From: Candidatus Doudnabacteria bacterium
Lineage (GTDB): Bacteria; Patescibacteriota; Doudnabacteria; UBA920
Direction: 5' to 3'
DNA: 64,000 nt
Assembly (NCBI GenBank): GCA_003151625.1
Contig: PLYC01000020.1
Coordinates: 28,981-92,980 of the forward strand
Positions 1-64,000 of the stretch are shown here, one piece after another. The position numbers and the translations under genes were made by a program. Each line of letters begins with the position of its first letter. The stretch's first letter is position 1. The notes under the pieces were generated by a model, which did no database searches, was not told where the DNA came from, and saw only the letters and a list, made by a program, of their open reading frames with translations.

Positions 1-1054
1 ACTTACTTGCTTCGCGAAAGGCGTTAAAACCAGGAAAATGATTATATAGCCATTGATACACATAAGGAAATGGATCGCCAGCTTGTTTACCTAAAAAAAC
101 ACCTAATAGTGCAACACAACCAAAAAATAATACATTTTTATTCTTTCTGTTCAAAATTAATCCTAAAAAAGCAAAAAAAGGTATCAGGAAAAAATATAAC
201 GGAATCGGTTGTACTATAAAATCAGTGGTGTAGGATCCCGTCCAAGTATAAAAAAACAATGTTGTAGATTTCAATATATCAAAAAATGAGTCACCAAATA
301 AGGTTCTATTAAACAATTCATTACTTGTTATTGCATGCTGAAACAATAGCGGTACTAACCAATACAAATTAATAGCAATAAAAACCAGAATTGAAATTAT
401 TAGAAGAAAAAACGTATTTTTTTTAATCCTATTTATAAAAAGATGATAGTATACAACATACAGAGAAATTATACATAAACTTATATAAGTTATTCTAAAA
501 TCATAAGCAGAAGAAAAAAATAAAAAAAATAAGCAATAAATTAAATTATTTCCCCTGTCCTCTTTAAAAAATCTTAATAAAAAATAAAAAGATAGGGCCG
601 CCATTCCAAAGGCACAAAATAATGGAATGGAATTAGATGCCAACACGTCAACATTAAGCAAAAAGACTAATCCAGCGGCTAGTGCTGCAATTCTGGATTT
701 AAAAAGATATAGGACTATTAAATAGGCGCCGAAAAATAATGAAAAAACCATCGGGAAAAAAAACAACAATCTTTCAGTAATATTAAAATCAAGTTTAAAA
801 ATATTATGTAGAAATTGTTCAGCTGCGTTTAACGGAGCATACGTTAATGTTAAATTGGATGATCCGGTCGAGACATTAGCACTCCATGCTCCCCTAGAAG
901 AAAAAAAAGTGGATTGCAATTCTCTATTATAATAACCCCAGTCACCCTGACTAAGTATTCCAAAACTAAAAAACCAAGTATGAAATATTAAGACTAGAAA
1001 CGCAATAAGTATTGCATACCAATATTTAGAAACTAACCTACTAATTACTTTCAT
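1..1054 (-). CDS. polytopic membrane protein, 3' end runs off the window (possible Wzy-type polymerase or other glycan-related membrane protein); start ATG at complement of 1052-1054
   Basis: Manual reverse-complement translation from 1054 gives MKVISRLVSKYWYAILIAFLVLIFHTWFFSFGILSQGDWGYYNRELQSTFF... with no in-frame stop toward position 1; very hydrophobic, many predicted TM segments; absent from the ORF track presumably because it has no stop inside the window. Immediately downstream of the minus-strand glycan operon. Confidence 0.4.
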   Translation of the reverse strand, partial: MKVISRLVSKYWYAILIAFLVLIFHTWFFSFGILSQGDWGYYNRELQSTFFSSRGAWSANVSTGSSNLTLTYAPLNAAEQFLHNIFKLDFNITERLLFFFPMVFSLFFGAYLIVLYLFKSRIAALAAGLVFLLNVDVLASNSIPLFCAFGMAALSFYFLLRFFKEDRGNNLIYCLFFLFFSSAYDFRITYISLCIISLYVVYYHLFINRIKKNTFFLLIISILVFIAINLYWLVPLLFQHAITSNELFNRTLFGDSFFDILKSTTLFFYTWTGSYTTDFIVQPIPLYFFLIPFFAFLGLILNRKNKNVLFFGCVALLGVFLGKQAGDPFPYVYQWLYNHFPGFNAFREASK

Positions 1055-1058
1055 TGTT

Positions 1059-1901
1059 TTAATAAAAATCCTTGAGTTCTTTAATTTGCTCGTGAATTGA
1101 AGGAATGATATCTTGAAAATATTTCTCTTGCTCAACGGAAGGGATAAGAGTGCGATCGCTTATGTTCTTTTCTTCTGGGATTACTTGTACATCTTTTTGG
1201 AAAATTTCTTTAAAAGAGTCTAACAATTTGTATTTACTTAACTTATCAGAAGTTATCTGGATAAGGGGCTTTTCGAAATTCAAATTATTTTCTATTATTC
1301 TCTCCATTATTTTGGCAATAGTCAAAGTAGTGACACCATTCCACATAACATTTTTATAACCCACAACTTTTTTATCCGTTACATTAAGAAACCAATCCAG
1401 TAAGTTTTTTGAGACATCCCTCTCCCTCCCGATTATAGAAGTGCGAATGGTTAAATTAGGCAGTTGCTTTAACTCTCCTAAATATTTAGAAACACCATAG
1501 ATAGATGTTTCGTCTGGAATATCCACTTCACTATAAGACCCTTTTCTCCCAGAAAAAATACAATCAGTGCTGAAGTGAATTAAGCGGACGCCGCCAGCTA
1601 AACATATTTGAGATAAAATTTGAGGAAAAATAGAATTAATTAAAATAGCCTTTTTGAAATCTTCGGATGTGTCAGTTGGACGAATAAAGCCTATACAATT
1701 TAAAACATATTCAGGTTTTTCGATTTTAATAATTCGCTGAATATTTTCTCTAAAATTTTCGTCGATATTAAAAAATATTCCACTATTTTTTACATTCTCC
1801 CTGTTTGTGCCTACAACAAAAAAATCACTATTTTTTAAAAAATATGCCTTGATGGCATTTCCTAACATCCCCTGTTCTCCTAAAAGCAAAATCTTTTTCA
1901 T
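1059..1901 (-). CDS. RmlD-family NAD(P)-dependent sugar-nucleotide reductase (dTDP-4-dehydrorhamnose reductase-like; WbvR/FnlB-like partner of the adjacent dehydratase)
   Basis: 280 aa; N-terminal Rossmann motif LLLGEQGMLGNAI; length and layout typical of RmlD substrate-binding-domain proteins; sits directly downstream of a PseB/FnlA-like 4,6-dehydratase. Confidence 0.7.
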   Translation of the reverse strand: MKKILLLGEQGMLGNAIKAYFLKNSDFFVVGTNRENVKNSGIFFNIDENFRENIQRIIKIEKPEYVLNCIGFIRPTDTSEDFKKAILINSIFPQILSQICLAGGVRLIHFSTDCIFSGRKGSYSEVDIPDETSIYGVSKYLGELKQLPNLTIRTSIIGRERDVSKNLLDWFLNVTDKKVVGYKNVMWNGVTTLTIAKIMERIIENNLNFEKPLIQITSDKLSKYKLLDSFKEIFQKDVQVIPEEKNISDRTLIPSVEQEKYFQDIIPSIHEQIKELKDFY

Positions 1902-1971
1902 ATTTGATTTGATGAATTATTTCGATTTACGGGAAATAAAACACCTGCAGATTTCTTTATTTTTTAATATT

Positions 1972-3069
1972 TTATTTTCTAACCCACCCTTCAGAAACAA
2001 AAAATCTTTTTAGGTCCTTTTCGTTTAAACTTCGCAGATAATTAGTAGCCTCATTTTTATAATTTAAATTAAACCAACCATCTCTTTCTAATAAAGACTC
2101 AATTTCTTTTTGAGATAGCATGTGAGTATTATTTGAATTAAATTCTTCTAACCCAATCCTTACATTTAACTTGCCTTTATAAAAATCTTCGATTCTTTTT
2201 ATCTTTATTTGAGGCAAAATAACAAAATATTCATCTATTTCGAACGTCATAGGCATTTCGTATTTTGATACTAAAACTTCAAATAACTTTTCTCCTGGGC
2301 GAATACCAATATGTTTGATCTTGCTATTTTTATCGCCCAGTTTATTAATTAAAACCTTAGCCAAATTAATAATTTTACACGCCGGCGTTCTCATAACAAA
2401 AACCTCGCCACCCACGGAATTAACAGCGGCGTTCAAGACCAGCTCAATTGCTTCCTCTACCCTCATCAAAAACCTCGTCATCCCCTCATCGGTGATGGTT
2501 ATTTCGTTTAATCTAAAAAGCTGCTCCTTAAACAAAGGGATGACGCTCCCATTGGTTCCCATAACGTTACCACCCCTTATACAGACAAATTTTGTATCAT
2601 CAATTAGATTTGCCGCAATCACTAATTTTTCACCACATGCTTTGGTCACTCCGTAAAGATTAAACGGATCAACGGCTTTATCCGTCGAGACATCAATAAC
2701 TTTTTTAACCTTGTTCTCTATTGCGACTTCTATGATATTTTGAGTGCCTATAATATTAGTTTTAACAGCTTCCCATGGATTTTCTTCGCAAACAGGAACA
2801 TGTTTTAACGCCGCTAAATGAAAAACATAATCCACGCCATTCATTACCATGATTAATCGATCTTTGTCTCGAACATCTCCGATGTAATATTGAATCCTGT
2901 CGTCTTGAAATCTTCTTTTCATTTCAACTTGCCTCTGCTCGCCTCGCGAGTAAATCCTTATTTGCTTTGGGTTATATTTTTCTAATAATTGCCTGGTTAA
3001 TTCATTGCCCCAAGATCCAGTTCCGCCGGTTATTAAAATTGTCGAACTCCCAAAAAAATCTTTTTTCAT
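1972..3069 (-). CDS. UDP-N-acetylglucosamine 4,6-dehydratase, CapD/PseB/FnlA family
   Basis: 365 aa; ILITGGTGSWGNEL Rossmann motif, IYSRGEQ, and the family hallmark VSTDKAVDPFNLYGVTKACGEKL (STDKA..P.NLYG.TK). Confidence 0.75.
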   Translation of the reverse strand: MKKDFFGSSTILITGGTGSWGNELTRQLLEKYNPKQIRIYSRGEQRQVEMKRRFQDDRIQYYIGDVRDKDRLIMVMNGVDYVFHLAALKHVPVCEENPWEAVKTNIIGTQNIIEVAIENKVKKVIDVSTDKAVDPFNLYGVTKACGEKLVIAANLIDDTKFVCIRGGNVMGTNGSVIPLFKEQLFRLNEITITDEGMTRFLMRVEEAIELVLNAAVNSVGGEVFVMRTPACKIINLAKVLINKLGDKNSKIKHIGIRPGEKLFEVLVSKYEMPMTFEIDEYFVILPQIKIKRIEDFYKGKLNVRIGLEEFNSNNTHMLSQKEIESLLERDGWFNLNYKNEATNYLRSLNEKDLKRFFVSEGWVRK

Positions 3070-3078
3070 GATTTAATA

Positions 3079-4062
3079 TTACAATTTAATATTTGAAATT
3101 AAAAACTTTTTAAGTCGTTGTGGCATAAAATTAATTTTATGTATTAATTGCCAATCAGAAATTACCCTTTTAGCTTGTACTGAATTACGGAATGCTAAAA
3201 TAGCTCTTAAATTATAGATTGCTTCATTTAAAATTGTGAATGTAATATTCTTCGCGTATTTAAACTTTCCCGTCAACACATAGCCAATTGATAGTGAAAT
3301 ATAAAAAAATAGGAAATAGGAAAGAGCGAAAGGGAGAAACAATAAAGAATAGTTATTCATTATACAATTGAACTCACCTTTTACATAATATGATAACTTT
3401 TCGGGGGAAAAAGTTCCTATTACTCCACCCCCATAATGATATAAATATGTGTCATTAAGAAAAAAATGTTTGTAGCCCATTAAATTTAGGCGCCAACATA
3501 AATCAACATCTTCTGAGTAGAGAAAAAAGTTTTCGCAAAATCCACCTACCTTTTTGAAAACACTTCTCGTTATAAATAGCGGGCATCCTGTATTATGAAA
3601 TATTTTATCTTTGTCAAAATTTATAACTGGTGCAGCTATAAAATCTATCGTTGAACCATAGCCCAAATTTCCACTTAAATTCTGTTCTTCATAATCCACT
3701 ATAGCACAGCCGATTGTGCCAACCACACTTTTGTTTTGTATCAAATTATATTGCGTAATAAATTTAAAAATAAAATCTTTTTCAACATACATATCCTCAT
3801 TAAAGAACATAAGAAAATCCCCTTTAGCACTTTGAGCTCCCATATTACATGCGTGCCCATATCCTAAATTTTTGCTTCTCACAATCTTAACTAATTGATA
3901 GTTATCCTTTATATAATCAACGCTACCATCATTTGAATTATTATCAACAAAAATAATCTCAAAATTCTTATATGTTTGAGACAATAACGAATCAAACAGC
4001 TTTTTAAGCCATTTTTTGCCATTATAATTTACAATTATGATTGAAATCAGTGGATTATTCAT
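3079..4062 (-). CDS. glycosyltransferase family 2
   Basis: 327 aa; ISIIIVNYNGKKWLKKLFDSLLSQTYKNFEIIFVDNNSNDGS GT-A N-terminal signature; DxD-type motif (EDVD). Confidence 0.8.
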   Translation of the reverse strand: MNNPLISIIIVNYNGKKWLKKLFDSLLSQTYKNFEIIFVDNNSNDGSVDYIKDNYQLVKIVRSKNLGYGHACNMGAQSAKGDFLMFFNEDMYVEKDFIFKFITQYNLIQNKSVVGTIGCAIVDYEEQNLSGNLGYGSTIDFIAAPVINFDKDKIFHNTGCPLFITRSVFKKVGGFCENFFLYSEDVDLCWRLNLMGYKHFFLNDTYLYHYGGGVIGTFSPEKLSYYVKGEFNCIMNNYSLLFLPFALSYFLFFYISLSIGYVLTGKFKYAKNITFTILNEAIYNLRAILAFRNSVQAKRVISDWQLIHKINFMPQRLKKFLISNIKL

Positions 4063-4099
4063 AATTAGCTAATGTTCTAAATCTATTTTTTGACACTTA

Positions 4100-5086
4100 T
4101 CACTTCCTTTTTGATTTATAATATTCCAAAAACCCAACCACGCTGCCACGAATTGCTCCCAATTGGGAAGATTGTTTTGTTATAATAAATTGATAAAAAT
4201 AATAACAGTCCTGAAAAATTATATAAGAAACAAATCTAACGCCCTTAGAGAAGGAGTCTAATTTTATATTACGCAAATAGAATATAATAAAATTAACCAT
4301 TCGCGGATAACTGCTTGGTCGGTCATTGAAGAAACCGTCTTGGGAAGGGCAATGATACAAAATTACTTTAGGATTAAAAATCAGTTTATAACCCAAATTT
4401 TTAATCTTGAAAGAAGCGTCTCCCTCGTGATAATCGCCCACTCCGGTATAAGTAACGTCAAATCCCCCGATTCTCCTCAAAAGATTCGTTCTAACCGAAA
4501 AATTACAGGCTTCTAAATTATTAACTTCCTGAAAATTTTCCTTGAGAGACCCTGGATAACTTGATCCCAGAGAGAAGGCGCCAGATTTAAACCAGTGGCT
4601 TACCTTATATGGCTCGCCTTCCATAAGAAAATTAAAATATATTTCCCCGATTATTTTCCAGAAAAAATTTCCGTCTTTAAATTTTCTTTCGAAAGAAAAC
4701 AAATCTCTATTTTTTATATATTCTTCCGGAATAATACTCGGGCCGGTCACGCCGCCAATTCTTTCGTCTTGTCCAAATGTTTCCTTAATTGATTCGAGCC
4801 AACGCTCACGCATGACAACATCATCATCGGTTCTAATAAAAATTTCTCCTTTAGCTTTTTCAAGGGCTAAATTAGCTGCTCTCGATAGACCCTTTTCCAT
4901 CTGATTAATAATTACGATATTTAAAATTTTCTTGTATTCGTCTATTAATTTAAAAACCTCATTTTTTGATCTGTAGTCAACAATAATAGTTTCAAAATTC
5001 TTATAAGTTTGATTTTTAAGAGAGTCTAAAACTTTTTTCAAACTTTCCTTCCTATTTCCTGTTGGAATGAAAACTGATATAAACAT
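4100..5086 (-). CDS. glycosyltransferase family 2
   Basis: 328 aa; SVFIPTGNRKESLKKVLDSLKNQTYKNFETIIVDYRS GT-A signature; TDDDV motif. Confidence 0.8.
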   Translation of the reverse strand: MFISVFIPTGNRKESLKKVLDSLKNQTYKNFETIIVDYRSKNEVFKLIDEYKKILNIVIINQMEKGLSRAANLALEKAKGEIFIRTDDDVVMRERWLESIKETFGQDERIGGVTGPSIIPEEYIKNRDLFSFERKFKDGNFFWKIIGEIYFNFLMEGEPYKVSHWFKSGAFSLGSSYPGSLKENFQEVNNLEACNFSVRTNLLRRIGGFDVTYTGVGDYHEGDASFKIKNLGYKLIFNPKVILYHCPSQDGFFNDRPSSYPRMVNFIIFYLRNIKLDSFSKGVRFVSYIIFQDCYYFYQFIITKQSSQLGAIRGSVVGFLEYYKSKRK

Positions 5087-5103
5087 AGTTTTTAAAACCT
5101 TTA

Positions 5104-5982
5104 TTAGTATACTATTCTTTCGAGTTTTCCCAAAAAATACCCTGTTTTATAAGGAATCCCCTTAATAAGCAACAATAATACTGATGCAAAACTCTCTTTC
5201 CACGTTCCTTCCTGGAATAATCCCTTTCTAAATCTCTCTTTCTCATTTAAAAGCTTTGTATACTTATTCGTCCTAGCACCAACGCTTGTATACCCCCACC
5301 TGTAAAATTTACGCCATATAACCAAAAGAGAGTTGGGCTCGATATGTTTTACGGCGTTTGGTAATAAATCAACTCTGTGGCTAATATTCCACGCTTCAAA
5401 ATAAATAATTGCATGATCTTGACCACCCACATTTTCAAGAACATCGATGGGGATATTGGCAAATGCCTTTTTAAGTATTTCCGTTCTATAAAATCTCGGC
5501 AACATTGCACCAGTTAACGGGTCAAAATCCTTTACTCTATGAATTAACTCTCTATCATAATGAAATAATTTTTCGATAAAATTATCACACCTATATACAT
5601 CTTCTTCTAAAATTAGCATATCTTTTGCGCTATCCATTTCAGCAATGGCTCTTTCAACACAGGTTGATTCCAGGATTTGATCGCTGTCAAGAAGCAAGAT
5701 ATACTCGCCATTTGCAATTTTCAAACCTTCATACCTAGCTCCCAAAAGAGCCTCCGGATAGTTTATAATTTTCGCTCCAAATTTTCTTGCTATTTCAATA
5801 GTATTGTCCTTTGAATTGCCATCAATAATATTAATCTCAATATTTTTGTACGTCTGACGGCGGACGGCATCAAGGCATCTCTCCAAAAAGAAAGCGCTAT
5901 TGAACGTTGGAATTGAAATTGTAACTAATGATTTACTCATGTTCCATATTTTTTTATTTGATGATATGTGTTCCTTTGGCAC
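5104..5982 (-). CDS. glycosyltransferase family 2
   Basis: 292 aa; VTISIPTFNSAFFLERCLDAVRRQTYKNIEINIIDGNSKDNT; LLDSDQ motif. Confidence 0.75.
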   Translation of the reverse strand: MPKEHISSNKKIWNMSKSLVTISIPTFNSAFFLERCLDAVRRQTYKNIEINIIDGNSKDNTIEIARKFGAKIINYPEALLGARYEGLKIANGEYILLLDSDQILESTCVERAIAEMDSAKDMLILEEDVYRCDNFIEKLFHYDRELIHRVKDFDPLTGAMLPRFYRTEILKKAFANIPIDVLENVGGQDHAIIYFEAWNISHRVDLLPNAVKHIEPNSLLVIWRKFYRWGYTSVGARTNKYTKLLNEKERFRKGLFQEGTWKESFASVLLLLIKGIPYKTGYFLGKLERIVY

Positions 5983-6000
5983 CTATAAAATCTCCGTAAC

Positions 6001-6870
6001 CTATTTCAAAATTGATTTCCTTGCTCCACTCTCCCTTCCCGCCAAATATCCGGCTCCGCCAAATCCAAATTTGAAGATATTGTATATTAAAAATTCGAGG
6101 CTCAATATCGGATGCTCAATAAATTTTTTCCAGTTTTTTGCGTATACTCCCCTAAAAAAACCCAATTGCTGCGGAGCTTCTTGCTTGTTTTCTTGAACGT
6201 AATTTACAAAGTTTTTTCCATAATGATAATATTTCTTCATATGTTTCCAAAAACTTTTTGGCTCTCCCAAATGTAAAGCCTCCGCCTCTATAAATCCCGT
6301 TTTATATCCACTTCTGTTCAATTTGTTTTGAAAATCATAATCTTCTCCGGCGATAATTTTTTCATTAAAACCGCCTATTTTCGCGTGAACTTCTCTTTTT
6401 ATAAATCGTGCCGATGAATGCGTAAGGTCATATTTATACATATCAACTTCAAATTTTCGCACCTTTGCAATCCATGAAACGGTTACGTCAGGAGAGTTGT
6501 GCACCACGATAGCATCATAGCCTTTTGCAGCTTCGGCAACACATTGCTCAACAACTTTATCATCCAAAACGAAGTCAGAATCAACCTTATAAACATATTT
6601 GCCACTAGCCTTAGTGACTCCATAATTAACCTGTGCACTTCGTTCCGGTCCGTAGTTAAAAACCTTGTCGGTATATTTCTTTGCAATCTCTTTTGTATCG
6701 TCGGTGCTGTTATTATCGACCACGATCAGCTCGATATTTTTGTAGCTTTGGTTTTTTATCGACTTCAAACATGCTTCAAGCGTTCTTGAAGAATTTTTTG
6801 TGGGAATAATGACCGAGACAAGAGGATTATCCATTGATTTTCTCCATGAACTGCCGATAGGAATTTTCAA
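6001..6870 (-). CDS. glycosyltransferase family 2
   Basis: 289 aa; VSVIIPTKNSSRTLEACLKSIKNQSYKNIELIVVDNNSTDDT; VDSD motif. Confidence 0.8.
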   Translation of the reverse strand: MKIPIGSSWRKSMDNPLVSVIIPTKNSSRTLEACLKSIKNQSYKNIELIVVDNNSTDDTKEIAKKYTDKVFNYGPERSAQVNYGVTKASGKYVYKVDSDFVLDDKVVEQCVAEAAKGYDAIVVHNSPDVTVSWIAKVRKFEVDMYKYDLTHSSARFIKREVHAKIGGFNEKIIAGEDYDFQNKLNRSGYKTGFIEAEALHLGEPKSFWKHMKKYYHYGKNFVNYVQENKQEAPQQLGFFRGVYAKNWKKFIEHPILSLEFLIYNIFKFGFGGAGYLAGRESGARKSILK

Positions 6871-7927
6871 AATTAATCTCTTTACTCCATTCCCAGCCGT
6901 TTTTTTGCAGTCGTTCGTATTCTTCCTTATTTTTCAAGAGTTTTATAATGTTTTCCGCCAGATTTTTAGGCGTATTCGTTTCACACATGATTCCCGTTTT
7001 CCCGTTTTTTACGCTATCACATAAACCGTCCGCGTTGTAAATTACTGCCGCCGTTCCCTGGCTGGCCGCTTCGGTAACAGTAAGCCCCCAGCCTTCCTTT
7101 ACGGCAGCCGCGGCAATAATGTGACTTTTTTGCATAAGCTCAATTTTCTTTTCCTTGCTTACCTTGCCTAAATATTTGACTGAAGAAGCATAGCGAGAAT
7201 TTTTTATGTGCGTGAGAATTTTTGCTCCATATCGACCATTGGCGTCCCCAGCAATAACAAGTTCCAGATTGGGAGTGGACGCTTTCGCGACTTCAAACGC
7301 TTTGACTATATGGCTGGTGCGCTTCATGGCGCGAACAGAGCCAAGCGCGAGAATGGTGGGATTCTCGTATTTTTGCGCCGATTCAAGATTAGGCACGGGC
7401 TCAATTTCTATTCCCTCGCTTATTATAGCAACATTGTCGGGCTTAAAGCCATAACGCGCCAGATCTTTTTTTGTGCTCTCCGATACCGTTATAACTTTTA
7501 TGTCCGAAAGTAACCATAGATAGATTGGCTCAATCACATACCCTAGAACATTCAACGGAAACGGCATTTCGTAAAACCAAATTTCGCGACAAAGCTGGTG
7601 TATAAACAGAATATTCTTTTCCTTAACGTAAAACTTGCAAAAAAACGGTAAAGTATTTACTTCGTCAATCGCCAAGTTTGCCCAGCTGCGCAGGTTTTTC
7701 CTATAGTAACGATATGCCTTCCAATATACGCTCCACCGATTACCGAGCCGCACTACGCGGTAACCGTCAATTTTTTCTTCGGGCAGACATCCTTTAAATC
7801 CCCCGACTAAAAAAATCACCTCATGCCCATCGCGCACGAGCCGCTTCGCAATTTCCTCATTGACAACCTCTGCTCCCCCGCTTAAAGGATGCGCCCGGTC
7901 TTTCCATGTAAACCATAAAATTTTCAT
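6827..7927 (-). CDS. glycosyltransferase family 4 (GT-B fold)
   Basis: 366 aa; N-terminal MKILWFTWKDRAHPLSGGAEVV, C-terminal EGWGLTVTEAASQGTAAV (E-x7-E-type motif); overlaps the upstream GT2 by 44 bp. Confidence 0.75.
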   Translation of the reverse strand: MKILWFTWKDRAHPLSGGAEVVNEEIAKRLVRDGHEVIFLVGGFKGCLPEEKIDGYRVVRLGNRWSVYWKAYRYYRKNLRSWANLAIDEVNTLPFFCKFYVKEKNILFIHQLCREIWFYEMPFPLNVLGYVIEPIYLWLLSDIKVITVSESTKKDLARYGFKPDNVAIISEGIEIEPVPNLESAQKYENPTILALGSVRAMKRTSHIVKAFEVAKASTPNLELVIAGDANGRYGAKILTHIKNSRYASSVKYLGKVSKEKKIELMQKSHIIAAAAVKEGWGLTVTEAASQGTAAVIYNADGLCDSVKNGKTGIMCETNTPKNLAENIIKLLKNKEEYERLQKNGWEWSKEINFENSYRQFMEKING

Positions 7928-7955
7928 ACCAAATTCCCGATGATTGAGGAAACAT

Positions 7956-8903
7956 TTATAATTTCTTTTTTCGTATCACGTACATCGGCCGGTTTGTGGT
8001 CTCGTTCTGTATATTCTCAATGTAGAGCGCGACAACCCCGAGACACATAAGAACAATGCCGATAAGAAATACATTGATAATGGCAAGCTGGGCGGAACCC
8101 GAAATATGCCAGCTCAAAGCATCATGGAAAACATAACGCTCAAAGAATACCGCTATGCCGAGCAGTCCTGAACAGAAAGTGATAAAAGTCCCAAGGTAGC
8201 CCGCGATACGAAGGGGAAACAGGCTATGGGAAACAAAGGAATACATTGCCAAATGAAAAAGCTTTCCCAAAGAATATTTTGCTTGCCCGTTCGCCCGTTC
8301 GTTCGCGTTAAACTCAATGTATTCCCGCCTAAACCCAAGCCAGTCAATTAGCGCCCTGGTGTTTCTTTGGCGTTCCGTAAAGGTATTAAAAGCATCAGCG
8401 ACCGAGCGGTTAATGAGCCGGAAATCGGTTTCCCGCGGAACCATAGCGGTATTGGAAATCGCACCTATAAGTTTGTAATACAGTGTCGCGCCACACTTCT
8501 TTATCAGGGAATAGCTTTTATTGTTCGCCCGGACGCCCACGACCACCTCTGCGCCATTTTGCCATTTCTCCAAAAAAAGCGGAATAAGTTCGGGAGGATG
8601 CTGAAGGTCGGCGTCAAGCATAATAACGGCGGCTCCGCGGGCATGGCGGATGCCGGCAGAGGTTGCTATTTCCTTGCCAAAATTCCTGGAAAAAGAAATA
8701 AGCTTAACCCGGAGGTCGCTTTGGGTCAATTTTTCTATCTCTGCGGCAGTACCGTCCGCGCTGCCGTCGTCAATAAACAAAAACTCGGCATCGTAGCGGG
8801 AGTTGAGGGATACAAAAACGCCCGTGAGCGCTTGGTGTAAGCGCGACAGATTGTCCTTTTCGTTATAGCAGGGAATAACGACTGAAATAAGCGGATGTTC
8901 CAT
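7956..8903 (-). CDS. polyprenyl-phosphate glycosyltransferase (GtrB/ArnC/DPM1-like GT2 with C-terminal TM helices)
   Basis: 315 aa; ISVVIPCYNEKDNLSRL...IDDGSADGT, MLDADLQHPPE motif, and two C-terminal hydrophobic helices typical of Und-P sugar transferases. Confidence 0.75.
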   Translation of the reverse strand: MEHPLISVVIPCYNEKDNLSRLHQALTGVFVSLNSRYDAEFLFIDDGSADGTAAEIEKLTQSDLRVKLISFSRNFGKEIATSAGIRHARGAAVIMLDADLQHPPELIPLFLEKWQNGAEVVVGVRANNKSYSLIKKCGATLYYKLIGAISNTAMVPRETDFRLINRSVADAFNTFTERQRNTRALIDWLGFRREYIEFNANERANGQAKYSLGKLFHLAMYSFVSHSLFPLRIAGYLGTFITFCSGLLGIAVFFERYVFHDALSWHISGSAQLAIINVFLIGIVLMCLGVVALYIENIQNETTNRPMYVIRKKKL

Positions 8904-8911
8904 ATTTTGTA

Positions 8912-10219
8912 TTATATACCTACAATAGGCTGGGCTTCAAGGAATCGTTTTTTCCCGGACCACAGATTTAAACAAAGGACTAAAACGTAACCGCACATAA
9001 ATGCCATAGTGATTGCCAGCGCTATCTCACGGATGCTCGCGTGGAAAAGAGCGACGCCGGACGCGGCGAGCGCAATGGTGGCAAGGAGCGCAAACGAAAC
9101 CCAATAAAGGTGCCGCGCGTACGCAAAGTTCGCTTCAAGCGTAAGAATGGAAAGAAAAAAGGTTAGCGGGCCAAAAAGCCAGAGGTCGTTTGCCACGGAA
9201 AGATATTTTGCGCCAAAAAGCATATGTACCGTAAGGCTTGGAAAAACAGCAAAAAGTAAAGAGCCGCCCGCGCTTATTACCGCAATGGCTCCATAGGCGA
9301 ACAAAACGGTCTTTAAGCCCGCCCTTTGTCCTTCGTGTCCCGCGGCATACACGCTCGGCAATACGGAAGCGATAACCGCCGCGTTTAACGTCAGAATAAC
9401 GGTCCCCAGGGTATGGAGCGCACCGTAAAATCCGGTCATCTCCGAGGATGTCAGGTTTTTCACCAAAAAAATATCTATATTGCCGAGCAGGATCATGAGC
9501 AGGGTAAAAATAAAGACATGCCGCATCTCCCGCCGGAAATTAAATTTCGCGTAATACGTTTGCTGCCAGTCGCCGCTGGGCGCCTCTTTTGTTTTTCCGC
9601 CGGGAAAATATAGCTTATAAAATAAAATGTAAGACAAAAGCCCGACGGCAGATCCAATAACAAACGAAAAAAGTACGGCGGACGCAGTAGGAAAAAATAA
9701 AACAATGATATAACCGGCAACCAGCTTTCCGGCCGCGCCTAAAATTCCCGCCAGGCCCACCGGAAGAAAATGTTCCCAGCCGGTAAGCGCTGAACTGTAT
9801 ATGGATATATATATGCCACCGAGAGAGGCGATTATTATAAAGATAAGCCCGTAATAACCGGACAAATGGAGTACCAGTACAATAAACGGTGTAAGTACAA
9901 GCAAAAGCCCAAAATATATAAAAACCCCTTTGTTGATTTTTGCCCTTGCCCACTCCATAAAGGCTTGGTTAGAGGCAAAATCTTTCGCTTTCCAAAAAAC
10001 GGGAAAAAACTTGAGAAAGAGATAGCCCAGCATTGATGCTACGGCGCCTGTTGTAAGAAACAGCGAATTCAGACTCTGAAATTCGCCATACCCGGCAACG
10101 GTCAGCCTTCGCGAAATTACGAATTGAAAAAAATAACCAAAAACCCCGGCAATAAGAGCTCCGAGGCTTAAGATGACGCTGTTCTTTACGAGCTTGTCTT
10201 TTAAAAAAAATTGGCGCAT
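8912..10219 (-). CDS. MOP-superfamily polysaccharide flippase (Wzx/MurJ-like)
   Basis: 435 aa, roughly 12 predicted TM helices, N-terminal VKNSVILSLGALIAGVFGYFFQFVISRRLTVAGYGEFQSLNSL typical of polysaccharide biosynthesis/flippase proteins; first gene of the minus-strand glycan operon. Confidence 0.55.
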   Translation of the reverse strand: MRQFFLKDKLVKNSVILSLGALIAGVFGYFFQFVISRRLTVAGYGEFQSLNSLFLTTGAVASMLGYLFLKFFPVFWKAKDFASNQAFMEWARAKINKGVFIYFGLLLVLTPFIVLVLHLSGYYGLIFIIIASLGGIYISIYSSALTGWEHFLPVGLAGILGAAGKLVAGYIIVLFFPTASAVLFSFVIGSAVGLLSYILFYKLYFPGGKTKEAPSGDWQQTYYAKFNFRREMRHVFIFTLLMILLGNIDIFLVKNLTSSEMTGFYGALHTLGTVILTLNAAVIASVLPSVYAAGHEGQRAGLKTVLFAYGAIAVISAGGSLLFAVFPSLTVHMLFGAKYLSVANDLWLFGPLTFFLSILTLEANFAYARHLYWVSFALLATIALAASGVALFHASIREIALAITMAFMCGYVLVLCLNLWSGKKRFLEAQPIVGI

Positions 10220-10263
10220 AGGTGCCTTTAAAAACGAAATTACGGCCCGGGGAATTTATTAGT

Positions 10264-10362
10264 GACGTAGAGCGAGTGAAAGTTATCCGCCTGAGGCGGA
10301 TAACTTTCCGAGCCGAGGAGCTAATACAGGTTCAATACTTCGCAGCTCTGCTTCGAGGAACC
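10264..10362 (+). repeat. intergenic structured repeat element, copy A (conserved 5' box + 13-bp-stem hairpin + conserved ~55-nt 3' box)
   Basis: GACGTAGAGCGAGTG, then perfect hairpin AAAGTTATCCGCC-tga-GGCGGATAACTTT (10279-10307), then CCGAGCCGAGGAGCTAATACAGGTTCAATACTTCGCAGCTCTGCTTCGAGGAACC; near-identical arrangement at 46469-46556 (opposite strand) with a different but equally long hairpin. Confidence 0.6.
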
Positions 10363-10519
10363 TTTATATTTTATTTATATTTTTGTCCAATAATACTAGG
10401 CGAGCAAAAAAGGAAAATTTGTCAAAAAAGTTATCCACAGCCCAGAAAATAGACATTGGTAGTTAAAAGGTTTATAATAAATTAAAGCTTAATAATACTT
10501 ATAACTAATTTATACTACA

Positions 10520-12019
10520 ATGGTCAAAAAAGCAAGAGATTTTTTTTCTAGTGAAACGCGTGTCGCCAGAGTTATTTATGGCGGCTTAATGTTGGTTATT
10601 TTTGGTTTTGTTTTTGGTCCATCGGTGATGGCTCAATTTTATCGCAATACACAGACAACCGGTTATGGCTATGGAACCGGTTATGGTTATGGCTACGGCT
10701 CCGGTCCTGATGGTGGTGCAAATGGATATAGGATTAATGGTAGCGCACCACTTACTGAATACGGCTACGGCTACGGATTTGGAGCGGAACCGGTCGTTGC
10801 GTTTACCAGTACCTATAGCCAGACCGTTACCGTCGGAAGCGTCGCTACCTTTACCGCGCACGCCACGGATACTGATGTCACCACTCCGGGTGTTGCCATT
10901 GCCTATAACTCCAGCGACAAGCCCGCTGGCGCTACCCTCAATTCCTCGACAGGCGCGTTCTCATGGGACACGACCGGAATTACACCTAACCCCTATACTT
11001 TCACGGTGACGGCGGCCGGCAACACCGGCGGCTTGGCTAGCCAGAGTGTCACTATTACCGTCAACGCGGTTTCAAACAGCGGCGGTAATAACGGTAGCAG
11101 CGGCGGCGGTAGCAGCGGCGGCGGCTATGCCATGCCAACGGCCAGTTTTACTACCAATTACAGCCAGATAATTTTGGGACAATCCGCTACTTTGACATGG
11201 ACAACCACTAACGCCACTGCCGTTAGCATCAACCAAGGCATTGGGACTGTCGGTACTTCCGGCACAACAATCGTTACTCCTACCAGCACCACCACTTATA
11301 TTTTAACCGCTACCGGTTCCGGCGGGACCACAACTCAAACGGTAACTGTGACCATAGGTTCAAGTATGGTGGTATCTACTCCTGCAAACCCTTCTTCGGG
11401 GCTCCAATTGCCGGGCGCAGGTGTTGCCGGGGCGCACACTCCGGGATCGGTAATTTTGACCACGGACGGGACAGTTTGGTTCATTACATTGGACAATACC
11501 CGCCGAGCCTTTACTTCGGCCGGAGCGTTTCTGTCATACGGCTACTTGTCATTCAGTCAGGTAGTTGACGCTAACGCGGTGGATTTGACTTTGCCGCAAG
11601 GCACGTTTATTCCTCCTATGGATGGTAAAGTTGTCTGTTCGGACCGCAACGACTCCTATGCCGTAAAAGGCACCTGCTATTTAATAACCAACGGCGAAAA
11701 GGCGGCTTTTACTTCCGCTAAAGTCTTTACCGCTTTGGGTTTTAAGTTCAGCCATACAACCAAAGGCGATGTATCATTCTTGACCCCAGATGCAAATATA
11801 AGCAATGTAGCCTTAGCACACCGCCCGGGCGTATTGGTTAATAACAAAGGCACTGTCCAGCTAGTTGGAATGAACGGCTTAATGGGTATCCCTACCATGA
11901 GTGTGCTTGGTTCTTGGGGCTACACTTTGGCCGACGTTGTCCCGGCCAATGCCGCGGATAAAGCCATAACCCAATCCGGCGTTATGCCTACCCGTATAAC
12001 CGGACAGCTTAGCCCGTAG
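10520..12019 (+). CDS. secreted/anchored surface protein with Gly-Tyr repeats, He_PIG-type putative Ig domain, Ig-like Thr-rich domain and duplicated C-terminal module
   Basis: 499 aa; N-terminal hydrophobic signal/anchor; GYGYGTGYGYGYGSG...EYGYGYGFG low-complexity; ATLNSSTGAFSWDTTGITPNPYTFTVTA (putative Ig domain signature); SSGGGSSGGG linker; internal repeat RRAFTSAGAFLSYGY / KAAFTSAKVFTALGF. Confidence 0.6.
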   Translation: MVKKARDFFSSETRVARVIYGGLMLVIFGFVFGPSVMAQFYRNTQTTGYGYGTGYGYGYGSGPDGGANGYRINGSAPLTEYGYGYGFGAEPVVAFTSTYSQTVTVGSVATFTAHATDTDVTTPGVAIAYNSSDKPAGATLNSSTGAFSWDTTGITPNPYTFTVTAAGNTGGLASQSVTITVNAVSNSGGNNGSSGGGSSGGGYAMPTASFTTNYSQIILGQSATLTWTTTNATAVSINQGIGTVGTSGTTIVTPTSTTTYILTATGSGGTTTQTVTVTIGSSMVVSTPANPSSGLQLPGAGVAGAHTPGSVILTTDGTVWFITLDNTRRAFTSAGAFLSYGYLSFSQVVDANAVDLTLPQGTFIPPMDGKVVCSDRNDSYAVKGTCYLITNGEKAAFTSAKVFTALGFKFSHTTKGDVSFLTPDANISNVALAHRPGVLVNNKGTVQLVGMNGLMGIPTMSVLGSWGYTLADVVPANAADKAITQSGVMPTRITGQLSP

Positions 12020-12044
12020 AAAGTAGAAATTGAGAAATTGGATT

Positions 12045-12084
12045 AACCCCGCCCCGAGCGAAGTCGAGGGGCGGGGTTTTGATA
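12045..12084 (+). terminator. rho-independent terminator of the surface-protein gene
   Basis: AACCCCGCCCC-gagcgaagtcga-GGGGCGGGGTT followed by TTTTGATATT. Confidence 0.6.
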
Positions 12085-12092
12085 TTGTGGCA

Positions 12093-12121
12093 TTGATTTT
12101 TTCTTTAATTTTTGCTATAAT
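12093..12121 (+). promoter_or_regulatory. sigma70-like promoter (TTGATT-17 bp-TATAAT) for the two-gene cassette
   Basis: TTGATT at 12093-12098, 17-nt spacer, TATAAT at 12116-12121, 32 bp upstream of ATG 12154. Confidence 0.4.
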
Positions 12122-12153
12122 TAGAGCAGAATTAAAGAAAATTCCATAGCATT

Positions 12154-12357
12154 ATGCCTCGTAATTGGTCTGCTGACGAAGCAAAAATTAAAGAAAAAGG
12201 ACAACGAACACATACCATTTGGAAATTGGAACAGATGGTGAATTTTGGTTTGGTGAACGGGGAAAAAATCAAAGCGTCTGAACTTAGGAAATATTGGAAG
12301 AATTTAAATTTGGACAAAGAGCGCAAAAAAACGGTGGAATTTTTAATGAACAATTAG
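12154..12357 (+). CDS. small basic protein, candidate cognate antitoxin/partner of the downstream nucleotidyltransferase
   Basis: 67 aa, Lys/Glu-rich (MPRNWSADEAKIKEKGQRTHTIWKLEQ...); stop TAG at 12355-12357 and next ATG at 12359 (1-nt gap) indicating translational coupling. Confidence 0.35.
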   Translation: MPRNWSADEAKIKEKGQRTHTIWKLEQMVNFGLVNGEKIKASELRKYWKNLNLDKERKKTVEFLMNN

Positions 12358-12358
12358 A

Positions 12359-13018
12359 ATGCAAAATAAAATATTAACCGCAGAACAAATTGCAATCCTG
12401 GAATATTTGGGGAAAGACAAATTTTTTGCCAAACAATTTTATTTGACCGGCGGCACCCCATTGGCCGCTTTTTATTTGCGTCATAGGTACAGCGAAGATT
12501 TGGATTTTTTTTCCGAACAGGAAGTAGATCCGGTTTCTGTTAGAGTCTTGCTGAAAGGCTTCAAAGCGGGCGCGGGGATAACGAGAATAGATTTTCAGCA
12601 AAGCATGAACAGGAATTTATTTTTTTTAGAGTTCGGCAAAGATACTCTTAAGACAGAGTTTACTTACTTTCCTTTTCCCAGGATTGAAAAAGGAAGGGTG
12701 AAATACGGCCTAAGCGTGGATAGCGCGATAGACATTGCCGTCAATAAACTTTTTACCATTTATCAGCGCAATAAAGCCAGGGACTACATTGATTTGTATA
12801 TGCTATGTAAAAATTATGAGTTTGGCATAGTGGATTTAATCAAATTGGCCAAATTAAAGTTTGACTGGCATATTGAACCTATACAGTTAGCCACCCAGTT
12901 TTTAAAAGCGGAAACAGCGGCGGAATACCCGAGAATGCTGGTTAAGATGCCGGATGCGGAATGGCAAGATTTTTTTCGTGGAGAAGCAAAAAAAATAAAA
13001 CCGGAAATAATTCAGTAA
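12359..13018 (+). CDS. nucleotidyltransferase of the AbiEii/AbiGii (DUF1814) type IV toxin family
   Basis: 219 aa; FYLTGGTPLAAFYLRHRYSEDLDFFSEQE matches the pol-beta-fold GG[ST]...R.SEDLDF signature of AbiEii toxins. Confidence 0.65.
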   Translation: MQNKILTAEQIAILEYLGKDKFFAKQFYLTGGTPLAAFYLRHRYSEDLDFFSEQEVDPVSVRVLLKGFKAGAGITRIDFQQSMNRNLFFLEFGKDTLKTEFTYFPFPRIEKGRVKYGLSVDSAIDIAVNKLFTIYQRNKARDYIDLYMLCKNYEFGIVDLIKLAKLKFDWHIEPIQLATQFLKAETAAEYPRMLVKMPDAEWQDFFRGEAKKIKPEIIQ

Positions 13019-13023
13019 TTAAC

Positions 13024-13130
13024 GCCAATGCCGCGGATAAAACCATCCAGCAGTCCGGCGTTATGTCTGCCCGCATAACCGGACAGCTTAGCCCGTAGAA
13101 AGTAGAAATTGAGAAATAAGGAAATTGAGA
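13024..13130 (+). pseudogene. diverged duplicate of the last 24 codons + 3'UTR of the surface-protein gene (gene-end remnant flanking the inserted cassette)
   Basis: 13024-13098 encodes ANAADKTIQQSGVMSARITGQLSP* vs gene end ANAADKAITQSGVMPTRITGQLSP* (11945-12019); 3'UTR AGAAAGTAGAAATTGAGAAAT.. also repeated (with a 16-bp internal tandem duplication); roughly 88% nt identity over about 100 bp. Confidence 0.6.
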
Positions 13131-13200
13131 AATTGGATAAACAAGGTAATAATGGACATCGTTGTGCCGCACAGTGATGCCCATTATTCACATAGGATTA

Positions 13201-13229
13201 TTGACACGGTTTTAGTAAGGCGATACAAT
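13201..13229 (+). promoter_or_regulatory. consensus sigma70 promoter TTGACA-17-TACAAT
   Basis: TTGACA 13201-13206, 17-nt spacer, TACAAT 13224-13229, 25 bp upstream of ATG 13254. Confidence 0.45.
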
Positions 13230-13253
13230 AAGTAGGCAATTAAATACAAAATT

Positions 13254-13631
13254 ATGGAATTAACCAGGGAACATTTTGATAAAGCCGTAAAAGATTTGGC
13301 TACTCAAGAGAGTGTGGAAGATTTGGGTAAAACCGTAGCTCAAATTAATTTGACTGTTAATACTCATACTGCCGGCTTTAAACAACTTGACGGGAAAGCT
13401 GATCGCACCGCCGTGTTGGCCGCTAACCTGGTAGAAGAATTCCATGAAGTTCCGGCAACCCTTAAATCAATCGTGCGAACTCTGGATAGCCACACCGCTG
13501 TTTTAGAGCAGCGTCTTTCAAAAAAGAAAGCCAAAGATGAAGAAAAAACTGTATCCGTTGAACGATTTGACCGTTTGGAACATTGGGCAGCCTTAGTCGG
13601 CAAAAAACTTGGCATTAAGCTGGAATTATAA
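13254..13631 (+). CDS. hypothetical protein (predicted helical/coiled-coil), co-transcribed with the O-antigen-ligase-like gene
   Basis: 125 aa; stop TAA 13629-13631 abuts ATG 13632 of next gene; no recognisable motif. Confidence 0.45.
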   Translation: MELTREHFDKAVKDLATQESVEDLGKTVAQINLTVNTHTAGFKQLDGKADRTAVLAANLVEEFHEVPATLKSIVRTLDSHTAVLEQRLSKKKAKDEEKTVSVERFDRLEHWAALVGKKLGIKLEL

Positions 13632-15851
13632 ATGAACAAAAAATTTGTTTCTTTTGTGTTTATCGGTTTGGTGGCTTTGACTTTGCTGACCCCTTTTTGG
13701 GTATTTAAAGATTTGTTGTTTCCATTTGTAACCTCCAAAGCTTTTTATTTGCGCATTTTGGTGGAATTAACCCTGCCGTTTTATTTATTTTTATTTTTGC
13801 GTTATCCCGAATACCGGCCTTCATTTAAAAACCCCTTGACCATTTCCGTATTGGCCTTTTTTTTGTTTAACTTAATTTCCGGCTTGTTTGGGGTTAACCC
13901 GTTGCGAAGTATTTGGGGGAACTTTGAACGTATGGGCGGCGTGTTTTATTTAGGCCATTTAGTATTGCTTTATTTTTATGTGCTTATGATTGGCCAGATG
14001 AATGCCCGTTATTTGCGTTTATTTTTGCAGATTTTAGTCGGCATTGGAGTTACTTTGTCTTTAGACGGAGCAATGGTTCAACTGACGCATAACAATTTTT
14101 TGCTCAACGATCCTTCTTACCCGCGGGTTTCCGGCACCTTTGGCAACCCAATTTTTATTGCCAGCTTTTTGGTTATTCCAATGTTTTTGGCCGCATTTTT
14201 TGCCGTATCGGAAGAGGCGGTTTGGAAAAAAATTATGTATTGGATTTTTGTTTTGCTTCAGGCCTGGGTTATATTTTTAAGCGGAACCCGTGGTAGCATA
14301 GTGGGCTTGGGTATTGGTATATTTGTAGCTGCGGTTTTGTTTGTAATTTTAAACCCGGTGAAAAAAATAAGACTTTGGGGCGGAACCGGAGTGGCTGGAT
14401 TCGGGCTGGTTGTTGTTATGCTGTTTGCTTTCCACTCGCATTTGCCGCAAGGGGGGATGCTCCACCGCGTGTTTAATCTTAAAGACACCAACACCGAAGC
14501 CCGGTTGGTGCAGTGGGGCGTGGCTTTAAAGGGTTATAAAGACCATCCGCTGCTTGGCGTAGGGCCGGAAAACTATTATTTTATTGCTAATAAATATTAC
14601 AATCCCCAAATTTATCAGTATGACCCAAGCTGGTTTGACAAGCCGCACAATTATTTAATAGAAGTTTTGGTGACCAGCGGGATTTTTGGTTTTGCGGCGT
14701 ACGCGGCTATACTGGGACTGTCTTTATGGGCGCTGTGGGCGGCGTTTAGAAAAAATATTTTGTTGTTAAGCGAATTTTGTTTGTTGGTTTGCGGGCTTAT
14801 AGTTTACCAAATCCAGAATATGTTTGTGTTCGATACTGTGGGCGCCAGTATGGCCTTCTTTCTTTACATTGGTTTTATGGGTTATTTATGGCATGAGGCG
14901 TACGCGGGGGATGGGGATGCTAAAAAGAAATCTTCGGGTTTAAATTCCCTGTTTTGCAATGTGGTCTTTGGCGTCTCGGCTGTAGTAATGTTGTACGTAG
15001 TTTATTTGGGTAATATTACCGGAATGCAGGTTGCCAAAGACGTAAATTATGGCTATGCCTACGCCACCGTAGATCCGCAAATTGCCAAGGGTTATTTTAC
15101 GCAGGGACAGAATTCACCGTTTAATTTTGATCCTGTCCAGTTTTCCTCAAAGTACGCGGATTTTGCCGTTACGCTTTCTACAAACCCTCCCACGGGCACC
15201 ACAGGGCAGTTTATTAGCCAAAACCTGCAGGATGCGATTAACGCCCAGCAGGAGGCCATAAACCGCGTGCCTAACGACCCAACGGCCTGGCAGTCGCTGT
15301 CCAATTTATATTTGGCCGCCTCGGTTTATAACAAAACCGCTTTAGACCCCAAAGCGGTACAGGCCGCGCAAACCGCTATGGATTTGGCTCCCAGGCGGCC
15401 GGAGCCGGAAGAAATGATGGCTCGCCTTGATATTTCGCAAAATAATCTTACCGCGGCCGCGAGTCTGTATGAAAAAATTGTTTCCGACATTCCTCAAAAT
15501 AATCAGGCCAAACTTCAGTTGGCTATGATTTATTATTATGCCGGCCAGCAGGACAAAGCCCTGCCGCTGGGATTGGCAGTTTTGGATTCCGGGTACGCGC
15601 CAACTCAAACCAGCCAAATTAACTGGATGGGAATTATATACGACAAGCAAAACAATTTTGCCATGGCCGCGAACATTTACGAACTTGCCGTAAAAATTGA
15701 CTCAACCGACTTGCAGGACCAGTGGGCTCTGGCGCAAGACTACGCTAAAATCGGCAAAAAAGACCAGGCCATAGCCATTGCCCAGTCTTTAATAACCGCC
15801 GACCCAACCGACGCCCAGCATTTTAAGGACTTTATAAATTCGTTAAAGTAA
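13632..15851 (+). CDS. O-antigen ligase (Wzy_C/WaaL-like) domain membrane protein with C-terminal TPR repeats
   Basis: 739 aa; N-terminal ~10 TM helices with the WGVALKGYKDHPLLGVGPENYYF O-antigen-ligase loop motif; C-terminal roughly 250 aa TPR-like (LYLAASVYNKTALDPKAVQAAQTAMDLAP.., YAKIGKKDQAIAIAQSL). Confidence 0.7.
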   Translation: MNKKFVSFVFIGLVALTLLTPFWVFKDLLFPFVTSKAFYLRILVELTLPFYLFLFLRYPEYRPSFKNPLTISVLAFFLFNLISGLFGVNPLRSIWGNFERMGGVFYLGHLVLLYFYVLMIGQMNARYLRLFLQILVGIGVTLSLDGAMVQLTHNNFLLNDPSYPRVSGTFGNPIFIASFLVIPMFLAAFFAVSEEAVWKKIMYWIFVLLQAWVIFLSGTRGSIVGLGIGIFVAAVLFVILNPVKKIRLWGGTGVAGFGLVVVMLFAFHSHLPQGGMLHRVFNLKDTNTEARLVQWGVALKGYKDHPLLGVGPENYYFIANKYYNPQIYQYDPSWFDKPHNYLIEVLVTSGIFGFAAYAAILGLSLWALWAAFRKNILLLSEFCLLVCGLIVYQIQNMFVFDTVGASMAFFLYIGFMGYLWHEAYAGDGDAKKKSSGLNSLFCNVVFGVSAVVMLYVVYLGNITGMQVAKDVNYGYAYATVDPQIAKGYFTQGQNSPFNFDPVQFSSKYADFAVTLSTNPPTGTTGQFISQNLQDAINAQQEAINRVPNDPTAWQSLSNLYLAASVYNKTALDPKAVQAAQTAMDLAPRRPEPEEMMARLDISQNNLTAAASLYEKIVSDIPQNNQAKLQLAMIYYYAGQQDKALPLGLAVLDSGYAPTQTSQINWMGIIYDKQNNFAMAANIYELAVKIDSTDLQDQWALAQDYAKIGKKDQAIAIAQSLITADPTDAQHFKDFINSLK

Positions 15852-15948
15852 TCTCCACAGATACACGGATAGGGACAGATGGCACAGATAAAAAATAGCA
15901 CGATTTTAACCTGCCTCGCCGGCAAGGCGGCCGGCCGTTAAAATCGTG

Positions 15949-17145
15949 CTATTTTAAAATAGGTTCATATTTTTTTATCAAAAGCTTATAAACCTCTTCC
16001 GTTTCCGCGAACATTTTTTCTTCGGTAAAAAGGCTGGCTCTTTCCCGCGCCAATCGGGAAAGGACTGATCTTTTTTCTTGATCATCGGCAATCTTCACAA
16101 TAGCCTCAGTTAAAGCTTGTGGGTTTTCGGGATCGATTAAAATTCCCGCGTTGCCCAAAGCCTCCGGAATTCCACCCACATTAGTGGCAATTATGGGCAG
16201 ACCCGCCTGTATGGCTTCCAGTAGGGCATAGGGGAACCCTTCCTTGCGAGAAGGCATAATAAGGCAGTCAAAGGCTTTTAGATACCTACCCGCTTCCGAA
16301 ATTTTTCCTAACAGGGTTACATTGTTTCCTAATTCATAATTCATAATTCTTAATTCAAGTTCCCTGCGTTCCGGCCCATCGCCAATAATCACAAATTGGC
16401 ATTTGTCGCGCGTTTCTTTTCCTAATACGGCTATGGCTTGCAGTAACACGTCCAGCCCCTTGGTCTTGTAAAAACTGGCCACGGTGCCGAAGGTTAATTT
16501 ACCTTTAAAACCCTCACCCCGGCCCTCTCCCAAAGGGAGAGGGAGGGGAACAGGGGACAAGTTTAACGCGCCTCTGGCTTCGTCAGCCGTAAAAAAATCT
16601 ATTGGGCCAATGCCGTTGTGAACGATTTGAATTTTCTCGGGCGCGATTAAATTATATTCCAGCGCGGAACTTCTGTCGGCGTCGGAAACGGTAATAATAA
16701 AATCGCGGAAACTGGAAGCGGTTTTTTCCAAAGAAAGATACAGTGATTTAATTGACCAGGGAAGAGTTTCGTTGAAGATAAATCCGTGAGCGGTAAACAC
16801 GGTTTTCTTTTTTAGTCCCATAGCGGCAAAGCTTCCCAATATTCCGGCTTTGGAGGAATTTAAATGCACAATATCGGGTTCGTAAGTTTTAATCAGTTCA
16901 CGAATTTCCCAGACCGCCAAAACGTCCTGCCAAGGGTCAATCCTCCGTTTTAAATGTTTTAATTCAAAAGTTTTTAGTCCGGCTCTTTGAGCATCAATAA
17001 AAAGCTTGCCGGCTTCGTTGCTCGCAGAGTCTGAGCCCGCCCTATGACCCGCCGCTATTGCCCCGTTAAAATGTTTGGCCAAAGCTAAAGTATAATTTTG
17101 TGCCCCGCCGCCATCGGCTTGAGTTATGATATATAGAATTTTCAT
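15949..17145 (-). CDS. glycosyltransferase family 4 (GT-B) with low-complexity in-frame insert in the interdomain linker
   Basis: 398 aa; MKILYIITQADGGGAQNY N-terminus, C-terminal EGFPYALLEAIQAGLPIIATNVGG motif; linker contains PLPLPLGEGRGEG encoded by a palindromic DNA insert. Confidence 0.75.
   Translation of the reverse strand: MKILYIITQADGGGAQNYTLALAKHFNGAIAAGHRAGSDSASNEAGKLFIDAQRAGLKTFELKHLKRRIDPWQDVLAVWEIRELIKTYEPDIVHLNSSKAGILGSFAAMGLKKKTVFTAHGFIFNETLPWSIKSLYLSLEKTASSFRDFIITVSDADRSSALEYNLIAPEKIQIVHNGIGPIDFFTADEARGALNLSPVPLPLPLGEGRGEGFKGKLTFGTVASFYKTKGLDVLLQAIAVLGKETRDKCQFVIIGDGPERRELELRIMNYELGNNVTLLGKISEAGRYLKAFDCLIMPSRKEGFPYALLEAIQAGLPIIATNVGGIPEALGNAGILIDPENPQALTEAIVKIADDQEKRSVLSRLARERASLFTEEKMFAETEEVYKLLIKKYEPILK
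16511..16560. repeat. palindromic stem-loop-forming insert inside the GT4 coding sequence (CCCTCTCCC-aaa-GGGAGAGGG core)
   Basis: 16523-16543 is a perfect 9-bp-stem hairpin; flanked by G/C-rich runs; translates in frame to PLPLPLGEGRGEG. Confidence 0.5.
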
Positions 17146-17233
17146 TAATCTAATTGTACCCTATATTTATTTGATTTAAAAGGCCATAAATGGTAAAATT
17201 TAGTAAGTCGTTGATTAATTAATTAAATTTTTT

Positions 17234-17917
17234 ATGAAAATATTTTTAGATTCAGCAAATTTAGAAGCGCTTAAACAATACCTGGTAATTGAGGGGATGA
17301 CCACAAATCCCACCATAATGTTTAAAGCCGGGGTTACGGATTACCAGGGGTTTGCCAAAACCGTGCTTTCAGCCGTTGGTGATATGCCAATTTCCTTTGA
17401 GGTTTTTGCCGACGATTTTCCGGAAATGGAGCGCCAAGCCAGGCTAATAAACAGCTGGGGAGGGAATGTCTACATTAAAATTCCTATTACCAACACCAAA
17501 GGAGAAAGTTCACTGCCCCTGATAAGGACTCTTTTGGATAGCGGATTAAAACTAAATGTAACGGCAATTTTAACCGAACAGCAGGTAGAGTCCCTTCATT
17601 CTATTATGAATTCCAAAGACGATGTCATTGTTTCTATTTTTGCCGGACGAATCGCGGACACTGGACTGGATCCGGAACCTTTAATGAAGCAGTCCGTGGA
17701 AAAGTATAAAGATTTACCAAAGGCCAAAATACTTTGGGCCAGCTGTAGGGAAGTACTTAATATTTACCAGGCCCAAAATTGTGGTTGCCATATTATTACC
17801 GTGCCCGAAGACTACTTAAAGAAATTACAAATGAAAGGCAAAAATTTGGCCGAGCTTTCTTTGGATACCGTTAAAATGTTCTACGCCGATTCGCAAAAGG
17901 CCGGGTTTAAGCTGTAA
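17234..17917 (+). CDS. transaldolase / fructose-6-phosphate aldolase (TalC/FsaA family)
   Basis: 227 aa; MKIFLDSANLEALKQY...GMTTNPTIM signature of the short transaldolase family. Confidence 0.75.
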   Translation: MKIFLDSANLEALKQYLVIEGMTTNPTIMFKAGVTDYQGFAKTVLSAVGDMPISFEVFADDFPEMERQARLINSWGGNVYIKIPITNTKGESSLPLIRTLLDSGLKLNVTAILTEQQVESLHSIMNSKDDVIVSIFAGRIADTGLDPEPLMKQSVEKYKDLPKAKILWASCREVLNIYQAQNCGCHIITVPEDYLKKLQMKGKNLAELSLDTVKMFYADSQKAGFKL

Positions 17918-17964
17918 TAAAGTGAAGAGTTCTTAATTACGATTTTACTTGGGTATAGTTTTGG

Positions 17965-18087
17965 GAATCCTCTCTTGTGTCATGCCGACCGACGACGAGT
18001 GCATCCGAGGAGGAGCGGAGGGACCCCTTATCCTCTAATTATTAAGGGATTCCTCGGCTCGTCTGACTCGCTCGGAATGACACACTG
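17965..18087. repeat. long imperfect palindrome / structured element in intergenic region (MITE-like or structured RNA)
   Basis: Arms GTGTCATGCCGACCGACGACGAGTGCATCCGAGG and CCTCGGCTCGTCTGACTCGCTCGGAATGACACAC are imperfect reverse complements, enclosing a second nested palindrome CCCTTATCCTCTAATTATTAAGGG. Confidence 0.45.
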
Positions 18088-18117
18088 GCTGGAGTCGGTG
18101 CTTTTTAATCTTTTATA

Positions 18118-18909
18118 ATGAAACTTATAAGTCTAAATTTGTGGGGCGGATATCAGGGCCAGGTTTTGTTCGATTTTCTTAAAGAACAATCCGCGGACAC
18201 TGATATTTTTTGTTTCCAGGAAGTTTTTCGGTCCTCATTTAAGCAAAGCCCTGAAGGTTTTTCGGGTCGAGCAAATTTATTTTCGGAACTGTGCGAATTG
18301 TTGCCGGATCACGAAGGTCATTTTGAAAAAACTTCGCAAAATCACGATAACCTAAAACTAAAAATGGTGGATTTCCCCGTGGACGGAGGGCAGGCGATAT
18401 TCGTAAAAAAAGTTCTTAAGGCCGCGGCTCAAAACACTGTTAAAATTTACGAAGGAATGGGTCGGCCGGTAGATCCAACCAAGGAAAATTTGCCTACCTC
18501 TTTACAAAATGTAGAAATAAAAATAAACGGGAAACTTTTACAGGTTTATAATTATCACGGTATTACTTTTCCCGGCAATAAGCTGGATACGCCCGAAAGG
18601 CTGGAGCAATCAAGTAAAATTGTAAAGGCCATTTCAGTCGCGGAAGGCGAAAAAATTTTGTGCGGGGATTTTAATTTAACAATTAACACCGAAAGTGTAA
18701 ACATTTTGGCGTCCGCGATGAAAGATCTTATAAAAGAGTTTTATATTAAGAACACTCGAAACGAAATTTCCTGGAAAATATATAACAACAAACAGAATTT
18801 TGCGGATTTTACTTTTGTCTCCCTGGGTGTAAAAGCCAAAAATTTTGAAGTCCCATATACTCTTATTTCCGACCATTTGCCGATGATATTAGAGTTTGAT
18901 ATTATATAA
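18118..18909 (+). CDS. endonuclease/exonuclease/phosphatase (EEP) family protein
   Basis: 263 aa; LISLNLWGG...DIFCFQEV N-terminal motif and C-terminal SDHLP motif characteristic of EEP fold. Confidence 0.65.
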   Translation: MKLISLNLWGGYQGQVLFDFLKEQSADTDIFCFQEVFRSSFKQSPEGFSGRANLFSELCELLPDHEGHFEKTSQNHDNLKLKMVDFPVDGGQAIFVKKVLKAAAQNTVKIYEGMGRPVDPTKENLPTSLQNVEIKINGKLLQVYNYHGITFPGNKLDTPERLEQSSKIVKAISVAEGEKILCGDFNLTINTESVNILASAMKDLIKEFYIKNTRNEISWKIYNNKQNFADFTFVSLGVKAKNFEVPYTLISDHLPMILEFDII

Positions 18910-18943
18910 AGGTTCATTGGAGAACTGACAAGGTATTGGACCT

Positions 18944-18971
18944 TTCTTAGCCCCTCGGTTCGGTCCCGCCT
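18944..18971 (+). terminator. weak stem-loop downstream of the EEP gene
   Basis: GTCCCGC-ctcg-GCGGGAC hairpin, not followed by a clear U-tract. Confidence 0.25.
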
Positions 18972-19013
18972 CGGCGGGACACTCGTTCTACGAAACTCAA
19001 TAGACATAACTTT

Positions 19014-19964
19014 ATGAAAAAAACCATATTAATCACAGGGGGCGCGGGTTTTTTGGGTAAAAAGCTGGGACTGTTCCTGAAAGAGAATTACAACGTAGTT
19101 CTGGGCTCGCGGGACAATAAATTAAATTTTTTGGCCGGCCAGGTTACGGGTTGCACGGTAACGCCTTTGGACGTAACCAACATTGAATCTGTCAGGGATG
19201 CGGTTAACGAGTTCAAGCCGGATATAATTATTCATGCCGCGGCCACAAAATTTGTCGACCTTTCGGAAAAATTCCCAATGGAGTGCGTGGATATAAATAT
19301 TTTAGGTTCGCAAAACGTGGCCAGGGTGGCGGTTGATAAAAAAGTCGGGGTGGTAATCGGCATTTCCACGGACAAGGCTTCTCCGCCGGTCCGTAACATT
19401 TACGGAATGTCAAAAGCGGTAATGGAAAGGATTTTTTGTTCAATGAACGAAAAAGCGGAAACAAAATTCGCCTGCGTCCGCTATGGGAACGTGGCATGGT
19501 CTACTGGTTCGGTTTTGCCCATTTGGAGCGAGATGCATAAGAACACTGGAGTCGTTGGCACCACGGGCCCTGAAATGCGCAGGTTCTTTTTTACCGTGGA
19601 TGAAGCGGTGCAACTGGTAAATACGGCATTGGAGAATATAGAAGAAGTTAAAGGGAAAGTTTTGTCTCGGGAAATGAAGTCCGCCCAAATTGAGGATATT
19701 TTAAAAGTTTGGGTAAAGAGCAAGGGCGGCAGGTATGAAAAAATTGTGGGACGCCCGGGGGAGAGGAATGACGAATATTTAATCGGCGAAATTGAACTGC
19801 CGTATACCACGGAAAAAACTTTTAACGGCATTAAGCATTTTATTATCAGCTTTAACCAAAAAGCCAAAAAGCCTTTGGCGCAGGTTTATTCTTCCGCGAA
19901 TGCCAAAAGGCTGAGCGATAAAGAAATACTGCAGTTAATTACTAATATTCCTTCCAATGTTTAA
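19014..19964 (+). CDS. CapD/PseB-like NAD-dependent sugar-nucleotide dehydratase/epimerase (short form)
   Basis: 316 aa; ILITGGAGFLGKKL Rossmann motif and ISTDKASPPVRNIYGMSKAVMERIF hallmark of the polysaccharide biosynthesis CapD family. Confidence 0.7.
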   Translation: MKKTILITGGAGFLGKKLGLFLKENYNVVLGSRDNKLNFLAGQVTGCTVTPLDVTNIESVRDAVNEFKPDIIIHAAATKFVDLSEKFPMECVDINILGSQNVARVAVDKKVGVVIGISTDKASPPVRNIYGMSKAVMERIFCSMNEKAETKFACVRYGNVAWSTGSVLPIWSEMHKNTGVVGTTGPEMRRFFFTVDEAVQLVNTALENIEEVKGKVLSREMKSAQIEDILKVWVKSKGGRYEKIVGRPGERNDEYLIGEIELPYTTEKTFNGIKHFIISFNQKAKKPLAQVYSSANAKRLSDKEILQLITNIPSNV

Positions 19965-20628
19965 AAATCTTGTGGTAATGGCCGCGGGACGTTCGGTACG
20001 GATGTGGCCGCTTACGGAATATGTTCCCAAAGCCATGGCTTTGGCCGACGGCAAAACTCTTTTGCAGACCACGGTGGAAAAATTCAGCGGGCAGGGAATA
20101 AATATTCATTTGACGGTTGGTTACAAAAGCGAAGTTTTGGCGCCTTACGCGCTTTCGCTTGGCGTAAATACTTTGGTCAATACAAACGGCCAGGGTAATT
20201 CCTGGTGGATTTACAACACTGTCCTTTCGGAATTGAGCGAGCCGATTATGGTTTTGACTTGTGACAGTTTAATGGATATCGATGTTAAAAAGCTGGAAGC
20301 GGATTACAAAAAGTTCGGCGAGCCCGCGTGCATGCTTTTGCCGGTGCATCCCAAAGAGGGGTTTGAAGGCGACTTTATTCATCAGGAGCAGGGGAGAGTG
20401 ACTGCATTGGACCGAAAGCAAAAAACCGACCTATATGGTTCGGGCTGTCAGGTTTTAAACCCCAAGAAAATCGCGGCGCTCACAAAGCCGGCCGACGACT
20501 TTTTGGGCGTTTGGTCCCAGCTTATTGCCCAAAAGCAGCTTTACTGCGCCGGCTTTACGGCGGAAAACTGGTTTACTTTTGACAGCGTGGAGCAGTTGAA
20601 GATTTATAGATCCCAAAAAAATATTTAA
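19957..20628 (+). CDS. sugar-/alditol-phosphate cytidylyltransferase (IspD/TarI-like nucleotidyltransferase)
   Basis: 223 aa; VVMAAGRSVRMWPLTEYVPKAMALADGKTLL resembles the IspD/TarI AAG.G.RM...PKQ.L N-terminal motif; overlaps upstream gene by 8 bp. Confidence 0.5.
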   Translation: MFKNLVVMAAGRSVRMWPLTEYVPKAMALADGKTLLQTTVEKFSGQGINIHLTVGYKSEVLAPYALSLGVNTLVNTNGQGNSWWIYNTVLSELSEPIMVLTCDSLMDIDVKKLEADYKKFGEPACMLLPVHPKEGFEGDFIHQEQGRVTALDRKQKTDLYGSGCQVLNPKKIAALTKPADDFLGVWSQLIAQKQLYCAGFTAENWFTFDSVEQLKIYRSQKNI

Positions 20629-20649
20629 CTTACCGTTTGAACCACCGTA

Positions 20650-21591
20650 ATGGACCAATTGCCTTTTTACATTATTACATCCGACGCCACTTCGGGAATT
20701 TTGCCGGCCGCGGGTTATTTATACAACAAGTACTGGCAGCCGGACGGCGGCCAGAAATTTAAAGTCTTGGGGAACCATCCACCTGCACAAAAATTGGCGG
20801 ATAATTTTGAGTTTGTAAAAATCAAAGACGAGAATAACATCCAAAAATGGACGCGGTACATTTACGACTACATTGCCAAAAACAATACGGCTGAATATTT
20901 TGTTTTGGCTTTGGATGACTATTTGCCCAACCAAAAATTGCGCCCGGAAATTTTAAGCGGTTTATTATCTTATGCCAAAAACCATGGGAAAGTCGGGCGT
21001 ATTGAACTAGGGCAATGGGAAGAGTGGAGGTATGAGCCTGTTGAAAAATTGGAAAATTATGAAATTGTGAAATTAAAAAACAACGCGCGGTATCGGACGT
21101 TACAAATAAAACCGAGCGCTAATTACCGGATTTCGCCGCAAATTTCCGTGTGGAACCGGGAATACTTTTTGAAATATTTTAACCATGACTGGACGCCGTG
21201 GCAGCTTGAGCTTACAGGCTCGGAGCTTGCGCGCAACGACGGCTGGGAGGTTATTGCTGCCATAAACGGCAGTCCGTTTGACTGGGTGGCGGAAAGCGCG
21301 CTTTCCGGCCGTTGGCCTGGCATGGTGAATATTTTAGGCATGCCTGGGCAGGATGTTAAGGAATTGATAGATTTAAAATTCTTTGACCCCGCTACGCTCC
21401 AATACGGCATTTGGTACGAATGCAGAATCCCGTTTTTATCCAGGTTTCAGTCAATTTCCAAAAAACTTACCCGCATACCAAAATTTTTAGAAATTGGATA
21501 TGAGTTTGACTGGGATATGATAAGATTATCCGTGAGAAGCAGGACACTGCAGAGGTTGCAGAAACATTACAAAAATGTTTACGAGGAATAA
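20650..21591 (+). CDS. hypothetical protein within glycan operon
   Basis: 313 aa, no recognisable signature; operon position suggests glycan-related function. Confidence 0.4.
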   Translation: MDQLPFYIITSDATSGILPAAGYLYNKYWQPDGGQKFKVLGNHPPAQKLADNFEFVKIKDENNIQKWTRYIYDYIAKNNTAEYFVLALDDYLPNQKLRPEILSGLLSYAKNHGKVGRIELGQWEEWRYEPVEKLENYEIVKLKNNARYRTLQIKPSANYRISPQISVWNREYFLKYFNHDWTPWQLELTGSELARNDGWEVIAAINGSPFDWVAESALSGRWPGMVNILGMPGQDVKELIDLKFFDPATLQYGIWYECRIPFLSRFQSISKKLTRIPKFLEIGYEFDWDMIRLSVRSRTLQRLQKHYKNVYEE

Positions 21592-21657
21592 TTTAAAACT
21601 TACGCATCGCGTAGAGGCAAGTCTTAAATCTGAAAAACCGGTAGCTTTATACTCAAC

Positions 21658-23118
21658 ATGACTTTCAACTCCTTAGCATTTTTTATTTTCTTCCCGGTAG
21701 TTACCATTTTTTATTTTTACCTGCCTCACAAGTGGCGCTGGCTTTTTTTGCTTTTGGCCAGCTGCGTGTTTTATATGTTTTTAATTCCGGTTTATATTTT
21801 AATTTTGGCCGGAACCATTGTTATAGACTACATTGCGGGAATTTTAATTGAAAATTCCCGGGGGCATCGCAGAAAAATATTTTTAATAGTTAGTATTATT
21901 TCCAACGTAGGGGTTTTGGGATTTTTTAAATACTTTAATTTTTTTACCTCAAATTTTAACCACGTTGCCTCCCTTGTCCACTGGAATTATTCCCTGCCGC
22001 TTTTGGCCATAATTTTGCCTATTGGGCTGTCTTTCCATACTTTTCAGGCCATGAGCTACACCATCGAAGTTTACCGCGGAAAACAGAAAGCCGAGCGACA
22101 TTTTGGAATTTATGCGCTTTATGTTATGTTTTTTCCGCAGTTGGTGGCCGGGCCCATTGAACGGCCGCAGAATTTATTGCACCAGTTTTATGAGCCGCAC
22201 CAATTTGAATACAAACGGGTAACGGACGGTTTAAAGCGCGTTGGCGTGGGGCTGTTTAAGAAAGTTGTTATAGCCGACAGGCTTGCTGTATTGGTGAATC
22301 ACGTTTACGGCAATGTCCACGCTTACTCGGGACCCTCGTTGGTTTTGGCCGTGATATTTTTTAGCTACCAGATTTATTGCGATTTTTCCGGATACTCCGA
22401 CATTGCCATAGGCACGGCCCAGGTTTTGGGTTTTAATTTAATGGAGAATTTTAAGCGGCCTTATTATTCCAAATCCATTGCCGAATTTTGGCGGCGCTGG
22501 CACATTTCACTTTCCAGCTGGTTTCGGGATTATGTTTATATTCCTTTAGGCGGCAGCCGTGTGTCTTTGGGGAAGTGGGTATTCAATACTTTGGTGGTGT
22601 TTATGCTTTCGGGACTTTGGCACGGCGCCAACTGGACATTTGTTATTTGGGGGGGCCTGCACGGCGCCATGATTGCCCTGTCCAGGATTACAGAACCGCT
22701 TCGCCAGAAAGCCGTAAATTTTTTCCATTTAGCACAAACGGAATTTTATAAAATTTTCCAGATTGGGATAACTTTTTTGCTGGTCAGTCTGGCTTGGATA
22801 CTGTTCCGCGCCAATAGCCTGGGCGACGCGGTTTATGTTTTTACCCATTTGCTCGCGGGGAACTGGAATATTTTTAGTCTGAATCAAGTCAGGCTGCTGC
22901 TTGGGGGAATGGGTTTTACGTTTGACGCATTTTTGCTTAGCATTTGCGCTATTTTGGTTTTGGAACTGGTCCAGCTAAAACAGCGGCAAAATTCTATTTT
23001 AGAAGTTTTGGCCGGACAGCCGGTATGGCTGCGGTGGGGAATATACTACGTGGTGGTTTTGGCGCTGTTATTTTTTGGCGTCCAGGGCGGTTCGAAATTT
23101 ATTTATTTTCAATTTTAA
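21658..23118 (+). CDS. MBOAT-family membrane-bound O-acyltransferase (AlgI/DltB-like), copy 1
   Basis: 486 aa polytopic; conserved FHTFQAMSYTIEVYRG, FPQLVAGPIERP, WRRWHISLSSWFRDYVYIPLGG (catalytic His region). Confidence 0.8.
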   Translation: MTFNSLAFFIFFPVVTIFYFYLPHKWRWLFLLLASCVFYMFLIPVYILILAGTIVIDYIAGILIENSRGHRRKIFLIVSIISNVGVLGFFKYFNFFTSNFNHVASLVHWNYSLPLLAIILPIGLSFHTFQAMSYTIEVYRGKQKAERHFGIYALYVMFFPQLVAGPIERPQNLLHQFYEPHQFEYKRVTDGLKRVGVGLFKKVVIADRLAVLVNHVYGNVHAYSGPSLVLAVIFFSYQIYCDFSGYSDIAIGTAQVLGFNLMENFKRPYYSKSIAEFWRRWHISLSSWFRDYVYIPLGGSRVSLGKWVFNTLVVFMLSGLWHGANWTFVIWGGLHGAMIALSRITEPLRQKAVNFFHLAQTEFYKIFQIGITFLLVSLAWILFRANSLGDAVYVFTHLLAGNWNIFSLNQVRLLLGGMGFTFDAFLLSICAILVLELVQLKQRQNSILEVLAGQPVWLRWGIYYVVVLALLFFGVQGGSKFIYFQF

Positions 23119-23120
23119 CT

Positions 23121-24215
23121 ATGGCCGAACAGAACCGGGATATTAAAAAATTTGTTACCAGGGCAATTTTATTTGCGTTGCCTTTTTTGCTGGTAATATT
23201 TGCCGAGGTTATATTTTTACCTATTGACGCGTTTACTTTCCGTGTTTGGGAAGCGGCAGAAGTCGGTGCCCTGGGAAAGGCATTGCTTCCCGGGACTTAT
23301 TATCCTACTCTTCATATAATCAAAAATGAAGTGGGGGACTTGGGTCCGCATACCAAATATGCCGTAAAAAGAAACGTGGTTTGGAATACCGACCAATTTG
23401 GTTACCGGACCGAAAATTCTACCACCACGCCTGAAGTTGTTATTGTGGGGGATTCCACCATTGTGGGCACCGGCCTTTCGCAGCCGGATATTCTTTCGGA
23501 AGTTTTACAAAAGAAAACCGGACTCGCTACCTATCCTTTGGCCGCTTCCGGAATAGACCAATTTTTGGCAAGTCCGAGGTTTATTAACCATCCGCCAAAA
23601 GTAGTTGTACTGGCGTCCATAGAACGCAGTATTGTAAATACGCCAATGGCCCCATACTCAGGCCTTAGCGGCAAACTTAAAACATTTGTCAGGGATTTTG
23701 CTCAAACCAAATTTGTGGCGGCTTTGCGTCCGGTTACGATTTTTGTGGACAGACTGCTAAAGCAAAATATGTACCATTATTTTAAAGCCAGAATAGAAAG
23801 CGTAATGGTTCCTTCTTCTTTGCTCGTCTATAACACTCCAAAGCCAATGCTATTTTTGCAGGGCGATGCCGCTAATTTGCCGGTTCCAAACACGGACACC
23901 AACAGGGTTGCCCAAAGCCTCAAGCAGCTTAAAATTTTACTGGCAGCCCGCGGCATCAGGTTTATATTTTTACCGGTTCCCGACAAAGAAGATATTTATT
24001 GGCAATATATGCCGGCAAAAAAGCAGCCGATTTTTTTGCCGCAACTGATAAAGGAGCTTAAGGCCAATGGGGTCGAAGTGGTTGATACCCAGGCAATTTT
24101 TTCCGAGGAGTTAGCCAAAAACCAAACCCAGCTTTACCAGACCGACGACACACACTGGAACGCCGCAGGCGTCGAGCTTACAGCAGAAGCTCTTGCCCGC
24201 ATGTTAAAACCTTAA
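23121..24215 (+). CDS. SGNH/GDSL-fold O-acyltransferase partner (AlgJ/AlgX/DltD-like)
   Basis: 365 aa from ATG 23121 (the ORF-track start at 22944 overlaps the MBOAT and is rejected); N-terminal anchor, VVIVGDSTIVGTG (GDS block) and DDTHWN (DxxH block). Confidence 0.6.
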   Translation: MAEQNRDIKKFVTRAILFALPFLLVIFAEVIFLPIDAFTFRVWEAAEVGALGKALLPGTYYPTLHIIKNEVGDLGPHTKYAVKRNVVWNTDQFGYRTENSTTTPEVVIVGDSTIVGTGLSQPDILSEVLQKKTGLATYPLAASGIDQFLASPRFINHPPKVVVLASIERSIVNTPMAPYSGLSGKLKTFVRDFAQTKFVAALRPVTIFVDRLLKQNMYHYFKARIESVMVPSSLLVYNTPKPMLFLQGDAANLPVPNTDTNRVAQSLKQLKILLAARGIRFIFLPVPDKEDIYWQYMPAKKQPIFLPQLIKELKANGVEVVDTQAIFSEELAKNQTQLYQTDDTHWNAAGVELTAEALARMLKP

Positions 24216-24298
24216 TTCATTCTCAAACGACGCTGTTTATGCTAAAATTTACTATATTATAAGCTAATTGGCTGTGTCGGCTTGTGGAATAAAATAGT

Positions 24299-25840
24299 AT
24301 GGATAGCGCGTCGCTTTCTTATAAGACACTAAAAAATGTCAGTTACAGTTTAGTCGGCTATGTTTGGCCGATAGTCTTTTCCATTTTTGTTACCCCAATA
24401 GTCCTGCATAGGCTAGGGCTGGCAAATTACGGCATTTATGTTTTGGTAAATACGATTATCGGCTTTTTAACCTTGCTCGATTTGGGTCTCGCTTCCGCGC
24501 TTATCAAATACATTGCCGAATATCAGGCGGCCGGCAACGAGGAAGGTTTGAGAAAATTGCTTAACTCGGCCCATACCCTGTATCTTTTCATAGCATTTAT
24601 TGGTTTGGCGGTTTTTCTTTTTTTGGGAAAGTTTTTTTTGCCGATATTTCATATTACCGGCATGACGACTTCCCATATTTTTGTGGTATTTGCTTTGGCT
24701 GGTGCCGCTTTTTTTGTTATTACTTGGGGGTATGTTTACGCCGCTGTGCCGGCGGCTCTTCAGCGTTATGATATTACCACCAAGCTTAGTATGTTCCAGC
24801 TGACATTTTTTAATTTGGGTATGCTGGCGCTGGTGATAATGGGTTTCCAACTCAAAGCTATTATGACTCTGTATTTATTTTTTAATATAATTTTGGTTTT
24901 GGTTTTCCGCTATTATTTTAAACAATTATTGCCCGGGTTTGAGCTGTCTTTTGGCTGGGACCGGAAAGAACTGAAAAAATCTTACAGGTTTGGGGTGTTT
25001 GCCGCAATTACCAATTTATCCGCCACTTCGCTGTTCCAGCTGGACCGTTTTTTAATCCCCATATTTTTGGGACCGGCTTTGCTGACTTACTACACCCTCC
25101 CCGGCAATGTGGCCCAAAAGGTTTCGGGCGTATCGAGCAGCTTAACTCAAGTTCTTTTTCCATTATCCAGTTCTTTGTTCGGCAGCGGAGAACAGGAAAA
25201 AGTCGGCATGGTTTACCGACGCACCGTGCGTAATTTGGCGGTTGTGGCCGCCGCGGGCTCAACCGCTTGCGTGCTTTTTGCCTATCCCATTTTGCTGTTT
25301 TGGCTGGGGCGGGATTTCGCCGACCAGGGCTGGAAAATATTAATTATTTTGGCAGCCACACACTATCTTTTGTCTTTGTATAGTCCGGTATATTTTTGTC
25401 TAATGGGTTTGGGCAAATCCAAGTTTTTAATGTATTTGTCTTTGTTTCTGGCCGTTGTTAATATTGCATTCCTTATAATTTTAGTGCCGCACTACGGAAT
25501 AGTAGGAGCAGCCTGGGCTTATTTGGCCGGCGTTCTGCCCATACCGTTTTTGGCCGCTTGGGTGGAGCAAAAATATTTGGGGCTTAAGGGAATCGCGGCG
25601 TTTTATTTAAAGCTTTACGCGAAGCTGTTTTTTACCGCCGGCGCGGTATATGTTTTGGTCAGGTTTGTACTGATGAAGTTCGCGGTTAGCCTTTACTCGC
25701 TAATGGCTGTTGGCCTGCTTTCGGCTGCGCTTTATTTGCTGTTTTATAAACTGTTTGGTTTTATGGAAACGGAAGACTGGGTACTGCTTAAATCTTTTAT
25801 CCTAAAAATTAAGCAAAAAGTTATTCCTGTAAAAGTTTAA
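24299..25840 (+). CDS. Wzx-type oligosaccharide flippase (MOP superfamily)
   Basis: 513 aa, ~14 TM; N-terminal LKNVSYSLVGYVWPIVFSIFVTPIVLHRLGLANYGIYVLVNTIIGFLTLLDLGL typical of Wzx/polysaccharide biosynthesis proteins. Confidence 0.7.
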   Translation: MDSASLSYKTLKNVSYSLVGYVWPIVFSIFVTPIVLHRLGLANYGIYVLVNTIIGFLTLLDLGLASALIKYIAEYQAAGNEEGLRKLLNSAHTLYLFIAFIGLAVFLFLGKFFLPIFHITGMTTSHIFVVFALAGAAFFVITWGYVYAAVPAALQRYDITTKLSMFQLTFFNLGMLALVIMGFQLKAIMTLYLFFNIILVLVFRYYFKQLLPGFELSFGWDRKELKKSYRFGVFAAITNLSATSLFQLDRFLIPIFLGPALLTYYTLPGNVAQKVSGVSSSLTQVLFPLSSSLFGSGEQEKVGMVYRRTVRNLAVVAAAGSTACVLFAYPILLFWLGRDFADQGWKILIILAATHYLLSLYSPVYFCLMGLGKSKFLMYLSLFLAVVNIAFLIILVPHYGIVGAAWAYLAGVLPIPFLAAWVEQKYLGLKGIAAFYLKLYAKLFFTAGAVYVLVRFVLMKFAVSLYSLMAVGLLSAALYLLFYKLFGFMETEDWVLLKSFILKIKQKVIPVKV

Positions 25841-25858
25841 TTTAACAAACGTGATTTT

Positions 25859-26851
25859 ATGAAGCTCACAGTCGTTATTCCTGTTTATAACCAGCCGGAA
25901 CTTTGCCGGCAGTGCCTGCGGAGTTTAAAGTCGCAAACTTTCCGCGATTTTGGAATTGTTTTGGTGGACGACGGCGGGAGCAGGGACTATAAAGGTTTAA
26001 TTAAAGAGTTTCCGGAACAGCAAATTAATTATGAGAGAAACGAGAAAAATTTAGGCGCGATTTTAAATATTTTTTACACAATTTTTTATCCCGTGCAAAC
26101 CGAGTACGTTATGTCCATGCACGAAGACGATCTATTGCACCCGAGCTTTTTGGAACGGGCTGTTAATGTGCTGGATACCCATCCGCAGAGCGAGTTTGCG
26201 GGAAGCAAAGGTATTTTTTTTGACGAAGAGGCGGAAGCGTTAAAATTGGCGGCCAAAAACGAATTACCCGTAAAAGTTTCGGAATTTGGTGCAGCGGATT
26301 TTGTCAGGTTTATTTTAGGAGGCAGCCCTTTTATGCTGGGTTCCGCGGTTTATCGAAGTCAGGCATTGCTAACAGCGCCAAAGCCAAATTTGGCAGGCCT
26401 TTCGGTTTCCTGCGACCGCCCGTTTCTGGTAGACTTGATAGGGGATAACACCTGTCTGGTTTTTAATGAACCGATGTTTTACTCCCGAAGGCACGGCAAG
26501 AAGGATATGCGCGGCAAAGACATGGACTGGCAACAAGTATTTGGGCTTTATGAATATTACAGAAGCCGTTTGCCACAGCCGCTTTCGTTAAAAGACCAAA
26601 GATTATTTTTAACCAGTTCCACAAATAATTTACTGCTTTCTTACCGAAGTTTGTTTCCGGACAAACGGCCTTCGCGTTTTTTATATATCGGGGAAGGGAA
26701 GAGGCGTGGCCTTATTAAATTCGACAAGCTTAACTCCAAAGGCAGTTTTGGTTTGCTCTCCATGTGTTTAGGTTCCACATTTTCCTTTTATTTATTAAAA
26801 GCCGTCCAGGGGTTGCGGCAGAAAATTAAACCGAGCCCTTATCAGACATAA
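25859..26851 (+). CDS. glycosyltransferase family 2
   Basis: 330 aa; LTVVIPVYNQPELCRQCLRSLKSQTFRDFGIVLVDDGGS. Confidence 0.7.
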   Translation: MKLTVVIPVYNQPELCRQCLRSLKSQTFRDFGIVLVDDGGSRDYKGLIKEFPEQQINYERNEKNLGAILNIFYTIFYPVQTEYVMSMHEDDLLHPSFLERAVNVLDTHPQSEFAGSKGIFFDEEAEALKLAAKNELPVKVSEFGAADFVRFILGGSPFMLGSAVYRSQALLTAPKPNLAGLSVSCDRPFLVDLIGDNTCLVFNEPMFYSRRHGKKDMRGKDMDWQQVFGLYEYYRSRLPQPLSLKDQRLFLTSSTNNLLLSYRSLFPDKRPSRFLYIGEGKRRGLIKFDKLNSKGSFGLLSMCLGSTFSFYLLKAVQGLRQKIKPSPYQT

Positions 26852-26857
26852 CGATTT

Positions 26858-27778
26858 ATGAATAACCCAACAGCGCATAAATTTATTTGGAGGCTAAAGT
26901 GGTTAAAAAAAAGTTTTTTTCCTTTGTTGGCCGCAGTAATTTTTGATTTTTCCAAACAACCCTGGAGATATATTCTTGACTATCCTGTTTTGCCGGCCAG
27001 TGCCCGCTATTTAAAGTCCGAGTATTATTTGCGTAAATATTTTAAATACCAGGACCAGGGTGATTCCATTTTTGTGGACTTCCACGGTTTGAAATTTAAA
27101 ATTGAAAAAAAGTTTGTCAGTACCCCTGAGCAGTTAAACTGTTTGCTGGTGGAATATTTTGACATTATTTATGCTTCCGAAGTTAGTTTCCCTATACCCG
27201 GGGTAATGCCGGAAGGTCCTTATGAAAAGGATCCAGTAAAGCTTGAACCTGGCGACGTGGTTATTGACGGCGGCGCTAATTTTGGCTACTTTTCATTTTT
27301 TGCCGCAAATAAAATCGGGCCGGGCGGCAAAGTTTACGCCTTTGAACCGATTTCTTACTTGGGTGAGAGTTTGGAAAGCAACAAGGCCCAAAACAAAAAC
27401 GGCAATATTATTACCAGCTGCCGGTATGCCTTAGGCAACTCGCAGGATGACTTGGAATTCAGTTTTTCTTTTGAAAATATCGGCAGCGCATCCGCGTCTT
27501 TTAAAGGCAGTGAAAAAATAAAAGTCAGCCAGACCACCATAGACGACTTTGTGCAAAAAAATTCTTTGGACAAGGTCTCGTTCATAAAAATGGACATAGA
27601 GGGGATGGAGAGGGATGCTTTGGGGGGGGCTTTCTCTACCATTAAGCGCTTCAAGCCAAAATTGGCTATTTGCACCTACCACTATAAGGAAGACAGAGAA
27701 TTGCTCACACAAATTATTAAAGGCATAAGGCCGGATTATAATTTTGCATATTCCGACATGAAACTGTTTGCCCGGTAA
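26858..27778 (+). CDS. FkbM-family methyltransferase
   Basis: 306 aa; VVIDGGANFGYFSFFAANKIGPGGKVYAFEP matches the FkbM domain core. Confidence 0.7.
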   Translation: MNNPTAHKFIWRLKWLKKSFFPLLAAVIFDFSKQPWRYILDYPVLPASARYLKSEYYLRKYFKYQDQGDSIFVDFHGLKFKIEKKFVSTPEQLNCLLVEYFDIIYASEVSFPIPGVMPEGPYEKDPVKLEPGDVVIDGGANFGYFSFFAANKIGPGGKVYAFEPISYLGESLESNKAQNKNGNIITSCRYALGNSQDDLEFSFSFENIGSASASFKGSEKIKVSQTTIDDFVQKNSLDKVSFIKMDIEGMERDALGGAFSTIKRFKPKLAICTYHYKEDRELLTQIIKGIRPDYNFAYSDMKLFAR

Positions 27779-27804
27779 AAATGTAATTTAGGACGGAAAA
27801 GCCT

Positions 27805-28833
27805 ATGAAAAAAATTGTTATTATTCCGGCAAAAAATGAGGAATGGATATTAGTAAAAACTCTTGAAGCCATGAGCCTTTTTGCCGACCATATTATTGTC
27901 GCCGACGCCAATTCTTGGGATCGCACTAAAGAAATTTGCCTAAAATTCCCAAAAGTTGTTTGGGTGGAAGCGGAAAAGGAATTTTCCACCACCGAAAATC
28001 GCAGGCAAATTTTAATAAACAAAGCCAGGGAATTCGGTTCCGATAACCTGATTTTTGCTTTTGACGCCGATGAAATACCAACGGCCAATATTTTTTTCGA
28101 CCAAAAATTTTGGGAGACGGTAAATAATTTAAAACCCGGCCGGAGTTTGGCTTTGGCCTGGGTCATGCTGTGGAAATCGGCTACTCATTACCGAGTGGAT
28201 AAATCGGTTTGGACCGATAATTATAAACCGGTAATTTTTCGCGACGACGGCAAGACCAATTATGCCCCCGGAAATGTGCACGAAAGCCGAGTGCCTGCAG
28301 GCTTTGACGAAACGGCCGTGAATTACGAGGCGGTAAAAATTTTGCATTACAGTTTTGCGCTTTGGGACAGAATGCTTTCCAAGCAAGCTCATTGGCGGAT
28401 AATGGAGTTTTTAAAAATGGGCCGCAGCCCGCTCAAAATAAATTTTCGTTATGGGATTACCAAAGAAGAAAAAGGCATAAAACTCGCCGCCCTGCCCGAA
28501 ACTTGGGTTGGTGTTTACAAAGAAAAGGGGATAGACGTTAATCATTTTGACGACCGGCAGCTATATTGGTTTGATGTGGAGGTATTGCGCCTGTTTGAAA
28601 AAAATGGCGCGGCACATTTCCGCTGGCTGGATATTTGGGATATAAACTGGGAACAAAAAAGGACAAAAGCTTTGGCGCTGAGTTATGCCGGAGTCCCTAA
28701 AAATCCAATTAAGGATCCAAGAGGAGCGGTAATTAAGTTTTATCATTGGCTGTTAAGGTTGTTGCCCATTGGGACAATCCTTGCCTGGTACAGCTCACTT
28801 AAAGGCGTTTTTACAAGACATGGAAAAGCATAA
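27805..28833 (+). CDS. GT-A fold glycosyltransferase (Glyco_tranf_2_4-like)
   Basis: 342 aa; IVIIPAKNEEWILVKTLEAMSLFADHIIVADANSWDRT resembles the ..KNE..yi.EW..yh.. motif of the Glyco_tranf_2_4 family. Confidence 0.5.
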   Translation: MKKIVIIPAKNEEWILVKTLEAMSLFADHIIVADANSWDRTKEICLKFPKVVWVEAEKEFSTTENRRQILINKAREFGSDNLIFAFDADEIPTANIFFDQKFWETVNNLKPGRSLALAWVMLWKSATHYRVDKSVWTDNYKPVIFRDDGKTNYAPGNVHESRVPAGFDETAVNYEAVKILHYSFALWDRMLSKQAHWRIMEFLKMGRSPLKINFRYGITKEEKGIKLAALPETWVGVYKEKGIDVNHFDDRQLYWFDVEVLRLFEKNGAAHFRWLDIWDINWEQKRTKALALSYAGVPKNPIKDPRGAVIKFYHWLLRLLPIGTILAWYSSLKGVFTRHGKA

Positions 28834-30037
28834 TATATTATTTTTTCACGAATCAGGCCTTTTTTACGGCAGTACGGAAAAACTTCTCCAATTATTTGCC
28901 AAACATTTGGCAGGGGGATTTAACGTTTATTTTGCTTACAGTCCAAAATTAGGCGAACAGCAAAAAAGTTTTTTGGGAAATACAGATGTTAAGATGGTGC
29001 CGTTTAGTATTGCCGAAAAACAACAATATGAGCCATATACCCTTTTTGGGATGGAGCCGGATTTAGCAGCCATTATTTTTGACAATCGTATTGAGTGTGT
29101 AATCACAATTGTCTCTGCCCATTATCAATTTCCCATTAACGCAATACCCGCCAGTATTCCGGTAGTTCTTATTTCGCCGTTCGGCCATTGGGCAACTAAC
29201 GGAGCGGTATTTAAAACTTACGTTTCAGGGGTAGAAAATCTTGAACGTTTAAAAAAACGCGGAGTTAAAAGCGCGGAAATGCTGTTTAATCCGTTGGAAG
29301 ATTTTTCTGCGGAAGTTTTACATAAAGAATTGGTAGGGGACAAAGTAGTCTTTGGCAGGATAGGTAGGGGGGATGATCAAATTTTTGACCCCATCGCAGT
29401 TTACGCATTTAAAAAACTAGAAGAAAAGTATGGTGAAAAAGTTAAATATATAGTTGCTAATCCATCGTCTGGCTGGATAAAGTTGGCTAATCAGTTGGGA
29501 ATAAGACAAATGGAGTTCCTGCCGAGGTTAAACGAACAGGAGTTAGCGCAGTTTTACCATAATATAGATATATTCGCGCATGCGCGAAAGGATGGCGAGA
29601 CAATAGGGATTGCCATTGCAGAGGCAATGATGGCCGGCAACCCTATAGTTACACATAAATCCCATTTTCATAATGAGCATTTAAGATTATTGGACGTATC
29701 CTTTGCGCGCTGGTGCGAGGTTGATGATGTTGAGGCTTATTTTAAGAATATGGAATGGTTTGTCGAACACAAAGAAAAAATTAGAGAAATGGGAGCGCTA
29801 GCCCGCAAAAAATCGCTTTCCATTTTTGGCATGGATGTCCAGTTACCCGAGTTCACTAAGACTATTACAGAGGCTTGTAAGAAATGCACGCATTATAATG
29901 GTAAGTGGGCAACGGTCAAAGGTTACGCTAGGCTTTATTGGGAAAATTTTAAAGTTACTCCGTTCAGGATCGGCAAAATGCTGACAAATAAATTTCCCGG
30001 AACATACAAAATATTAAGAAAATTTTATTATGAATAA
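28820..30037 (+). CDS. GT4-like glycosyltransferase (GT-B fold)
   Basis: About 405 aa from ATG 28820 (MEKHNILFFHESG..); C-terminal HARKDGETIGIAIAEAMMAGNPIVTH matches the GT4 E-x7-E region; the track start at 28769 overlaps the previous gene. Confidence 0.5.
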   Translation: MEKHNILFFHESGLFYGSTEKLLQLFAKHLAGGFNVYFAYSPKLGEQQKSFLGNTDVKMVPFSIAEKQQYEPYTLFGMEPDLAAIIFDNRIECVITIVSAHYQFPINAIPASIPVVLISPFGHWATNGAVFKTYVSGVENLERLKKRGVKSAEMLFNPLEDFSAEVLHKELVGDKVVFGRIGRGDDQIFDPIAVYAFKKLEEKYGEKVKYIVANPSSGWIKLANQLGIRQMEFLPRLNEQELAQFYHNIDIFAHARKDGETIGIAIAEAMMAGNPIVTHKSHFHNEHLRLLDVSFARWCEVDDVEAYFKNMEWFVEHKEKIREMGALARKKSLSIFGMDVQLPEFTKTITEACKKCTHYNGKWATVKGYARLYWENFKVTPFRIGKMLTNKFPGTYKILRKFYYE

Positions 30038-30103
30038 GCCCCGCACCACTTTTTTGTTATAATGGTGGCTAGAAGTAAATTTTACAATATAAATTTTATT
30101 AAA

Positions 30104-30664
30104 ATGGATAATAAATTGGGAAAAGTGGTGCGGGGTAAAGCCGTATTTTGGGACAGGGACGGGGTGTTAAACCACGTGGAAGAACACCGTGCTGACGGGA
30201 AAAAATTTGTTTCACCCCAAAAATTTGAAAATTTTAAATTAATCCCGGACGTGGCCGGGGTTTTGGACTATGTAAAAGCCAAAGGTTATTTGAATATTAT
30301 TGCCACCAAACAACCGGATATTGCCCGCAGTAAAATGTCCTGGGAAGAATTGAATAAGATGCACGATTTTTTAAAGGCCAATGTTCCGTCCATTGACGCC
30401 ATCTATATTTGTCCCCACGACGACAAAGACAATTGCAATTGCCGCAAGCCCAAGCCCGGCCTTTTGCTGGATGCTGCCAAAGATTACCATCTTAATCTTT
30501 CGCAGTGCTTTATGGTCGGGGACAGTCAAAACGACATAGACGCAGGCAAAAACGCGGGCAGCGTAAAAACCATTCTTATTGCCGCGCCTTACAACAAAGG
30601 GGTGGTTAATTTTGATTTTAAGGTAAACAGTTCGAAAGAAATAAAAAAGATAATAAGTTTGTAA
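30104..30664 (+). CDS. gmhB: D-glycero-D-manno-heptose 1,7-bisphosphate phosphatase (GmhB, HAD-IIIA)
   Basis: About 186 aa from ATG 30104; AVFWDRDGVLN (DxDG motif), Zn-binding C..H...C.C.RKPKPGL, GDSQNDIDAG. Confidence 0.75.
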   Translation: MDNKLGKVVRGKAVFWDRDGVLNHVEEHRADGKKFVSPQKFENFKLIPDVAGVLDYVKAKGYLNIIATKQPDIARSKMSWEELNKMHDFLKANVPSIDAIYICPHDDKDNCNCRKPKPGLLLDAAKDYHLNLSQCFMVGDSQNDIDAGKNAGSVKTILIAAPYNKGVVNFDFKVNSSKEIKKIISL

Positions 30665-30721
30665 AGCCGTATAAAATATGGTAAAATTAACCGGTAAATC
30701 ATTCATTTTTCGGTTAAAAAC

Positions 30722-31657
30722 ATGGATAAAAAAGTTGTTATTACCGGCGTGGCTGGGTTTATTGGAAGCAATTTGGCCGACCGGCTTTTGGCGGAAGGAT
30801 TTGAAGTTTTTGGAATTGACAACCTTTCTCACGGCATAAAAGATCAGGTTCCGGCAGGAGTAAAATTTTACCCGTTTGATATTAGGTCCCGGGACATATA
30901 CCCGCTTTTTGCAGGGGCAGAAGCGGTTTTTCATCTGGCCGCAAAAAACTGCATTTCCGATTGCGAGAAAGACCCGGCGGAAACCGCGGATATAAATGTG
31001 CGCGGTACTGTTAATGTTTTGGAAGCTTCAAAAAACGCAAAAGTAAAAAAAGTTATTTTGGCTGAAAGTTCCGCGGTGTACGAAGGGACGGATGTCTTTC
31101 CCACGCCAGAATCCGCGCCGGCAGCGCCAATTAGCTTTTACGCGGACAGCAAAATGGCCACGCATTTTTTTGCCCAAAGCTTTAGCCAAAATCACGGCCT
31201 TCCGGTAACCTCGGTGCGCTATTTTAATGTTTACGGTCCCAGGCAGGATTTCCGTAGGACCGAGCGCCCCATAATGAGCGAATTTATTATCCAGTTGTTA
31301 ACCGGAAAAAAACCGGTTTTGTACGGTAAAGGGCTTCGGAGTAAAGATTATATTTATATAGACGACGTAAACGATTTTCATTTGGAAATTTTAAAAAACG
31401 AAAAGGCTGACGGCAGGACATTTAACGTGGGTAGCGGACAGGCGGTTACTTATAAAGAGCTTTTGGAAACCCTGCAGGATATTTTAAAAACCAACATAGA
31501 GCCCGAGCAAAGGCCGTCATTGACCGGCGGGGTATTAAAAACTCAGGCCGATATTACAAGTGCCAAAGCTTTAGGCTGGGTTCCCAAAACACCCCTTAGG
31601 GAAGGCCTGCTAAAAAGCATTGAGTATATTAAAAAAGAAGTTCTGTCTAAAATATGA
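30722..31657 (+). CDS. NAD-dependent sugar-nucleotide epimerase/dehydratase (SDR extended family; candidate GDP-heptose 4,6-dehydratase/epimerase)
   Basis: 311 aa; VVITGVAGFIGSNLADRLL Rossmann motif, YADSK catalytic YxxxK. Confidence 0.7.
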   Translation: MDKKVVITGVAGFIGSNLADRLLAEGFEVFGIDNLSHGIKDQVPAGVKFYPFDIRSRDIYPLFAGAEAVFHLAAKNCISDCEKDPAETADINVRGTVNVLEASKNAKVKKVILAESSAVYEGTDVFPTPESAPAAPISFYADSKMATHFFAQSFSQNHGLPVTSVRYFNVYGPRQDFRRTERPIMSEFIIQLLTGKKPVLYGKGLRSKDYIYIDDVNDFHLEILKNEKADGRTFNVGSGQAVTYKELLETLQDILKTNIEPEQRPSLTGGVLKTQADITSAKALGWVPKTPLREGLLKSIEYIKKEVLSKI

Positions 31658-32379
31658 AAACAGTAATTATTGCCGGAGGGCTCAGCACCAGGCTTCGTCC
31701 GTTAACCAATTTCACGCCAAAGCCGTTGCTCGAAATTAACGGCAAGAAAATTTTGGATAGGACTTTGGAGCAGTTAATGCTGGCAGGTATTGACAACGTG
31801 ATTTTAAATATTGGCTACTTGTCCGAACAGTTCCAAAAATATTATGGCGACGGCCACGGGGCAGGCCTTAAAATAGAATATTTTTTGGAACAGGAATTAA
31901 ACGGTACGGCCGGCGCGGTAAAAAAAATGGCCGGCATCCTTGGCGACGAACAGATTTTGGTGGTTTACGGCGATAATTTGTTTAATATGGACTTTAAAAA
32001 AATAATCCAAAAGCCTTTGGCAAAAGAGTCGCTTGGAAGGATAATCTTGTTTGACCGGACTAAAAGCGCTTACAGCGGAATAGCCGGCGGAGCGGTGGTG
32101 CTAGATGAACACGGGATGATACAAAAGTTTATTGAAGGCCCGGAGAGCGCGGAACTTCCTTTGGTAAATGCCGGGGCTTACCTGCTGAAGCCTGAAATTT
32201 TAAATTATATTCCGGAAGGTGCCGCCTGCGATTTTGGCAAACATCTTTTTCCGCTGGTTTTAGAGGCAGGTAAAAAAATTGAAGGTTATGTTATTTTTTC
32301 GGAAGAATCCGTTTTTGGCATAGACACGCTGCAAACATTGGAAACCACCAAAAATTATTATTTAAAAAACAAATTATGA
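31654..32379 (+). CDS. D-glycero-alpha-D-manno-heptose 1-phosphate guanylyltransferase-like nucleotidyltransferase (HddC-like)
   Basis: 241 aa; MKTVIIAGGLSTRLRPLTNFTPKPLLEINGKKIL (G.G.R..P.T...PKP); ATGA start/stop overlap with upstream gene. Confidence 0.65.
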   Translation: MKTVIIAGGLSTRLRPLTNFTPKPLLEINGKKILDRTLEQLMLAGIDNVILNIGYLSEQFQKYYGDGHGAGLKIEYFLEQELNGTAGAVKKMAGILGDEQILVVYGDNLFNMDFKKIIQKPLAKESLGRIILFDRTKSAYSGIAGGAVVLDEHGMIQKFIEGPESAELPLVNAGAYLLKPEILNYIPEGAACDFGKHLFPLVLEAGKKIEGYVIFSEESVFGIDTLQTLETTKNYYLKNKL

Positions 32380-33377
32380 TAATTACCAGGACACCGTTTC
32401 GCGTCCCGCTTGGGGGAGGGGGAACCGATTTGCCGGGGTTTTACAAAAAGCACGGCGGGTTTATTTTTAGCGCTACCATAGACAAGTACATGTACCTGAC
32501 GCTTAACCGTCCGGTGCTTGATTCTTTAATCAGAATTAAATATTCCGATTCGGAAACCGTTGCTTCAGTGAATGAAATTAAGCACGAGTTGGCGCGGGAA
32601 GCGCTAAGAATAACCGGCGTTTTGGACAGTGTTGAGGTAACATCTTTTGCCGACCTGCCCTCCGGTACAGGAATGGGGTCTTCTTCCAGTTATTTAATTG
32701 GGTTGCTTAAAGCATTGCATGTCATGCAAAGAACCGAAATGAGCGCGGAAGCTTTGGCCGAGGAGGCCTGCCATATTGAAATGGAAATTTTAAAAAGTCC
32801 GGTCGGCAAGCAGGACCAATACTTGGCCGCCTTTGGCGGATTTGTGGAAATGCACATTGGCAAAGACGGCAAAGTGGAAGTTAAGCGCCCAAAAATTAGC
32901 CTGGATACCACGGAAGAATTGCGCTTTAAAGTGGGAATATTTTTTACCAACAAGTTCCATAAGACTTCGGAAATTTTAAGCGGCCAAAACCGCGAAGCCG
33001 CGGTTGCGGAAAGCCAGGTGGAAAAGGCATTGCTGAGAATTAAGGAAATCGGGCTGCAGATAAAAAGTGAAATGGAAAAGGGTGACCTTTCCAATTTTGG
33101 AAAACTGCTGGATGAGCACTGGAAAGTAAAGAAAACTATGTCCAATAAAATTTCTGACCCTGAGCTCGATAAAATTTATGAGCTGGCTAAACAGCACGGA
33201 GCCGAAGGCGGCAAAATTATGGGCAGCGGCGGCGGCGGTTTGTTCTTCTTTTTCTGTCCCGAAGGCAAAAAGAAAATAAAAAATGTTTTGGAACAGCAAG
33301 GGCTGCGGGAGATGCCGTACGACTTTGAATCCGAAGGGTCAAAAGTGCTTTTAAATATTTACCAACAGCCGTTATAA
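32376..33377 (+). CDS. GHMP-family D-glycero-alpha-D-manno-heptose 7-phosphate kinase (HddA-like)
   Basis: 333 aa; MIITRTPFRVPLGGGGTDLPGFYKKHGGFIFSATIDKYMYL matches HddA N-terminus; GHMP motif PSGTGMGSSSS. Confidence 0.75.
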   Translation: MIITRTPFRVPLGGGGTDLPGFYKKHGGFIFSATIDKYMYLTLNRPVLDSLIRIKYSDSETVASVNEIKHELAREALRITGVLDSVEVTSFADLPSGTGMGSSSSYLIGLLKALHVMQRTEMSAEALAEEACHIEMEILKSPVGKQDQYLAAFGGFVEMHIGKDGKVEVKRPKISLDTTEELRFKVGIFFTNKFHKTSEILSGQNREAAVAESQVEKALLRIKEIGLQIKSEMEKGDLSNFGKLLDEHWKVKKTMSNKISDPELDKIYELAKQHGAEGGKIMGSGGGGLFFFFCPEGKKKIKNVLEQQGLREMPYDFESEGSKVLLNIYQQPL

Positions 33378-33380
33378 ATT

Positions 33381-34247
33381 ATGGAGTCTCCCAAAGATTT
33401 TAAAAATAAAGTTGTGGTTATTACCGGCGGGGCCGGGGGGATTGGGCAAGCCGTGTCAGCAGGCTTTGGTTTTTTGGGTGCCAGAATAATTATTCTGGGA
33501 AAGTCACGGGGGAATTTTAAAATCCTGCAAAAAAACCTGGGCAAAAAAATTAAACTTGAATTTTATGCTGTGGAAGTTAGCAAGGAACGGCAGGTTTGGG
33601 AGGCGGTTAAAAAAATTATTGCCAAGCATCATAAAATAGATGTGTTAATTAACGCGGCCGGAATTTTAGGGCCGGTGGGGCAATTTCATACCAATCCTCT
33701 TAAAGACTGGAGCAGGGTCATTAGCGTAAATTTAATCGGCACCGCTAATGTTTGCCACGCGGTGCTGCCTTATATGGTAAAACAAAAACAGGGAAAAATT
33801 ATTAATTTTTCCGGCGGCGGATCTGTGAATCCGTTCCCGAATTTCAGCGGCTACGCGGTTTCCAAAGCTGCCATTGTCCGGTTTACGGAAAATCTCGCTG
33901 CGGAGTACAGGGCCAGTAATATCCAGGTTAACGCGGTGGCGCCCGGCGCGGTGAATACCAAGTTTTTAAAAAACACGCTGGCGGCAGGTAAAAAACAAGC
34001 CGGGGAAAGCTATTACACTAAAGCTTTGGCCCAAAAACAGAATGGTGGCGATTCACCGCTTTTGGCGGCCGGACTTATTGATTTTTTATGCCGGCCGGAC
34101 AACCTTTTAACCGGCAAGTTAATTAGCGCGAAGTGGGACGACTGGAAAAAATTCACGGCAAAAGATATAGAGCTGTTAAACAACAATTCGGAATATACTT
34201 TAAGGAGAATAGACAATCAATTTTTTAAAGAGATAAAAAAGTCATGA
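33381..34247 (+). CDS. short-chain dehydrogenase/reductase (SDR)
   Basis: 288 aa; VVVITGGAGGIGQAV and YAVSKAA (YxxxK). Confidence 0.7.
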   Translation: MESPKDFKNKVVVITGGAGGIGQAVSAGFGFLGARIIILGKSRGNFKILQKNLGKKIKLEFYAVEVSKERQVWEAVKKIIAKHHKIDVLINAAGILGPVGQFHTNPLKDWSRVISVNLIGTANVCHAVLPYMVKQKQGKIINFSGGGSVNPFPNFSGYAVSKAAIVRFTENLAAEYRASNIQVNAVAPGAVNTKFLKNTLAAGKKQAGESYYTKALAQKQNGGDSPLLAAGLIDFLCRPDNLLTGKLISAKWDDWKKFTAKDIELLNNNSEYTLRRIDNQFFKEIKKS

Positions 34248-35266
34248 AAAATTTAAAAGTCGCAATAATTGGCGCGGGCTTTATTGGCAAAAAACGGGCG
34301 GATTCAATTAAGGAATTGGGGCAGGACAAAATTGTCGGCGTTTATGACATTGACCCGGCCAGGTGCAGCGCTTTGGCGGAATATTGCAAAGTACCCACGT
34401 TTAATAATTTAAAAGATTTGTTAAATATAGACGGACTCGACGCCGTAATTATTGCCACTTTCCCCAAAGCCGCCGTGGGTTTGGTTAAGCTGGCATTAAA
34501 GCACAAAAAGCACGTGTTGGTGGAAAAGCCGTTGGGGTACAACAGCAAAGACGCCAAGGAAGTGGCGCGACTGGTAAAATCTTCCGGGAAATTGCTCAAA
34601 GTGGGTTTTAACCATCGCTACCATCCTGCTGTCAGTTTGGCGCACAAACTTTTTAAGGAAGGCGAGATCGGCAAAATTATGCACATCCGCGCGGTATATG
34701 GGCATGGCGCACGTCCGGGTTACGATTTGGAATGGAGGATGCAAAAGAAATTCAGCCGCGGCGGCGAACTTTTTGACCAAGGAGTGCATGTTATAGATAT
34801 GGCGCATTGGTTTTTGGGGGACTTTTCCAAAGCGCAGGCCATTTTGCAAAATTCTTTTTGGAAAAAAAGCCCGTTTGAGGACAACGCCTTTTGCCTGCTC
34901 CAAACCGCAAAAGGGCAAACCGCGCAATTCCATGTCAGCATTACCGAATGGAAAAATAAATTTGTTTTTGAAATTTTCGGCGAAAAGGGGTATTTGTTCA
35001 TTAACGGCCTGGGCAGGAGTTACGGGGCGGAGACTTTAACTTTGGGACAGGAAGAGAAGCTCGGCAGGCCGTATAAAGAAAAGCAGTGGGTGTTCCCGCC
35101 GGAAGATATTTCCTGGAAAAAAGAATGGGAAGATTTTCGCGCTATGAGCTTGGGCAAAAAATCGTTTGAAGTTGCGGCCAAAGAAAACATCGCGGTAATG
35201 AAATCCCTGGATGCTTTGTATAAATCCGGACAGCAACATAAAATAATCACAATACCAAATAATTAA
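34244..35266 (+). CDS. Gfo/Idh/MocA-family sugar oxidoreductase
   Basis: 340 aa; LKVAIIGAGFIGKKRADS N-terminal NAD-binding motif; EKPLG motif. Confidence 0.7.
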   Translation: MKNLKVAIIGAGFIGKKRADSIKELGQDKIVGVYDIDPARCSALAEYCKVPTFNNLKDLLNIDGLDAVIIATFPKAAVGLVKLALKHKKHVLVEKPLGYNSKDAKEVARLVKSSGKLLKVGFNHRYHPAVSLAHKLFKEGEIGKIMHIRAVYGHGARPGYDLEWRMQKKFSRGGELFDQGVHVIDMAHWFLGDFSKAQAILQNSFWKKSPFEDNAFCLLQTAKGQTAQFHVSITEWKNKFVFEIFGEKGYLFINGLGRSYGAETLTLGQEEKLGRPYKEKQWVFPPEDISWKKEWEDFRAMSLGKKSFEVAAKENIAVMKSLDALYKSGQQHKIITIPNN

Positions 35267-35276
35267 ATTTAAAAAT

Positions 35277-35882
35277 ATGGCTAACGAATTTATTTCCACG
35301 TATTTGTCCGAAGTTTCCGGGATTGCCCAAAAAATCAACCAGGAATCGGTAAACAAATTAGCGGAGCTTCTTGTGGAAGTCAGGGGACGCGGGGGTAGGC
35401 TGTTTATTTTGGGAGTAGGGGGCAGCGCGGGCAACGCTTCCCACGCCGTAAATGATTTCAGGAAAATTACGGGCATTGAAGCCTACGCTCCAACAGACAA
35501 TGTCTCCGAGCTGACGGCCCGGACAAACGACGAAGGCTGGGAAAGCGTGTTTGCCGCGTGGCTCAAAGGCAGCAGGCTTTGCGCCAAGGACATGGTTTTG
35601 GTTTTCTCGGTCGGCGGCGGCAACGCGAAAAAAAACGTCAGCGCGAATTTAGTCTCCGCGCTTAAGCTTGCCAAGCAGGTTGGTGCGGCAGTTGGCGGCA
35701 TAGTCGGCCCAAAGGGCGGCTACACAGCGGAGGTTGCCGATGCCTGTGTTATAATTCCAGAAGCCGATGCCTCGCGCATTACTCCTCATTCCGAAAGTTT
35801 CCAGGCTGTTATTTGGCATTTATTGGTCTCCGACCCGAGGCTGAAAACGACCCAAACCAAATGGGAGTCATTGGCAAAGTAG
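35277..35882 (+). CDS. gmhA: D-sedoheptulose 7-phosphate isomerase (GmhA, SIS domain)
   Basis: 201 aa; LFILGVGGSAGNASHAVNDFRK and VFSVGGGN SIS-domain motifs typical of GmhA. Confidence 0.75.
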   Translation: MANEFISTYLSEVSGIAQKINQESVNKLAELLVEVRGRGGRLFILGVGGSAGNASHAVNDFRKITGIEAYAPTDNVSELTARTNDEGWESVFAAWLKGSRLCAKDMVLVFSVGGGNAKKNVSANLVSALKLAKQVGAAVGGIVGPKGGYTAEVADACVIIPEADASRITPHSESFQAVIWHLLVSDPRLKTTQTKWESLAK

Positions 35883-35903
35883 ATTATATTATTAAAATAT
35901 ATT

Positions 35904-36806
35904 ATGTATAAAGCAGTCTACGCTTTTTTGAATTTTATTGGAGCGGTAACCGGAAAGAAATTCATTTATATTCCCAAATCCAGGTCCGGTAAATACAATA
36001 CCGCCGTAAAATCTGACCTGGGATTTTGGTATGCGGGCAATATTATGTCGCAGTCGGACATAGCCTACGGAATCCTGTATAACGGCATAACCGAGCAATC
36101 TGGCACCGACTTGGTAAAAATTTGCCTGCAAAATTTAATCGAAAGCGGTAAAAATATTTGTTTTTACGATATTGGCGCTAATACCGGATATTATGGGATT
36201 TTGGCCGCTTTTATGGGCAAAGGCAAAATAATAAGCCACGCATTTGAACCTGTGGAGGAATTTACAAAAGTTGAACAGGATTCAGTATTTTTGAACCGTC
36301 TTGAAAATTGTTGTTTTGTTCATAACATGGCAATTGGAAATGAGAATAAGAAAACTGAAATTTTTGTTGTAGGCACCGGAACAACATTAATAAAGGATTT
36401 TTTGGGCGGCGAGAAAGCGAAAAAAAGGGAAGTACAGCAGGTTAGGCTGGACGACTTTGCGGTCCAAGAAAATTTGACCAATCCAGATTTTATAAAAATT
36501 GACGTTGAAGGTTTTGAATGCGAGGTATTTTTGGGAAGCCTTGGTTTAATAAAAAAAAGTCTGCCGATAATCTGGTATGAATCGGCCTCTGAGCTGAAAA
36601 ATCGGCATTTTAAAAATGAACATTTTTTGGAAAGCCAAAAATTATTGCAAGACGCAGGATACGAAATTTTTGCCTGCCGCGAAAGTGATTTGGTTTCCGT
36701 AGCCGGTATTGAAAAATTTGATGATATTGCAATGTATCTGGCTCTCCATAAAGAAAAACACCAATCACTAAGGAAGATTTTACAGGCCAAGTACAACCTG
36801 TCTTAG
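35904..36806 (+). CDS. FkbM-family methyltransferase
   Basis: 300 aa; ICFYDIGANTGYYGILAAFMGKGKIISHAFEP core FkbM motif. Confidence 0.65.
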   Translation: MYKAVYAFLNFIGAVTGKKFIYIPKSRSGKYNTAVKSDLGFWYAGNIMSQSDIAYGILYNGITEQSGTDLVKICLQNLIESGKNICFYDIGANTGYYGILAAFMGKGKIISHAFEPVEEFTKVEQDSVFLNRLENCCFVHNMAIGNENKKTEIFVVGTGTTLIKDFLGGEKAKKREVQQVRLDDFAVQENLTNPDFIKIDVEGFECEVFLGSLGLIKKSLPIIWYESASELKNRHFKNEHFLESQKLLQDAGYEIFACRESDLVSVAGIEKFDDIAMYLALHKEKHQSLRKILQAKYNLS

Positions 36807-36850
36807 GGGAAGGGGATAGAAGTAATTAAAAAATAAAACAATTTGGGATT

Positions 36851-37525
36851 ATGGTAATTAAAAATTTTTTTAAAAAAATTTCCGCACGGTTTCAAACCAG
36901 TAAAGAAAGCTATAGGCGCCACAACGCCGAATTTTTAGTGAAGGGCAAATTGGAGAGTGAGCGTTTGGGTGTAAAGCGGCTAAAAGAGCAGGATATGTTT
37001 AGCCATCCGGATAATAAATTCGGCTTTCTGCTTAATAAATACCCCAATGTTCGCGGCTTTGCCGTTGATATTGGGTCAGGCAACGGCTGGCTTTCCGCCG
37101 AGTTATCTGCGTATTTTAAGAAGGTCATAGGAATTGAGCCTTCAAAAATGGGGATTGAAATCGCGAAACAATTATTTCCTCTATCTAGCTATCCTCAAAT
37201 TGAATGGAAGGAGGGGTTTGCCGAAGAAGTACTGCCCACTCTTAATTTTTCCGAACCTGTGCTGTTTGTTACCGGGTGCGTATTAAGTCATTTACGGGAT
37301 AAAGAAGTCGCGGATATTTGTAGGGTGATTAACGACAAAGCGCCGGTTGGTTCTATTCTCGGGTTTAGCGAATGCTGGGGCGAAGAGTGGCACCAAATAC
37401 GCTGGCATGTAAGAACCAAAGAGTGGTGGCAGAAAAATTTAAATAATTGGGACATTGACTTCCACGGACCCCAGGTGGAAGTGCCTGGGCGCCATAAAGG
37501 CTTTCACGCCGTAAAGGTAAAGTGA
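36851..37525 (+). CDS. class I SAM-dependent methyltransferase
   Basis: 224 aa; GFAVDIGSGNGWLSAELSAYFKKVIGIEPS (motif I). Confidence 0.6.
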   Translation: MVIKNFFKKISARFQTSKESYRRHNAEFLVKGKLESERLGVKRLKEQDMFSHPDNKFGFLLNKYPNVRGFAVDIGSGNGWLSAELSAYFKKVIGIEPSKMGIEIAKQLFPLSSYPQIEWKEGFAEEVLPTLNFSEPVLFVTGCVLSHLRDKEVADICRVINDKAPVGSILGFSECWGEEWHQIRWHVRTKEWWQKNLNNWDIDFHGPQVEVPGRHKGFHAVKVK

Positions 37526-37571
37526 AAAGGGAATTAAGATATTTGGAAATTGGTGAAATTGATTTAAAAGC

Positions 37572-38594
37572 ATGATAAATATTATTTCAAAAAGCCATAA
37601 TCGTTTGTTGGCTTCCGGACCCAAGAAGGTCGTGGACAATTTAATTAAGGGTTTGGATGCTATTGGTTATCCGTATGCCATAAATCGGCGCTTGGACGCC
37701 TGCCAAAGGCTTTGGATACACGACGATTTAGACGCCCTGTGGCAAATAAAAAAATTACCCACGGAGATTAAGGTGGCTATTGGACCGAATTTGTTTGTAA
37801 AGCCCTCGCAGGTGCCAAAGGGTTTGGATTTGTCGCGCGCGGTTTATTTGCAGCCTTCGCGCTGGACAGCGGACTTTTGGCAAAAGTTTGGCTTTAACGG
37901 CTGTCCGGTGGATGTTTGGCCCACGGGAATAGATACCACGGAATTTTCTCCTGCTTTGGGCGACAAAAGTTTTGTGCTGGTTTATTTTAAGCAGCGTTCA
38001 GCCGCGGAGCTGGAGTTTGTAAAGCAGGAGCTTGTAAGCCGGGGGCTTCATCATAAAGTTGTGCAGTATCCAAAATACCGGGAATCGGAATATAAAAAAA
38101 TGCTTGCCCAGGCGCGTTATATGATTTGGCTGGGCGGTCAGGAAAGCCAGGGGCTAGCGCTTCTTGAGGGCTTGAGCTGTAATATTCCCATGCTGGTCTG
38201 CGACGTAGGACGAATTGGCGACAGCGTTGTATCAAAAAAAAATACCGGCCTGTTTACCGGGGAAGAAAGTGTTTTTCCCGCCACTAGTGCGGAATATTTT
38301 GACAGCCGTTGCGGTATAAAAATAAAACAGTTAAAAGAGTTGCCTTCCGCTTTGGACCGAATGGAAAAAGAATGGAAAGCTTTTAACCCGCGTGAATATA
38401 TTTTACAAAGTTTAAGCTTGGAAAAACAGGCCAAAGATTTTGTGGAAATTTACCAAAAGCATTTTGGTTTGGGTTTTGGGGAGGGATTTGGTGAAAAATT
38501 GTTGAATCGGGGCAAGTGGAAAAACGACATTTGGCGGTATAAGGCTGTCGGATGGGCTAAAGACTGTATTAAAATTTTGCAAAGAGCCGTATGA
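37572..38594 (+). CDS. putative GT-B fold glycosyltransferase (GT4-like C-terminal motif)
   Basis: 340 aa; RYMIWLGGQESQGLALLEGLSCNIPMLVCD resembles the E-x7-E region. Confidence 0.4.
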   Translation: MINIISKSHNRLLASGPKKVVDNLIKGLDAIGYPYAINRRLDACQRLWIHDDLDALWQIKKLPTEIKVAIGPNLFVKPSQVPKGLDLSRAVYLQPSRWTADFWQKFGFNGCPVDVWPTGIDTTEFSPALGDKSFVLVYFKQRSAAELEFVKQELVSRGLHHKVVQYPKYRESEYKKMLAQARYMIWLGGQESQGLALLEGLSCNIPMLVCDVGRIGDSVVSKKNTGLFTGEESVFPATSAEYFDSRCGIKIKQLKELPSALDRMEKEWKAFNPREYILQSLSLEKQAKDFVEIYQKHFGLGFGEGFGEKLLNRGKWKNDIWRYKAVGWAKDCIKILQRAV

Positions 38595-38748
38595 CCGGAT
38601 TAAGTATGTGTTACACGTTTAAAAGTCCGTTCGGCAACAGGCTCTGTATAAAAGATAGGTTATTGTGCATTGAAAATACCGAGGAAATCAGCTATAATTT
38701 TTTTAAGTTAAAGAAATAAGGTGGCAATTTGCCTGGAAAGCCAATTTT

Positions 38749-39084
38749 ATGTTTAATATCGGCGTTGATGTTATAGAAATAAGCCGGTTTAGGTCAATAG
38801 AAAATTTAGAACGTGCAGCGGAATTTTTTTTGCTGGAAGAGGAACTGGAGATGGCTCGCCAGGCACCCGACATTTATCAGCATCTGGCTTCGCGATTTGC
38901 CTTAAAAGAGGCGGTTATTAAAGCCATGCCGGAGGCGATTTTTTACCATGATTTTCAAATAGTTAAGCAGGGGACGGCGCCCAAAGTCAAATTGTTGAAA
39001 GAGCACTTAAAAGAATACCAGGTTGCCGTGAGTTTGGCTCACACCGAAACTTCCGCCATTGGTTTTGCCATGGTTAATTTTTAA
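38749..39084 (+). CDS. acpS: holo-[acyl-carrier-protein] synthase (AcpS-type 4'-phosphopantetheinyl transferase)
   Basis: 111 aa; MFNIGVDVIEISRF...RFALKEAVIKA matches AcpS motifs (G.D..EI.R / RFA.KEA..KA). Confidence 0.65.
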   Translation: MFNIGVDVIEISRFRSIENLERAAEFFLLEEELEMARQAPDIYQHLASRFALKEAVIKAMPEAIFYHDFQIVKQGTAPKVKLLKEHLKEYQVAVSLAHTETSAIGFAMVNF

Positions 39085-39087
39085 AAT

Positions 39088-40833
39088 ATGGACTCGTTAA
39101 CTTACTTTAAACTCGCAAATTCATTGCCCGAATTAAATCCCGGAGATTTTTCCCAGAAAATTAAAGTTAATTTGCTGACTAATTTTACCGATGACATTCT
39201 TGCAAAAATGCTCACCGGCGCTTTTATAAATGTAGGAATTTATCCGGAATTTTTTAAAGTCCCTTATAAGCAGTATGTGGTTTATTTAAAGAATAAAGAT
39301 AGTAAATTATTTTCCGCTCCGGCGCAGGTCACTTATATTTTTTTTGACATTAGTTCGTATATGCCTTCGGAATTGGCGGCACAGAGCGGCGAGGAATTTC
39401 CAGGTTTGTTGGAAGACATCAAGGATTATTGCCAAAAACAACAGGGGATTGTGGTCATGAATAGTTTTATTAGGCCATATGTAAGTGCTTATGGGAACTT
39501 ATATGGGGACAACCCATTATTTAATTTGGTTGGTAGTTTTAATGACCGGTTACAGAAGCTCGCTGCGGAGTTACCAAATTTTTACGTTTTTGATACAAAT
39601 CAGCTTATCCATTCAGTGGGGGAGGATAGTGCCCGCGACATGCGGGGCATGTATGCTTTTGACATACCCTTCAAAACGGATTTTTTTGAGCAACTGACAA
39701 GGCACTGGATAAATTACGCCTTAAATTTGTTGGGAAGGGTGAAAAAATGCATAGTTCTGGATTTGGATAACGTGCTCTGGGGAGGAGTTTTGGGCGAGGT
39801 TGGTGTTGATGGAATTGCCTTGGGTCCTACTTATCCGGGCGTTGCTTTCCAGAATTTTCAGCGTGCCCTATTGGAATATTATGAGCGGGGTGTTTTACTC
39901 GCCATAAACAGCCGTAACAATGAGCGGGATGTGGAGGAGGTTTTTAGCCAGCATCCTTATATGCTGCTTAAGCCTCAGCATTTTGCGGCTTCCAGGATAA
40001 ACTGGAAAAATAAGGCGGATAATTTTTTGGAAATCGCCAAGGAATTGAATTTAGGATTGGACAGTATGGTTTTTTTGGATGACGATCCGGTAAACCGGGA
40101 TTGGGTCCGGCAAAATGTCGGCCAGGTTTTAGTGCCGGAATTCAGTCTGGAGCCCGAGTATTATTCCAAAACCTTGCATGACCTGCCGGTATTCACGCCT
40201 TTTAACCTGACTGCGGAAGATAAATTAAAAGGGCAAATGTATTCGCAGGAGAAGCGAAGGACGTCGGCGCAGGCCGCCTCGCAGACTTTTGATGACTACC
40301 TGAAGCAGCTATTGGTCAAATTGGAGATCTCACTTAATAACGCATCGCAGATTCCCAGACTATCGCAAATGACTTTAAAGACCAATCAGTTTAATTTTAC
40401 CACCAAAAGATATACGGAAAAGGACATTGAAAAATTAATGCAGGAGGGTTTGGTTTTTGCCGCCGATATTTCCGACAAATTTGGCGGTTACGGGATAACG
40501 GCTTTGGCCATTATCACCAAAGATCCCGGCAAAGAAGGCGGCGCGATTTTGGATTCCTTTTTGTTAAGTTGTCGCGTGCTCGGCAGAGGCGTGGAACGTT
40601 CTTTTTTTGATTTTCTAATCGGACAAGCATTCGCCGCCGGTTTTAAGGTTTTGAGTGTGCCCTTTTTTGCTTCTGCAAAAAACGTCCCGGCAAGAGAGTT
40701 TTTAGACAAGTTGGGGTTGTCTGTTGAGTTGGAAACTAACGAAAGCCTTATCCGCCGTGTCGTTATTCCGGAATATTTGTCCAACTTGGCCGAGCCGGAA
40801 TCTATAACCATTAATTATGAAAAAAAGATATGA
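39088..40833 (+). CDS. FkbH-like HAD-superfamily (subfamily IIIC) carrier-protein loading enzyme
   Basis: 581 aa; HAD motif I CIVLDLDNVLWGGVLGEVG, LAINSRNNE, FLDDDPVNR motifs of the FkbH domain; C-terminal acyltransferase-like region. Confidence 0.7.
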   Translation: MDSLTYFKLANSLPELNPGDFSQKIKVNLLTNFTDDILAKMLTGAFINVGIYPEFFKVPYKQYVVYLKNKDSKLFSAPAQVTYIFFDISSYMPSELAAQSGEEFPGLLEDIKDYCQKQQGIVVMNSFIRPYVSAYGNLYGDNPLFNLVGSFNDRLQKLAAELPNFYVFDTNQLIHSVGEDSARDMRGMYAFDIPFKTDFFEQLTRHWINYALNLLGRVKKCIVLDLDNVLWGGVLGEVGVDGIALGPTYPGVAFQNFQRALLEYYERGVLLAINSRNNERDVEEVFSQHPYMLLKPQHFAASRINWKNKADNFLEIAKELNLGLDSMVFLDDDPVNRDWVRQNVGQVLVPEFSLEPEYYSKTLHDLPVFTPFNLTAEDKLKGQMYSQEKRRTSAQAASQTFDDYLKQLLVKLEISLNNASQIPRLSQMTLKTNQFNFTTKRYTEKDIEKLMQEGLVFAADISDKFGGYGITALAIITKDPGKEGGAILDSFLLSCRVLGRGVERSFFDFLIGQAFAAGFKVLSVPFFASAKNVPAREFLDKLGLSVELETNESLIRRVVIPEYLSNLAEPESITINYEKKI

Positions 40834-41066
40834 GCAAATTGTCCAAAATTTTTTCCTCTGTTTTGAACATTGATGAAAGCAAAATCGTTCCCGAACTTTC
40901 CCCTCAAAACACTTCGTCTTGGGATTCCCTCAACGCCATAATTTTGATTACAGAAATTGAAAAAGTTTTTAATATAAAGTTTAATTATGATGAAGCCATG
41001 GATGTAAAAAATTATAACGACGTTTTAGTCCTGGTTAAGGCAAAAGGGGGAGACACTAATGCCTAA
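40830..41066 (+). CDS. acyl carrier protein
   Basis: 78 aa; phosphopantetheine attachment context TSSWDSLNAIILITEIEK (DSL); 4-bp overlap with FkbH gene. Confidence 0.65.
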   Translation: MSKLSKIFSSVLNIDESKIVPELSPQNTSSWDSLNAIILITEIEKVFNIKFNYDEAMDVKNYNDVLVLVKAKGGDTNA

Positions 41067-41490
41067 AGCCTCGATAGCAATCACTTTTGCTCAACTGCGG
41101 GTGGGAGATGTGGCGGGTTTTGCACAAAAATTTTCGCCAAAGATGGTCGCCGGTTTTGCCAAACTGTCGGGTAATTATAACCCGCTTCATACCGACCCCG
41201 TTTTTGCCGCGAAAACGGAATTTAAAAAACCAATTGCCTATGGCATGCAGGCGGGCGCGCTTTTTTCCCGATTGCTCGGAATGTATTTACCCGGCAAATA
41301 CGGAATATGCCTGTCACAAACTTTGTCTTTCCATAAACCCATTTATTTTAACACCAAAGTTTCAGTGGAAGGCAAAGTTTTGCAAAAGGTAGAAAGCCTG
41401 CATTTGGCTAAAATTGAAACTAAAATATTTAACTCGGCCGATAATGAGTTATTGGTTTCCGGAGAGGCCTTGGTAAAATTGCTTAAATGA
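41059..41490 (+). CDS. MaoC-like (hotdog fold) dehydratase
   Basis: 143 aa; GNYNPLHTDPVFA motif typical of MaoC dehydratase domain; overlaps ACP gene by 8 bp. Confidence 0.65.
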   Translation: MPKASIAITFAQLRVGDVAGFAQKFSPKMVAGFAKLSGNYNPLHTDPVFAAKTEFKKPIAYGMQAGALFSRLLGMYLPGKYGICLSQTLSFHKPIYFNTKVSVEGKVLQKVESLHLAKIETKIFNSADNELLVSGEALVKLLK

Positions 41491-42974
41491 CTTTTAACTC
41501 TCCCCAGTTTGTACTTTTTTTTATCGCGGTAGCGACTGCCTATTTTTTGATGCCCTACCGTTTTCGCTGGCTGCTGCTGCTGGGGGCCAGTTGCTATTTT
41601 TACATGGCGTTTATTCCGGCCTACGTCCTAATATTATTGGCTATGGTTGTAATAGACTATTTTGCAGGAATATTTATTGAAAAAAGTAGCGGCCACAGAA
41701 GAAAGTTTTTTTTAATTTTAAGTATATGTTCCAATATTGGAATTTTGGCATTTTTTAAGTATTTTAATTTTTTTTCCGTTAACCTCACCGTTTTAGCCCG
41801 ATTCTTGGACTGGAATTATAGTCTTCCGCTTCTGTCTTTGGCTCTTCCGTTGGGTTTGTCATTCCATACTTTTCAAGCTTTGAGCTACACTATTGAAGTC
41901 TATCGCGGCAAGCATAAAGCCGAGCGGCATTTTGGCATTTATGCCCTATATGTCATGTTCTTCCCCCAACTGGTGGCTGGACCAATTGAGAGGCCTCAGC
42001 ATTTATTGCCTCAACTCCACCAAAATCACGATTTTGATTACGAACGGGTTACCACCGGTTTAAAACGCATGGCTTGGGGATTTTTTAAAAAAATGGTAGT
42101 GGCAGACCATCTCGCGATTATGGTTAATATTGTTTACGGCAACCCCCAAAAGTTTTCCGGCCCGGCTTTAATTTTAGCCACTGTCTTTTTCGCTTTCCAG
42201 CTTTACTCCGACTTTTCCGCTTACACGGATATTGCCTTGGGTTCCGCCCAAGTGCTCGGAATAAAACTGGTGGAAAATTTTGAAAGGCCGTTCTTTTCCA
42301 AATCCATTGCCGAGTTTTGGCGCCGCTGGCACATCTCCCTGTCGACTTGGTTCAGGGATTATGTTTTTTATCCGTTGGCTTTTGGTTCCAAAAATACCAC
42401 GCGCCTGAAATTATACTTTGCCATTATGGCCACCTTCCTCCTAAGCGGCCTCTGGCACGGGGCCGGCTGGACTTACGTGGTAATGGGCGGCCTGTACGGA
42501 TTTTTTATTTGTTTTTCCCAGGCCACCAAAGCTTATCGGGACAGTATTATTCATTTTTTTAGACTGGACCGCGCCCCGGCGTTATTGCGGTTGTTGCGGG
42601 TTGGCACGACTTTTGTTTTGGCTTGCATAGCCTGGATTTTTTTTCGCGCGGTAAATTTAACGGATGCCTGGTACATCCTATTCCATTTGGGTTCGGGGCT
42701 GGGTTCTTTTTTGGACCGGTTTTACAGTTATTATGTCTGGAAAAATCTTCTTTCTCTAAATGGTGCAATGACAGACAGGAAAACAATAATAGTTTGTCTT
42801 TTGGGGATAGCGGTAATTATGCTTTCGGAGTTGCTCCAGCGGCAGGCTTCCTTATGGCAGTGGCTGCCTGCGCAACCAGCTTATGCCAGATGGCCTTTGT
42901 ATTACTTAGTCGTGGGTTCTATTTTGTTGTTTGGCGTGTTCGGCGCGAAGCAGTTTATTTATTTCCAATTCTGA
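41487..42974 (+). CDS. MBOAT-family membrane-bound O-acyltransferase (DltB/AlgI-like), copy 2
   Basis: 495 aa; ~65-70% aa identity to copy 1 (FHTFQALSYTIEVYRGKHKAERHFGIYALYVMFFPQLVAGPIERP; WRRWHISLSTWFRDYVFYPL). Confidence 0.8.
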   Translation: MTFNSPQFVLFFIAVATAYFLMPYRFRWLLLLGASCYFYMAFIPAYVLILLAMVVIDYFAGIFIEKSSGHRRKFFLILSICSNIGILAFFKYFNFFSVNLTVLARFLDWNYSLPLLSLALPLGLSFHTFQALSYTIEVYRGKHKAERHFGIYALYVMFFPQLVAGPIERPQHLLPQLHQNHDFDYERVTTGLKRMAWGFFKKMVVADHLAIMVNIVYGNPQKFSGPALILATVFFAFQLYSDFSAYTDIALGSAQVLGIKLVENFERPFFSKSIAEFWRRWHISLSTWFRDYVFYPLAFGSKNTTRLKLYFAIMATFLLSGLWHGAGWTYVVMGGLYGFFICFSQATKAYRDSIIHFFRLDRAPALLRLLRVGTTFVLACIAWIFFRAVNLTDAWYILFHLGSGLGSFLDRFYSYYVWKNLLSLNGAMTDRKTIIVCLLGIAVIMLSELLQRQASLWQWLPAQPAYARWPLYYLVVGSILLFGVFGAKQFIYFQF

Positions 42975-42980
42975 GGTATT

Positions 42981-44117
42981 ATGAAAAGATTCTTTTTAAA
43001 AGTTTTTGCCTTGTGTCTGCCTTTTATTTTGCTTTTGGCTTTTCCTCTGCTCGTCCAGCTTAAGTCCGGAGAGCTTTTATCCGCTCAGGATGTAATTAAG
43101 CAACAAATTTCAAAACAGCGGCAAGTATTATACGGACCCGCCTACAGCAATCAGAACGATTATTATAAGCTAACAATGGCCAGCCGGTTGAAACCGGAAA
43201 TTTTGGCTTTAGGGGATTCTAAAGTTTTGGGGTTTAGGGCCGGGTTTTTTAAACAGCCCGGACAGTTTTATAATGCCAACTCCGTAATTTACGCGCCGAA
43301 CGAATTTAAAGATTTTGTTTCCGCGTTGCCTCAAAAGCCAAAGCTATTGATTATCAATATCGATCCGGTTGAATACGATCCCGGTCTCCCAACCAGCACA
43401 AGCGACATTACTAAGCAGTTTACGGTCGGATCGGTTTGGGACAACGACACTAACATTTTTTTTAACAGCTTTTTGTCGGTTTATACCGATTATTTCAAAA
43501 ATAAATTTTCCCTGCGGCAGCTGTTCCAAAACCAGGGAGTGAAAAAAATTGGCTTGACTGCGTTAATAAACGGACAGGGAATAAGGAATGACGGTAGTTA
43601 CTATTTCGGGTCGGATTCGGCAGACCCAACCCATGCCGGCAACATTAGCCGCGTGGCTCACATAGTAGATTTTGTTCAGCACAACGGAGGCAGTCCCAGT
43701 GGCAATAATTTTTCCGAAGCCGGTGTATTGCAGCTGGAAGACTTCTTTAATTATTGTCAGAAAAATAATATTTACGTTATCGGCTACATCTCGCCCCAAC
43801 CGCATGCGGTCGTAGAAGCATATAAAAATAATCCGGTTTACGCTTATATGTTTTTGACGGATTCAAAAATCAGGCCGCTGTTTGAAAAATTTCATTTTGG
43901 GTTTTTCAACTATTTTGACTTAGCATCGCTCAGCGCGCCGGACTCCGAATCGTACGACGGTTATCACATTACTGAAAAAGCCACCCTGCGAATACTTATT
44001 AAAATGGCCCAGCAAGATCCGGTTTTGCAGCAGCAGGTCGATTTGAAATTCTTGCAGAAAACTCTGGCTGAAGCAAAGGGGCAGAACGATGTTTTAGCGG
44101 ATCCTGCCGCCAATTAG
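42981..44117 (+). CDS. SGNH-like / DltD-like periplasmic partner of MBOAT copy 2
   Basis: 378 aa; N-terminal anchor; ILALGDSKVLGF (GDS block) ; position directly after MBOAT as in AlgI-AlgJ and DltB-DltD pairs. Confidence 0.5.
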   Translation: MKRFFLKVFALCLPFILLLAFPLLVQLKSGELLSAQDVIKQQISKQRQVLYGPAYSNQNDYYKLTMASRLKPEILALGDSKVLGFRAGFFKQPGQFYNANSVIYAPNEFKDFVSALPQKPKLLIINIDPVEYDPGLPTSTSDITKQFTVGSVWDNDTNIFFNSFLSVYTDYFKNKFSLRQLFQNQGVKKIGLTALINGQGIRNDGSYYFGSDSADPTHAGNISRVAHIVDFVQHNGGSPSGNNFSEAGVLQLEDFFNYCQKNNIYVIGYISPQPHAVVEAYKNNPVYAYMFLTDSKIRPLFEKFHFGFFNYFDLASLSAPDSESYDGYHITEKATLRILIKMAQQDPVLQQQVDLKFLQKTLAEAKGQNDVLADPAAN

Positions 44118-44186
44118 AGCCCTTTGTTTCGGGATTTAAAATTGCCTGTCGTTCTGTTCGTCTGATTAATCATTTAAATCAAATCT

Positions 44187-44996
44187 ATGCCCAAAGTTTC
44201 CATAATAATGTCAACCTATAACGACGCCGAGTTTTTGCCTGAGGCCATGCAAAGCGTTTTGGGGCAGAGTTTTAATGACTTTGAATTTTTAATAGTTGAC
44301 GATAATTCTTCAGATACAACAAAAAATATTCTGGCAGATTATCAGGTTAAAGACCCCAGGATTATTTTTTGGAGCAACCCTGTTAACCAAGGCTTGACCA
44401 AAAATTTAAATGCCGCCCTGGCTAAGGCCAGGGGAGAATTTATGGCTCGCCTGGACAGTGATGACGCCTGGTTGGATAAAAATAAGCTTAAAAAACAATT
44501 GGACTTTCTGGACAAGAATCCAAATTATTGTTTAGTTGGCTGTTGGGCGGAGGTATGCGGCCCAAAGAACAAGAAACTTTATGACTTAAAATATCCTGCC
44601 GGGGACGGGGAGATCCGCGAACAGTTACTGGTTAGGAATTGTTTTGTTCACAGCGGTATTTTGGCCAGGACAAACGCTGTTAAAGAAGCGGGTGTTTACG
44701 GCGCAGGCCGTCAATATATAGAGGATTACGCACTATGGCTGGAGCTTGGAAAGAGGTATAAGTTTGGCAATATTCCGGAGATTATGGTAAGCTACCGCGT
44801 GAATGATTTGGGCATAACCCGGACAAAAAATAAAGAACAAATTAAAGCGGTACTGTCTTTAATTAAGGAATACCGCAATGCCTACCCTAACTATGCTTTG
44901 GCATTACTTAAGTGGTCTTTACAATACGCCTTAAGTTTTGTAGGCTTAACAGGAAGAGTAAATGTCTTAAAAAAAATCTTTAAGAAAGAGATCTAA
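44187..44996 (+). CDS. glycosyltransferase family 2
   Basis: 269 aa; VSIIMSTYNDAEFLPEAMQSVLGQSFNDFEFLIVDDNSSD; LDSDD motif. Confidence 0.75.
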   Translation: MPKVSIIMSTYNDAEFLPEAMQSVLGQSFNDFEFLIVDDNSSDTTKNILADYQVKDPRIIFWSNPVNQGLTKNLNAALAKARGEFMARLDSDDAWLDKNKLKKQLDFLDKNPNYCLVGCWAEVCGPKNKKLYDLKYPAGDGEIREQLLVRNCFVHSGILARTNAVKEAGVYGAGRQYIEDYALWLELGKRYKFGNIPEIMVSYRVNDLGITRTKNKEQIKAVLSLIKEYRNAYPNYALALLKWSLQYALSFVGLTGRVNVLKKIFKKEI

Positions 44997-46303
44997 TGCA
45001 GGGAAGCAAGGGGCTAATAAAATTTTGGTTAATTTTTGTGCCGGTGACGGCGTTGTTTTATGTTGGCCTATGGCTGTCGATAATTTTTAGATACCAGGAC
45101 ACCCTGGGGCACGCTTCGACCGCACAGCTATTGCAAACATTCAGCTATATTTTTTTGCTGTGGCTGGTTGTGTTTTTTATTCACGGCCTGTTTGAGGTCG
45201 GGGTGTTTCGTCGTTATACCGGAATGGTGTTTAGTTTGGCCTCGGCTATGGCAGTCAATGTTCTTATCGCGGTTATTTATTTTTACTTCCAACCCAACCT
45301 AATTCTTACCCCGAGGCGTTTTTTGCTTATTGATGTAATTATAACTTTTATTTTGCTGCTCGTTTGGTATTTATTAATGAAGTATTTTTTGCAAAATAAG
45401 CTGGTGGAAGGAATTTATATTTTTTCTTTTGACGGAGAGCTGTGGGAATTGGAGAAAGAAATATTGGCACACGGTTATTTGGGGTATAAAGTTTTAGGCC
45501 GTCTTACAGGAGGTTCTCTGGGTGAGGCTAAGGTTGAAAAAAATTCCATTATTATTCTGCCCGATAATTTGCATTCTACTCCTCAGGTCAGCGAACAGCT
45601 TTACCGTTTAAGGACGAGCGGGGTAATATTTTACAATCATAAGGATTTTTACGAACTGCTTCTCCGCCGGATTTATCTTTCCGATTTAAACGAGTTGTGG
45701 TTTTTGGAAAATATCGATTACCAGGAAAAAAGGTTTTACAATATCGGCAAAAGGATTGTGGATATAGCGCTGGGTTTTATTGGCATATTTTTTTTCCTTC
45801 TTAGCTATCCTTTCTGCGCATTGGCCATTAAGCTAAACAGCGCGGGGCCGACTTTATTTGTGCAGGAGCGGGTGGGCAAGCAGGGGAAACTGTTTAAGGT
45901 ATATAAATATAGAAGCATGAGCGGCGGATCGACCAATACCTGGACGCAGGTGGACGACCCCAGAATTACCCGAGCGGGAAAATTTTTGCGCAAAAGCAGA
46001 ATAGACGAATGGCCGCAGTTTATTAACCTTCTGCTCGGACATATTAGTTTGGTCGGGCCGCGTCCAGAACAACCGCATATTGTTGAACAGTTAAAAACCC
46101 AAATTCCGTTTTACGACGAAAGGCATCTTGTAAAACCCGGCATTACCGGTTGGGCACAGCTCAACATTTACGCCGGAAGCCTGGAAGAAAGCAAACTCAA
46201 ACTCCAATACGACCTTTACTACATTAAGCACCGCAGTTTTCTGTTTGATTTGGAAATAATTCTTAAGACAATTTATTACATATTCACGTGGCAAGGACGA
46301 TAA
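44996..46303 (+). CDS. polyprenyl glycosylphosphotransferase (WbaP/PglC-type initiating sugar transferase)
   Basis: 435 aa; C-terminal bacterial sugar transferase domain: KRIVDIALGFIGIFFFLL..., GPTLFVQERVGKQGKLFKVYKYRSM, DEWPQFINLLLGHISLVGPRPE. Confidence 0.8.
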   Translation: MQGSKGLIKFWLIFVPVTALFYVGLWLSIIFRYQDTLGHASTAQLLQTFSYIFLLWLVVFFIHGLFEVGVFRRYTGMVFSLASAMAVNVLIAVIYFYFQPNLILTPRRFLLIDVIITFILLLVWYLLMKYFLQNKLVEGIYIFSFDGELWELEKEILAHGYLGYKVLGRLTGGSLGEAKVEKNSIIILPDNLHSTPQVSEQLYRLRTSGVIFYNHKDFYELLLRRIYLSDLNELWFLENIDYQEKRFYNIGKRIVDIALGFIGIFFFLLSYPFCALAIKLNSAGPTLFVQERVGKQGKLFKVYKYRSMSGGSTNTWTQVDDPRITRAGKFLRKSRIDEWPQFINLLLGHISLVGPRPEQPHIVEQLKTQIPFYDERHLVKPGITGWAQLNIYAGSLEESKLKLQYDLYYIKHRSFLFDLEIILKTIYYIFTWQGR

Positions 46304-46468
46304 TTAAATATATCTGTGTAAAACTTTCTTAAACACAAGCAAAATATCAGCTTTTTGCTTATTTGACGGCAGTTTTTAAAAAGGTATAATTTAAATAGTG
46401 GGTTAAAATAAAGGTTCCTCGCAGCATAACTGACGAGGTATTACTGCAAGGGAACAAACTATCATTTC

Positions 46469-46556
46469 GGAGCAAAGCTCCGAGGTATTGAACCTGTATT
46501 AGCTCCTCGGCTCGGAGATAAACAAGCAAGCTTGTTTATCTCTCTCGCCCTACGTC
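46469..46556 (-). repeat. intergenic structured repeat element, copy D (same family as 10264-10362)
   Basis: Reverse complement reads GACGTAGGGCGAGAG + hairpin GAGATAAACAAGC-aa-GCTTGTTTATCTC (46515-46542) + CCGAGCCGAGGAGCTAATACAGGTTCAATACCTCGGAGCTTTGCTCC. Confidence 0.6.
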
Positions 46557-46692
46557 GCGAATAAAACCATTTTTAAACAAAATAACATTAACCAAAAGAC
46601 GTCCCAGAGCCGCCCCCAGGCGGTTTTAATTTTAAAATAATTAACCTCCCAAAATTTCTTTTAGAAGTTTAGGTGGGTAAAGAACAAAATTT

Positions 46693-47049
46693 ATGACAAA
46701 AATGCAAAAAGTTTGGTTAGGCATATTCCTGGCAATGTTCATCGTGCCAGAGGTGCTGTGGAGTCCAATATATAAATTTTGGTATAGCTTAAAAAATCCA
46801 ACCATTGGCGGGAATTATGCAATTATTAGACAAAATATTTTGGATAACAGCGGAAATGCTGGTCTATGGAGCAATTTGCTTTTACTGCAATTTTTCGGAC
46901 TAGCTTTTGCAGCAATCTATTTGGTAGTTATCAGAAAATCTATTACCCATAAATGGGTTGCTTGGTTGTTCTCTTTGATTTTCATGTTAGCTGGGTTGTA
47001 TGTTTTGTGGACGTATGCGCTATCAACAATAAGTATTAAGATTTTATAA
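46693..47049 (+). CDS. small integral membrane protein (hypothetical)
   Basis: 118 aa, 3-4 hydrophobic helices; low-GC. Confidence 0.45.
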   Translation: MTKMQKVWLGIFLAMFIVPEVLWSPIYKFWYSLKNPTIGGNYAIIRQNILDNSGNAGLWSNLLLLQFFGLAFAAIYLVVIRKSITHKWVAWLFSLIFMLAGLYVLWTYALSTISIKIL

Positions 47050-47054
47050 ATGTT

Positions 47055-49742
47055 ATGCTAAAAAAATTATTTTATATAATTTTATTCTCCAGTTTGATTT
47101 TTGCTCCTTTAGCCCATGCCTGGATGATGGTGCAGTTTTTTGACATCACTGTTAATGAAAATTCTGTAGGAGGAGATGCTAATTTTAGTTTTCATATTCA
47201 AGAGTACAGTCATGATCAATATAATAATTTAGTATTATCTTTAAATAAAGATTTTAATATCCAAACTAGCGGGGGCTCGGGCTCTAATTTTACAAGTACT
47301 GTGACTGGCAGTAGCTATTATATTACCCAAGATCCTTTGCCTGGCTGGCAGAATATCGGCATAGCATGTCTAAGCGATAATCCTCTAGTAACCACAACAC
47401 CCATAACTAATGGAGTTTTAATAACCCCTGTTTCTTTTAGTTCCATTACCTGCAATTTTACCAATTCCAAACAAAATTCTAAAACGCCAGTGTTAATAAT
47501 CCCTGGAACATTGGGAACGGAAATTTGGAATGGGGGAGAAAGACTTTGGTTTAATTTGGACAAAATGAAAAATCCGTTAGACGGCAACTCGTTTATGGAT
47601 CCGCTGGCATTTAAGCCCGATGGAACGCCGTTAATCACAGGTCTAATTGCAAATCCAGTTTTGGGACAACCTGTAGAGTCTTTTGATTACTCCAAAGCCT
47701 TAATTACCGACCTTCAAAACCAAGGCTATACTTTAAACAAAGACTTGTTTTTATTCCCGTATGATTGGCGGGATGAAATTGCCAAGAATGCCAATACGTT
47801 TTTGAAACAGCAGATAGACAGTATTTTGGCCTCCACTACGGCATCTAGTCTAAATGTAATCGCACATAGCCAGGGTGGCTTGCTCATAAAAAAGTTGCTT
47901 TACGACAACCCTAATTATGAGCAAAAGATTAATAAATTAATTTTTGTCGGCACGCCAAACCTGGGAACGCCAAGTTCGGCAAAAATTTTATTTTACGGCG
48001 ATGATTTAGGGGTTGCAAAAGCGGGCATTGCGTTACTTAACCCCATGGAAGTAAAGAAAATAAGCCAAAATATGCCCGCTATTTATGAAATGTTGCCAAG
48101 CCGGGAATACTTTAATCATAGCAATGGTTACTTGGGGCAGCATGGCCTTTTTGGCGGAGAGATTAACAATTATGATAATAGTAAAAATTTGCTTAAGTCA
48201 TCCATCTACGGACTTAATAGTGGTTTAATTGATTCTGCAGAAAATTTTCACACATCGGCTTTTGACAACTTTGATTTGACCAACAGTGGTATTAAAACCT
48301 ATAGCATTATGGGTTGTGAATCTCCGACCATAGGAAGGGTATTTGTAAACGGGGCGGACTATGATAATAATTTGCAATATGTCCCGGGCGATGGAACCGT
48401 ACCTTTGGTTTCCGCAAGCAACATTGGCGGGGCGACCGATTATTTTATTTTAAACCCAGACGATATCCACTCCACAATGCTGACATTAGACAGTAGCAGA
48501 AAAAAAATTGAAAATATTCTTGAAGACGATACATCATCTGTTGCAGGTATTACCACTAACCCAGCCCTTTGTGTTTATAAAGGAAATAAAGTTTCGGTTC
48601 ACAGCCCGGCGAATTTAGAGATTTATGACGAGAACGGCGACCATGTGGGGCCAAACCCGGATGGGACTTTTGATTATCAAATTCCTGAAGTAAAGTACGA
48701 TATTTTAGACCATAGTAAATTCGCTTTTTTACCGGAGGGTCATACCTATACCATTAAATTGGTTGCCACAAATTCCGGTTCTTTCGGTTTTTATTCTTCT
48801 CAAATTAACGGAAGCCAAACAGATAACACTGCTTATTACGATTCCATCCTTATCACCGCCAGCTCTACGGCAACGGTGGTACTGAATGCTCAAAATAATC
48901 AGACGATACAACTTGATGTTAATGGTAATGGCAACAACATCCAAACCATTCAACCTTCATCAATTTTAAACTCCAATCAATCCCAAGACCTCACCCCTCC
49001 CATTTCCACTTCCACCACAACAGGAACTATGGGGAGCCCAGGGTTTTATCGGACGGATGTAAAAATAAATATTTCCGCCCTAGACCCTGTAGTAGACAAC
49101 AATGCCTCCACAACATCAGGAGTCCTTAAAACAGTGTACTCTCTGGACAACACAGCCACCACAACCTATCAGAGTACTATACCTGTCACCTCCGAAGGCC
49201 GGCACACAATCAGTTTCTTCTCTACAGATAAAGCCGGCAATAACGAACTCCCCCAAATCATTACCTTTACCATAGACAAAACCTCTCCTGAAGCGGTTAT
49301 CCAGTTTAATTCCACTCTTAAAGATATCCAGTTCACCGGCACAGATAACATATCAACTACCTCAAAAGTCACAGTCCTTGATAGCATTAACGATATCCTG
49401 CTCACAGATCAGGCAGGGAATACCACGGACATTAAACTTAAGGAAAAGAACCGCAAAGTCAGTATGCAGTCTACCATCCAGTTTTTAAGCTATAACACAG
49501 TAGCCCAGGATGTTAGCAAAAACACTTTGGCTTTCTTGTGGACATATGATAAAACTGGTAGTTTAACCATGCTTTCCCAGAATGTAGCCGCCAAGAAGAC
49601 CTATGTCATTTTAGCCATATATAACGGAAAAAAGACTTCCTTAGTGGGTATAGACAAAACCGGTGTTATTCTTAAATCCATTACCGGCCTCGACTTACTT
49701 AAAGTTACCACCAGCAAAGGGGATTTAAACTGGAGCTATTAA
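47055..49742 (+). CDS. secreted multidomain alpha/beta-hydrolase (lipase/LCAT/PGAP1-like, AHSQG nucleophile motif) with C-terminal Ig-like domains
   Basis: 895 aa; signal peptide MLKKLFYIILFSSLIFAPLAHA; VLIIPGTLGTEIWNG and NVIAHSQGGLL (GxSxG) lipase-like block; C-terminal TVYSLDNTATTTYQSTIPVTSEGRHTISFFSTDKAGNNE bacterial Ig-like repeat. Confidence 0.6.
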   Translation: MLKKLFYIILFSSLIFAPLAHAWMMVQFFDITVNENSVGGDANFSFHIQEYSHDQYNNLVLSLNKDFNIQTSGGSGSNFTSTVTGSSYYITQDPLPGWQNIGIACLSDNPLVTTTPITNGVLITPVSFSSITCNFTNSKQNSKTPVLIIPGTLGTEIWNGGERLWFNLDKMKNPLDGNSFMDPLAFKPDGTPLITGLIANPVLGQPVESFDYSKALITDLQNQGYTLNKDLFLFPYDWRDEIAKNANTFLKQQIDSILASTTASSLNVIAHSQGGLLIKKLLYDNPNYEQKINKLIFVGTPNLGTPSSAKILFYGDDLGVAKAGIALLNPMEVKKISQNMPAIYEMLPSREYFNHSNGYLGQHGLFGGEINNYDNSKNLLKSSIYGLNSGLIDSAENFHTSAFDNFDLTNSGIKTYSIMGCESPTIGRVFVNGADYDNNLQYVPGDGTVPLVSASNIGGATDYFILNPDDIHSTMLTLDSSRKKIENILEDDTSSVAGITTNPALCVYKGNKVSVHSPANLEIYDENGDHVGPNPDGTFDYQIPEVKYDILDHSKFAFLPEGHTYTIKLVATNSGSFGFYSSQINGSQTDNTAYYDSILITASSTATVVLNAQNNQTIQLDVNGNGNNIQTIQPSSILNSNQSQDLTPPISTSTTTGTMGSPGFYRTDVKINISALDPVVDNNASTTSGVLKTVYSLDNTATTTYQSTIPVTSEGRHTISFFSTDKAGNNELPQIITFTIDKTSPEAVIQFNSTLKDIQFTGTDNISTTSKVTVLDSINDILLTDQAGNTTDIKLKEKNRKVSMQSTIQFLSYNTVAQDVSKNTLAFLWTYDKTGSLTMLSQNVAAKKTYVILAIYNGKKTSLVGIDKTGVILKSITGLDLLKVTTSKGDLNWSY

Positions 49743-49752
49743 TTAAGTCAAC

Positions 49753-49780
49753 GAGTGCTTATTCGCACGAATAAGCACTC
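49753..49780. promoter_or_regulatory. 28-bp perfect palindrome (GAGTGCTTATTC-gcac-GAATAAGCACTC) at 5' end of ArsR-family gene; candidate operator
   Basis: 12-bp arms with GCAC centre, 10 bp upstream of ATG 49791. Confidence 0.5.
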
Positions 49781-49790
49781 GGAGGAATTT

Positions 49791-50051
49791 ATGAAAGAAT
49801 TAGAAAAACAATTAAAAGCTTTGGCAAACGCAAGAAGGCTTAAAATTTTAAAATATCTGGAAAAGGTTAACAAGGCTTCGGTTGGTGATATTGCCAGGGA
49901 AATTAAACTTTCGTTTAAATCCACTTCCCGGCATTTGGCGGTTTTAAGAGCCGCGGAAATGGTGTTTGCCGATCAGCAGAGTTTGATGGTTTTTTATAGT
50001 TTGGTAAATCCGAAACCTTTAATTGTCAGACAAATTCTTGACCAGTGCTAA
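49791..50051 (+). CDS. ArsR/SmtB-family winged-helix transcriptional regulator
   Basis: 86 aa from ATG 49791 (MKELEKQLKALANARRLKILKYLEK...VGDIAREIKLSFKSTSRHLAVLR); an alternative GTG start at 49755 (ORF track) would place the palindrome inside the CDS. Confidence 0.65.
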   Translation: MKELEKQLKALANARRLKILKYLEKVNKASVGDIAREIKLSFKSTSRHLAVLRAAEMVFADQQSLMVFYSLVNPKPLIVRQILDQC

Positions 50052-50068
50052 TTCGCACGAATTAGCAC
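50045..50068. promoter_or_regulatory. 24-bp palindrome (GTGCTAATTC-gcac-GAATTAGCAC), near-copy of 49753-49780, overlapping the ArsR stop codon
   Basis: Same GCAC-centred architecture as the upstream palindrome with TTATT/AATAA changed to TAATT/AATTA. Confidence 0.5.
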
Positions 50069-50233
50069 CAGAAGGGATAATAAAATATATTTGATCTCGC
50101 AAAGAGGGCGGAATTCAGGTTTAATACCTCGTGGCTTGTCTCGAGGAAGCTTTATTTTGAGTTTTTATCTTCTTATGTTATAATAATTGGGCGAATAAAG
50201 TAAAAGGAAACAAAAATAGCTACAATGGAGACA

Positions 50234-50304
50234 CTACAGAAAGCTACAGAAGGAACACTAAGTTCTGTAGGCATCTGTAGTGGGTTCTCATGTAGCTTCT
50301 GTAG
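50234..50304 (+). promoter_or_regulatory. cluster of six CTACAG/CTGTAG hexamers forming an extended imperfect hairpin immediately upstream of pilB start
   Basis: CTACAG at 50234, 50244; CTGTAG at 50265, 50275, 50299 (+ TGTAG at 50291); ends 3 nt before ATG 50308. Confidence 0.4.
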
Positions 50305-50307
50305 CCT

Positions 50308-52062
50308 ATGGACAAACAAGAGCTAAATACGGCTTTAAAACAAAATAAAATCTTAACCGAGGATAAGCTGAAAATTTTGGAATCGGAACTTTCCCAGGTC
50401 AAAATCCCTACTCCGTGGGAAGATTTTTTAATTGAAAAAAAGGCTGTCACCGAACAGCAGCTATTGGCGCTTAAAAGCCAATTACTTTCGGTTTCGGTGA
50501 TAGATTTAACAACCCTGCAAATTCCCCAGGACGTGCTGAATTTGGTGCCCGAGCCAATTGCCCACCGCCATCAGGTAATTAGTTTTGCCAAAACTAAAGA
50601 TGATTTGTCTCTTGCCATGTCCGACCCCGAAGATATTCAAACCAAAGAGTTTATCCAAAAAAAGACCGGCCTGAAAATTAAGACTTTTTTAATTGGCCGC
50701 ACCAGTTTGGATTTTGGCTTATCCAAATATCATTCCTCTCTGGAAAAAGAAATAAAACATTTGTTTACGCCGTCGTCCAAGCCGCTGTCCGCCAAAGCAG
50801 AAGGGGAGAGCGCCAAAGACGACAGCTTAAAAAAAATGGCCGAAGAAATTCCGGTTATTCGCGTGGTGGACACGCTTTTGGAATACGCGGTGTTTGAAAA
50901 GGCCAGCGATATTCACATAGAACCCCAGGAAAACGCCGTGACCGTGCGCTACCGCATAGACGGGGTCTTGCACGATGTTATGACCCTGCCAAAAGTTATC
51001 CAGGCGGCCATTGCCGCGCGTATAAAGGTGCTATCCAATTTAAAAATAGACGAGCACCGCCTGCCGCAGGATGGACGCTTTAAAATAGAAAAAGACGGCT
51101 ATAAATTTTCTTTGCGCGTTTCCACCATCCCGATTTTTGACGGTGAAAAAGTTGTCATTCGTCTTTTGGACGAATCGGCCAAAGCCATGTCTTTGGACGA
51201 GCTGGGTTTTGAAAAAGAATCGTATGAAGTTATTAACCGCAACATAAAAAAACCGCATGGCATGCTTTTGGTAACCGGCCCGACCGGCAGCGGGAAATCC
51301 ACCACGCTGTATACCGTACTGTCCATGCTTAACACCAAAAGCGTGAATATTTCCACCATTGAAGATCCCGTGGAATACCGAATAATTGGCGCCAACCAAA
51401 TGCAGGTTAATCCTAAAATCGGCCTGACTTTTGATGTTGGGCTGCGGGCTCTGCTTAGGCAGGACCCGAACATTATTATGATTGGTGAAATTCGCGACAG
51501 GGAAACCGCCGAAGAAGCGGTTCATGCCGCTATGACCGGGCATATTGTGTTTTCCACTTTACACACCAACGACGCGGCCGCGGCTCTGCCGAGGCTCCTG
51601 GATATTGGCGTGGAGCCTTACTTAATTGCCTCTACCATAAACGCCGTGTTGGCGCAAAGGCTGGTGAGGACAATTTGTAAAGATTGCCAAAAACCCCTTA
51701 CGCTAGATGACGCGGCTATAGACGCACTGGCCAAAGAATTCCATCTGGACAAGCTTTTGCCAATATTAATTCGGGTTGGCGCGGCACCGGCCAAATGTAA
51801 AAGCTTAAAAGACGTAAAATTTTATAAAGGCGAGGGCTGCGATAAATGCTCCAACACCGGTTACCGCGGTCGTATGGGAATTCACGAAATACTGGAAGTA
51901 ACTCCAACCGTGGGACAAATGATAATGGCTCATAAAAGTTCCCAGGAAATTCAGGAGCAGGGTGAAAAGGAAGGTATGGTGCTAATGTGGGAAGACGGTT
52001 TTATAAAAGCGACAAAAGGCATAACCACGATTGATGAGCTGGTGAGAGTAAGTAAAGAGTAA
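50308..52062 (+). CDS. pilB: type IV pilus assembly ATPase PilB (GspE family)
   Basis: 584 aa; N-terminal GSPII_E_N-like domain, Walker A LVTGPTGSGKSTTLY, Asp box, His box, CxxC...CxxC zinc motif (CKDC...CDKC). Confidence 0.85.
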   Translation: MDKQELNTALKQNKILTEDKLKILESELSQVKIPTPWEDFLIEKKAVTEQQLLALKSQLLSVSVIDLTTLQIPQDVLNLVPEPIAHRHQVISFAKTKDDLSLAMSDPEDIQTKEFIQKKTGLKIKTFLIGRTSLDFGLSKYHSSLEKEIKHLFTPSSKPLSAKAEGESAKDDSLKKMAEEIPVIRVVDTLLEYAVFEKASDIHIEPQENAVTVRYRIDGVLHDVMTLPKVIQAAIAARIKVLSNLKIDEHRLPQDGRFKIEKDGYKFSLRVSTIPIFDGEKVVIRLLDESAKAMSLDELGFEKESYEVINRNIKKPHGMLLVTGPTGSGKSTTLYTVLSMLNTKSVNISTIEDPVEYRIIGANQMQVNPKIGLTFDVGLRALLRQDPNIIMIGEIRDRETAEEAVHAAMTGHIVFSTLHTNDAAAALPRLLDIGVEPYLIASTINAVLAQRLVRTICKDCQKPLTLDDAAIDALAKEFHLDKLLPILIRVGAAPAKCKSLKDVKFYKGEGCDKCSNTGYRGRMGIHEILEVTPTVGQMIMAHKSSQEIQEQGEKEGMVLMWEDGFIKATKGITTIDELVRVSKE

Positions 52063-52105
52063 TGACAAAATTGAACAAAATTAAATAAAATTGACAAAAT
52101 TAGGG
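52063..52105 (+). repeat. four phased direct repeats of A(C/T)AAAATTRA with ~10-bp period right after pilB stop
   Basis: TGACAAAATTGAACAAAATTAAATAAAATTGACAAAATTAGG. Confidence 0.45.
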
Positions 52106-52290
52106 AACAAGAAAAGTAAGATCTACCTATAACATCCCAGTGTTCCATCCCGGAATTTTTTACGTTTAAGCAAATCATCAGCCGTAAAAATATCCGGGAT
52201 CCAGGAAAAAAGTAAAAATAAAGTTTACCACAGAACCGGGCCTCGGATATTTTTCAGACGATAATAATCCGGAAGCTGAAAAATTCCGGA

Positions 52291-52515
52291 GTGACACAGA
52301 AAATAAATATGAAAAGTTTTAGTTTGCAACCAAATACGGCAAAAACAAGTTTACTAGCATGGAGTGCGCTTTGGAGTGTGCTTTTAGGATTTCTAATTGA
52401 TGCAGTTTTAGAATTTATGTATTTTGGAAGATCGTGGGACTGTGGAGATGCAGTCGATTCGCTTAAATGTTATGAAAGGGTTAATAAGGTATTTTTTCCT
52501 TTAGGTTATGGTTAG
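52291..52515 (+). CDS. small hypothetical membrane/cysteine-containing protein
   Basis: 74 aa; one TM helix; low-GC; weak support. Confidence 0.3.
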   Translation: MTQKINMKSFSLQPNTAKTSLLAWSALWSVLLGFLIDAVLEFMYFGRSWDCGDAVDSLKCYERVNKVFFPLGYG

Positions 52516-52597
52516 CTTTATGGTTTAATCTTTTGGATTTTAGTAGTTTTAATCGTCTTAAATTTAATCAGATATTTTAAATTTAGAAAAACTGTCA

Positions 52598-52640
52598 CTA
52601 ATCAGGCTTCAGCGTCTAATCAGCGTCCTTATCAGCGTTA
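52598..52640 (+). promoter_or_regulatory. three direct repeats of (A)TCAGCGT with 11-12 bp spacing upstream of pilC
   Basis: TTCAGCGT (52608), ATCAGCGT (52619), ATCAGCGT (52631), preceded by degenerate AATCAGG. Confidence 0.45.
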
Positions 52641-52737
52641 ACCCCGTTAGATATCTCGGGGGGAAAGTTATTCATTAAAAAAGATTTTTACCAATAAATA
52701 TTATCGATCATTTTAGTCTAGAATCTAACGGGGTTAA
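52638..52737. repeat. perfect 15-bp inverted repeat (TTAACCCCGTTAGAT / ATCTAACGGGGTTAA) flanking a 70-bp AT-rich segment, 12 bp upstream of pilC
   Basis: Left arm 52638-52652, right arm 52723-52737. Confidence 0.5.
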
Positions 52738-52748
52738 TTCAGCGGTAT

Positions 52749-53957
52749 ATGGAATTCACATACACAGCAATCGGCAAAGACGGCCGCAAGGAGAGCGCCT
52801 CAATTGAGGCGGCAAATTTGGCCACGGCGGGGCACATGCTTAAAGACCAGGGTCTTTTGCCAACGGAAATTCACGAACACGGGCGGAAAAGCACGCTGTC
52901 TTTTTTAAGCGGGATGTCTTTTATTTCGTTGTCCGAAAAAATTAACTTTGTACAGAATTTGGGTGTAATGCTTAAAGCCGGAATATCCATAAGCCGGTGT
53001 CTGCAAATCTTGGTCAAGCAAACCCACAACAATAAATTTAAGAGCATTTTGAGCGACGTTTACAGCCAGGTCCAGCAGGGGAAAGGCCTGGCCGAAGCCT
53101 TGTCCAAATATCCCAGTGTTTTTCCCAATATAGTAAGCAGTATGATAAAAATCGGCGAGCTGTCCGGAAATTTGGACAAGAGCCTGGAATATTTAAGCAT
53201 CCAGCTCGAGCGTGAAGCCGATTTAAAAAGTAAGGTCAGGGGAGCCATGATGTACCCTTCGGTTATTGTGGGCGCTATGGTAATTATTGGCGTATTGTTA
53301 TCGATTTTTGTTTTGCCGAATTTAATGTCTATTTTTACCGAACAGGGAGTGACTTTGCCCCTTAGCACTCGGATTGTTATTGCCATATCAAATTTTATGA
53401 GCGGCCACTCCGTGTTGGCCATTGGAAGCATGGTGGGAATTATTGTGGTGTCCGTATTGTTTTTCCGCACCCCGGCCGGCAAGCGAACTTTTAGTATTTT
53501 TAGCCTCAACATGTTTGTCATTAAAGAAATTACGAAAAAAATAAATTTGGCTCGGTTTGCCAGAATTTTAAGCTCAATGTTAAAAAGCGGTATTCCCATA
53601 GTACAGGGACTTGAAGTGGTTTCGGAATCTTTGGACAATGTTTTATATAAGGAGCTTTTGGCGCAGGCCGCCACCGACGTCAGGCTTGGCAAGCCATTGG
53701 CCGAATCTTTAGGTAGGAACCAAAAACTTTTTCCCGTTTTGGTGCAGCAAATGGTAGCCGTGGGAGAAGAGAGCGGCAGTACGCAGGAAATTTTGGAGCA
53801 ACTGGCCATCCATTACGAATCCGACGTAGACGACACGTTAAGGAATTTGGCTTCGGTAATTGAGCCTTTGTTAATTTTGGTTATTGGAGCAATTGTCGGG
53901 ATGCTGGCTTTGGCTTTAATTACTCCCATTTACAGCATTTATCAGGGTTCGTCTTAA
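52749..53957 (+). CDS. pilC: type IV pilus assembly platform protein PilC (GspF family)
   Basis: 402 aa; two T2SSF repeats (e.g. GISISRCLQIL...; ...GIPIVQGLEVV), 3 TM helices. Confidence 0.85.
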   Translation: MEFTYTAIGKDGRKESASIEAANLATAGHMLKDQGLLPTEIHEHGRKSTLSFLSGMSFISLSEKINFVQNLGVMLKAGISISRCLQILVKQTHNNKFKSILSDVYSQVQQGKGLAEALSKYPSVFPNIVSSMIKIGELSGNLDKSLEYLSIQLEREADLKSKVRGAMMYPSVIVGAMVIIGVLLSIFVLPNLMSIFTEQGVTLPLSTRIVIAISNFMSGHSVLAIGSMVGIIVVSVLFFRTPAGKRTFSIFSLNMFVIKEITKKINLARFARILSSMLKSGIPIVQGLEVVSESLDNVLYKELLAQAATDVRLGKPLAESLGRNQKLFPVLVQQMVAVGEESGSTQEILEQLAIHYESDVDDTLRNLASVIEPLLILVIGAIVGMLALALITPIYSIYQGSS

Positions 53958-53961
53958 AATT

Positions 53962-55065
53962 ATGAAATTTAATTTTCTTTCAAAAACTTTACCCAGCATT
54001 GGACTGGATGTCAGCGGCAATTCTTTAAAAGTTGTCCAGCTGGAACAAAAAACAAAACAGCTTAGGCTGAAAAGTTTCCATGAGGCTCTTTTACCCAAGG
54101 GCTTAATTATTAACGATGCCATAGTCGATACCAAAACTTTTGATTTTTTGTTAAAACAGTCTTTGGATAAACCCGGATACGGACGGTTTGATACCAGCCA
54201 TGTTATTGCCAGTTTGCCGGAATCTAAATCTTTTGTGCGCGTTATCCAAATTCCTCAAATGAGCGACGGTGAAGCCAATAATGCCGTGCCGTTTGAGGCG
54301 GAGAGTTTTATCCCGTTGCCAATAGACCAAGTTTATTTGGACTGGCAAAAAATTCCCGGGCAGGCTGGGAACCAAACAGGATTGGGCGCTTCGGCCGAAC
54401 CGGGGAAAATGAATATTTTAATGATAGCTTCTCCCAAGGAATTTGTGGATCGATATTTGGAAATTTTAGACAAGACCGGGCTGAAAGTTGTGGCGTTCGA
54501 AGTGGAATCGCAGAGTTGTTTAAGAGCGGCTATAGGCACAGGCAGTCGGGAGACTTCGCTTTTGGTGGAACTGGGCGGTTTGCGCAGCAGTTTAATTATG
54601 GTTGAGGAGGGCAATTTACAGTTTACCTCCACAATTCCAATTGCCGGTAACACGTTTACCGAGAGCATTGCGCGGGCTCTTGGAGTGTCGAGCAGTAAGG
54701 CTGAAGAAATTAAGAAAAAAGTCGGCATTACCAACACCGCCGAGTATCCTAATATTAAAACCGAATTATTGCCGGTGCTATACAACCTGGCCGCGGAAAT
54801 AAAAAATATTTTAAAATTTCACGGCGAGCATTCCTCGAACCAGGTTGCCAGGGTAATTATTGCGGGCGGCAGCGCCCGGCTAAAAAATTTATCGGAATTT
54901 TTGGCCAACCAGCTTTTTGAGGCCGGCGTGCCCAAGGTGGATTTGGCAAATCCAATACAGAATTTAAACATTACCAACACCGAACATTTGGATCCTTTGG
55001 AAAGTTTAAGCTTTACGGCGGCCATAGGTCTTGCCGCCCGGGGAGTGGACTACAAGGCCGATTAA
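53962..55065 (+). CDS. pilM: type IV pilus assembly protein PilM (actin-like ATPase fold)
   Basis: 367 aa; IGLDVSGNSLKVVQLEQK N-terminus and ASPKEFVDRYLEIL..., IIAGGSARL motifs. Confidence 0.8.
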   Translation: MKFNFLSKTLPSIGLDVSGNSLKVVQLEQKTKQLRLKSFHEALLPKGLIINDAIVDTKTFDFLLKQSLDKPGYGRFDTSHVIASLPESKSFVRVIQIPQMSDGEANNAVPFEAESFIPLPIDQVYLDWQKIPGQAGNQTGLGASAEPGKMNILMIASPKEFVDRYLEILDKTGLKVVAFEVESQSCLRAAIGTGSRETSLLVELGGLRSSLIMVEEGNLQFTSTIPIAGNTFTESIARALGVSSSKAEEIKKKVGITNTAEYPNIKTELLPVLYNLAAEIKNILKFHGEHSSNQVARVIIAGGSARLKNLSEFLANQLFEAGVPKVDLANPIQNLNITNTEHLDPLESLSFTAAIGLAARGVDYKAD

Positions 55066-55091
55066 AACCTTATTCACTATTACTTAAAGCA

Positions 55092-55649
55092 ATGAAGACT
55101 ATAAATCTTTTACCTAAAGCAAAACAGCAGGAGCTTCGTTACGAAATTATTCTGCACGGCCTATGGGTTGTGGTGAACCTTTCTTTGGTCAGTTTTGTTT
55201 TGGTATTTTTAGTTCAGTTTGCCACAAAGTTTTATTTGCAGTATGAAAATTATTCCATTAAAGATCAGGTCGCGCAGTTGCAGGGTCAGGTGAACAAACA
55301 GCAAAATACCGAAATAAAGGCTAAAATTGAGGCGGTGAACAATTTAGTTTCAGATTACCAAAATTTAGCCAGCAGCTCGCCGCATTGGTCCAACGTTATT
55401 AAAGCCTTCGCCCCTTTGCCTCCAGCCGGCCTGAAAATTAGCAGTTTTTCTATAGATCCCGATAAAAGAACAGTGAGCATTAACGGGCTTAGTCCGACGC
55501 GCGATTTGGTAATTTTACTTTACAATAATATTTTAAAAGATACCAATGATTTTTACGGCATAGATTACCCGCTGGAGAATGTGGTCAATCCGGTTAACGT
55601 AAGTTTCCATTTTACATTTAACATCCAGGACAAACTTTTACAGGATTAA
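55092..55649 (+). CDS. pilN: PilN-like pilus assembly protein
   Basis: 185 aa; MKTINLLPKAKQQELRYE + single TM + coiled coil, canonical PilN N-terminus. Confidence 0.65.
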   Translation: MKTINLLPKAKQQELRYEIILHGLWVVVNLSLVSFVLVFLVQFATKFYLQYENYSIKDQVAQLQGQVNKQQNTEIKAKIEAVNNLVSDYQNLASSSPHWSNVIKAFAPLPPAGLKISSFSIDPDKRTVSINGLSPTRDLVILLYNNILKDTNDFYGIDYPLENVVNPVNVSFHFTFNIQDKLLQD

Positions 55650-55666
55650 TCCTGAATATTCAAAGA

Positions 55667-56218
55667 ATGAAAAAATTATCCGCAAAAAATAAAATTATTA
55701 TTCTTCTGTTGGCGTGGCTAATTCTAACCGCCGCCATGTTTTCGCAACTCTTTAAAATATTGGACAGCCAGAACCAGGCGACGTTGGATTCCATGGCGCA
55801 GGAAAGGAAAGACTTGGTGCTTTTACAAGACCAGGACGCCAGTTATAAAAAGGCACAGGCCGATTTGCAGGAGTTGGACGGAAAGAATTATCAGCCGGAG
55901 ATTTTTTTTACCAGTGACATTTCTTTGGTAAATGAAATTCAAACATTGGAAGGTTTGGCAACAAAATATAACTTAAAAATGCAGCTTTCGGGGGTTGCGG
56001 GGACAATTGGCACTTTGACTAACGCGGGGACAATTACGGCCATAGGCGTAGTCCCATACGGCATAACTTTAAACGGGGATTTCTATCAGGTGGTTAATTT
56101 TATAGAGAGTTTGGAACACTTGAGTTTTATTACCAACCCCACCGATCTTTCCATTCGAGCCGCCGATAACGGAAATGTTAGCGCCAATATGACGGCGAAT
56201 TTTTACTTAAAAAAGTAA
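55667..56218 (+). CDS. PilO-like pilus assembly protein
   Basis: 183 aa; N-terminal TM, coiled-coil, position after pilN. Confidence 0.5.
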   Translation: MKKLSAKNKIIILLLAWLILTAAMFSQLFKILDSQNQATLDSMAQERKDLVLLQDQDASYKKAQADLQELDGKNYQPEIFFTSDISLVNEIQTLEGLATKYNLKMQLSGVAGTIGTLTNAGTITAIGVVPYGITLNGDFYQVVNFIESLEHLSFITNPTDLSIRAADNGNVSANMTANFYLKK

Positions 56219-56332
56219 TTTACCATCCAAAAATTTTTCAATTTTTCTCAAGTTAGTAATAAGCTAATAAAATAAACAGTCCCTTGAATAATTAAATTTT
56301 GCTAAATACAGGCAAAAAACTTAGGCGAAAAA

Positions 56333-56653
56333 ATGCCAAAAAATATAACTCTCAATTTTGGGGATTTAAAAAACTTCTCCGGAAAATTAATTCAGAATCT
56401 AAGGTGGGTATTTTTTGCCGTGTTTTTGCTTATATTGGCGCTCGAAGCCTTTCAGGTTAAAAATTCTTTTTCCGTGGCGCTTAACATTAATCAGGAGGTG
56501 CCGGTTGTGGGGTCTGTCAGAGAGGTTAGAATTAATTTTGACAATTACAATCAGGCCATAAATAGAATACAGCAGGCCGCTAATTATGTGCCAACCGGGG
56601 GGGTAACCAAAAATCCTTTTGCCGTTCAAGTTGTGCTTCAGCCGGCGCAATAA
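56333..56653 (+). CDS. small membrane-anchored hypothetical protein (possible PilP-like component)
   Basis: 106 aa, one TM helix; follows pilO. Confidence 0.35.
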   Translation: MPKNITLNFGDLKNFSGKLIQNLRWVFFAVFLLILALEAFQVKNSFSVALNINQEVPVVGSVREVRINFDNYNQAINRIQQAANYVPTGGVTKNPFAVQVVLQPAQ

Positions 56654-56743
56654 TTCTTAATTTTGACGCAAAGACTCTATAAAAAAAGACAGTCTTTCAT
56701 TGGTAAAGATTGCCATTTTTGGTTATAATAATAGCTGTATTCT

Positions 56744-56820
56744 GACCTCGTAGCTCATTTGGATAGAGCGCTTGGCTTCGAACCAAGAGGCAGCAAGTTC
56801 GAATCTTGCCGAGGTCACCA
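56744..56820 (+). tRNA. tRNA-Arg (anticodon UCG), CCA encoded
   Basis: GACCTCG acceptor stem pairs CGAGGTC; D-arm GCTC..GAGC; anticodon arm CTTGG-CTTCGAA-CCAAG (UCG); T-arm GCAAG-TTCGAAT-CTTGC; 3' ACCA. Confidence 0.85.
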
Positions 56821-56932
56821 CTTTTTTGGGGAGCAAAAAAGTGCTCTGTACCCGTCGGCCTTTAGGTTTGAGTTATACAGGGCTGAGCACCTATTGAAAA
56901 AAGGCACAGTTTAGTGTAAAATATCAGTTATT

Positions 56933-57008
56933 GGGTTGGTAGCTCAGTTGGTAGAGCAGCGGACTCTTAATCCGCTTGTCGAGGGTTCGATCCCCTCCCA
57001 ACCCACCA
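56933..57008 (+). tRNA. tRNA-Lys (anticodon CUU), CCA encoded
   Basis: GGGTTGG/CCAACCC acceptor; anticodon arm GCGGA-CTCTTAA-TCCGC (CUU); T-arm GAGGG-TTCGATC-CCCTC; 3' ACCA. Confidence 0.85.
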
Positions 57009-58515
57009 AGATATTACACAAAGGAATTTTTCCAACTTTCCCAAGGGCTGCGCTTAGCGCAGCCCATTGTGTTTGTGGGGTGAATTCAATTTTTTGATTT
57101 TTTAAAAACAGGTGCGAGCCGAAGATTTTTTGTGCAGCGGATTTTTTGGGGTGCAGTTCGGGCGAAAGCGTTATTTCGCCCAAGTTTTGTGCGTCTTTTA
57201 AGAAGTTTTTGAGAGGTGCGAGCCAAGCGTTCTGCTTTTGTTCCAAGCGGGCTATTTGCTCCGTGAGCGTCTTTTTTTCTAAGGTTAGTTTGTTCTTCTC
57301 CTGTCTGTACTTTTCAGGATCAATATCCTGTTCTAAGTAGCCCTGAAACAGGCGATCCTGCTTGCGGTCAATGTCTTGTATTTTTAACCGCAAGTCCTGG
57401 ACAAAAACCGCGGTGGTTTGCAAGGCTTTATCCTTGTCCCTGTCAGCCATAGCTTCCAACTCCTTGCCCCACTCTTTAGGCATAATAAAGCTTTTAAGGA
57501 CACTAGACAACTGCTTGTCCAGTTCCTCTGATCTGATATGTAGCTGGGAACAGGTAGTGTTTTTTTTGGTACAACGGTAATACAGATAGTGGTGGACATT
57601 ACCATTTTTTTGATGTTTGGTCTTAGTTTCAGCGGTAATGCTCCTGCCGCACTCCCCGCAGTGAAATAGGCCGCATAAGGGTTTCGGGTCACTGACTTGG
57701 CGGCTGGCTTTACCCCGCTGTTTTAAGACTTCCTGTACTTGATCAAATAGTTGCTTGGTAACAATGGGCTGATGTTTGCCTTGGTGGAGTTCCCCGCCAT
57801 ACCGGAACAAGCCACAATAAAAAGGATTGGATAAAATATAACAGGCTTGGTCACGCTTCATGGAATTACCGCCCGCGCTTTGCCAACGCATGGTGGCTTT
57901 GGTTTCAATCCCATTGGCAAAAAAGAATGTAGCTATATCTTCCAAGCTATATCGGCTCTCGGCATACCGTTCAAAGGCTTGTTTGACTATTGGTGCTGTA
58001 TTTTTATCCAGGGTTATAGTCTTGCTCCGTAAGTCATTAAAATAACCCAAAGGAGCAAGACCCGGGTATTCCCCGCGCTTAGCTTTTTGGTAAAGTCCTC
58101 GCTTGGTGTTAGTGCTTAGATCGCGGACGTACTGATTGGCTATGCCGAATTCAACGTTCATGAGCATGACGTTATCGTTAGAGTAATAGCCGCGTTCAGG
58201 AGTTTGAATATGCTTTACAGTTCCTTCCTGTAACAACCATTCAATCTGGGCTGCGTCCACGGGATTGCGGGCTAGCCTATCTAATTTCCAGCAGATAATC
58301 CCAAGAGCCTCACCCTTTTGTATGCGGGCAAGCATATCGGCAAAGGCAGGGCGGCCCGGCCGTTTGGCTGATTGTTTTTCGATAAATTCAGCGGAAATGG
58401 TTAATCCTTGCTCTTTTGCCAGCAATCTTAAAACAGCAAGCTGGTCTTCTATTGACCGGACTTGCTTGTCTTCCACGTCAGTGGATTTACGGGCGTATAA
58501 AAAGTAATTCGACAT
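56944..58515 (-). CDS. large serine recombinase (resolvase/invertase catalytic domain + recombinase + zinc-ribbon/coiled-coil domains)
   Basis: 523 aa; N-terminal YARKSTDVEDKQVRSIEDQ (catalytic Ser region), ICWKLDRLARN, Cys cluster CGLFHCGECG...C; the last ~25 codons run antisense through tRNA-Lys (..GIEPSTSGLRVRCSTN), so the true 3' end is uncertain. Confidence 0.8.
   Translation of the reverse strand: MSNYFLYARKSTDVEDKQVRSIEDQLAVLRLLAKEQGLTISAEFIEKQSAKRPGRPAFADMLARIQKGEALGIICWKLDRLARNPVDAAQIEWLLQEGTVKHIQTPERGYYSNDNVMLMNVEFGIANQYVRDLSTNTKRGLYQKAKRGEYPGLAPLGYFNDLRSKTITLDKNTAPIVKQAFERYAESRYSLEDIATFFFANGIETKATMRWQSAGGNSMKRDQACYILSNPFYCGLFRYGGELHQGKHQPIVTKQLFDQVQEVLKQRGKASRQVSDPKPLCGLFHCGECGRSITAETKTKHQKNGNVHHYLYYRCTKKNTTCSQLHIRSEELDKQLSSVLKSFIMPKEWGKELEAMADRDKDKALQTTAVFVQDLRLKIQDIDRKQDRLFQGYLEQDIDPEKYRQEKNKLTLEKKTLTEQIARLEQKQNAWLAPLKNFLKDAQNLGEITLSPELHPKKSAAQKIFGSHLFLKNQKIEFTPQTQWAALSAALGKVGKIPLCNILVGWEGIEPSTSGLRVRCSTN
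57044..57064 (+). terminator. stem-loop GGGCTGCGC-tta-GCGCAGCCC downstream of the tRNA pair
   Basis: Perfect 9-bp GC-rich stem followed by ATTGTGTTTGTGG. Confidence 0.4.
57090..57150. repeat. 61-bp inverted repeat, left copy (inside the 3' region of the recombinase ORF)
   Basis: TTTTTGATTTTTTAAAAACAGGTGCGAGCCGAAGATTTTTTGTGCAGCGGATTTTTTGGGG is the exact reverse complement of 60844-60904. Confidence 0.85.
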
Positions 58516-58518
58516 TTT

Positions 58519-59145
58519 TTAAAATTCTTTCCTTAAAACCCCAATAACTTTCCCCTGTACCTCAACATTTTTTTCATAAAATGGTTTCATGGTCTTGTTA
58601 GCAGGAACAAGCTTAATACGATTTTTTTCGTGGAAAATCTTTTTGAGAGTAACGGAGTTTTGGTCTGGTAAATAAGCAACTGCCTTTTCCCCGTCATTAA
58701 CTGTTGACTGCTCGCGGACAATAACGACATCCCCGTCAGAAATTCCCTCCTCAATCATACTCGTGCCTGACACTTTCAAGGCGTAATGGTTAGCTCCTCT
58801 TGAGAGCATACTACGCGGCACTTCTATTGGTTCGGGGTTCCTGATTACCTCAATTGGCCCACCGGCGGCAATAAGACCCATAAGTGGTATCTCTACTAAA
58901 TCGCCCTTGCGGTCATTGAAGGCTTGGATTGAGCGCCTCCTGCCCTTATGAAAGGCGAGAAGCTTCTTTTTGCGTAAATAGGAAACATGCTGGTGAACCG
59001 TTGGAATGGAAATATCAAAATTGTTGGCAATTTCACCAAGAGAAGGGGCATAGCCTTTTTCTCTTTGAAATTTTATGATAAATTCTAAAATTTCGGCCTG
59101 TCTTTTCGATGGCTTGATTGTCCAAATACTTGACTGATTTTCCAT
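58519..59145 (-). CDS. lexA: LexA/CI-type repressor (HTH + S24 peptidase domain)
   Basis: 208 aa; HTH APSLGEIANNFDISIPTVHQHVSYLRKKKLL; cleavage-site-like IPLMGLIAAGGPIE (Ala-Gly); S24 motifs GTSMIEEGISDGDVVIV and K in VTLKK; 3-bp gap to recombinase gene (operon). Confidence 0.75.
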   Translation of the reverse strand: MENQSSIWTIKPSKRQAEILEFIIKFQREKGYAPSLGEIANNFDISIPTVHQHVSYLRKKKLLAFHKGRRRSIQAFNDRKGDLVEIPLMGLIAAGGPIEVIRNPEPIEVPRSMLSRGANHYALKVSGTSMIEEGISDGDVVIVREQSTVNDGEKAVAYLPDQNSVTLKKIFHEKNRIKLVPANKTMKPFYEKNVEVQGKVIGVLRKEF

Positions 59146-59244
59146 AATGGTATTATACTACCTAAAGATAACCTAAACAAGTGTGCGTTATCCACAATGC
59201 ATAAAAAGCTAATTTGGATAAAAAATTAATTTTTTAAACTATAT

Positions 59245-60300
59245 ATGGCATACGAAGTTGACTATCTTCCCGTAGGGGAAGGACAAAGATCCGGGGACGC
59301 AATAGTTTTGCGGTTTGGTAATTTTACCGGCCCCAGAGACCAGCAATATATCATTGTTATAGACGGCGGGTACAAGGAGTCTGGCGAGGCTCTGGTTAAG
59401 CATATTAACTATTACTATGGAACCAATGAAGTAAACTTAGTGATTTCCACACACCCTGACATAGACCATGCGTCAGGCCTGTGTAGCATTCTCGAAAATA
59501 TGGATGTTAAAGAGCTGTGGATGCATAAACCTTGGGAACATGCCCAGGACATAAAGAACTTTTTCAAAAATGGCCAAATTACCGCCTCCGGTCTTCAAGA
59601 AAAAATTGAAAAATCGCTCCAATATGCCAGCGACTTGGACTCTATAGCCCAAAAAAAGCGCATACCAATTTTTGAACCTTTCCAAGGCCTCAATGCTGGA
59701 GGTGTTATCCAAGTCCTTGGCCCTTCAAAAGATTACTATCAAAATTTATTACCGCACCTCAAGGATATGCCAGCACCGAAACCATCCCTCGGCATATTTG
59801 CTCCGCTCATCAAAAAAGCAGAGGAAGCGGTCGAATGGATAGAGGATAATATGAACGTGGATTTGCTAAATGACGATGATGATGCAACCTCCGCCAGCAA
59901 CAACACGAGCACGATTATTCTCTTTAATCTCGACGGGCACAAACTCCTTTTTACAGGGGACGCGGGTAAAACCGCTTTGTTCAATGCCATCACATACGCG
60001 GAAAGCCTGCCAACCCCAATTCTGCTTTCCGACCTCCATTTTCTAGATGTTCCCCATCACGGGAGCAAGCGCAATATCAGTAGCAAAATTTTGAGAAAAA
60101 TCAAAACCCAGACCGCCTTCGTTTCCGCCCCAAAAGATTCGGATAAGCACCCCGCCAAAAAGACCACCAACGCCCTGCAAAAGCACGGCGCATATGTTTT
60201 TGTAACCCGCGGAACGTCATTACTACAGCATAACCAAGGAAACGCGCGTGGCTGGGGCAATGCTCAAGCTGAACCGTTTCACCCTAAGGTAGAAGTATAA
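59245..60300 (+). CDS. metallo-beta-lactamase-fold hydrolase
   Basis: 351 aa; ISTHPDIDHASGL (HxDxDH-type motif), later DVPHHGS. Confidence 0.7.
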   Translation: MAYEVDYLPVGEGQRSGDAIVLRFGNFTGPRDQQYIIVIDGGYKESGEALVKHINYYYGTNEVNLVISTHPDIDHASGLCSILENMDVKELWMHKPWEHAQDIKNFFKNGQITASGLQEKIEKSLQYASDLDSIAQKKRIPIFEPFQGLNAGGVIQVLGPSKDYYQNLLPHLKDMPAPKPSLGIFAPLIKKAEEAVEWIEDNMNVDLLNDDDDATSASNNTSTIILFNLDGHKLLFTGDAGKTALFNAITYAESLPTPILLSDLHFLDVPHHGSKRNISSKILRKIKTQTAFVSAPKDSDKHPAKKTTNALQKHGAYVFVTRGTSLLQHNQGNARGWGNAQAEPFHPKVEV

Positions 60301-60303
60301 AAT

Positions 60304-60795
60304 ATGAAGGAGCTATTAGATAAACTAACGTCCTACAACCTTTTTAATTACCTCCTGCCCGGAGTGTTATTTGTTACACTTTCGGGCAAACTTTCAGCCA
60401 ACTCCTTGACTCTAGGTGACGCTATGGTCGGGGCTTTCGTCTGCTACTTTATTGGTTTAATAATCAGCCGATTCGGCTCGCTTATTATTGGGCCGACACT
60501 AAAAAAAATTTCTTTTGTAAAATTTACCGGCTACTCGGCTTACGTTTCCGCCTCCAAACAGGATCCAACCCTCGAAACCCTCTCGGAGGTAAATAATATG
60601 TACCGGACACTAAGTTCAATGCTTGTCCTTTTAGCATTATTTAAATTTTATGAATGGATTGAGCTACAGCTACCCGGCCTAAAGGCATGGAATAATTACA
60701 TTCTCATCGCACTGCTCTTAATTCTTTTTCTATATTCTTATAGAAAGCAAACCCAGTTTATTACAAATAGAATTAAAGCAAATAACGGACAATAA
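60304..60795 (+). CDS. small integral membrane protein (hypothetical)
   Basis: 163 aa, 4 hydrophobic helices. Confidence 0.4.
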   Translation: MKELLDKLTSYNLFNYLLPGVLFVTLSGKLSANSLTLGDAMVGAFVCYFIGLIISRFGSLIIGPTLKKISFVKFTGYSAYVSASKQDPTLETLSEVNNMYRTLSSMLVLLALFKFYEWIELQLPGLKAWNNYILIALLLILFLYSYRKQTQFITNRIKANNGQ

Positions 60796-60842
60796 ATTTT
60801 TTAATTTTGTTTCCCATGCGTCTTGCGTTCTGCGCCCTGCGT

Positions 60843-60905
60843 CCCCCAAAAAATCCGCTGCACAAAAAATCTTCGGCTCGCACCTGTTTTTAAAAAATCA
60901 AAAAC
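60843..60905. repeat. 61-bp inverted repeat, right copy, abutting the holA start codon; preceded by four TGCG(T) heptad repeats (60816-60843)
   Basis: CCCCAAAAAATCCGCTGCACAAAAAATCTTCGGCTCGCACCTGTTTTTAAAAAATCAAAAA; ATG of holA at 60906. Confidence 0.85.
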
Positions 60906-61886
60906 ATGATTACCCTGCTTTTAGGTTCAGACGACTTTTCCAAGAAAAATTTTATAGACGCTCTCGTTTTAAACAAGGGGGCGTTTTTATCCGTGTTTTC
61001 TGAAGCCACCGAAATTCCGGAAACCGGCGCCCTTTTGGAATCGGACTTGTTTTCCAAACCCAAGGTTTTTGTTTTGCAAAATATAATGCCGGATTTTGGG
61101 TCTGTGAATTTGGAGAAGTGTATTTTAACCCTAAATCAAATTGTAATTTCCCTAAAGTCCCTGGACAAAAGAAAGAAAGAAAACAAGGAACTGCTCTCAA
61201 ATCCAAAAATTACTGTAAAAGAATTTTCTTTGCCGCACGGCAGGGAGTTGGACAAGTGGATACAAAACCGCGTTTCTTTTTACAAGGGTAAAATTTCGCA
61301 AAACGCGACCGAAGCTTTGGCTGTCCGTTTGGGTCGGGATAACGGCAAGGAAACCAAAGTCGCAGGCAAGGTTATAGCCGTGGAAGAAGTTTTTGATTTG
61401 TGGCAGGCGGACAGCGAAATCCAAAAGCTTTTGGCCTTTGCAGAAGGAGGGGAAATTAGCCGCCAGGCAGTTTTGGATTTGGTCCCGGAGAACGCGGAAG
61501 TGGATGTATTTGATTTAACCAATGCCATTGCCGATAATCAAAAACAAAAAACTATGGAACTTTTGGGGCGTTTTTTAAAAGAGCAAACCGGCGGTGACGA
61601 GAAGGGCTCCATAATCCAGTTAAACGCCTTGCTTGGCGAGCAGTTTCGCAATGTAGCCATAGTTCAAGATTTTATGGCCGTAAAAAAACCCGAAAATGAA
61701 ATTTTGGACGCTACTGGTTGGAAACCAGGCAGGTTGTTTGTAATGAAAAAAATTGCCTCGCGTTTTCCCGCGAAAAAAATTATCGATCTGCTTAACAAAC
61801 TGGAAGCCCTGGATGAAGAACTAAAAAGTTCCAGCATCCCTCCCAGGGTATTGCTAGATTTAATTTTATCGCAACTATTTATTTAA
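60906..61886 (+). CDS. holA: DNA polymerase III delta subunit-like (HolA)
   Basis: 326 aa; LLLGSDDFSKKNFIDAL N-terminus and overall length typical of delta subunit; moderate confidence. Confidence 0.5.
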   Translation: MITLLLGSDDFSKKNFIDALVLNKGAFLSVFSEATEIPETGALLESDLFSKPKVFVLQNIMPDFGSVNLEKCILTLNQIVISLKSLDKRKKENKELLSNPKITVKEFSLPHGRELDKWIQNRVSFYKGKISQNATEALAVRLGRDNGKETKVAGKVIAVEEVFDLWQADSEIQKLLAFAEGGEISRQAVLDLVPENAEVDVFDLTNAIADNQKQKTMELLGRFLKEQTGGDEKGSIIQLNALLGEQFRNVAIVQDFMAVKKPENEILDATGWKPGRLFVMKKIASRFPAKKIIDLLNKLEALDEELKSSSIPPRVLLDLILSQLFI

Positions 61887-61993
61887 TTTAAAATGCTCTT
61901 CGTTGGTAGAGCGTTTTAAAACGTCGATCCTTTTGCATTATTGTACTAGTACGCTAGTGCAAAAGGACTCATAGTTGGAATTTTTGATAATAG

Positions 61994-63925
61994 TTATTTT
62001 CTTTCCGAACGCTTTCTTTCGGTGGCGTTTAAGATTTTTTTGCGAATTCTAATCGACTGCGGAGTAACTTCCACCAGTTCGTCGGCGCCTACGTATTCCA
62101 AAGCAAAGTCCAGTTCTACCGGGCGGTGGGGGGTTAAAATTATGGCTTCGTCGGTTCCGGAGGAGCGGATGTTGGTGAGTTTTTTGGTTTTGCAGACGTT
62201 AAGCTCAATATCGCTGTCCAGCGCGTTTCTGCCCACAACCATGCCCTCGTAAATTTCCACGGCAGGGCCTATAAACAAAATTCCGCGCTCCTGGGCGTTG
62301 TTAAGGCCGTAGGAGTTAGAAAGTCCCGTTTCGCTGGAAACAAGGCTGCCGTGCTCGTTGGCTTTGGTATCTATTTCGTGTGCCGGCTTATAGCTGTCAA
62401 AAATATTGTTAATAACCGCTGTGCCGCGCGTGCGCGTCATCATCAGGTTTTTAAGGCCAATCAGCCCCCGCGTAGGGATTAAATATTCCGCGTGAATGTC
62501 GCCGGAAGGGTTGGTGTCCAGGTGCTGCATTTGTCCGCCGCGGCGGCCAAGCTCTTCTATAATTACTCCTTGATGCTCTGCGGGCACATCAATAGTCACG
62601 ATTTCATACGGTTCCATTTTTATAGCATCTTTGTCATTAGAATCCGTTGGGATGTAGTGCAGGCCATCGGCCTGCTTGGTGTGGAGGCCAGTGGCCTCCG
62701 CTACATCAACCTTCTTCATATAATGGTAAATAACTTCGGGCTGGGAAACTTGCAGTTCAAAACCTTCGCGTCTCATGGTTTCCACCAAAACCGCCAAGTG
62801 TAATTCACCTCGGCCGGAGACTAAAAAAGAATCCGAGCCTTGTTCAAGGCCGTCTACTTTTAAGGCAACGTTGGTTTCCAGTTCTTTAATTAAACGTTCA
62901 CGAAGCTGACGGGAGGTGACAAACTTTCCTTCGCGTCCGGCAAACGGGGAAGTGTTAACGCCAAAAGTCATTTTAATGGTCGGCGGTTCAATTTCCACCG
63001 GGGGAAGGATTTTTGGATTTATGGGGTCGGTAAGGGTATCGCCAATATGGATGTCGTCAAAACCGCCAATGGCAACTATGTCGCCGGCCACGGCTTCTTC
63101 CACGTCTATTTGTTTTAAACCCTCATACATTTGCAGGGCGGAAATTTTATCGGTCTTTTTTGTGCCGTCCGCTTTAATTAAAAGAGTATTTTGGCCTTTT
63201 TTTACGCTGCCGGACTGCACTTTGCCAATTCCCAAACGTCCTTTGTAGTTGTCGTAAGCCAGAGCCAAAATTTGTATGGCAAACACGTCATCCATTTCCA
63301 CATTCGGCGCGGGGATATGTTTAATAATCGCTTCAAAAAGCGGGGAGATGTCGGGCGGAGTGTTAGGGTCCGCAATTTTTGTAAGTAAATCTTCTGCGGA
63401 ATCGCTGGCCAGCCCGCGGATGCCGGAAGAATATATAATAGGAAAATCCAGCTGTTTGTGGGTGGCGTTTAATTTTACGAATAAATCAAAAGTATGATTA
63501 ACGGTGTGGTCAATTTGCGCATCGGGCTTATCTATTTTGTTTATGACCACAATGGCCTGCAGGCCAAGTTCCAAAGCCTTTTTTAACACGAATTTGGTTT
63601 GGGGCATTGGGCCTTCTTTGGCGTCTACCAGTAACAGCACGCCATCAGCCATCTTTAAAGTACGCTCGACCTCGCCGCCAAAATCCGCGTGGCCCGGAGT
63701 GTCCACAATATTAATTTTGTAATCTTTGTAAATTAAGCTGGCGTTTTTGGCCTTAATGGTAATGCCGCGTTCGCGTTCAAGGTCCATGCTGTCCATTATT
63801 AAATCCTTGGTCTCGGGGCTGTCCTTGACCGTGTGGGTTTGTTTGAGCATAGCGTCCACCATTGTGGTTTTGCCGTGGTCAACGTGGGCGATTATAGCGA
63901 TGTTGCGGATGTTGTCTCTTTTCAT
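61994..63925 (-). CDS. typA: translational GTPase TypA/BipA
   Basis: 643 aa; [45 protein letters not shown]-domain motifs and EF-G-like domains II-V; matches TypA rather than LepA N-terminus. Confidence 0.85.
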
Positions 63926-63966
63926 TAACGAAGTTCCTTACAATGAGTTAAGGCTATAAAAAGCTG

Positions 63967-63985
63967 ATCAGCGTGTGATCAGCGT
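63967..63985 (+). promoter_or_regulatory. two (possibly three, truncated by window end) direct repeats of ATCAGCGT with 11-bp spacing upstream of typA
   Basis: GATCAGCGTGTGATCAGCGT at 63966-63985; AATCAG again at 63995-64000. Confidence 0.4.
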
Positions 63986-64000
63986 TGGAGTTTAAATCAG

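What the first reader, a model, noticed from the sequence alone, without database searches (positions are those of the whole stretch)
56933..60905. tRNA-Lys-adjacent island: serine recombinase + LexA/CI repressor + MBL hydrolase bounded by perfect 61-bp inverted repeats
Seen in sequence: the large serine recombinase ORF (56944-58515, minus strand) reads antisense through the 3' part of tRNA-Lys. It forms an operon with a LexA/CI-type S24 repressor (3-bp gap). A 61-bp sequence at 57090-57150 is exactly repeated, inverted, at 60844-60904 directly before the holA ATG. Four TGCG(T) heptads (60816-60843) sit next to the right copy.

Established knowledge: integrases overlapping tRNA 3' ends mark integrative elements; repressor-recombinase operons give SOS-inducible excision. 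Serine recombinases invert DNA between inverted sites.

Inference: either an integrated mobile element with unusually long terminal inverted repeats, or a roughly 3.7-kb invertible segment (including its own recombinase) that could toggle expression of holA and the flanking region. The left inverted-repeat copy lies inside the recombinase coding sequence, which is unusual.
Basis: partly seen in the sequence, partly recalled or inferred. Interest (0 to 1): 0.72.

Follow-up and report, generated by a model that had tools for sequence, protein, structure and literature searches.

The report
Decayed tRNA-targeting serine-integrase island
The 61-bp inverted repeat is real, but it is what remains of a feature shared by a very large family of mobile elements in tiny "CPR" bacteria: they insert at the very end of tRNA genes and carry a second, flipped copy of their own attachment site. 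This particular copy has lost the parts it would need to move or flip.

Summary
A 61-nt exact inverted repeat (66 nt at 97%) lies at 57091-57151 and 60844-60904. It encloses a large serine recombinase (LSR), LexA, an MBL protein and a 163-aa membrane protein, between tRNA-Lys and holA.

A relative with the same synteny has tRNA-Lys followed 257 bp later by holA, so 57009-60905 is an insertion that begins right after the tRNA's CCA.

The repeat is not a pair of transposon ends or hix-like sites. In 55 of 67 related loci, all from Patescibacteria, the last ~141 nt of the LSR gene ("S") recur inverted upstream. S ends 3-5 nt inside a tRNA gene (14 amino-acid types). The inverted copy continues into a conserved 15-codon tail and stop ("T'"). 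Nine long contigs show attL, attR and an internal inverted attP sharing a 3-5-nt core.

The window's right arm is the inner 61-66 nt of that internal copy, cut off at the holA ATG. The core, T' and attL are absent. The island is therefore most likely stranded; LSR-driven inversion is unlikely, and RecA-driven inversion is possible but untested.

The cargo is a PADLOC candidate defence pair (PDC-M48) and a lexA cassette. The family architecture looks undescribed in the literature I could search.

The parts
56933..57008 (+). tRNA-Lys(ctt), the integration target. Its acceptor/T-arm 3' half is the attB-derived half-site (Z) of attR.
   Evidence: ARAGORN and Rfam tRNA at 74 bits. Homology with the empty-site relative L084 runs through CCACCA and then stops.
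57004..57008 (.). Inferred crossover core: CACCA on the + strand, TGGTG in LSR sense. This is the CCA, the discriminator base and position 72 of the tRNA.
   Evidence: In related loci the S arm ends 5 nt (30 loci) or 3 nt (7 loci) inside the tRNA. The same 3-5 nt are shared by attR, the internal attP copy and attL in 9 long contigs.
57009..57151 (-). Complete copy of 'S': the last ~143 nt of element-encoded LSR coding sequence, forming the attP-type arm of attR.
   Evidence: Repeat detection. Alignment with L022, L088, L089 and L164. The family median arm length is 141 nt.
57045..57065 (+). Conserved 9-bp hairpin inside S that encodes WAALSAAL on the other strand. It is terminator-like for tRNA-Lys.
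   Evidence: Terminator-like hit in the scan. RNAalifold on 32 loci: all 6 scored pairs show compensatory changes.
56944..58515 (-). Large serine recombinase, 523 aa. The last 19 residues (GWEGIEPSTSGLRVRCSTN) are read-through of antisense tRNA-Lys and replace the family's native 15-aa tail.
   Evidence: Pfam Resolvase/Recombinase/Zn_ribbon_recom; PHROG 95 integrase; PDB A118 and SPbeta integrases; alignment of tails.
58519..59145 (-). LexA, 208 aa, 3 nt upstream of the LSR. Ala94-Gly95, Ser129 and Lys168/169 are all present.
   Evidence: TIGR00498 equivalog at 153 bits against a cut-off of 111; Pfam; motif inspection.
59152..59192 (-). lexA promoter with a candidate LexA operator: TATAAT at 59152-59157, TTGTTT at 59175-59180, and the palindrome GATAAC-N14-GTTATC at 59167-59192.
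   Evidence: Almost identical to the region upstream of lexA in 8 lexA-vsr-dcm loci from other CPR bacteria; coordinates. Operator function is inferred.
59245..60300 (+). MBL-fold protein matching PADLOC candidate defence protein PDC-M48B.
   Evidence: PADLOC PDLC04676, 4.7e-80, full length; Pfam Lactamase_B.
60304..60795 (+). 163-aa membrane protein matching PADLOC PDC-M48A, the partner of the MBL protein.
   Evidence: PADLOC PDLC04670, 1.2e-61, full length. The MBL/163-aa pair recurs 10 nt apart in 18 of 40 unrelated metagenome loci, none with an LSR.
60817..60844 (+). Four TGCGTCC heptads at the inner edge of the right arm. This is an expansion of a 2-unit motif (TGCGTTC TGCGTCC) found at the same place in relatives.
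   Evidence: TRF; L022 and L164 site-2 copies.
60844..60904 (+). Right arm: the inner 61 nt of the internal inverted copy of S (family 'site 2', the attP copy). It is truncated; the outer ~78 nt of S, the core and T' are missing.
   Evidence: Repeat detection. Homology to the complete site 2 of L164 (93.5% over 60828-60904) and of L022 ends at 60904.
60906..61886 (+). holA (DNA polymerase III delta), a full-length host gene that marks the right border of the island.
   Evidence: Pfam DNA_pol3_delta_C. Nearly all of the 120 listed homologues are 322-345 aa and cover 97-100% of the query. Synteny in L083 and L084.

Best explanation
Region 57009-60905 is a stranded remnant of an integrative element from a very large Patescibacteria (CPR) family driven by a large serine integrase.

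In this family the attP site lies inside the integrase gene itself. It has the form S-core-T', where S is the last ~140 coding nt before the core and T' encodes a conserved ~15-aa tail plus the stop codon. The attB site is the extreme 3' end of a tRNA gene: the core corresponds to the CCA, the discriminator and position 72, and the T-arm serves as the outer half-site. Integration therefore joins the integrase body and S to the tRNA, so the ORF runs on antisense through the tRNA, exactly as seen here. T' is moved to the far end of the element, where it forms attL.

The elements also carry a second, inverted and nearly identical copy of the attP region (S-core-T') upstream of the integrase. That copy is the source of the 'inverted repeat with one arm inside the recombinase gene'.

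In this window the internal copy has been cut 61-66 nt into S and fused to the holA start codon. The cause was probably an illegitimate deletion that also removed the core, T', any distal cargo and attL. What remains is attR, an intact integrase, a lexA cassette that now fronts the integrase, and a two-gene candidate defence module (PDC-M48).

The insertion, the family architecture and the truncation are shown by the data. It is inferred that the integrase has no partner site left, so the island can neither excise nor be inverted by its own enzyme. Only RecA-type recombination over 61 bp could still flip it. It is also inferred that holA is now transcribed by read-through from the island or from a cryptic promoter in the arm.
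For: Insertion. L084 has pilB...pilO-p106-tRNA-Arg-tRNA-Lys(ctt), then 257 bp, then holA-typA-AI2E-G6PD, with no island. The window/L084 alignment breaks immediately after CCACCA.

Family architecture.
- Of 67 GTDB loci with a complete LSR 3' end, 57 have a convergent tRNA (14 amino-acid identities) and 55 have an inverted upstream copy of the LSR 3' end. The median arm is 141 nt, median identity 97%, and median span 2.6 kb.
- The arm ends 5 nt (30 loci) or 3 nt (7 loci) inside the tRNA.
- The inverted copy continues into a conserved coding tail (..ILV-x-LYNxARTYFxxNS*).
- About 10% of homologous proteins end in that tail, and more than 69% end in tRNA-antisense G[IF]EP.
- Nine long contigs show Y-core-T', inverted S-core-T' and S-core-tRNA sharing a 3-5-nt core.
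- In the genome of the 90%-identical relative, attL (99% identical T') lies about 40 kb away, next to a terminator-like former tRNA flank.

att logic. The TCGAAC motif is 4 nt farther from the core in T' than in the tRNA (offset 17 against 13). This parallels the roughly 5-bp shift of the ZD motif between attP and attB reported in PMC3783163.

Mobility. LSRs at least 90% identical abut six or more different tRNAs, or T'.

Truncation. The right arm is orthologous to site 2 of L022 and L164, with the same heptads at its inner edge. Homology stops at 60904, and no T' exists in the window or in the ~8 kb of contig beyond the window's right end.

Other points. holA is full length. The integrase type is supported.
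Against: - The 61 nt are 100% identical between arms, although the nearest relative's LSR is only 85% identical at the DNA level. Either the arms are still exchanging sequence (by conversion or inversion) or the truncation is recent. I cannot tell which.
- A deletion endpoint within 1-2 nt of an essential gene's ATG is an improbable coincidence and is unexplained.
- The integrase ORF is fully intact, with every family-invariant residue present. That is unexpected for a long-dead element.
- No read-level data were available, so orientation heterogeneity is untested.
- The exact crossover dinucleotide and the activity of the enzyme are inferred, not measured.
Confidence: 0.8

Rival explanations
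1. The segment is an active invertible switch. The 3.7-kb segment 57152-60843 flips between the two arms, driven either by the LSR at a site inside the 61 bp or by RecA. The flip changes what is read into holA and swaps the recombinase C-terminus.
For: The arms are perfectly identical over 61 nt, which suits ongoing exchange. Family-wide, the arms stay about 97% identical, and L022-specific substitutions are present in both of its arms, which indicates concerted evolution. There is no predicted promoter or terminator between the 163-aa gene and holA, so orientation would change holA's upstream context. Some LSR homologues carry the alternative (T') tail.
Against: The family's recombination core lies at the tRNA-proximal end of S, and the right arm lacks it. 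The enzyme is an integrase-type LSR, not a 190-aa invertase, and such enzymes do not recombine other pairings of sites (PMC3783163 abstract). In the flipped state the LSR would be a 507-aa protein missing the conserved WAAL...ILV end, and that exact protein is not in the 15-billion-protein collection. Every contig on record shows a single arrangement. In the four GTDB loci from Microflora Danica ('MFD') or chromosome-level assemblies that I take to be long-read, the LSR is always joined to the tRNA.
Confidence: 0.1
2. The unit is a transposon or IS-like element whose ends are the two repeat arms (57086-60909). The serine recombinase would act as its transposase and the arms would be long terminal inverted repeats.
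For: Minimal family members look like IR-LSR-IR units of about 1.7 kb (for example L037 and L076). Nearly identical LSRs occur at many different tRNAs.
Against: The sequence outside the upstream arm (T') is conserved across loci, is in frame with the LSR, and ends in a stop codon, so it belongs to the element and not to the target. T' has its own second copy at the true left junction, next to host DNA. The three-site pattern with a shared core is what conservative attP x attB recombination leaves behind. In the window the right arm is a fragment, not an end.
Confidence: 0.05
3. The repeat is an assembly artefact, that is, a chimeric or fold-back join at a short repeat.
For: Many related contigs break at or near these repeats, which shows that assemblers struggle here.
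Against: The assembler's k (141) exceeds the repeat length. Three contigs on record carry the LSR and holA proteins, with the unshown ones listed as similar. The closest relatives carry the orthologous second copy, with the same heptads. These include L022, from an 868-kb contig of a Microflora Danica ('MFD') assembly that I take to be long-read.
Confidence: 0.02

Closest known systems
Large serine integrases of phages and islands (A118/LI, SPbeta SprA, phiC31, Bxb1; CcrAB, XisF)
   Same: The domain order is the same: Resolvase, Recombinase, Zn-ribbon with a coiled-coil. There is a short shared core at attL, attR and attP. The outer motif sits farther out in the attP half-site than in the attB half-site, by 4 nt here against about 5 bp in LI integrase.
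   Different: The target is the CCA end of many different tRNA genes rather than one protein-coding gene. attP lies inside the integrase's own last ~15 codons. An inverted, homogenised second copy of the attP region is carried inside the element. NCBIfam scores for XisF and CcrA/B/C are far below their cut-offs.
Myxophage Mx8 IntP/IntX and SSV1-type integrases (attP inside the int gene, tRNA target). Recalled from my own knowledge, not checked here.
   Same: Integration at a tRNA gene alters or splits the integrase gene, so the integrated copy encodes a protein with a different C-terminus.
   Different: Those are tyrosine recombinases, and no internal inverted attP copy is known for them.
Hin/Gin-type invertible segments
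   Same: A serine recombinase gene lies between inverted repeats.
   Different: Hin-type enzymes are about 190 aa, with a C-terminal HTH and 26-bp sites. Here the enzyme is a 523-aa integrase type and the repeats are about 140-nt copies of its coding end. The PHROG 'DNA invertase' match covers only residues 1-267 (catalytic domain and adjacent region), at 7e-19 against 8e-80 for 'integrase'.
Yeast 2-micron plasmid (FLP with 599-bp inverted repeats). Analogy from my own knowledge.
   Same: The inferred circular form would have two long inverted repeats, each containing the recombination site, dividing the circle into two unique segments.
   Different: The recombinase class is different (tyrosine). 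The 2-micron plasmid has a replicative role, whereas no replication genes are seen here. Flipping has not been demonstrated for these elements.
Tycheposons of Prochlorococcus (bioRxiv 10.1101/2020.12.28.424599)
   Same: They are small cargo-carrying islands at tRNA genes in streamlined genomes, and a minority carry large serine recombinases.
   Different: 910 of 937 use tyrosine recombinases. The text I searched gives no description of attP inside the recombinase gene or of inverted attP duplicates.

Membership tests
Large serine recombinase (integrase type) | N-terminal resolvase catalytic domain with the nucleophilic serine | tested here: met
   PF00239 at 1.7e-21 over residues 5-149. The YxRxST motif (Y7 R9 K10 S11 T12) is invariant in 25 homologues.
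Large serine recombinase (integrase type) | Recombinase domain, zinc-ribbon domain and a coiled-coil insert | tested here: met
   PF07508 and PF13408 both pass their cut-offs. There is a coiled-coil-like stretch at 364-455 (weak STAT_alpha hit). The best PDB matches are the A118 and SPbeta integrases.
Large serine recombinase (integrase type) | attP x attB recombination that leaves attL and attR with a shared short core | tested here: met
   Three-site pattern in 9 related loci. Empty site for this very locus. In the window itself only attR survives.
Large serine recombinase (integrase type) | The outer (ZD) motif is displaced outward in attP relative to attB | tested here: met
   The TCGAAC-like motif is at offset 13 in tRNA arms (37 of 48) and most often at 17 in T' (17 of 48; the T' pattern match was noisy, with 11 unmatched and 12 apparently spurious at offset 6). 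MAFFT inserts a 4-nt gap. The rule comes from PMC3783163. Protein-DNA contacts were not tested.
Large serine recombinase (integrase type) | A cognate recombination directionality factor for excision | not tested
   No candidate was identified, and RDFs have no universal signature.
Hin/Gin-type DNA invertase system | A small (~190 aa) serine recombinase with a C-terminal HTH, acting on short identical inverted sites | tested here: not met
   The protein is 523 aa with integrase-type C-terminal domains. The right arm lacks the family's crossover region.
LexA (TIGR00498) | Winged-helix LexA DNA-binding domain plus S24 autopeptidase with an Ala-Gly site and a Ser/Lys dyad | tested here: met
   Equivalog score of 153 bits against a cut-off of 111. 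A94-G95, S129 and K168/169 are present. Cleavage and operator binding were not testable here.
PADLOC candidate defence system PDC-M48 | Adjacent A (small membrane) and B (MBL-fold) genes that match both models | tested here: met
   B matches at 4.7e-80 and A at 1.2e-61, both full length and 3 nt apart. Anti-phage activity is only a candidate annotation and was not tested.
Integrative island at a tRNA gene | Presence or absence between conserved flanks, with one junction in the tRNA 3' end | tested here: met
   Comparison of L084 with the window.

The most novel reading that the evidence does not exclude
The repeat is the fossil of an undescribed, phylum-wide class of serine-integrase elements, with thousands of members in Patescibacteria. 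The proposal has four parts.
1. The elements integrate at the CCA end of essentially any tRNA gene, by reading the universal T-arm as the attB half-site.
2. Their attP site is embedded in the integrase's own last ~15 codons, so integration swaps the enzyme's C-terminal tail.
3. They obligatorily carry a second, inverted, sequence-homogenised attP region. This makes the element a two-segment 'flip-flop', like the 2-micron plasmid.
4. Flipping of the integrase segment, by RecA or by the integrase with a helper, restores the native-tailed enzyme and so re-arms an otherwise locked-in element.

Parts 1 to 3 are largely shown by my data. The functional role in part 4 is speculation.
Probability: 0.4. 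Interest if true: 0.8.

Novelty: new variant of a known kind. Interest (0 to 1): 0.6.

Why it matters
For this window the result is a clarification. The striking repeat is not a gene switch for the essential holA gene. It is the scar of a stranded island that delivered a candidate defence module and a lexA cassette.

The wider value lies in the family behind it. Serine integrases are prized genome-engineering tools because they need only short sites, and nearly all known ones target a single specific site. Here nearly identical enzymes sit at six or more different tRNA genes, apparently using the conserved T-arm and CCA end as their landing pad. The integrase gene is rewritten at its 3' end by the act of integration. 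That would give both a naturally multi-target integrase and a new way of coupling integrase activity to integration state.

These elements also appear to be a main source of contig breaks, tRNA-adjacent islands and local rearrangements in the tiny genomes of CPR bacteria, whose mobile elements are poorly known.

Tried and rejected
- A small protein encoded by the orphan S-T' copy, for example a directionality factor made from the integrase's own C-terminus. The frame is open for 39-172 aa, but there is no consistent start codon across 34 loci. Rejected.
- A known RNA family for the GC-rich hairpin next to site 2, or for S. Rfam returned nothing except tRNAs.
- A phage origin. IMG/VR has no relative closer than 37% identity.
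- Recovering the untruncated version of this particular island through its MBL cargo. The metagenome scan found only homologues at 66% identity or less, none with an LSR or LexA.
- A recurrent LexA-LSR operon. The five relatives whose upstream genes I inspected (L022, L088, L089, L091, L164) have a divergent XRE-type HTH instead, and LexA gave no tblastn hit in any of the 80 GTDB loci. Close lexA homologues sit in lexA-vsr-dcm cassettes. The pairing seen here is therefore a one-off.
- Exact look-up of the predicted flipped-state integrase. It is not in the collection, which is only weak negative evidence.
- Using T'-tailed proteins as proof of inversion. I rejected this as proof because a short-read assembler can mis-pair paths through a 140-nt inverted repeat. 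Only L089, whose arms are 77% identical, is safe from that problem.
- Literature searches for this architecture found nothing relevant.
- An LSR-mediated deletion to a pseudo-attB as the cause of the truncation. Rejected because the break is 78 nt away from the core.


Full report
**Observation**

The inverted repeat is real. The arms are 57086-57151 and 60844-60909 (66 nt, 97% complementary). The exact stretch is 57091-57151 against 60844-60904. There are two copies in the window where none is expected by chance. tRNA-Arg(tcg) lies at 56744-56820 and tRNA-Lys(ctt) at 56933-57008, both on the + strand.

- The 523-aa ORF 56944-58515 (-) has Resolvase, Recombinase and Zn_ribbon_recom domains and reads antisense through tRNA-Lys.
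- A LexA_DNA_bind + Peptidase_S24 ORF (58519-59145, -) ends 3 nt before it.
- An MBL-fold ORF (59245-60300, +) and a 163-aa ORF (60304-60795, +) follow.
- holA starts at 60906.

The four heptads are confirmed at 60817-60844 with consensus TGCGTCC. The source is a 140.8-kb MEGAHIT k141 contig, ENA ERZ27254241. Three contigs on record carry the LSR protein and three carry holA; one place is shown and the others are listed as similar and not shown. A 61-nt repeat is therefore not a k-mer artefact.

**It is an insertion**

holA homologues are nearly all 322-345 aa and cover 97-100% of the query, so holA here is full length. Two related Doudnabacteria contigs keep the flanking synteny: pilB-pilC-pilM-N-O-p106, then tRNA-Arg and tRNA-Lys, then holA-typA-AI2E-G6PD.

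In L084, tRNA-Lys(ctt) is followed after 257 bp by holA, with nothing in between. The alignment of the window with L084 is continuous through the tRNA up to CCACCA and breaks at the next base. On the other side, similarity resumes at the holA ATG. The island is therefore 57009-60905.

**The repeat is a family hallmark**

The recombinase has thousands of homologues at 50-90% identity; nearly all those that carry an organism name or come from named genomes are Patescibacteria. The C-terminal residues encoded by the left arm are conserved among them, and most proteins then end in ..G[IF]EP.., which is the antisense translation of a tRNA T-arm.

I fetched 80 GTDB loci. Among the 67 with a complete 3' end:
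- 57 have a convergent tRNA gene at the end of the LSR gene, covering 14 different amino-acid identities.
- 55 have the last part of the LSR gene repeated, inverted, upstream of the gene. The median arm is 141 nt (range 44-178), the median identity is 97%, and the median span is 2.6 kb (range 1.6-10.6 kb).

I call this repeated stretch S. S ends 5 nt (30 loci) or 3 nt (7 loci) inside the tRNA, that is, at the CCA, the discriminator and position 72.

The upstream inverted copy stops at the same nucleotides. Read in the LSR's frame, it then continues into a conserved ~15-codon tail with a true stop codon (..ILV-x-LYNxARTYFxxNS*). I call this continuation T'. About one in ten homologous proteins ends in that tail.

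**Three sites, one core**

Nine long contigs contain three related sites:
- S-core-tRNA at the end of the integrase gene.
- An inverted S-core-T' upstream of the integrase.
- A third site, Y-core-T', in direct orientation to the first, where Y is host DNA.

All three share a 3-5-nt core. This is the signature of conservative site-specific recombination: the first site is attR, the third is attL, and the middle one is an intact attP carried inside the element in inverted orientation.

In L070 and L076, Y is an 8-13-nt spacer followed by the next tRNA of a tRNA array. The genome of the closest relative (L022, 90% identical LSR, also at tRNA-Lys(ctt) in the same synteny) has its attL about 40 kb away, just upstream of holA. 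There T' is 99% identical and Y begins with a terminator-like hairpin, as a former tRNA 3' flank would.

**The sites look like serine-integrase sites**

T' contains a T-arm-like TCGAAC motif 4 nt farther from the core than the real T-arm motif in the tRNA. The offsets are 13 in tRNA arms (37 of 48 loci) and most often 17 in T' (17 of 48, from a noisy pattern match). For the A118-type LI integrase, the zinc-ribbon-domain motif occupies positions 16-24 in attP and is shifted about 5 bp toward the centre in attB (PMC3783163). The closest solved structures to this protein are the A118 and SPbeta integrases, and the best PHROG match is 'integrase'.

LSRs within clusters of at least 90% identity abut six or more different tRNAs, or T'. 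The family is therefore mobile and not specific to one tRNA.

**What the window has and what it lacks**

The left arm is the inner part of a complete S (57009-57151) joined through the core (57004-57008) to tRNA-Lys. This is a normal attR.

The right arm is orthologous to the internal attP copy of L022 and L164. It shares 93.5% identity with L164 over 60828-60904, and this region includes the heptads, which are present there as two units. Homology stops at 60904, one base before the holA ATG.

The outer ~78 nt of S, the core and T' are absent. No T'-like sequence exists anywhere in the window or in the ~8 kb of contig that L001 adds beyond the window's right end. There is only one LSR gene in the window. 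The internal site has therefore been truncated, and everything distal to it, including attL, has been lost. The junction shows only a 3-nt microhomology.

The integrase has no partner site left, so I infer that the island is immobile.

**Is it an invertible switch?**

I found no support for a switch driven by the recombinase, for four reasons:
- The crossover region is missing from the right arm.
- Serine integrases do not recombine non-cognate pairings of sites (PMC3783163 abstract).
- The flipped state would give a 507-aa LSR lacking the conserved WAAL..ILV end, and that exact protein is not in the 15-billion-protein collection.
- In the four GTDB loci from assemblies I take to be long-read, the LSR is joined to the tRNA.

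Homologous recombination over 61 identical bp remains possible. The perfect identity of the arms, set against 85% DNA identity to the nearest relative's LSR, hints at recent exchange or a recent truncation. Only read-level data can settle this.

T'-tailed proteins on short contigs do not prove inversion, because assemblers can mis-pair paths through a 140-nt inverted repeat. L089, whose two attP-like copies are only 77% identical, is a safe example of a native-tailed integrase with an inverted second copy.

**Cargo and consequences**

The MBL protein and the 163-aa membrane protein match PADLOC candidate defence system PDC-M48 (B at 4.7e-80, A at 1.2e-61, both full length). The pair recurs without any LSR in 18 of 40 metagenome loci.

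LexA passes the TIGR00498 equivalog cut-off and keeps the Ala-Gly site and the Ser/Lys dyad. Its close homologues are 80-87% identical across CPR classes and sit in lexA-vsr-dcm cassettes. The promoter, with a GATAAC-N14-GTTATC palindrome, is conserved in the window at 59152-59192.

The five relatives whose upstream genes I inspected carry a divergent XRE-type regulator instead, and none of the 80 GTDB loci has a LexA match. The lexA-LSR pairing is therefore peculiar to this island. DNA-damage-inducible expression of the integrase is plausible, but with no attL it could not lead to excision.

No sigma-70-like promoter or terminator is predicted between the 163-aa gene and holA. holA has lost its native upstream region and is probably read through from the island; this is an inference.

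S also contains a conserved 9-bp hairpin 38 nt after the tRNA end (window 57045-57065). It shows compensatory changes across 32 loci and probably replaces the displaced tRNA terminator.

**What remains unexplained**

I cannot say why the family keeps an inverted, near-identical copy of its attP region. I considered three ideas:
- Two interchangeable attP sites on a 2-micron-plasmid-like circle.
- A flip that restores the native-tailed integrase.
- An insulator or terminator function for the second copy.

None of these is tested. I found no description of this architecture in the searchable literature. That is absence of evidence within that library only.

**Verdict**

The feature is a degenerate member of an apparently undescribed variant of serine-integrase islands. 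The window's copy is ordinary in function, being a stranded island that carries defence cargo. The family architecture it reveals is the interesting part.

Noticed in passing
L011:490-549, L036:203-263, L005:6049-6109 and 27 other places in LSR loci; none in the window: A GC-rich hairpin with a conserved ~21-nt loop (GCGCACGGGAGGGTGGGGCAAG) and a 5-7-bp stem that covaries (for example TAACAC/GTGTTA, AGCCGC/GCGGCT, TTTTCC/GGAAAA). It usually sits at the inner edge of the inverted attP copy. No Rfam family matches it.
   Followed up: partly
window 57045-57065; same position in 32 related loci: A conserved 9-bp hairpin inside the integrase's coding 3' end, encoding WAALxAA. It lies 38 nt after the tRNA 3' end and shows compensatory changes in all 6 scored pairs. 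It is probably a substitute terminator for the tRNA.
   Followed up: partly
L083:7700-8000: In a 949-kb Doudnabacteria contig with the same synteny, tRNA-Lys(ctt) is inverted. An orphan remnant of S sits on its 3' side, and holA lies 55 bp from its 5' side. This is a different rearrangement at the same hot spot.
   Followed up: partly
L086:6416-7926: In the genome of the closest relative, attL lies about 1.3 kb upstream of holA. Between attL and holA lie an unrelated 238-aa LSR fragment and a decayed reverse-complement copy of LSR-3'-end-S-core-T' that ends about 75 nt before the holA start. This indicates repeated insertions and decay at this site.
   Followed up: partly
L116-L123 (lexA loci); window 59152-59192: LexA proteins 80-87% identical across different CPR classes lie in lexA-vsr-dcm-(putative REase)-HTH cassettes, mostly on short contigs. 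Their promoter and GATAAC-N14-GTTATC palindrome are nearly invariant. This LexA is far more conserved than housekeeping genes such as holA, which suggests the cassette is mobile.
   Followed up: partly
L066:3440-8145, L029:1712-9358, L070:4957-9477, L076:5499-9293: The cargo between the T' arms of other family members is varied. It includes a reverse transcriptase with Laminin_G and FGE-sulfatase-type proteins (which looks like a diversity-generating retroelement), a HaeII restriction enzyme, and LemA/DUF2207/RDD membrane proteins.
   Followed up: no
window 60817-60844; L022:8690-8710; L164:~280-300 (reverse strand): The four TGCGTCC heptads are an expansion of a two-unit motif (TGCGTTC TGCGTCC) found at the same place in the two closest relatives. 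The motif looks like diverged continuation of the integrase coding sequence (GAACTGCACCCC) rather than a binding array.
   Followed up: partly
L003-L082 (contig ends): Many contigs end about 50 nt (SPAdes) or about 137 nt (MEGAHIT k141) beyond the upstream arm, or inside it. The S and T' repeats are therefore a systematic cause of assembly breaks next to tRNA genes in CPR metagenome-assembled genomes.
   Followed up: no
window 59130-59159: A promoter-like site (TTGACT-18-TATACT, 10 of 12 matches) faces the PDC-M48 genes and overlaps the first codons of lexA. The defence pair and lexA-LSR are therefore divergently arranged around one ~100-bp control region.
   Followed up: no
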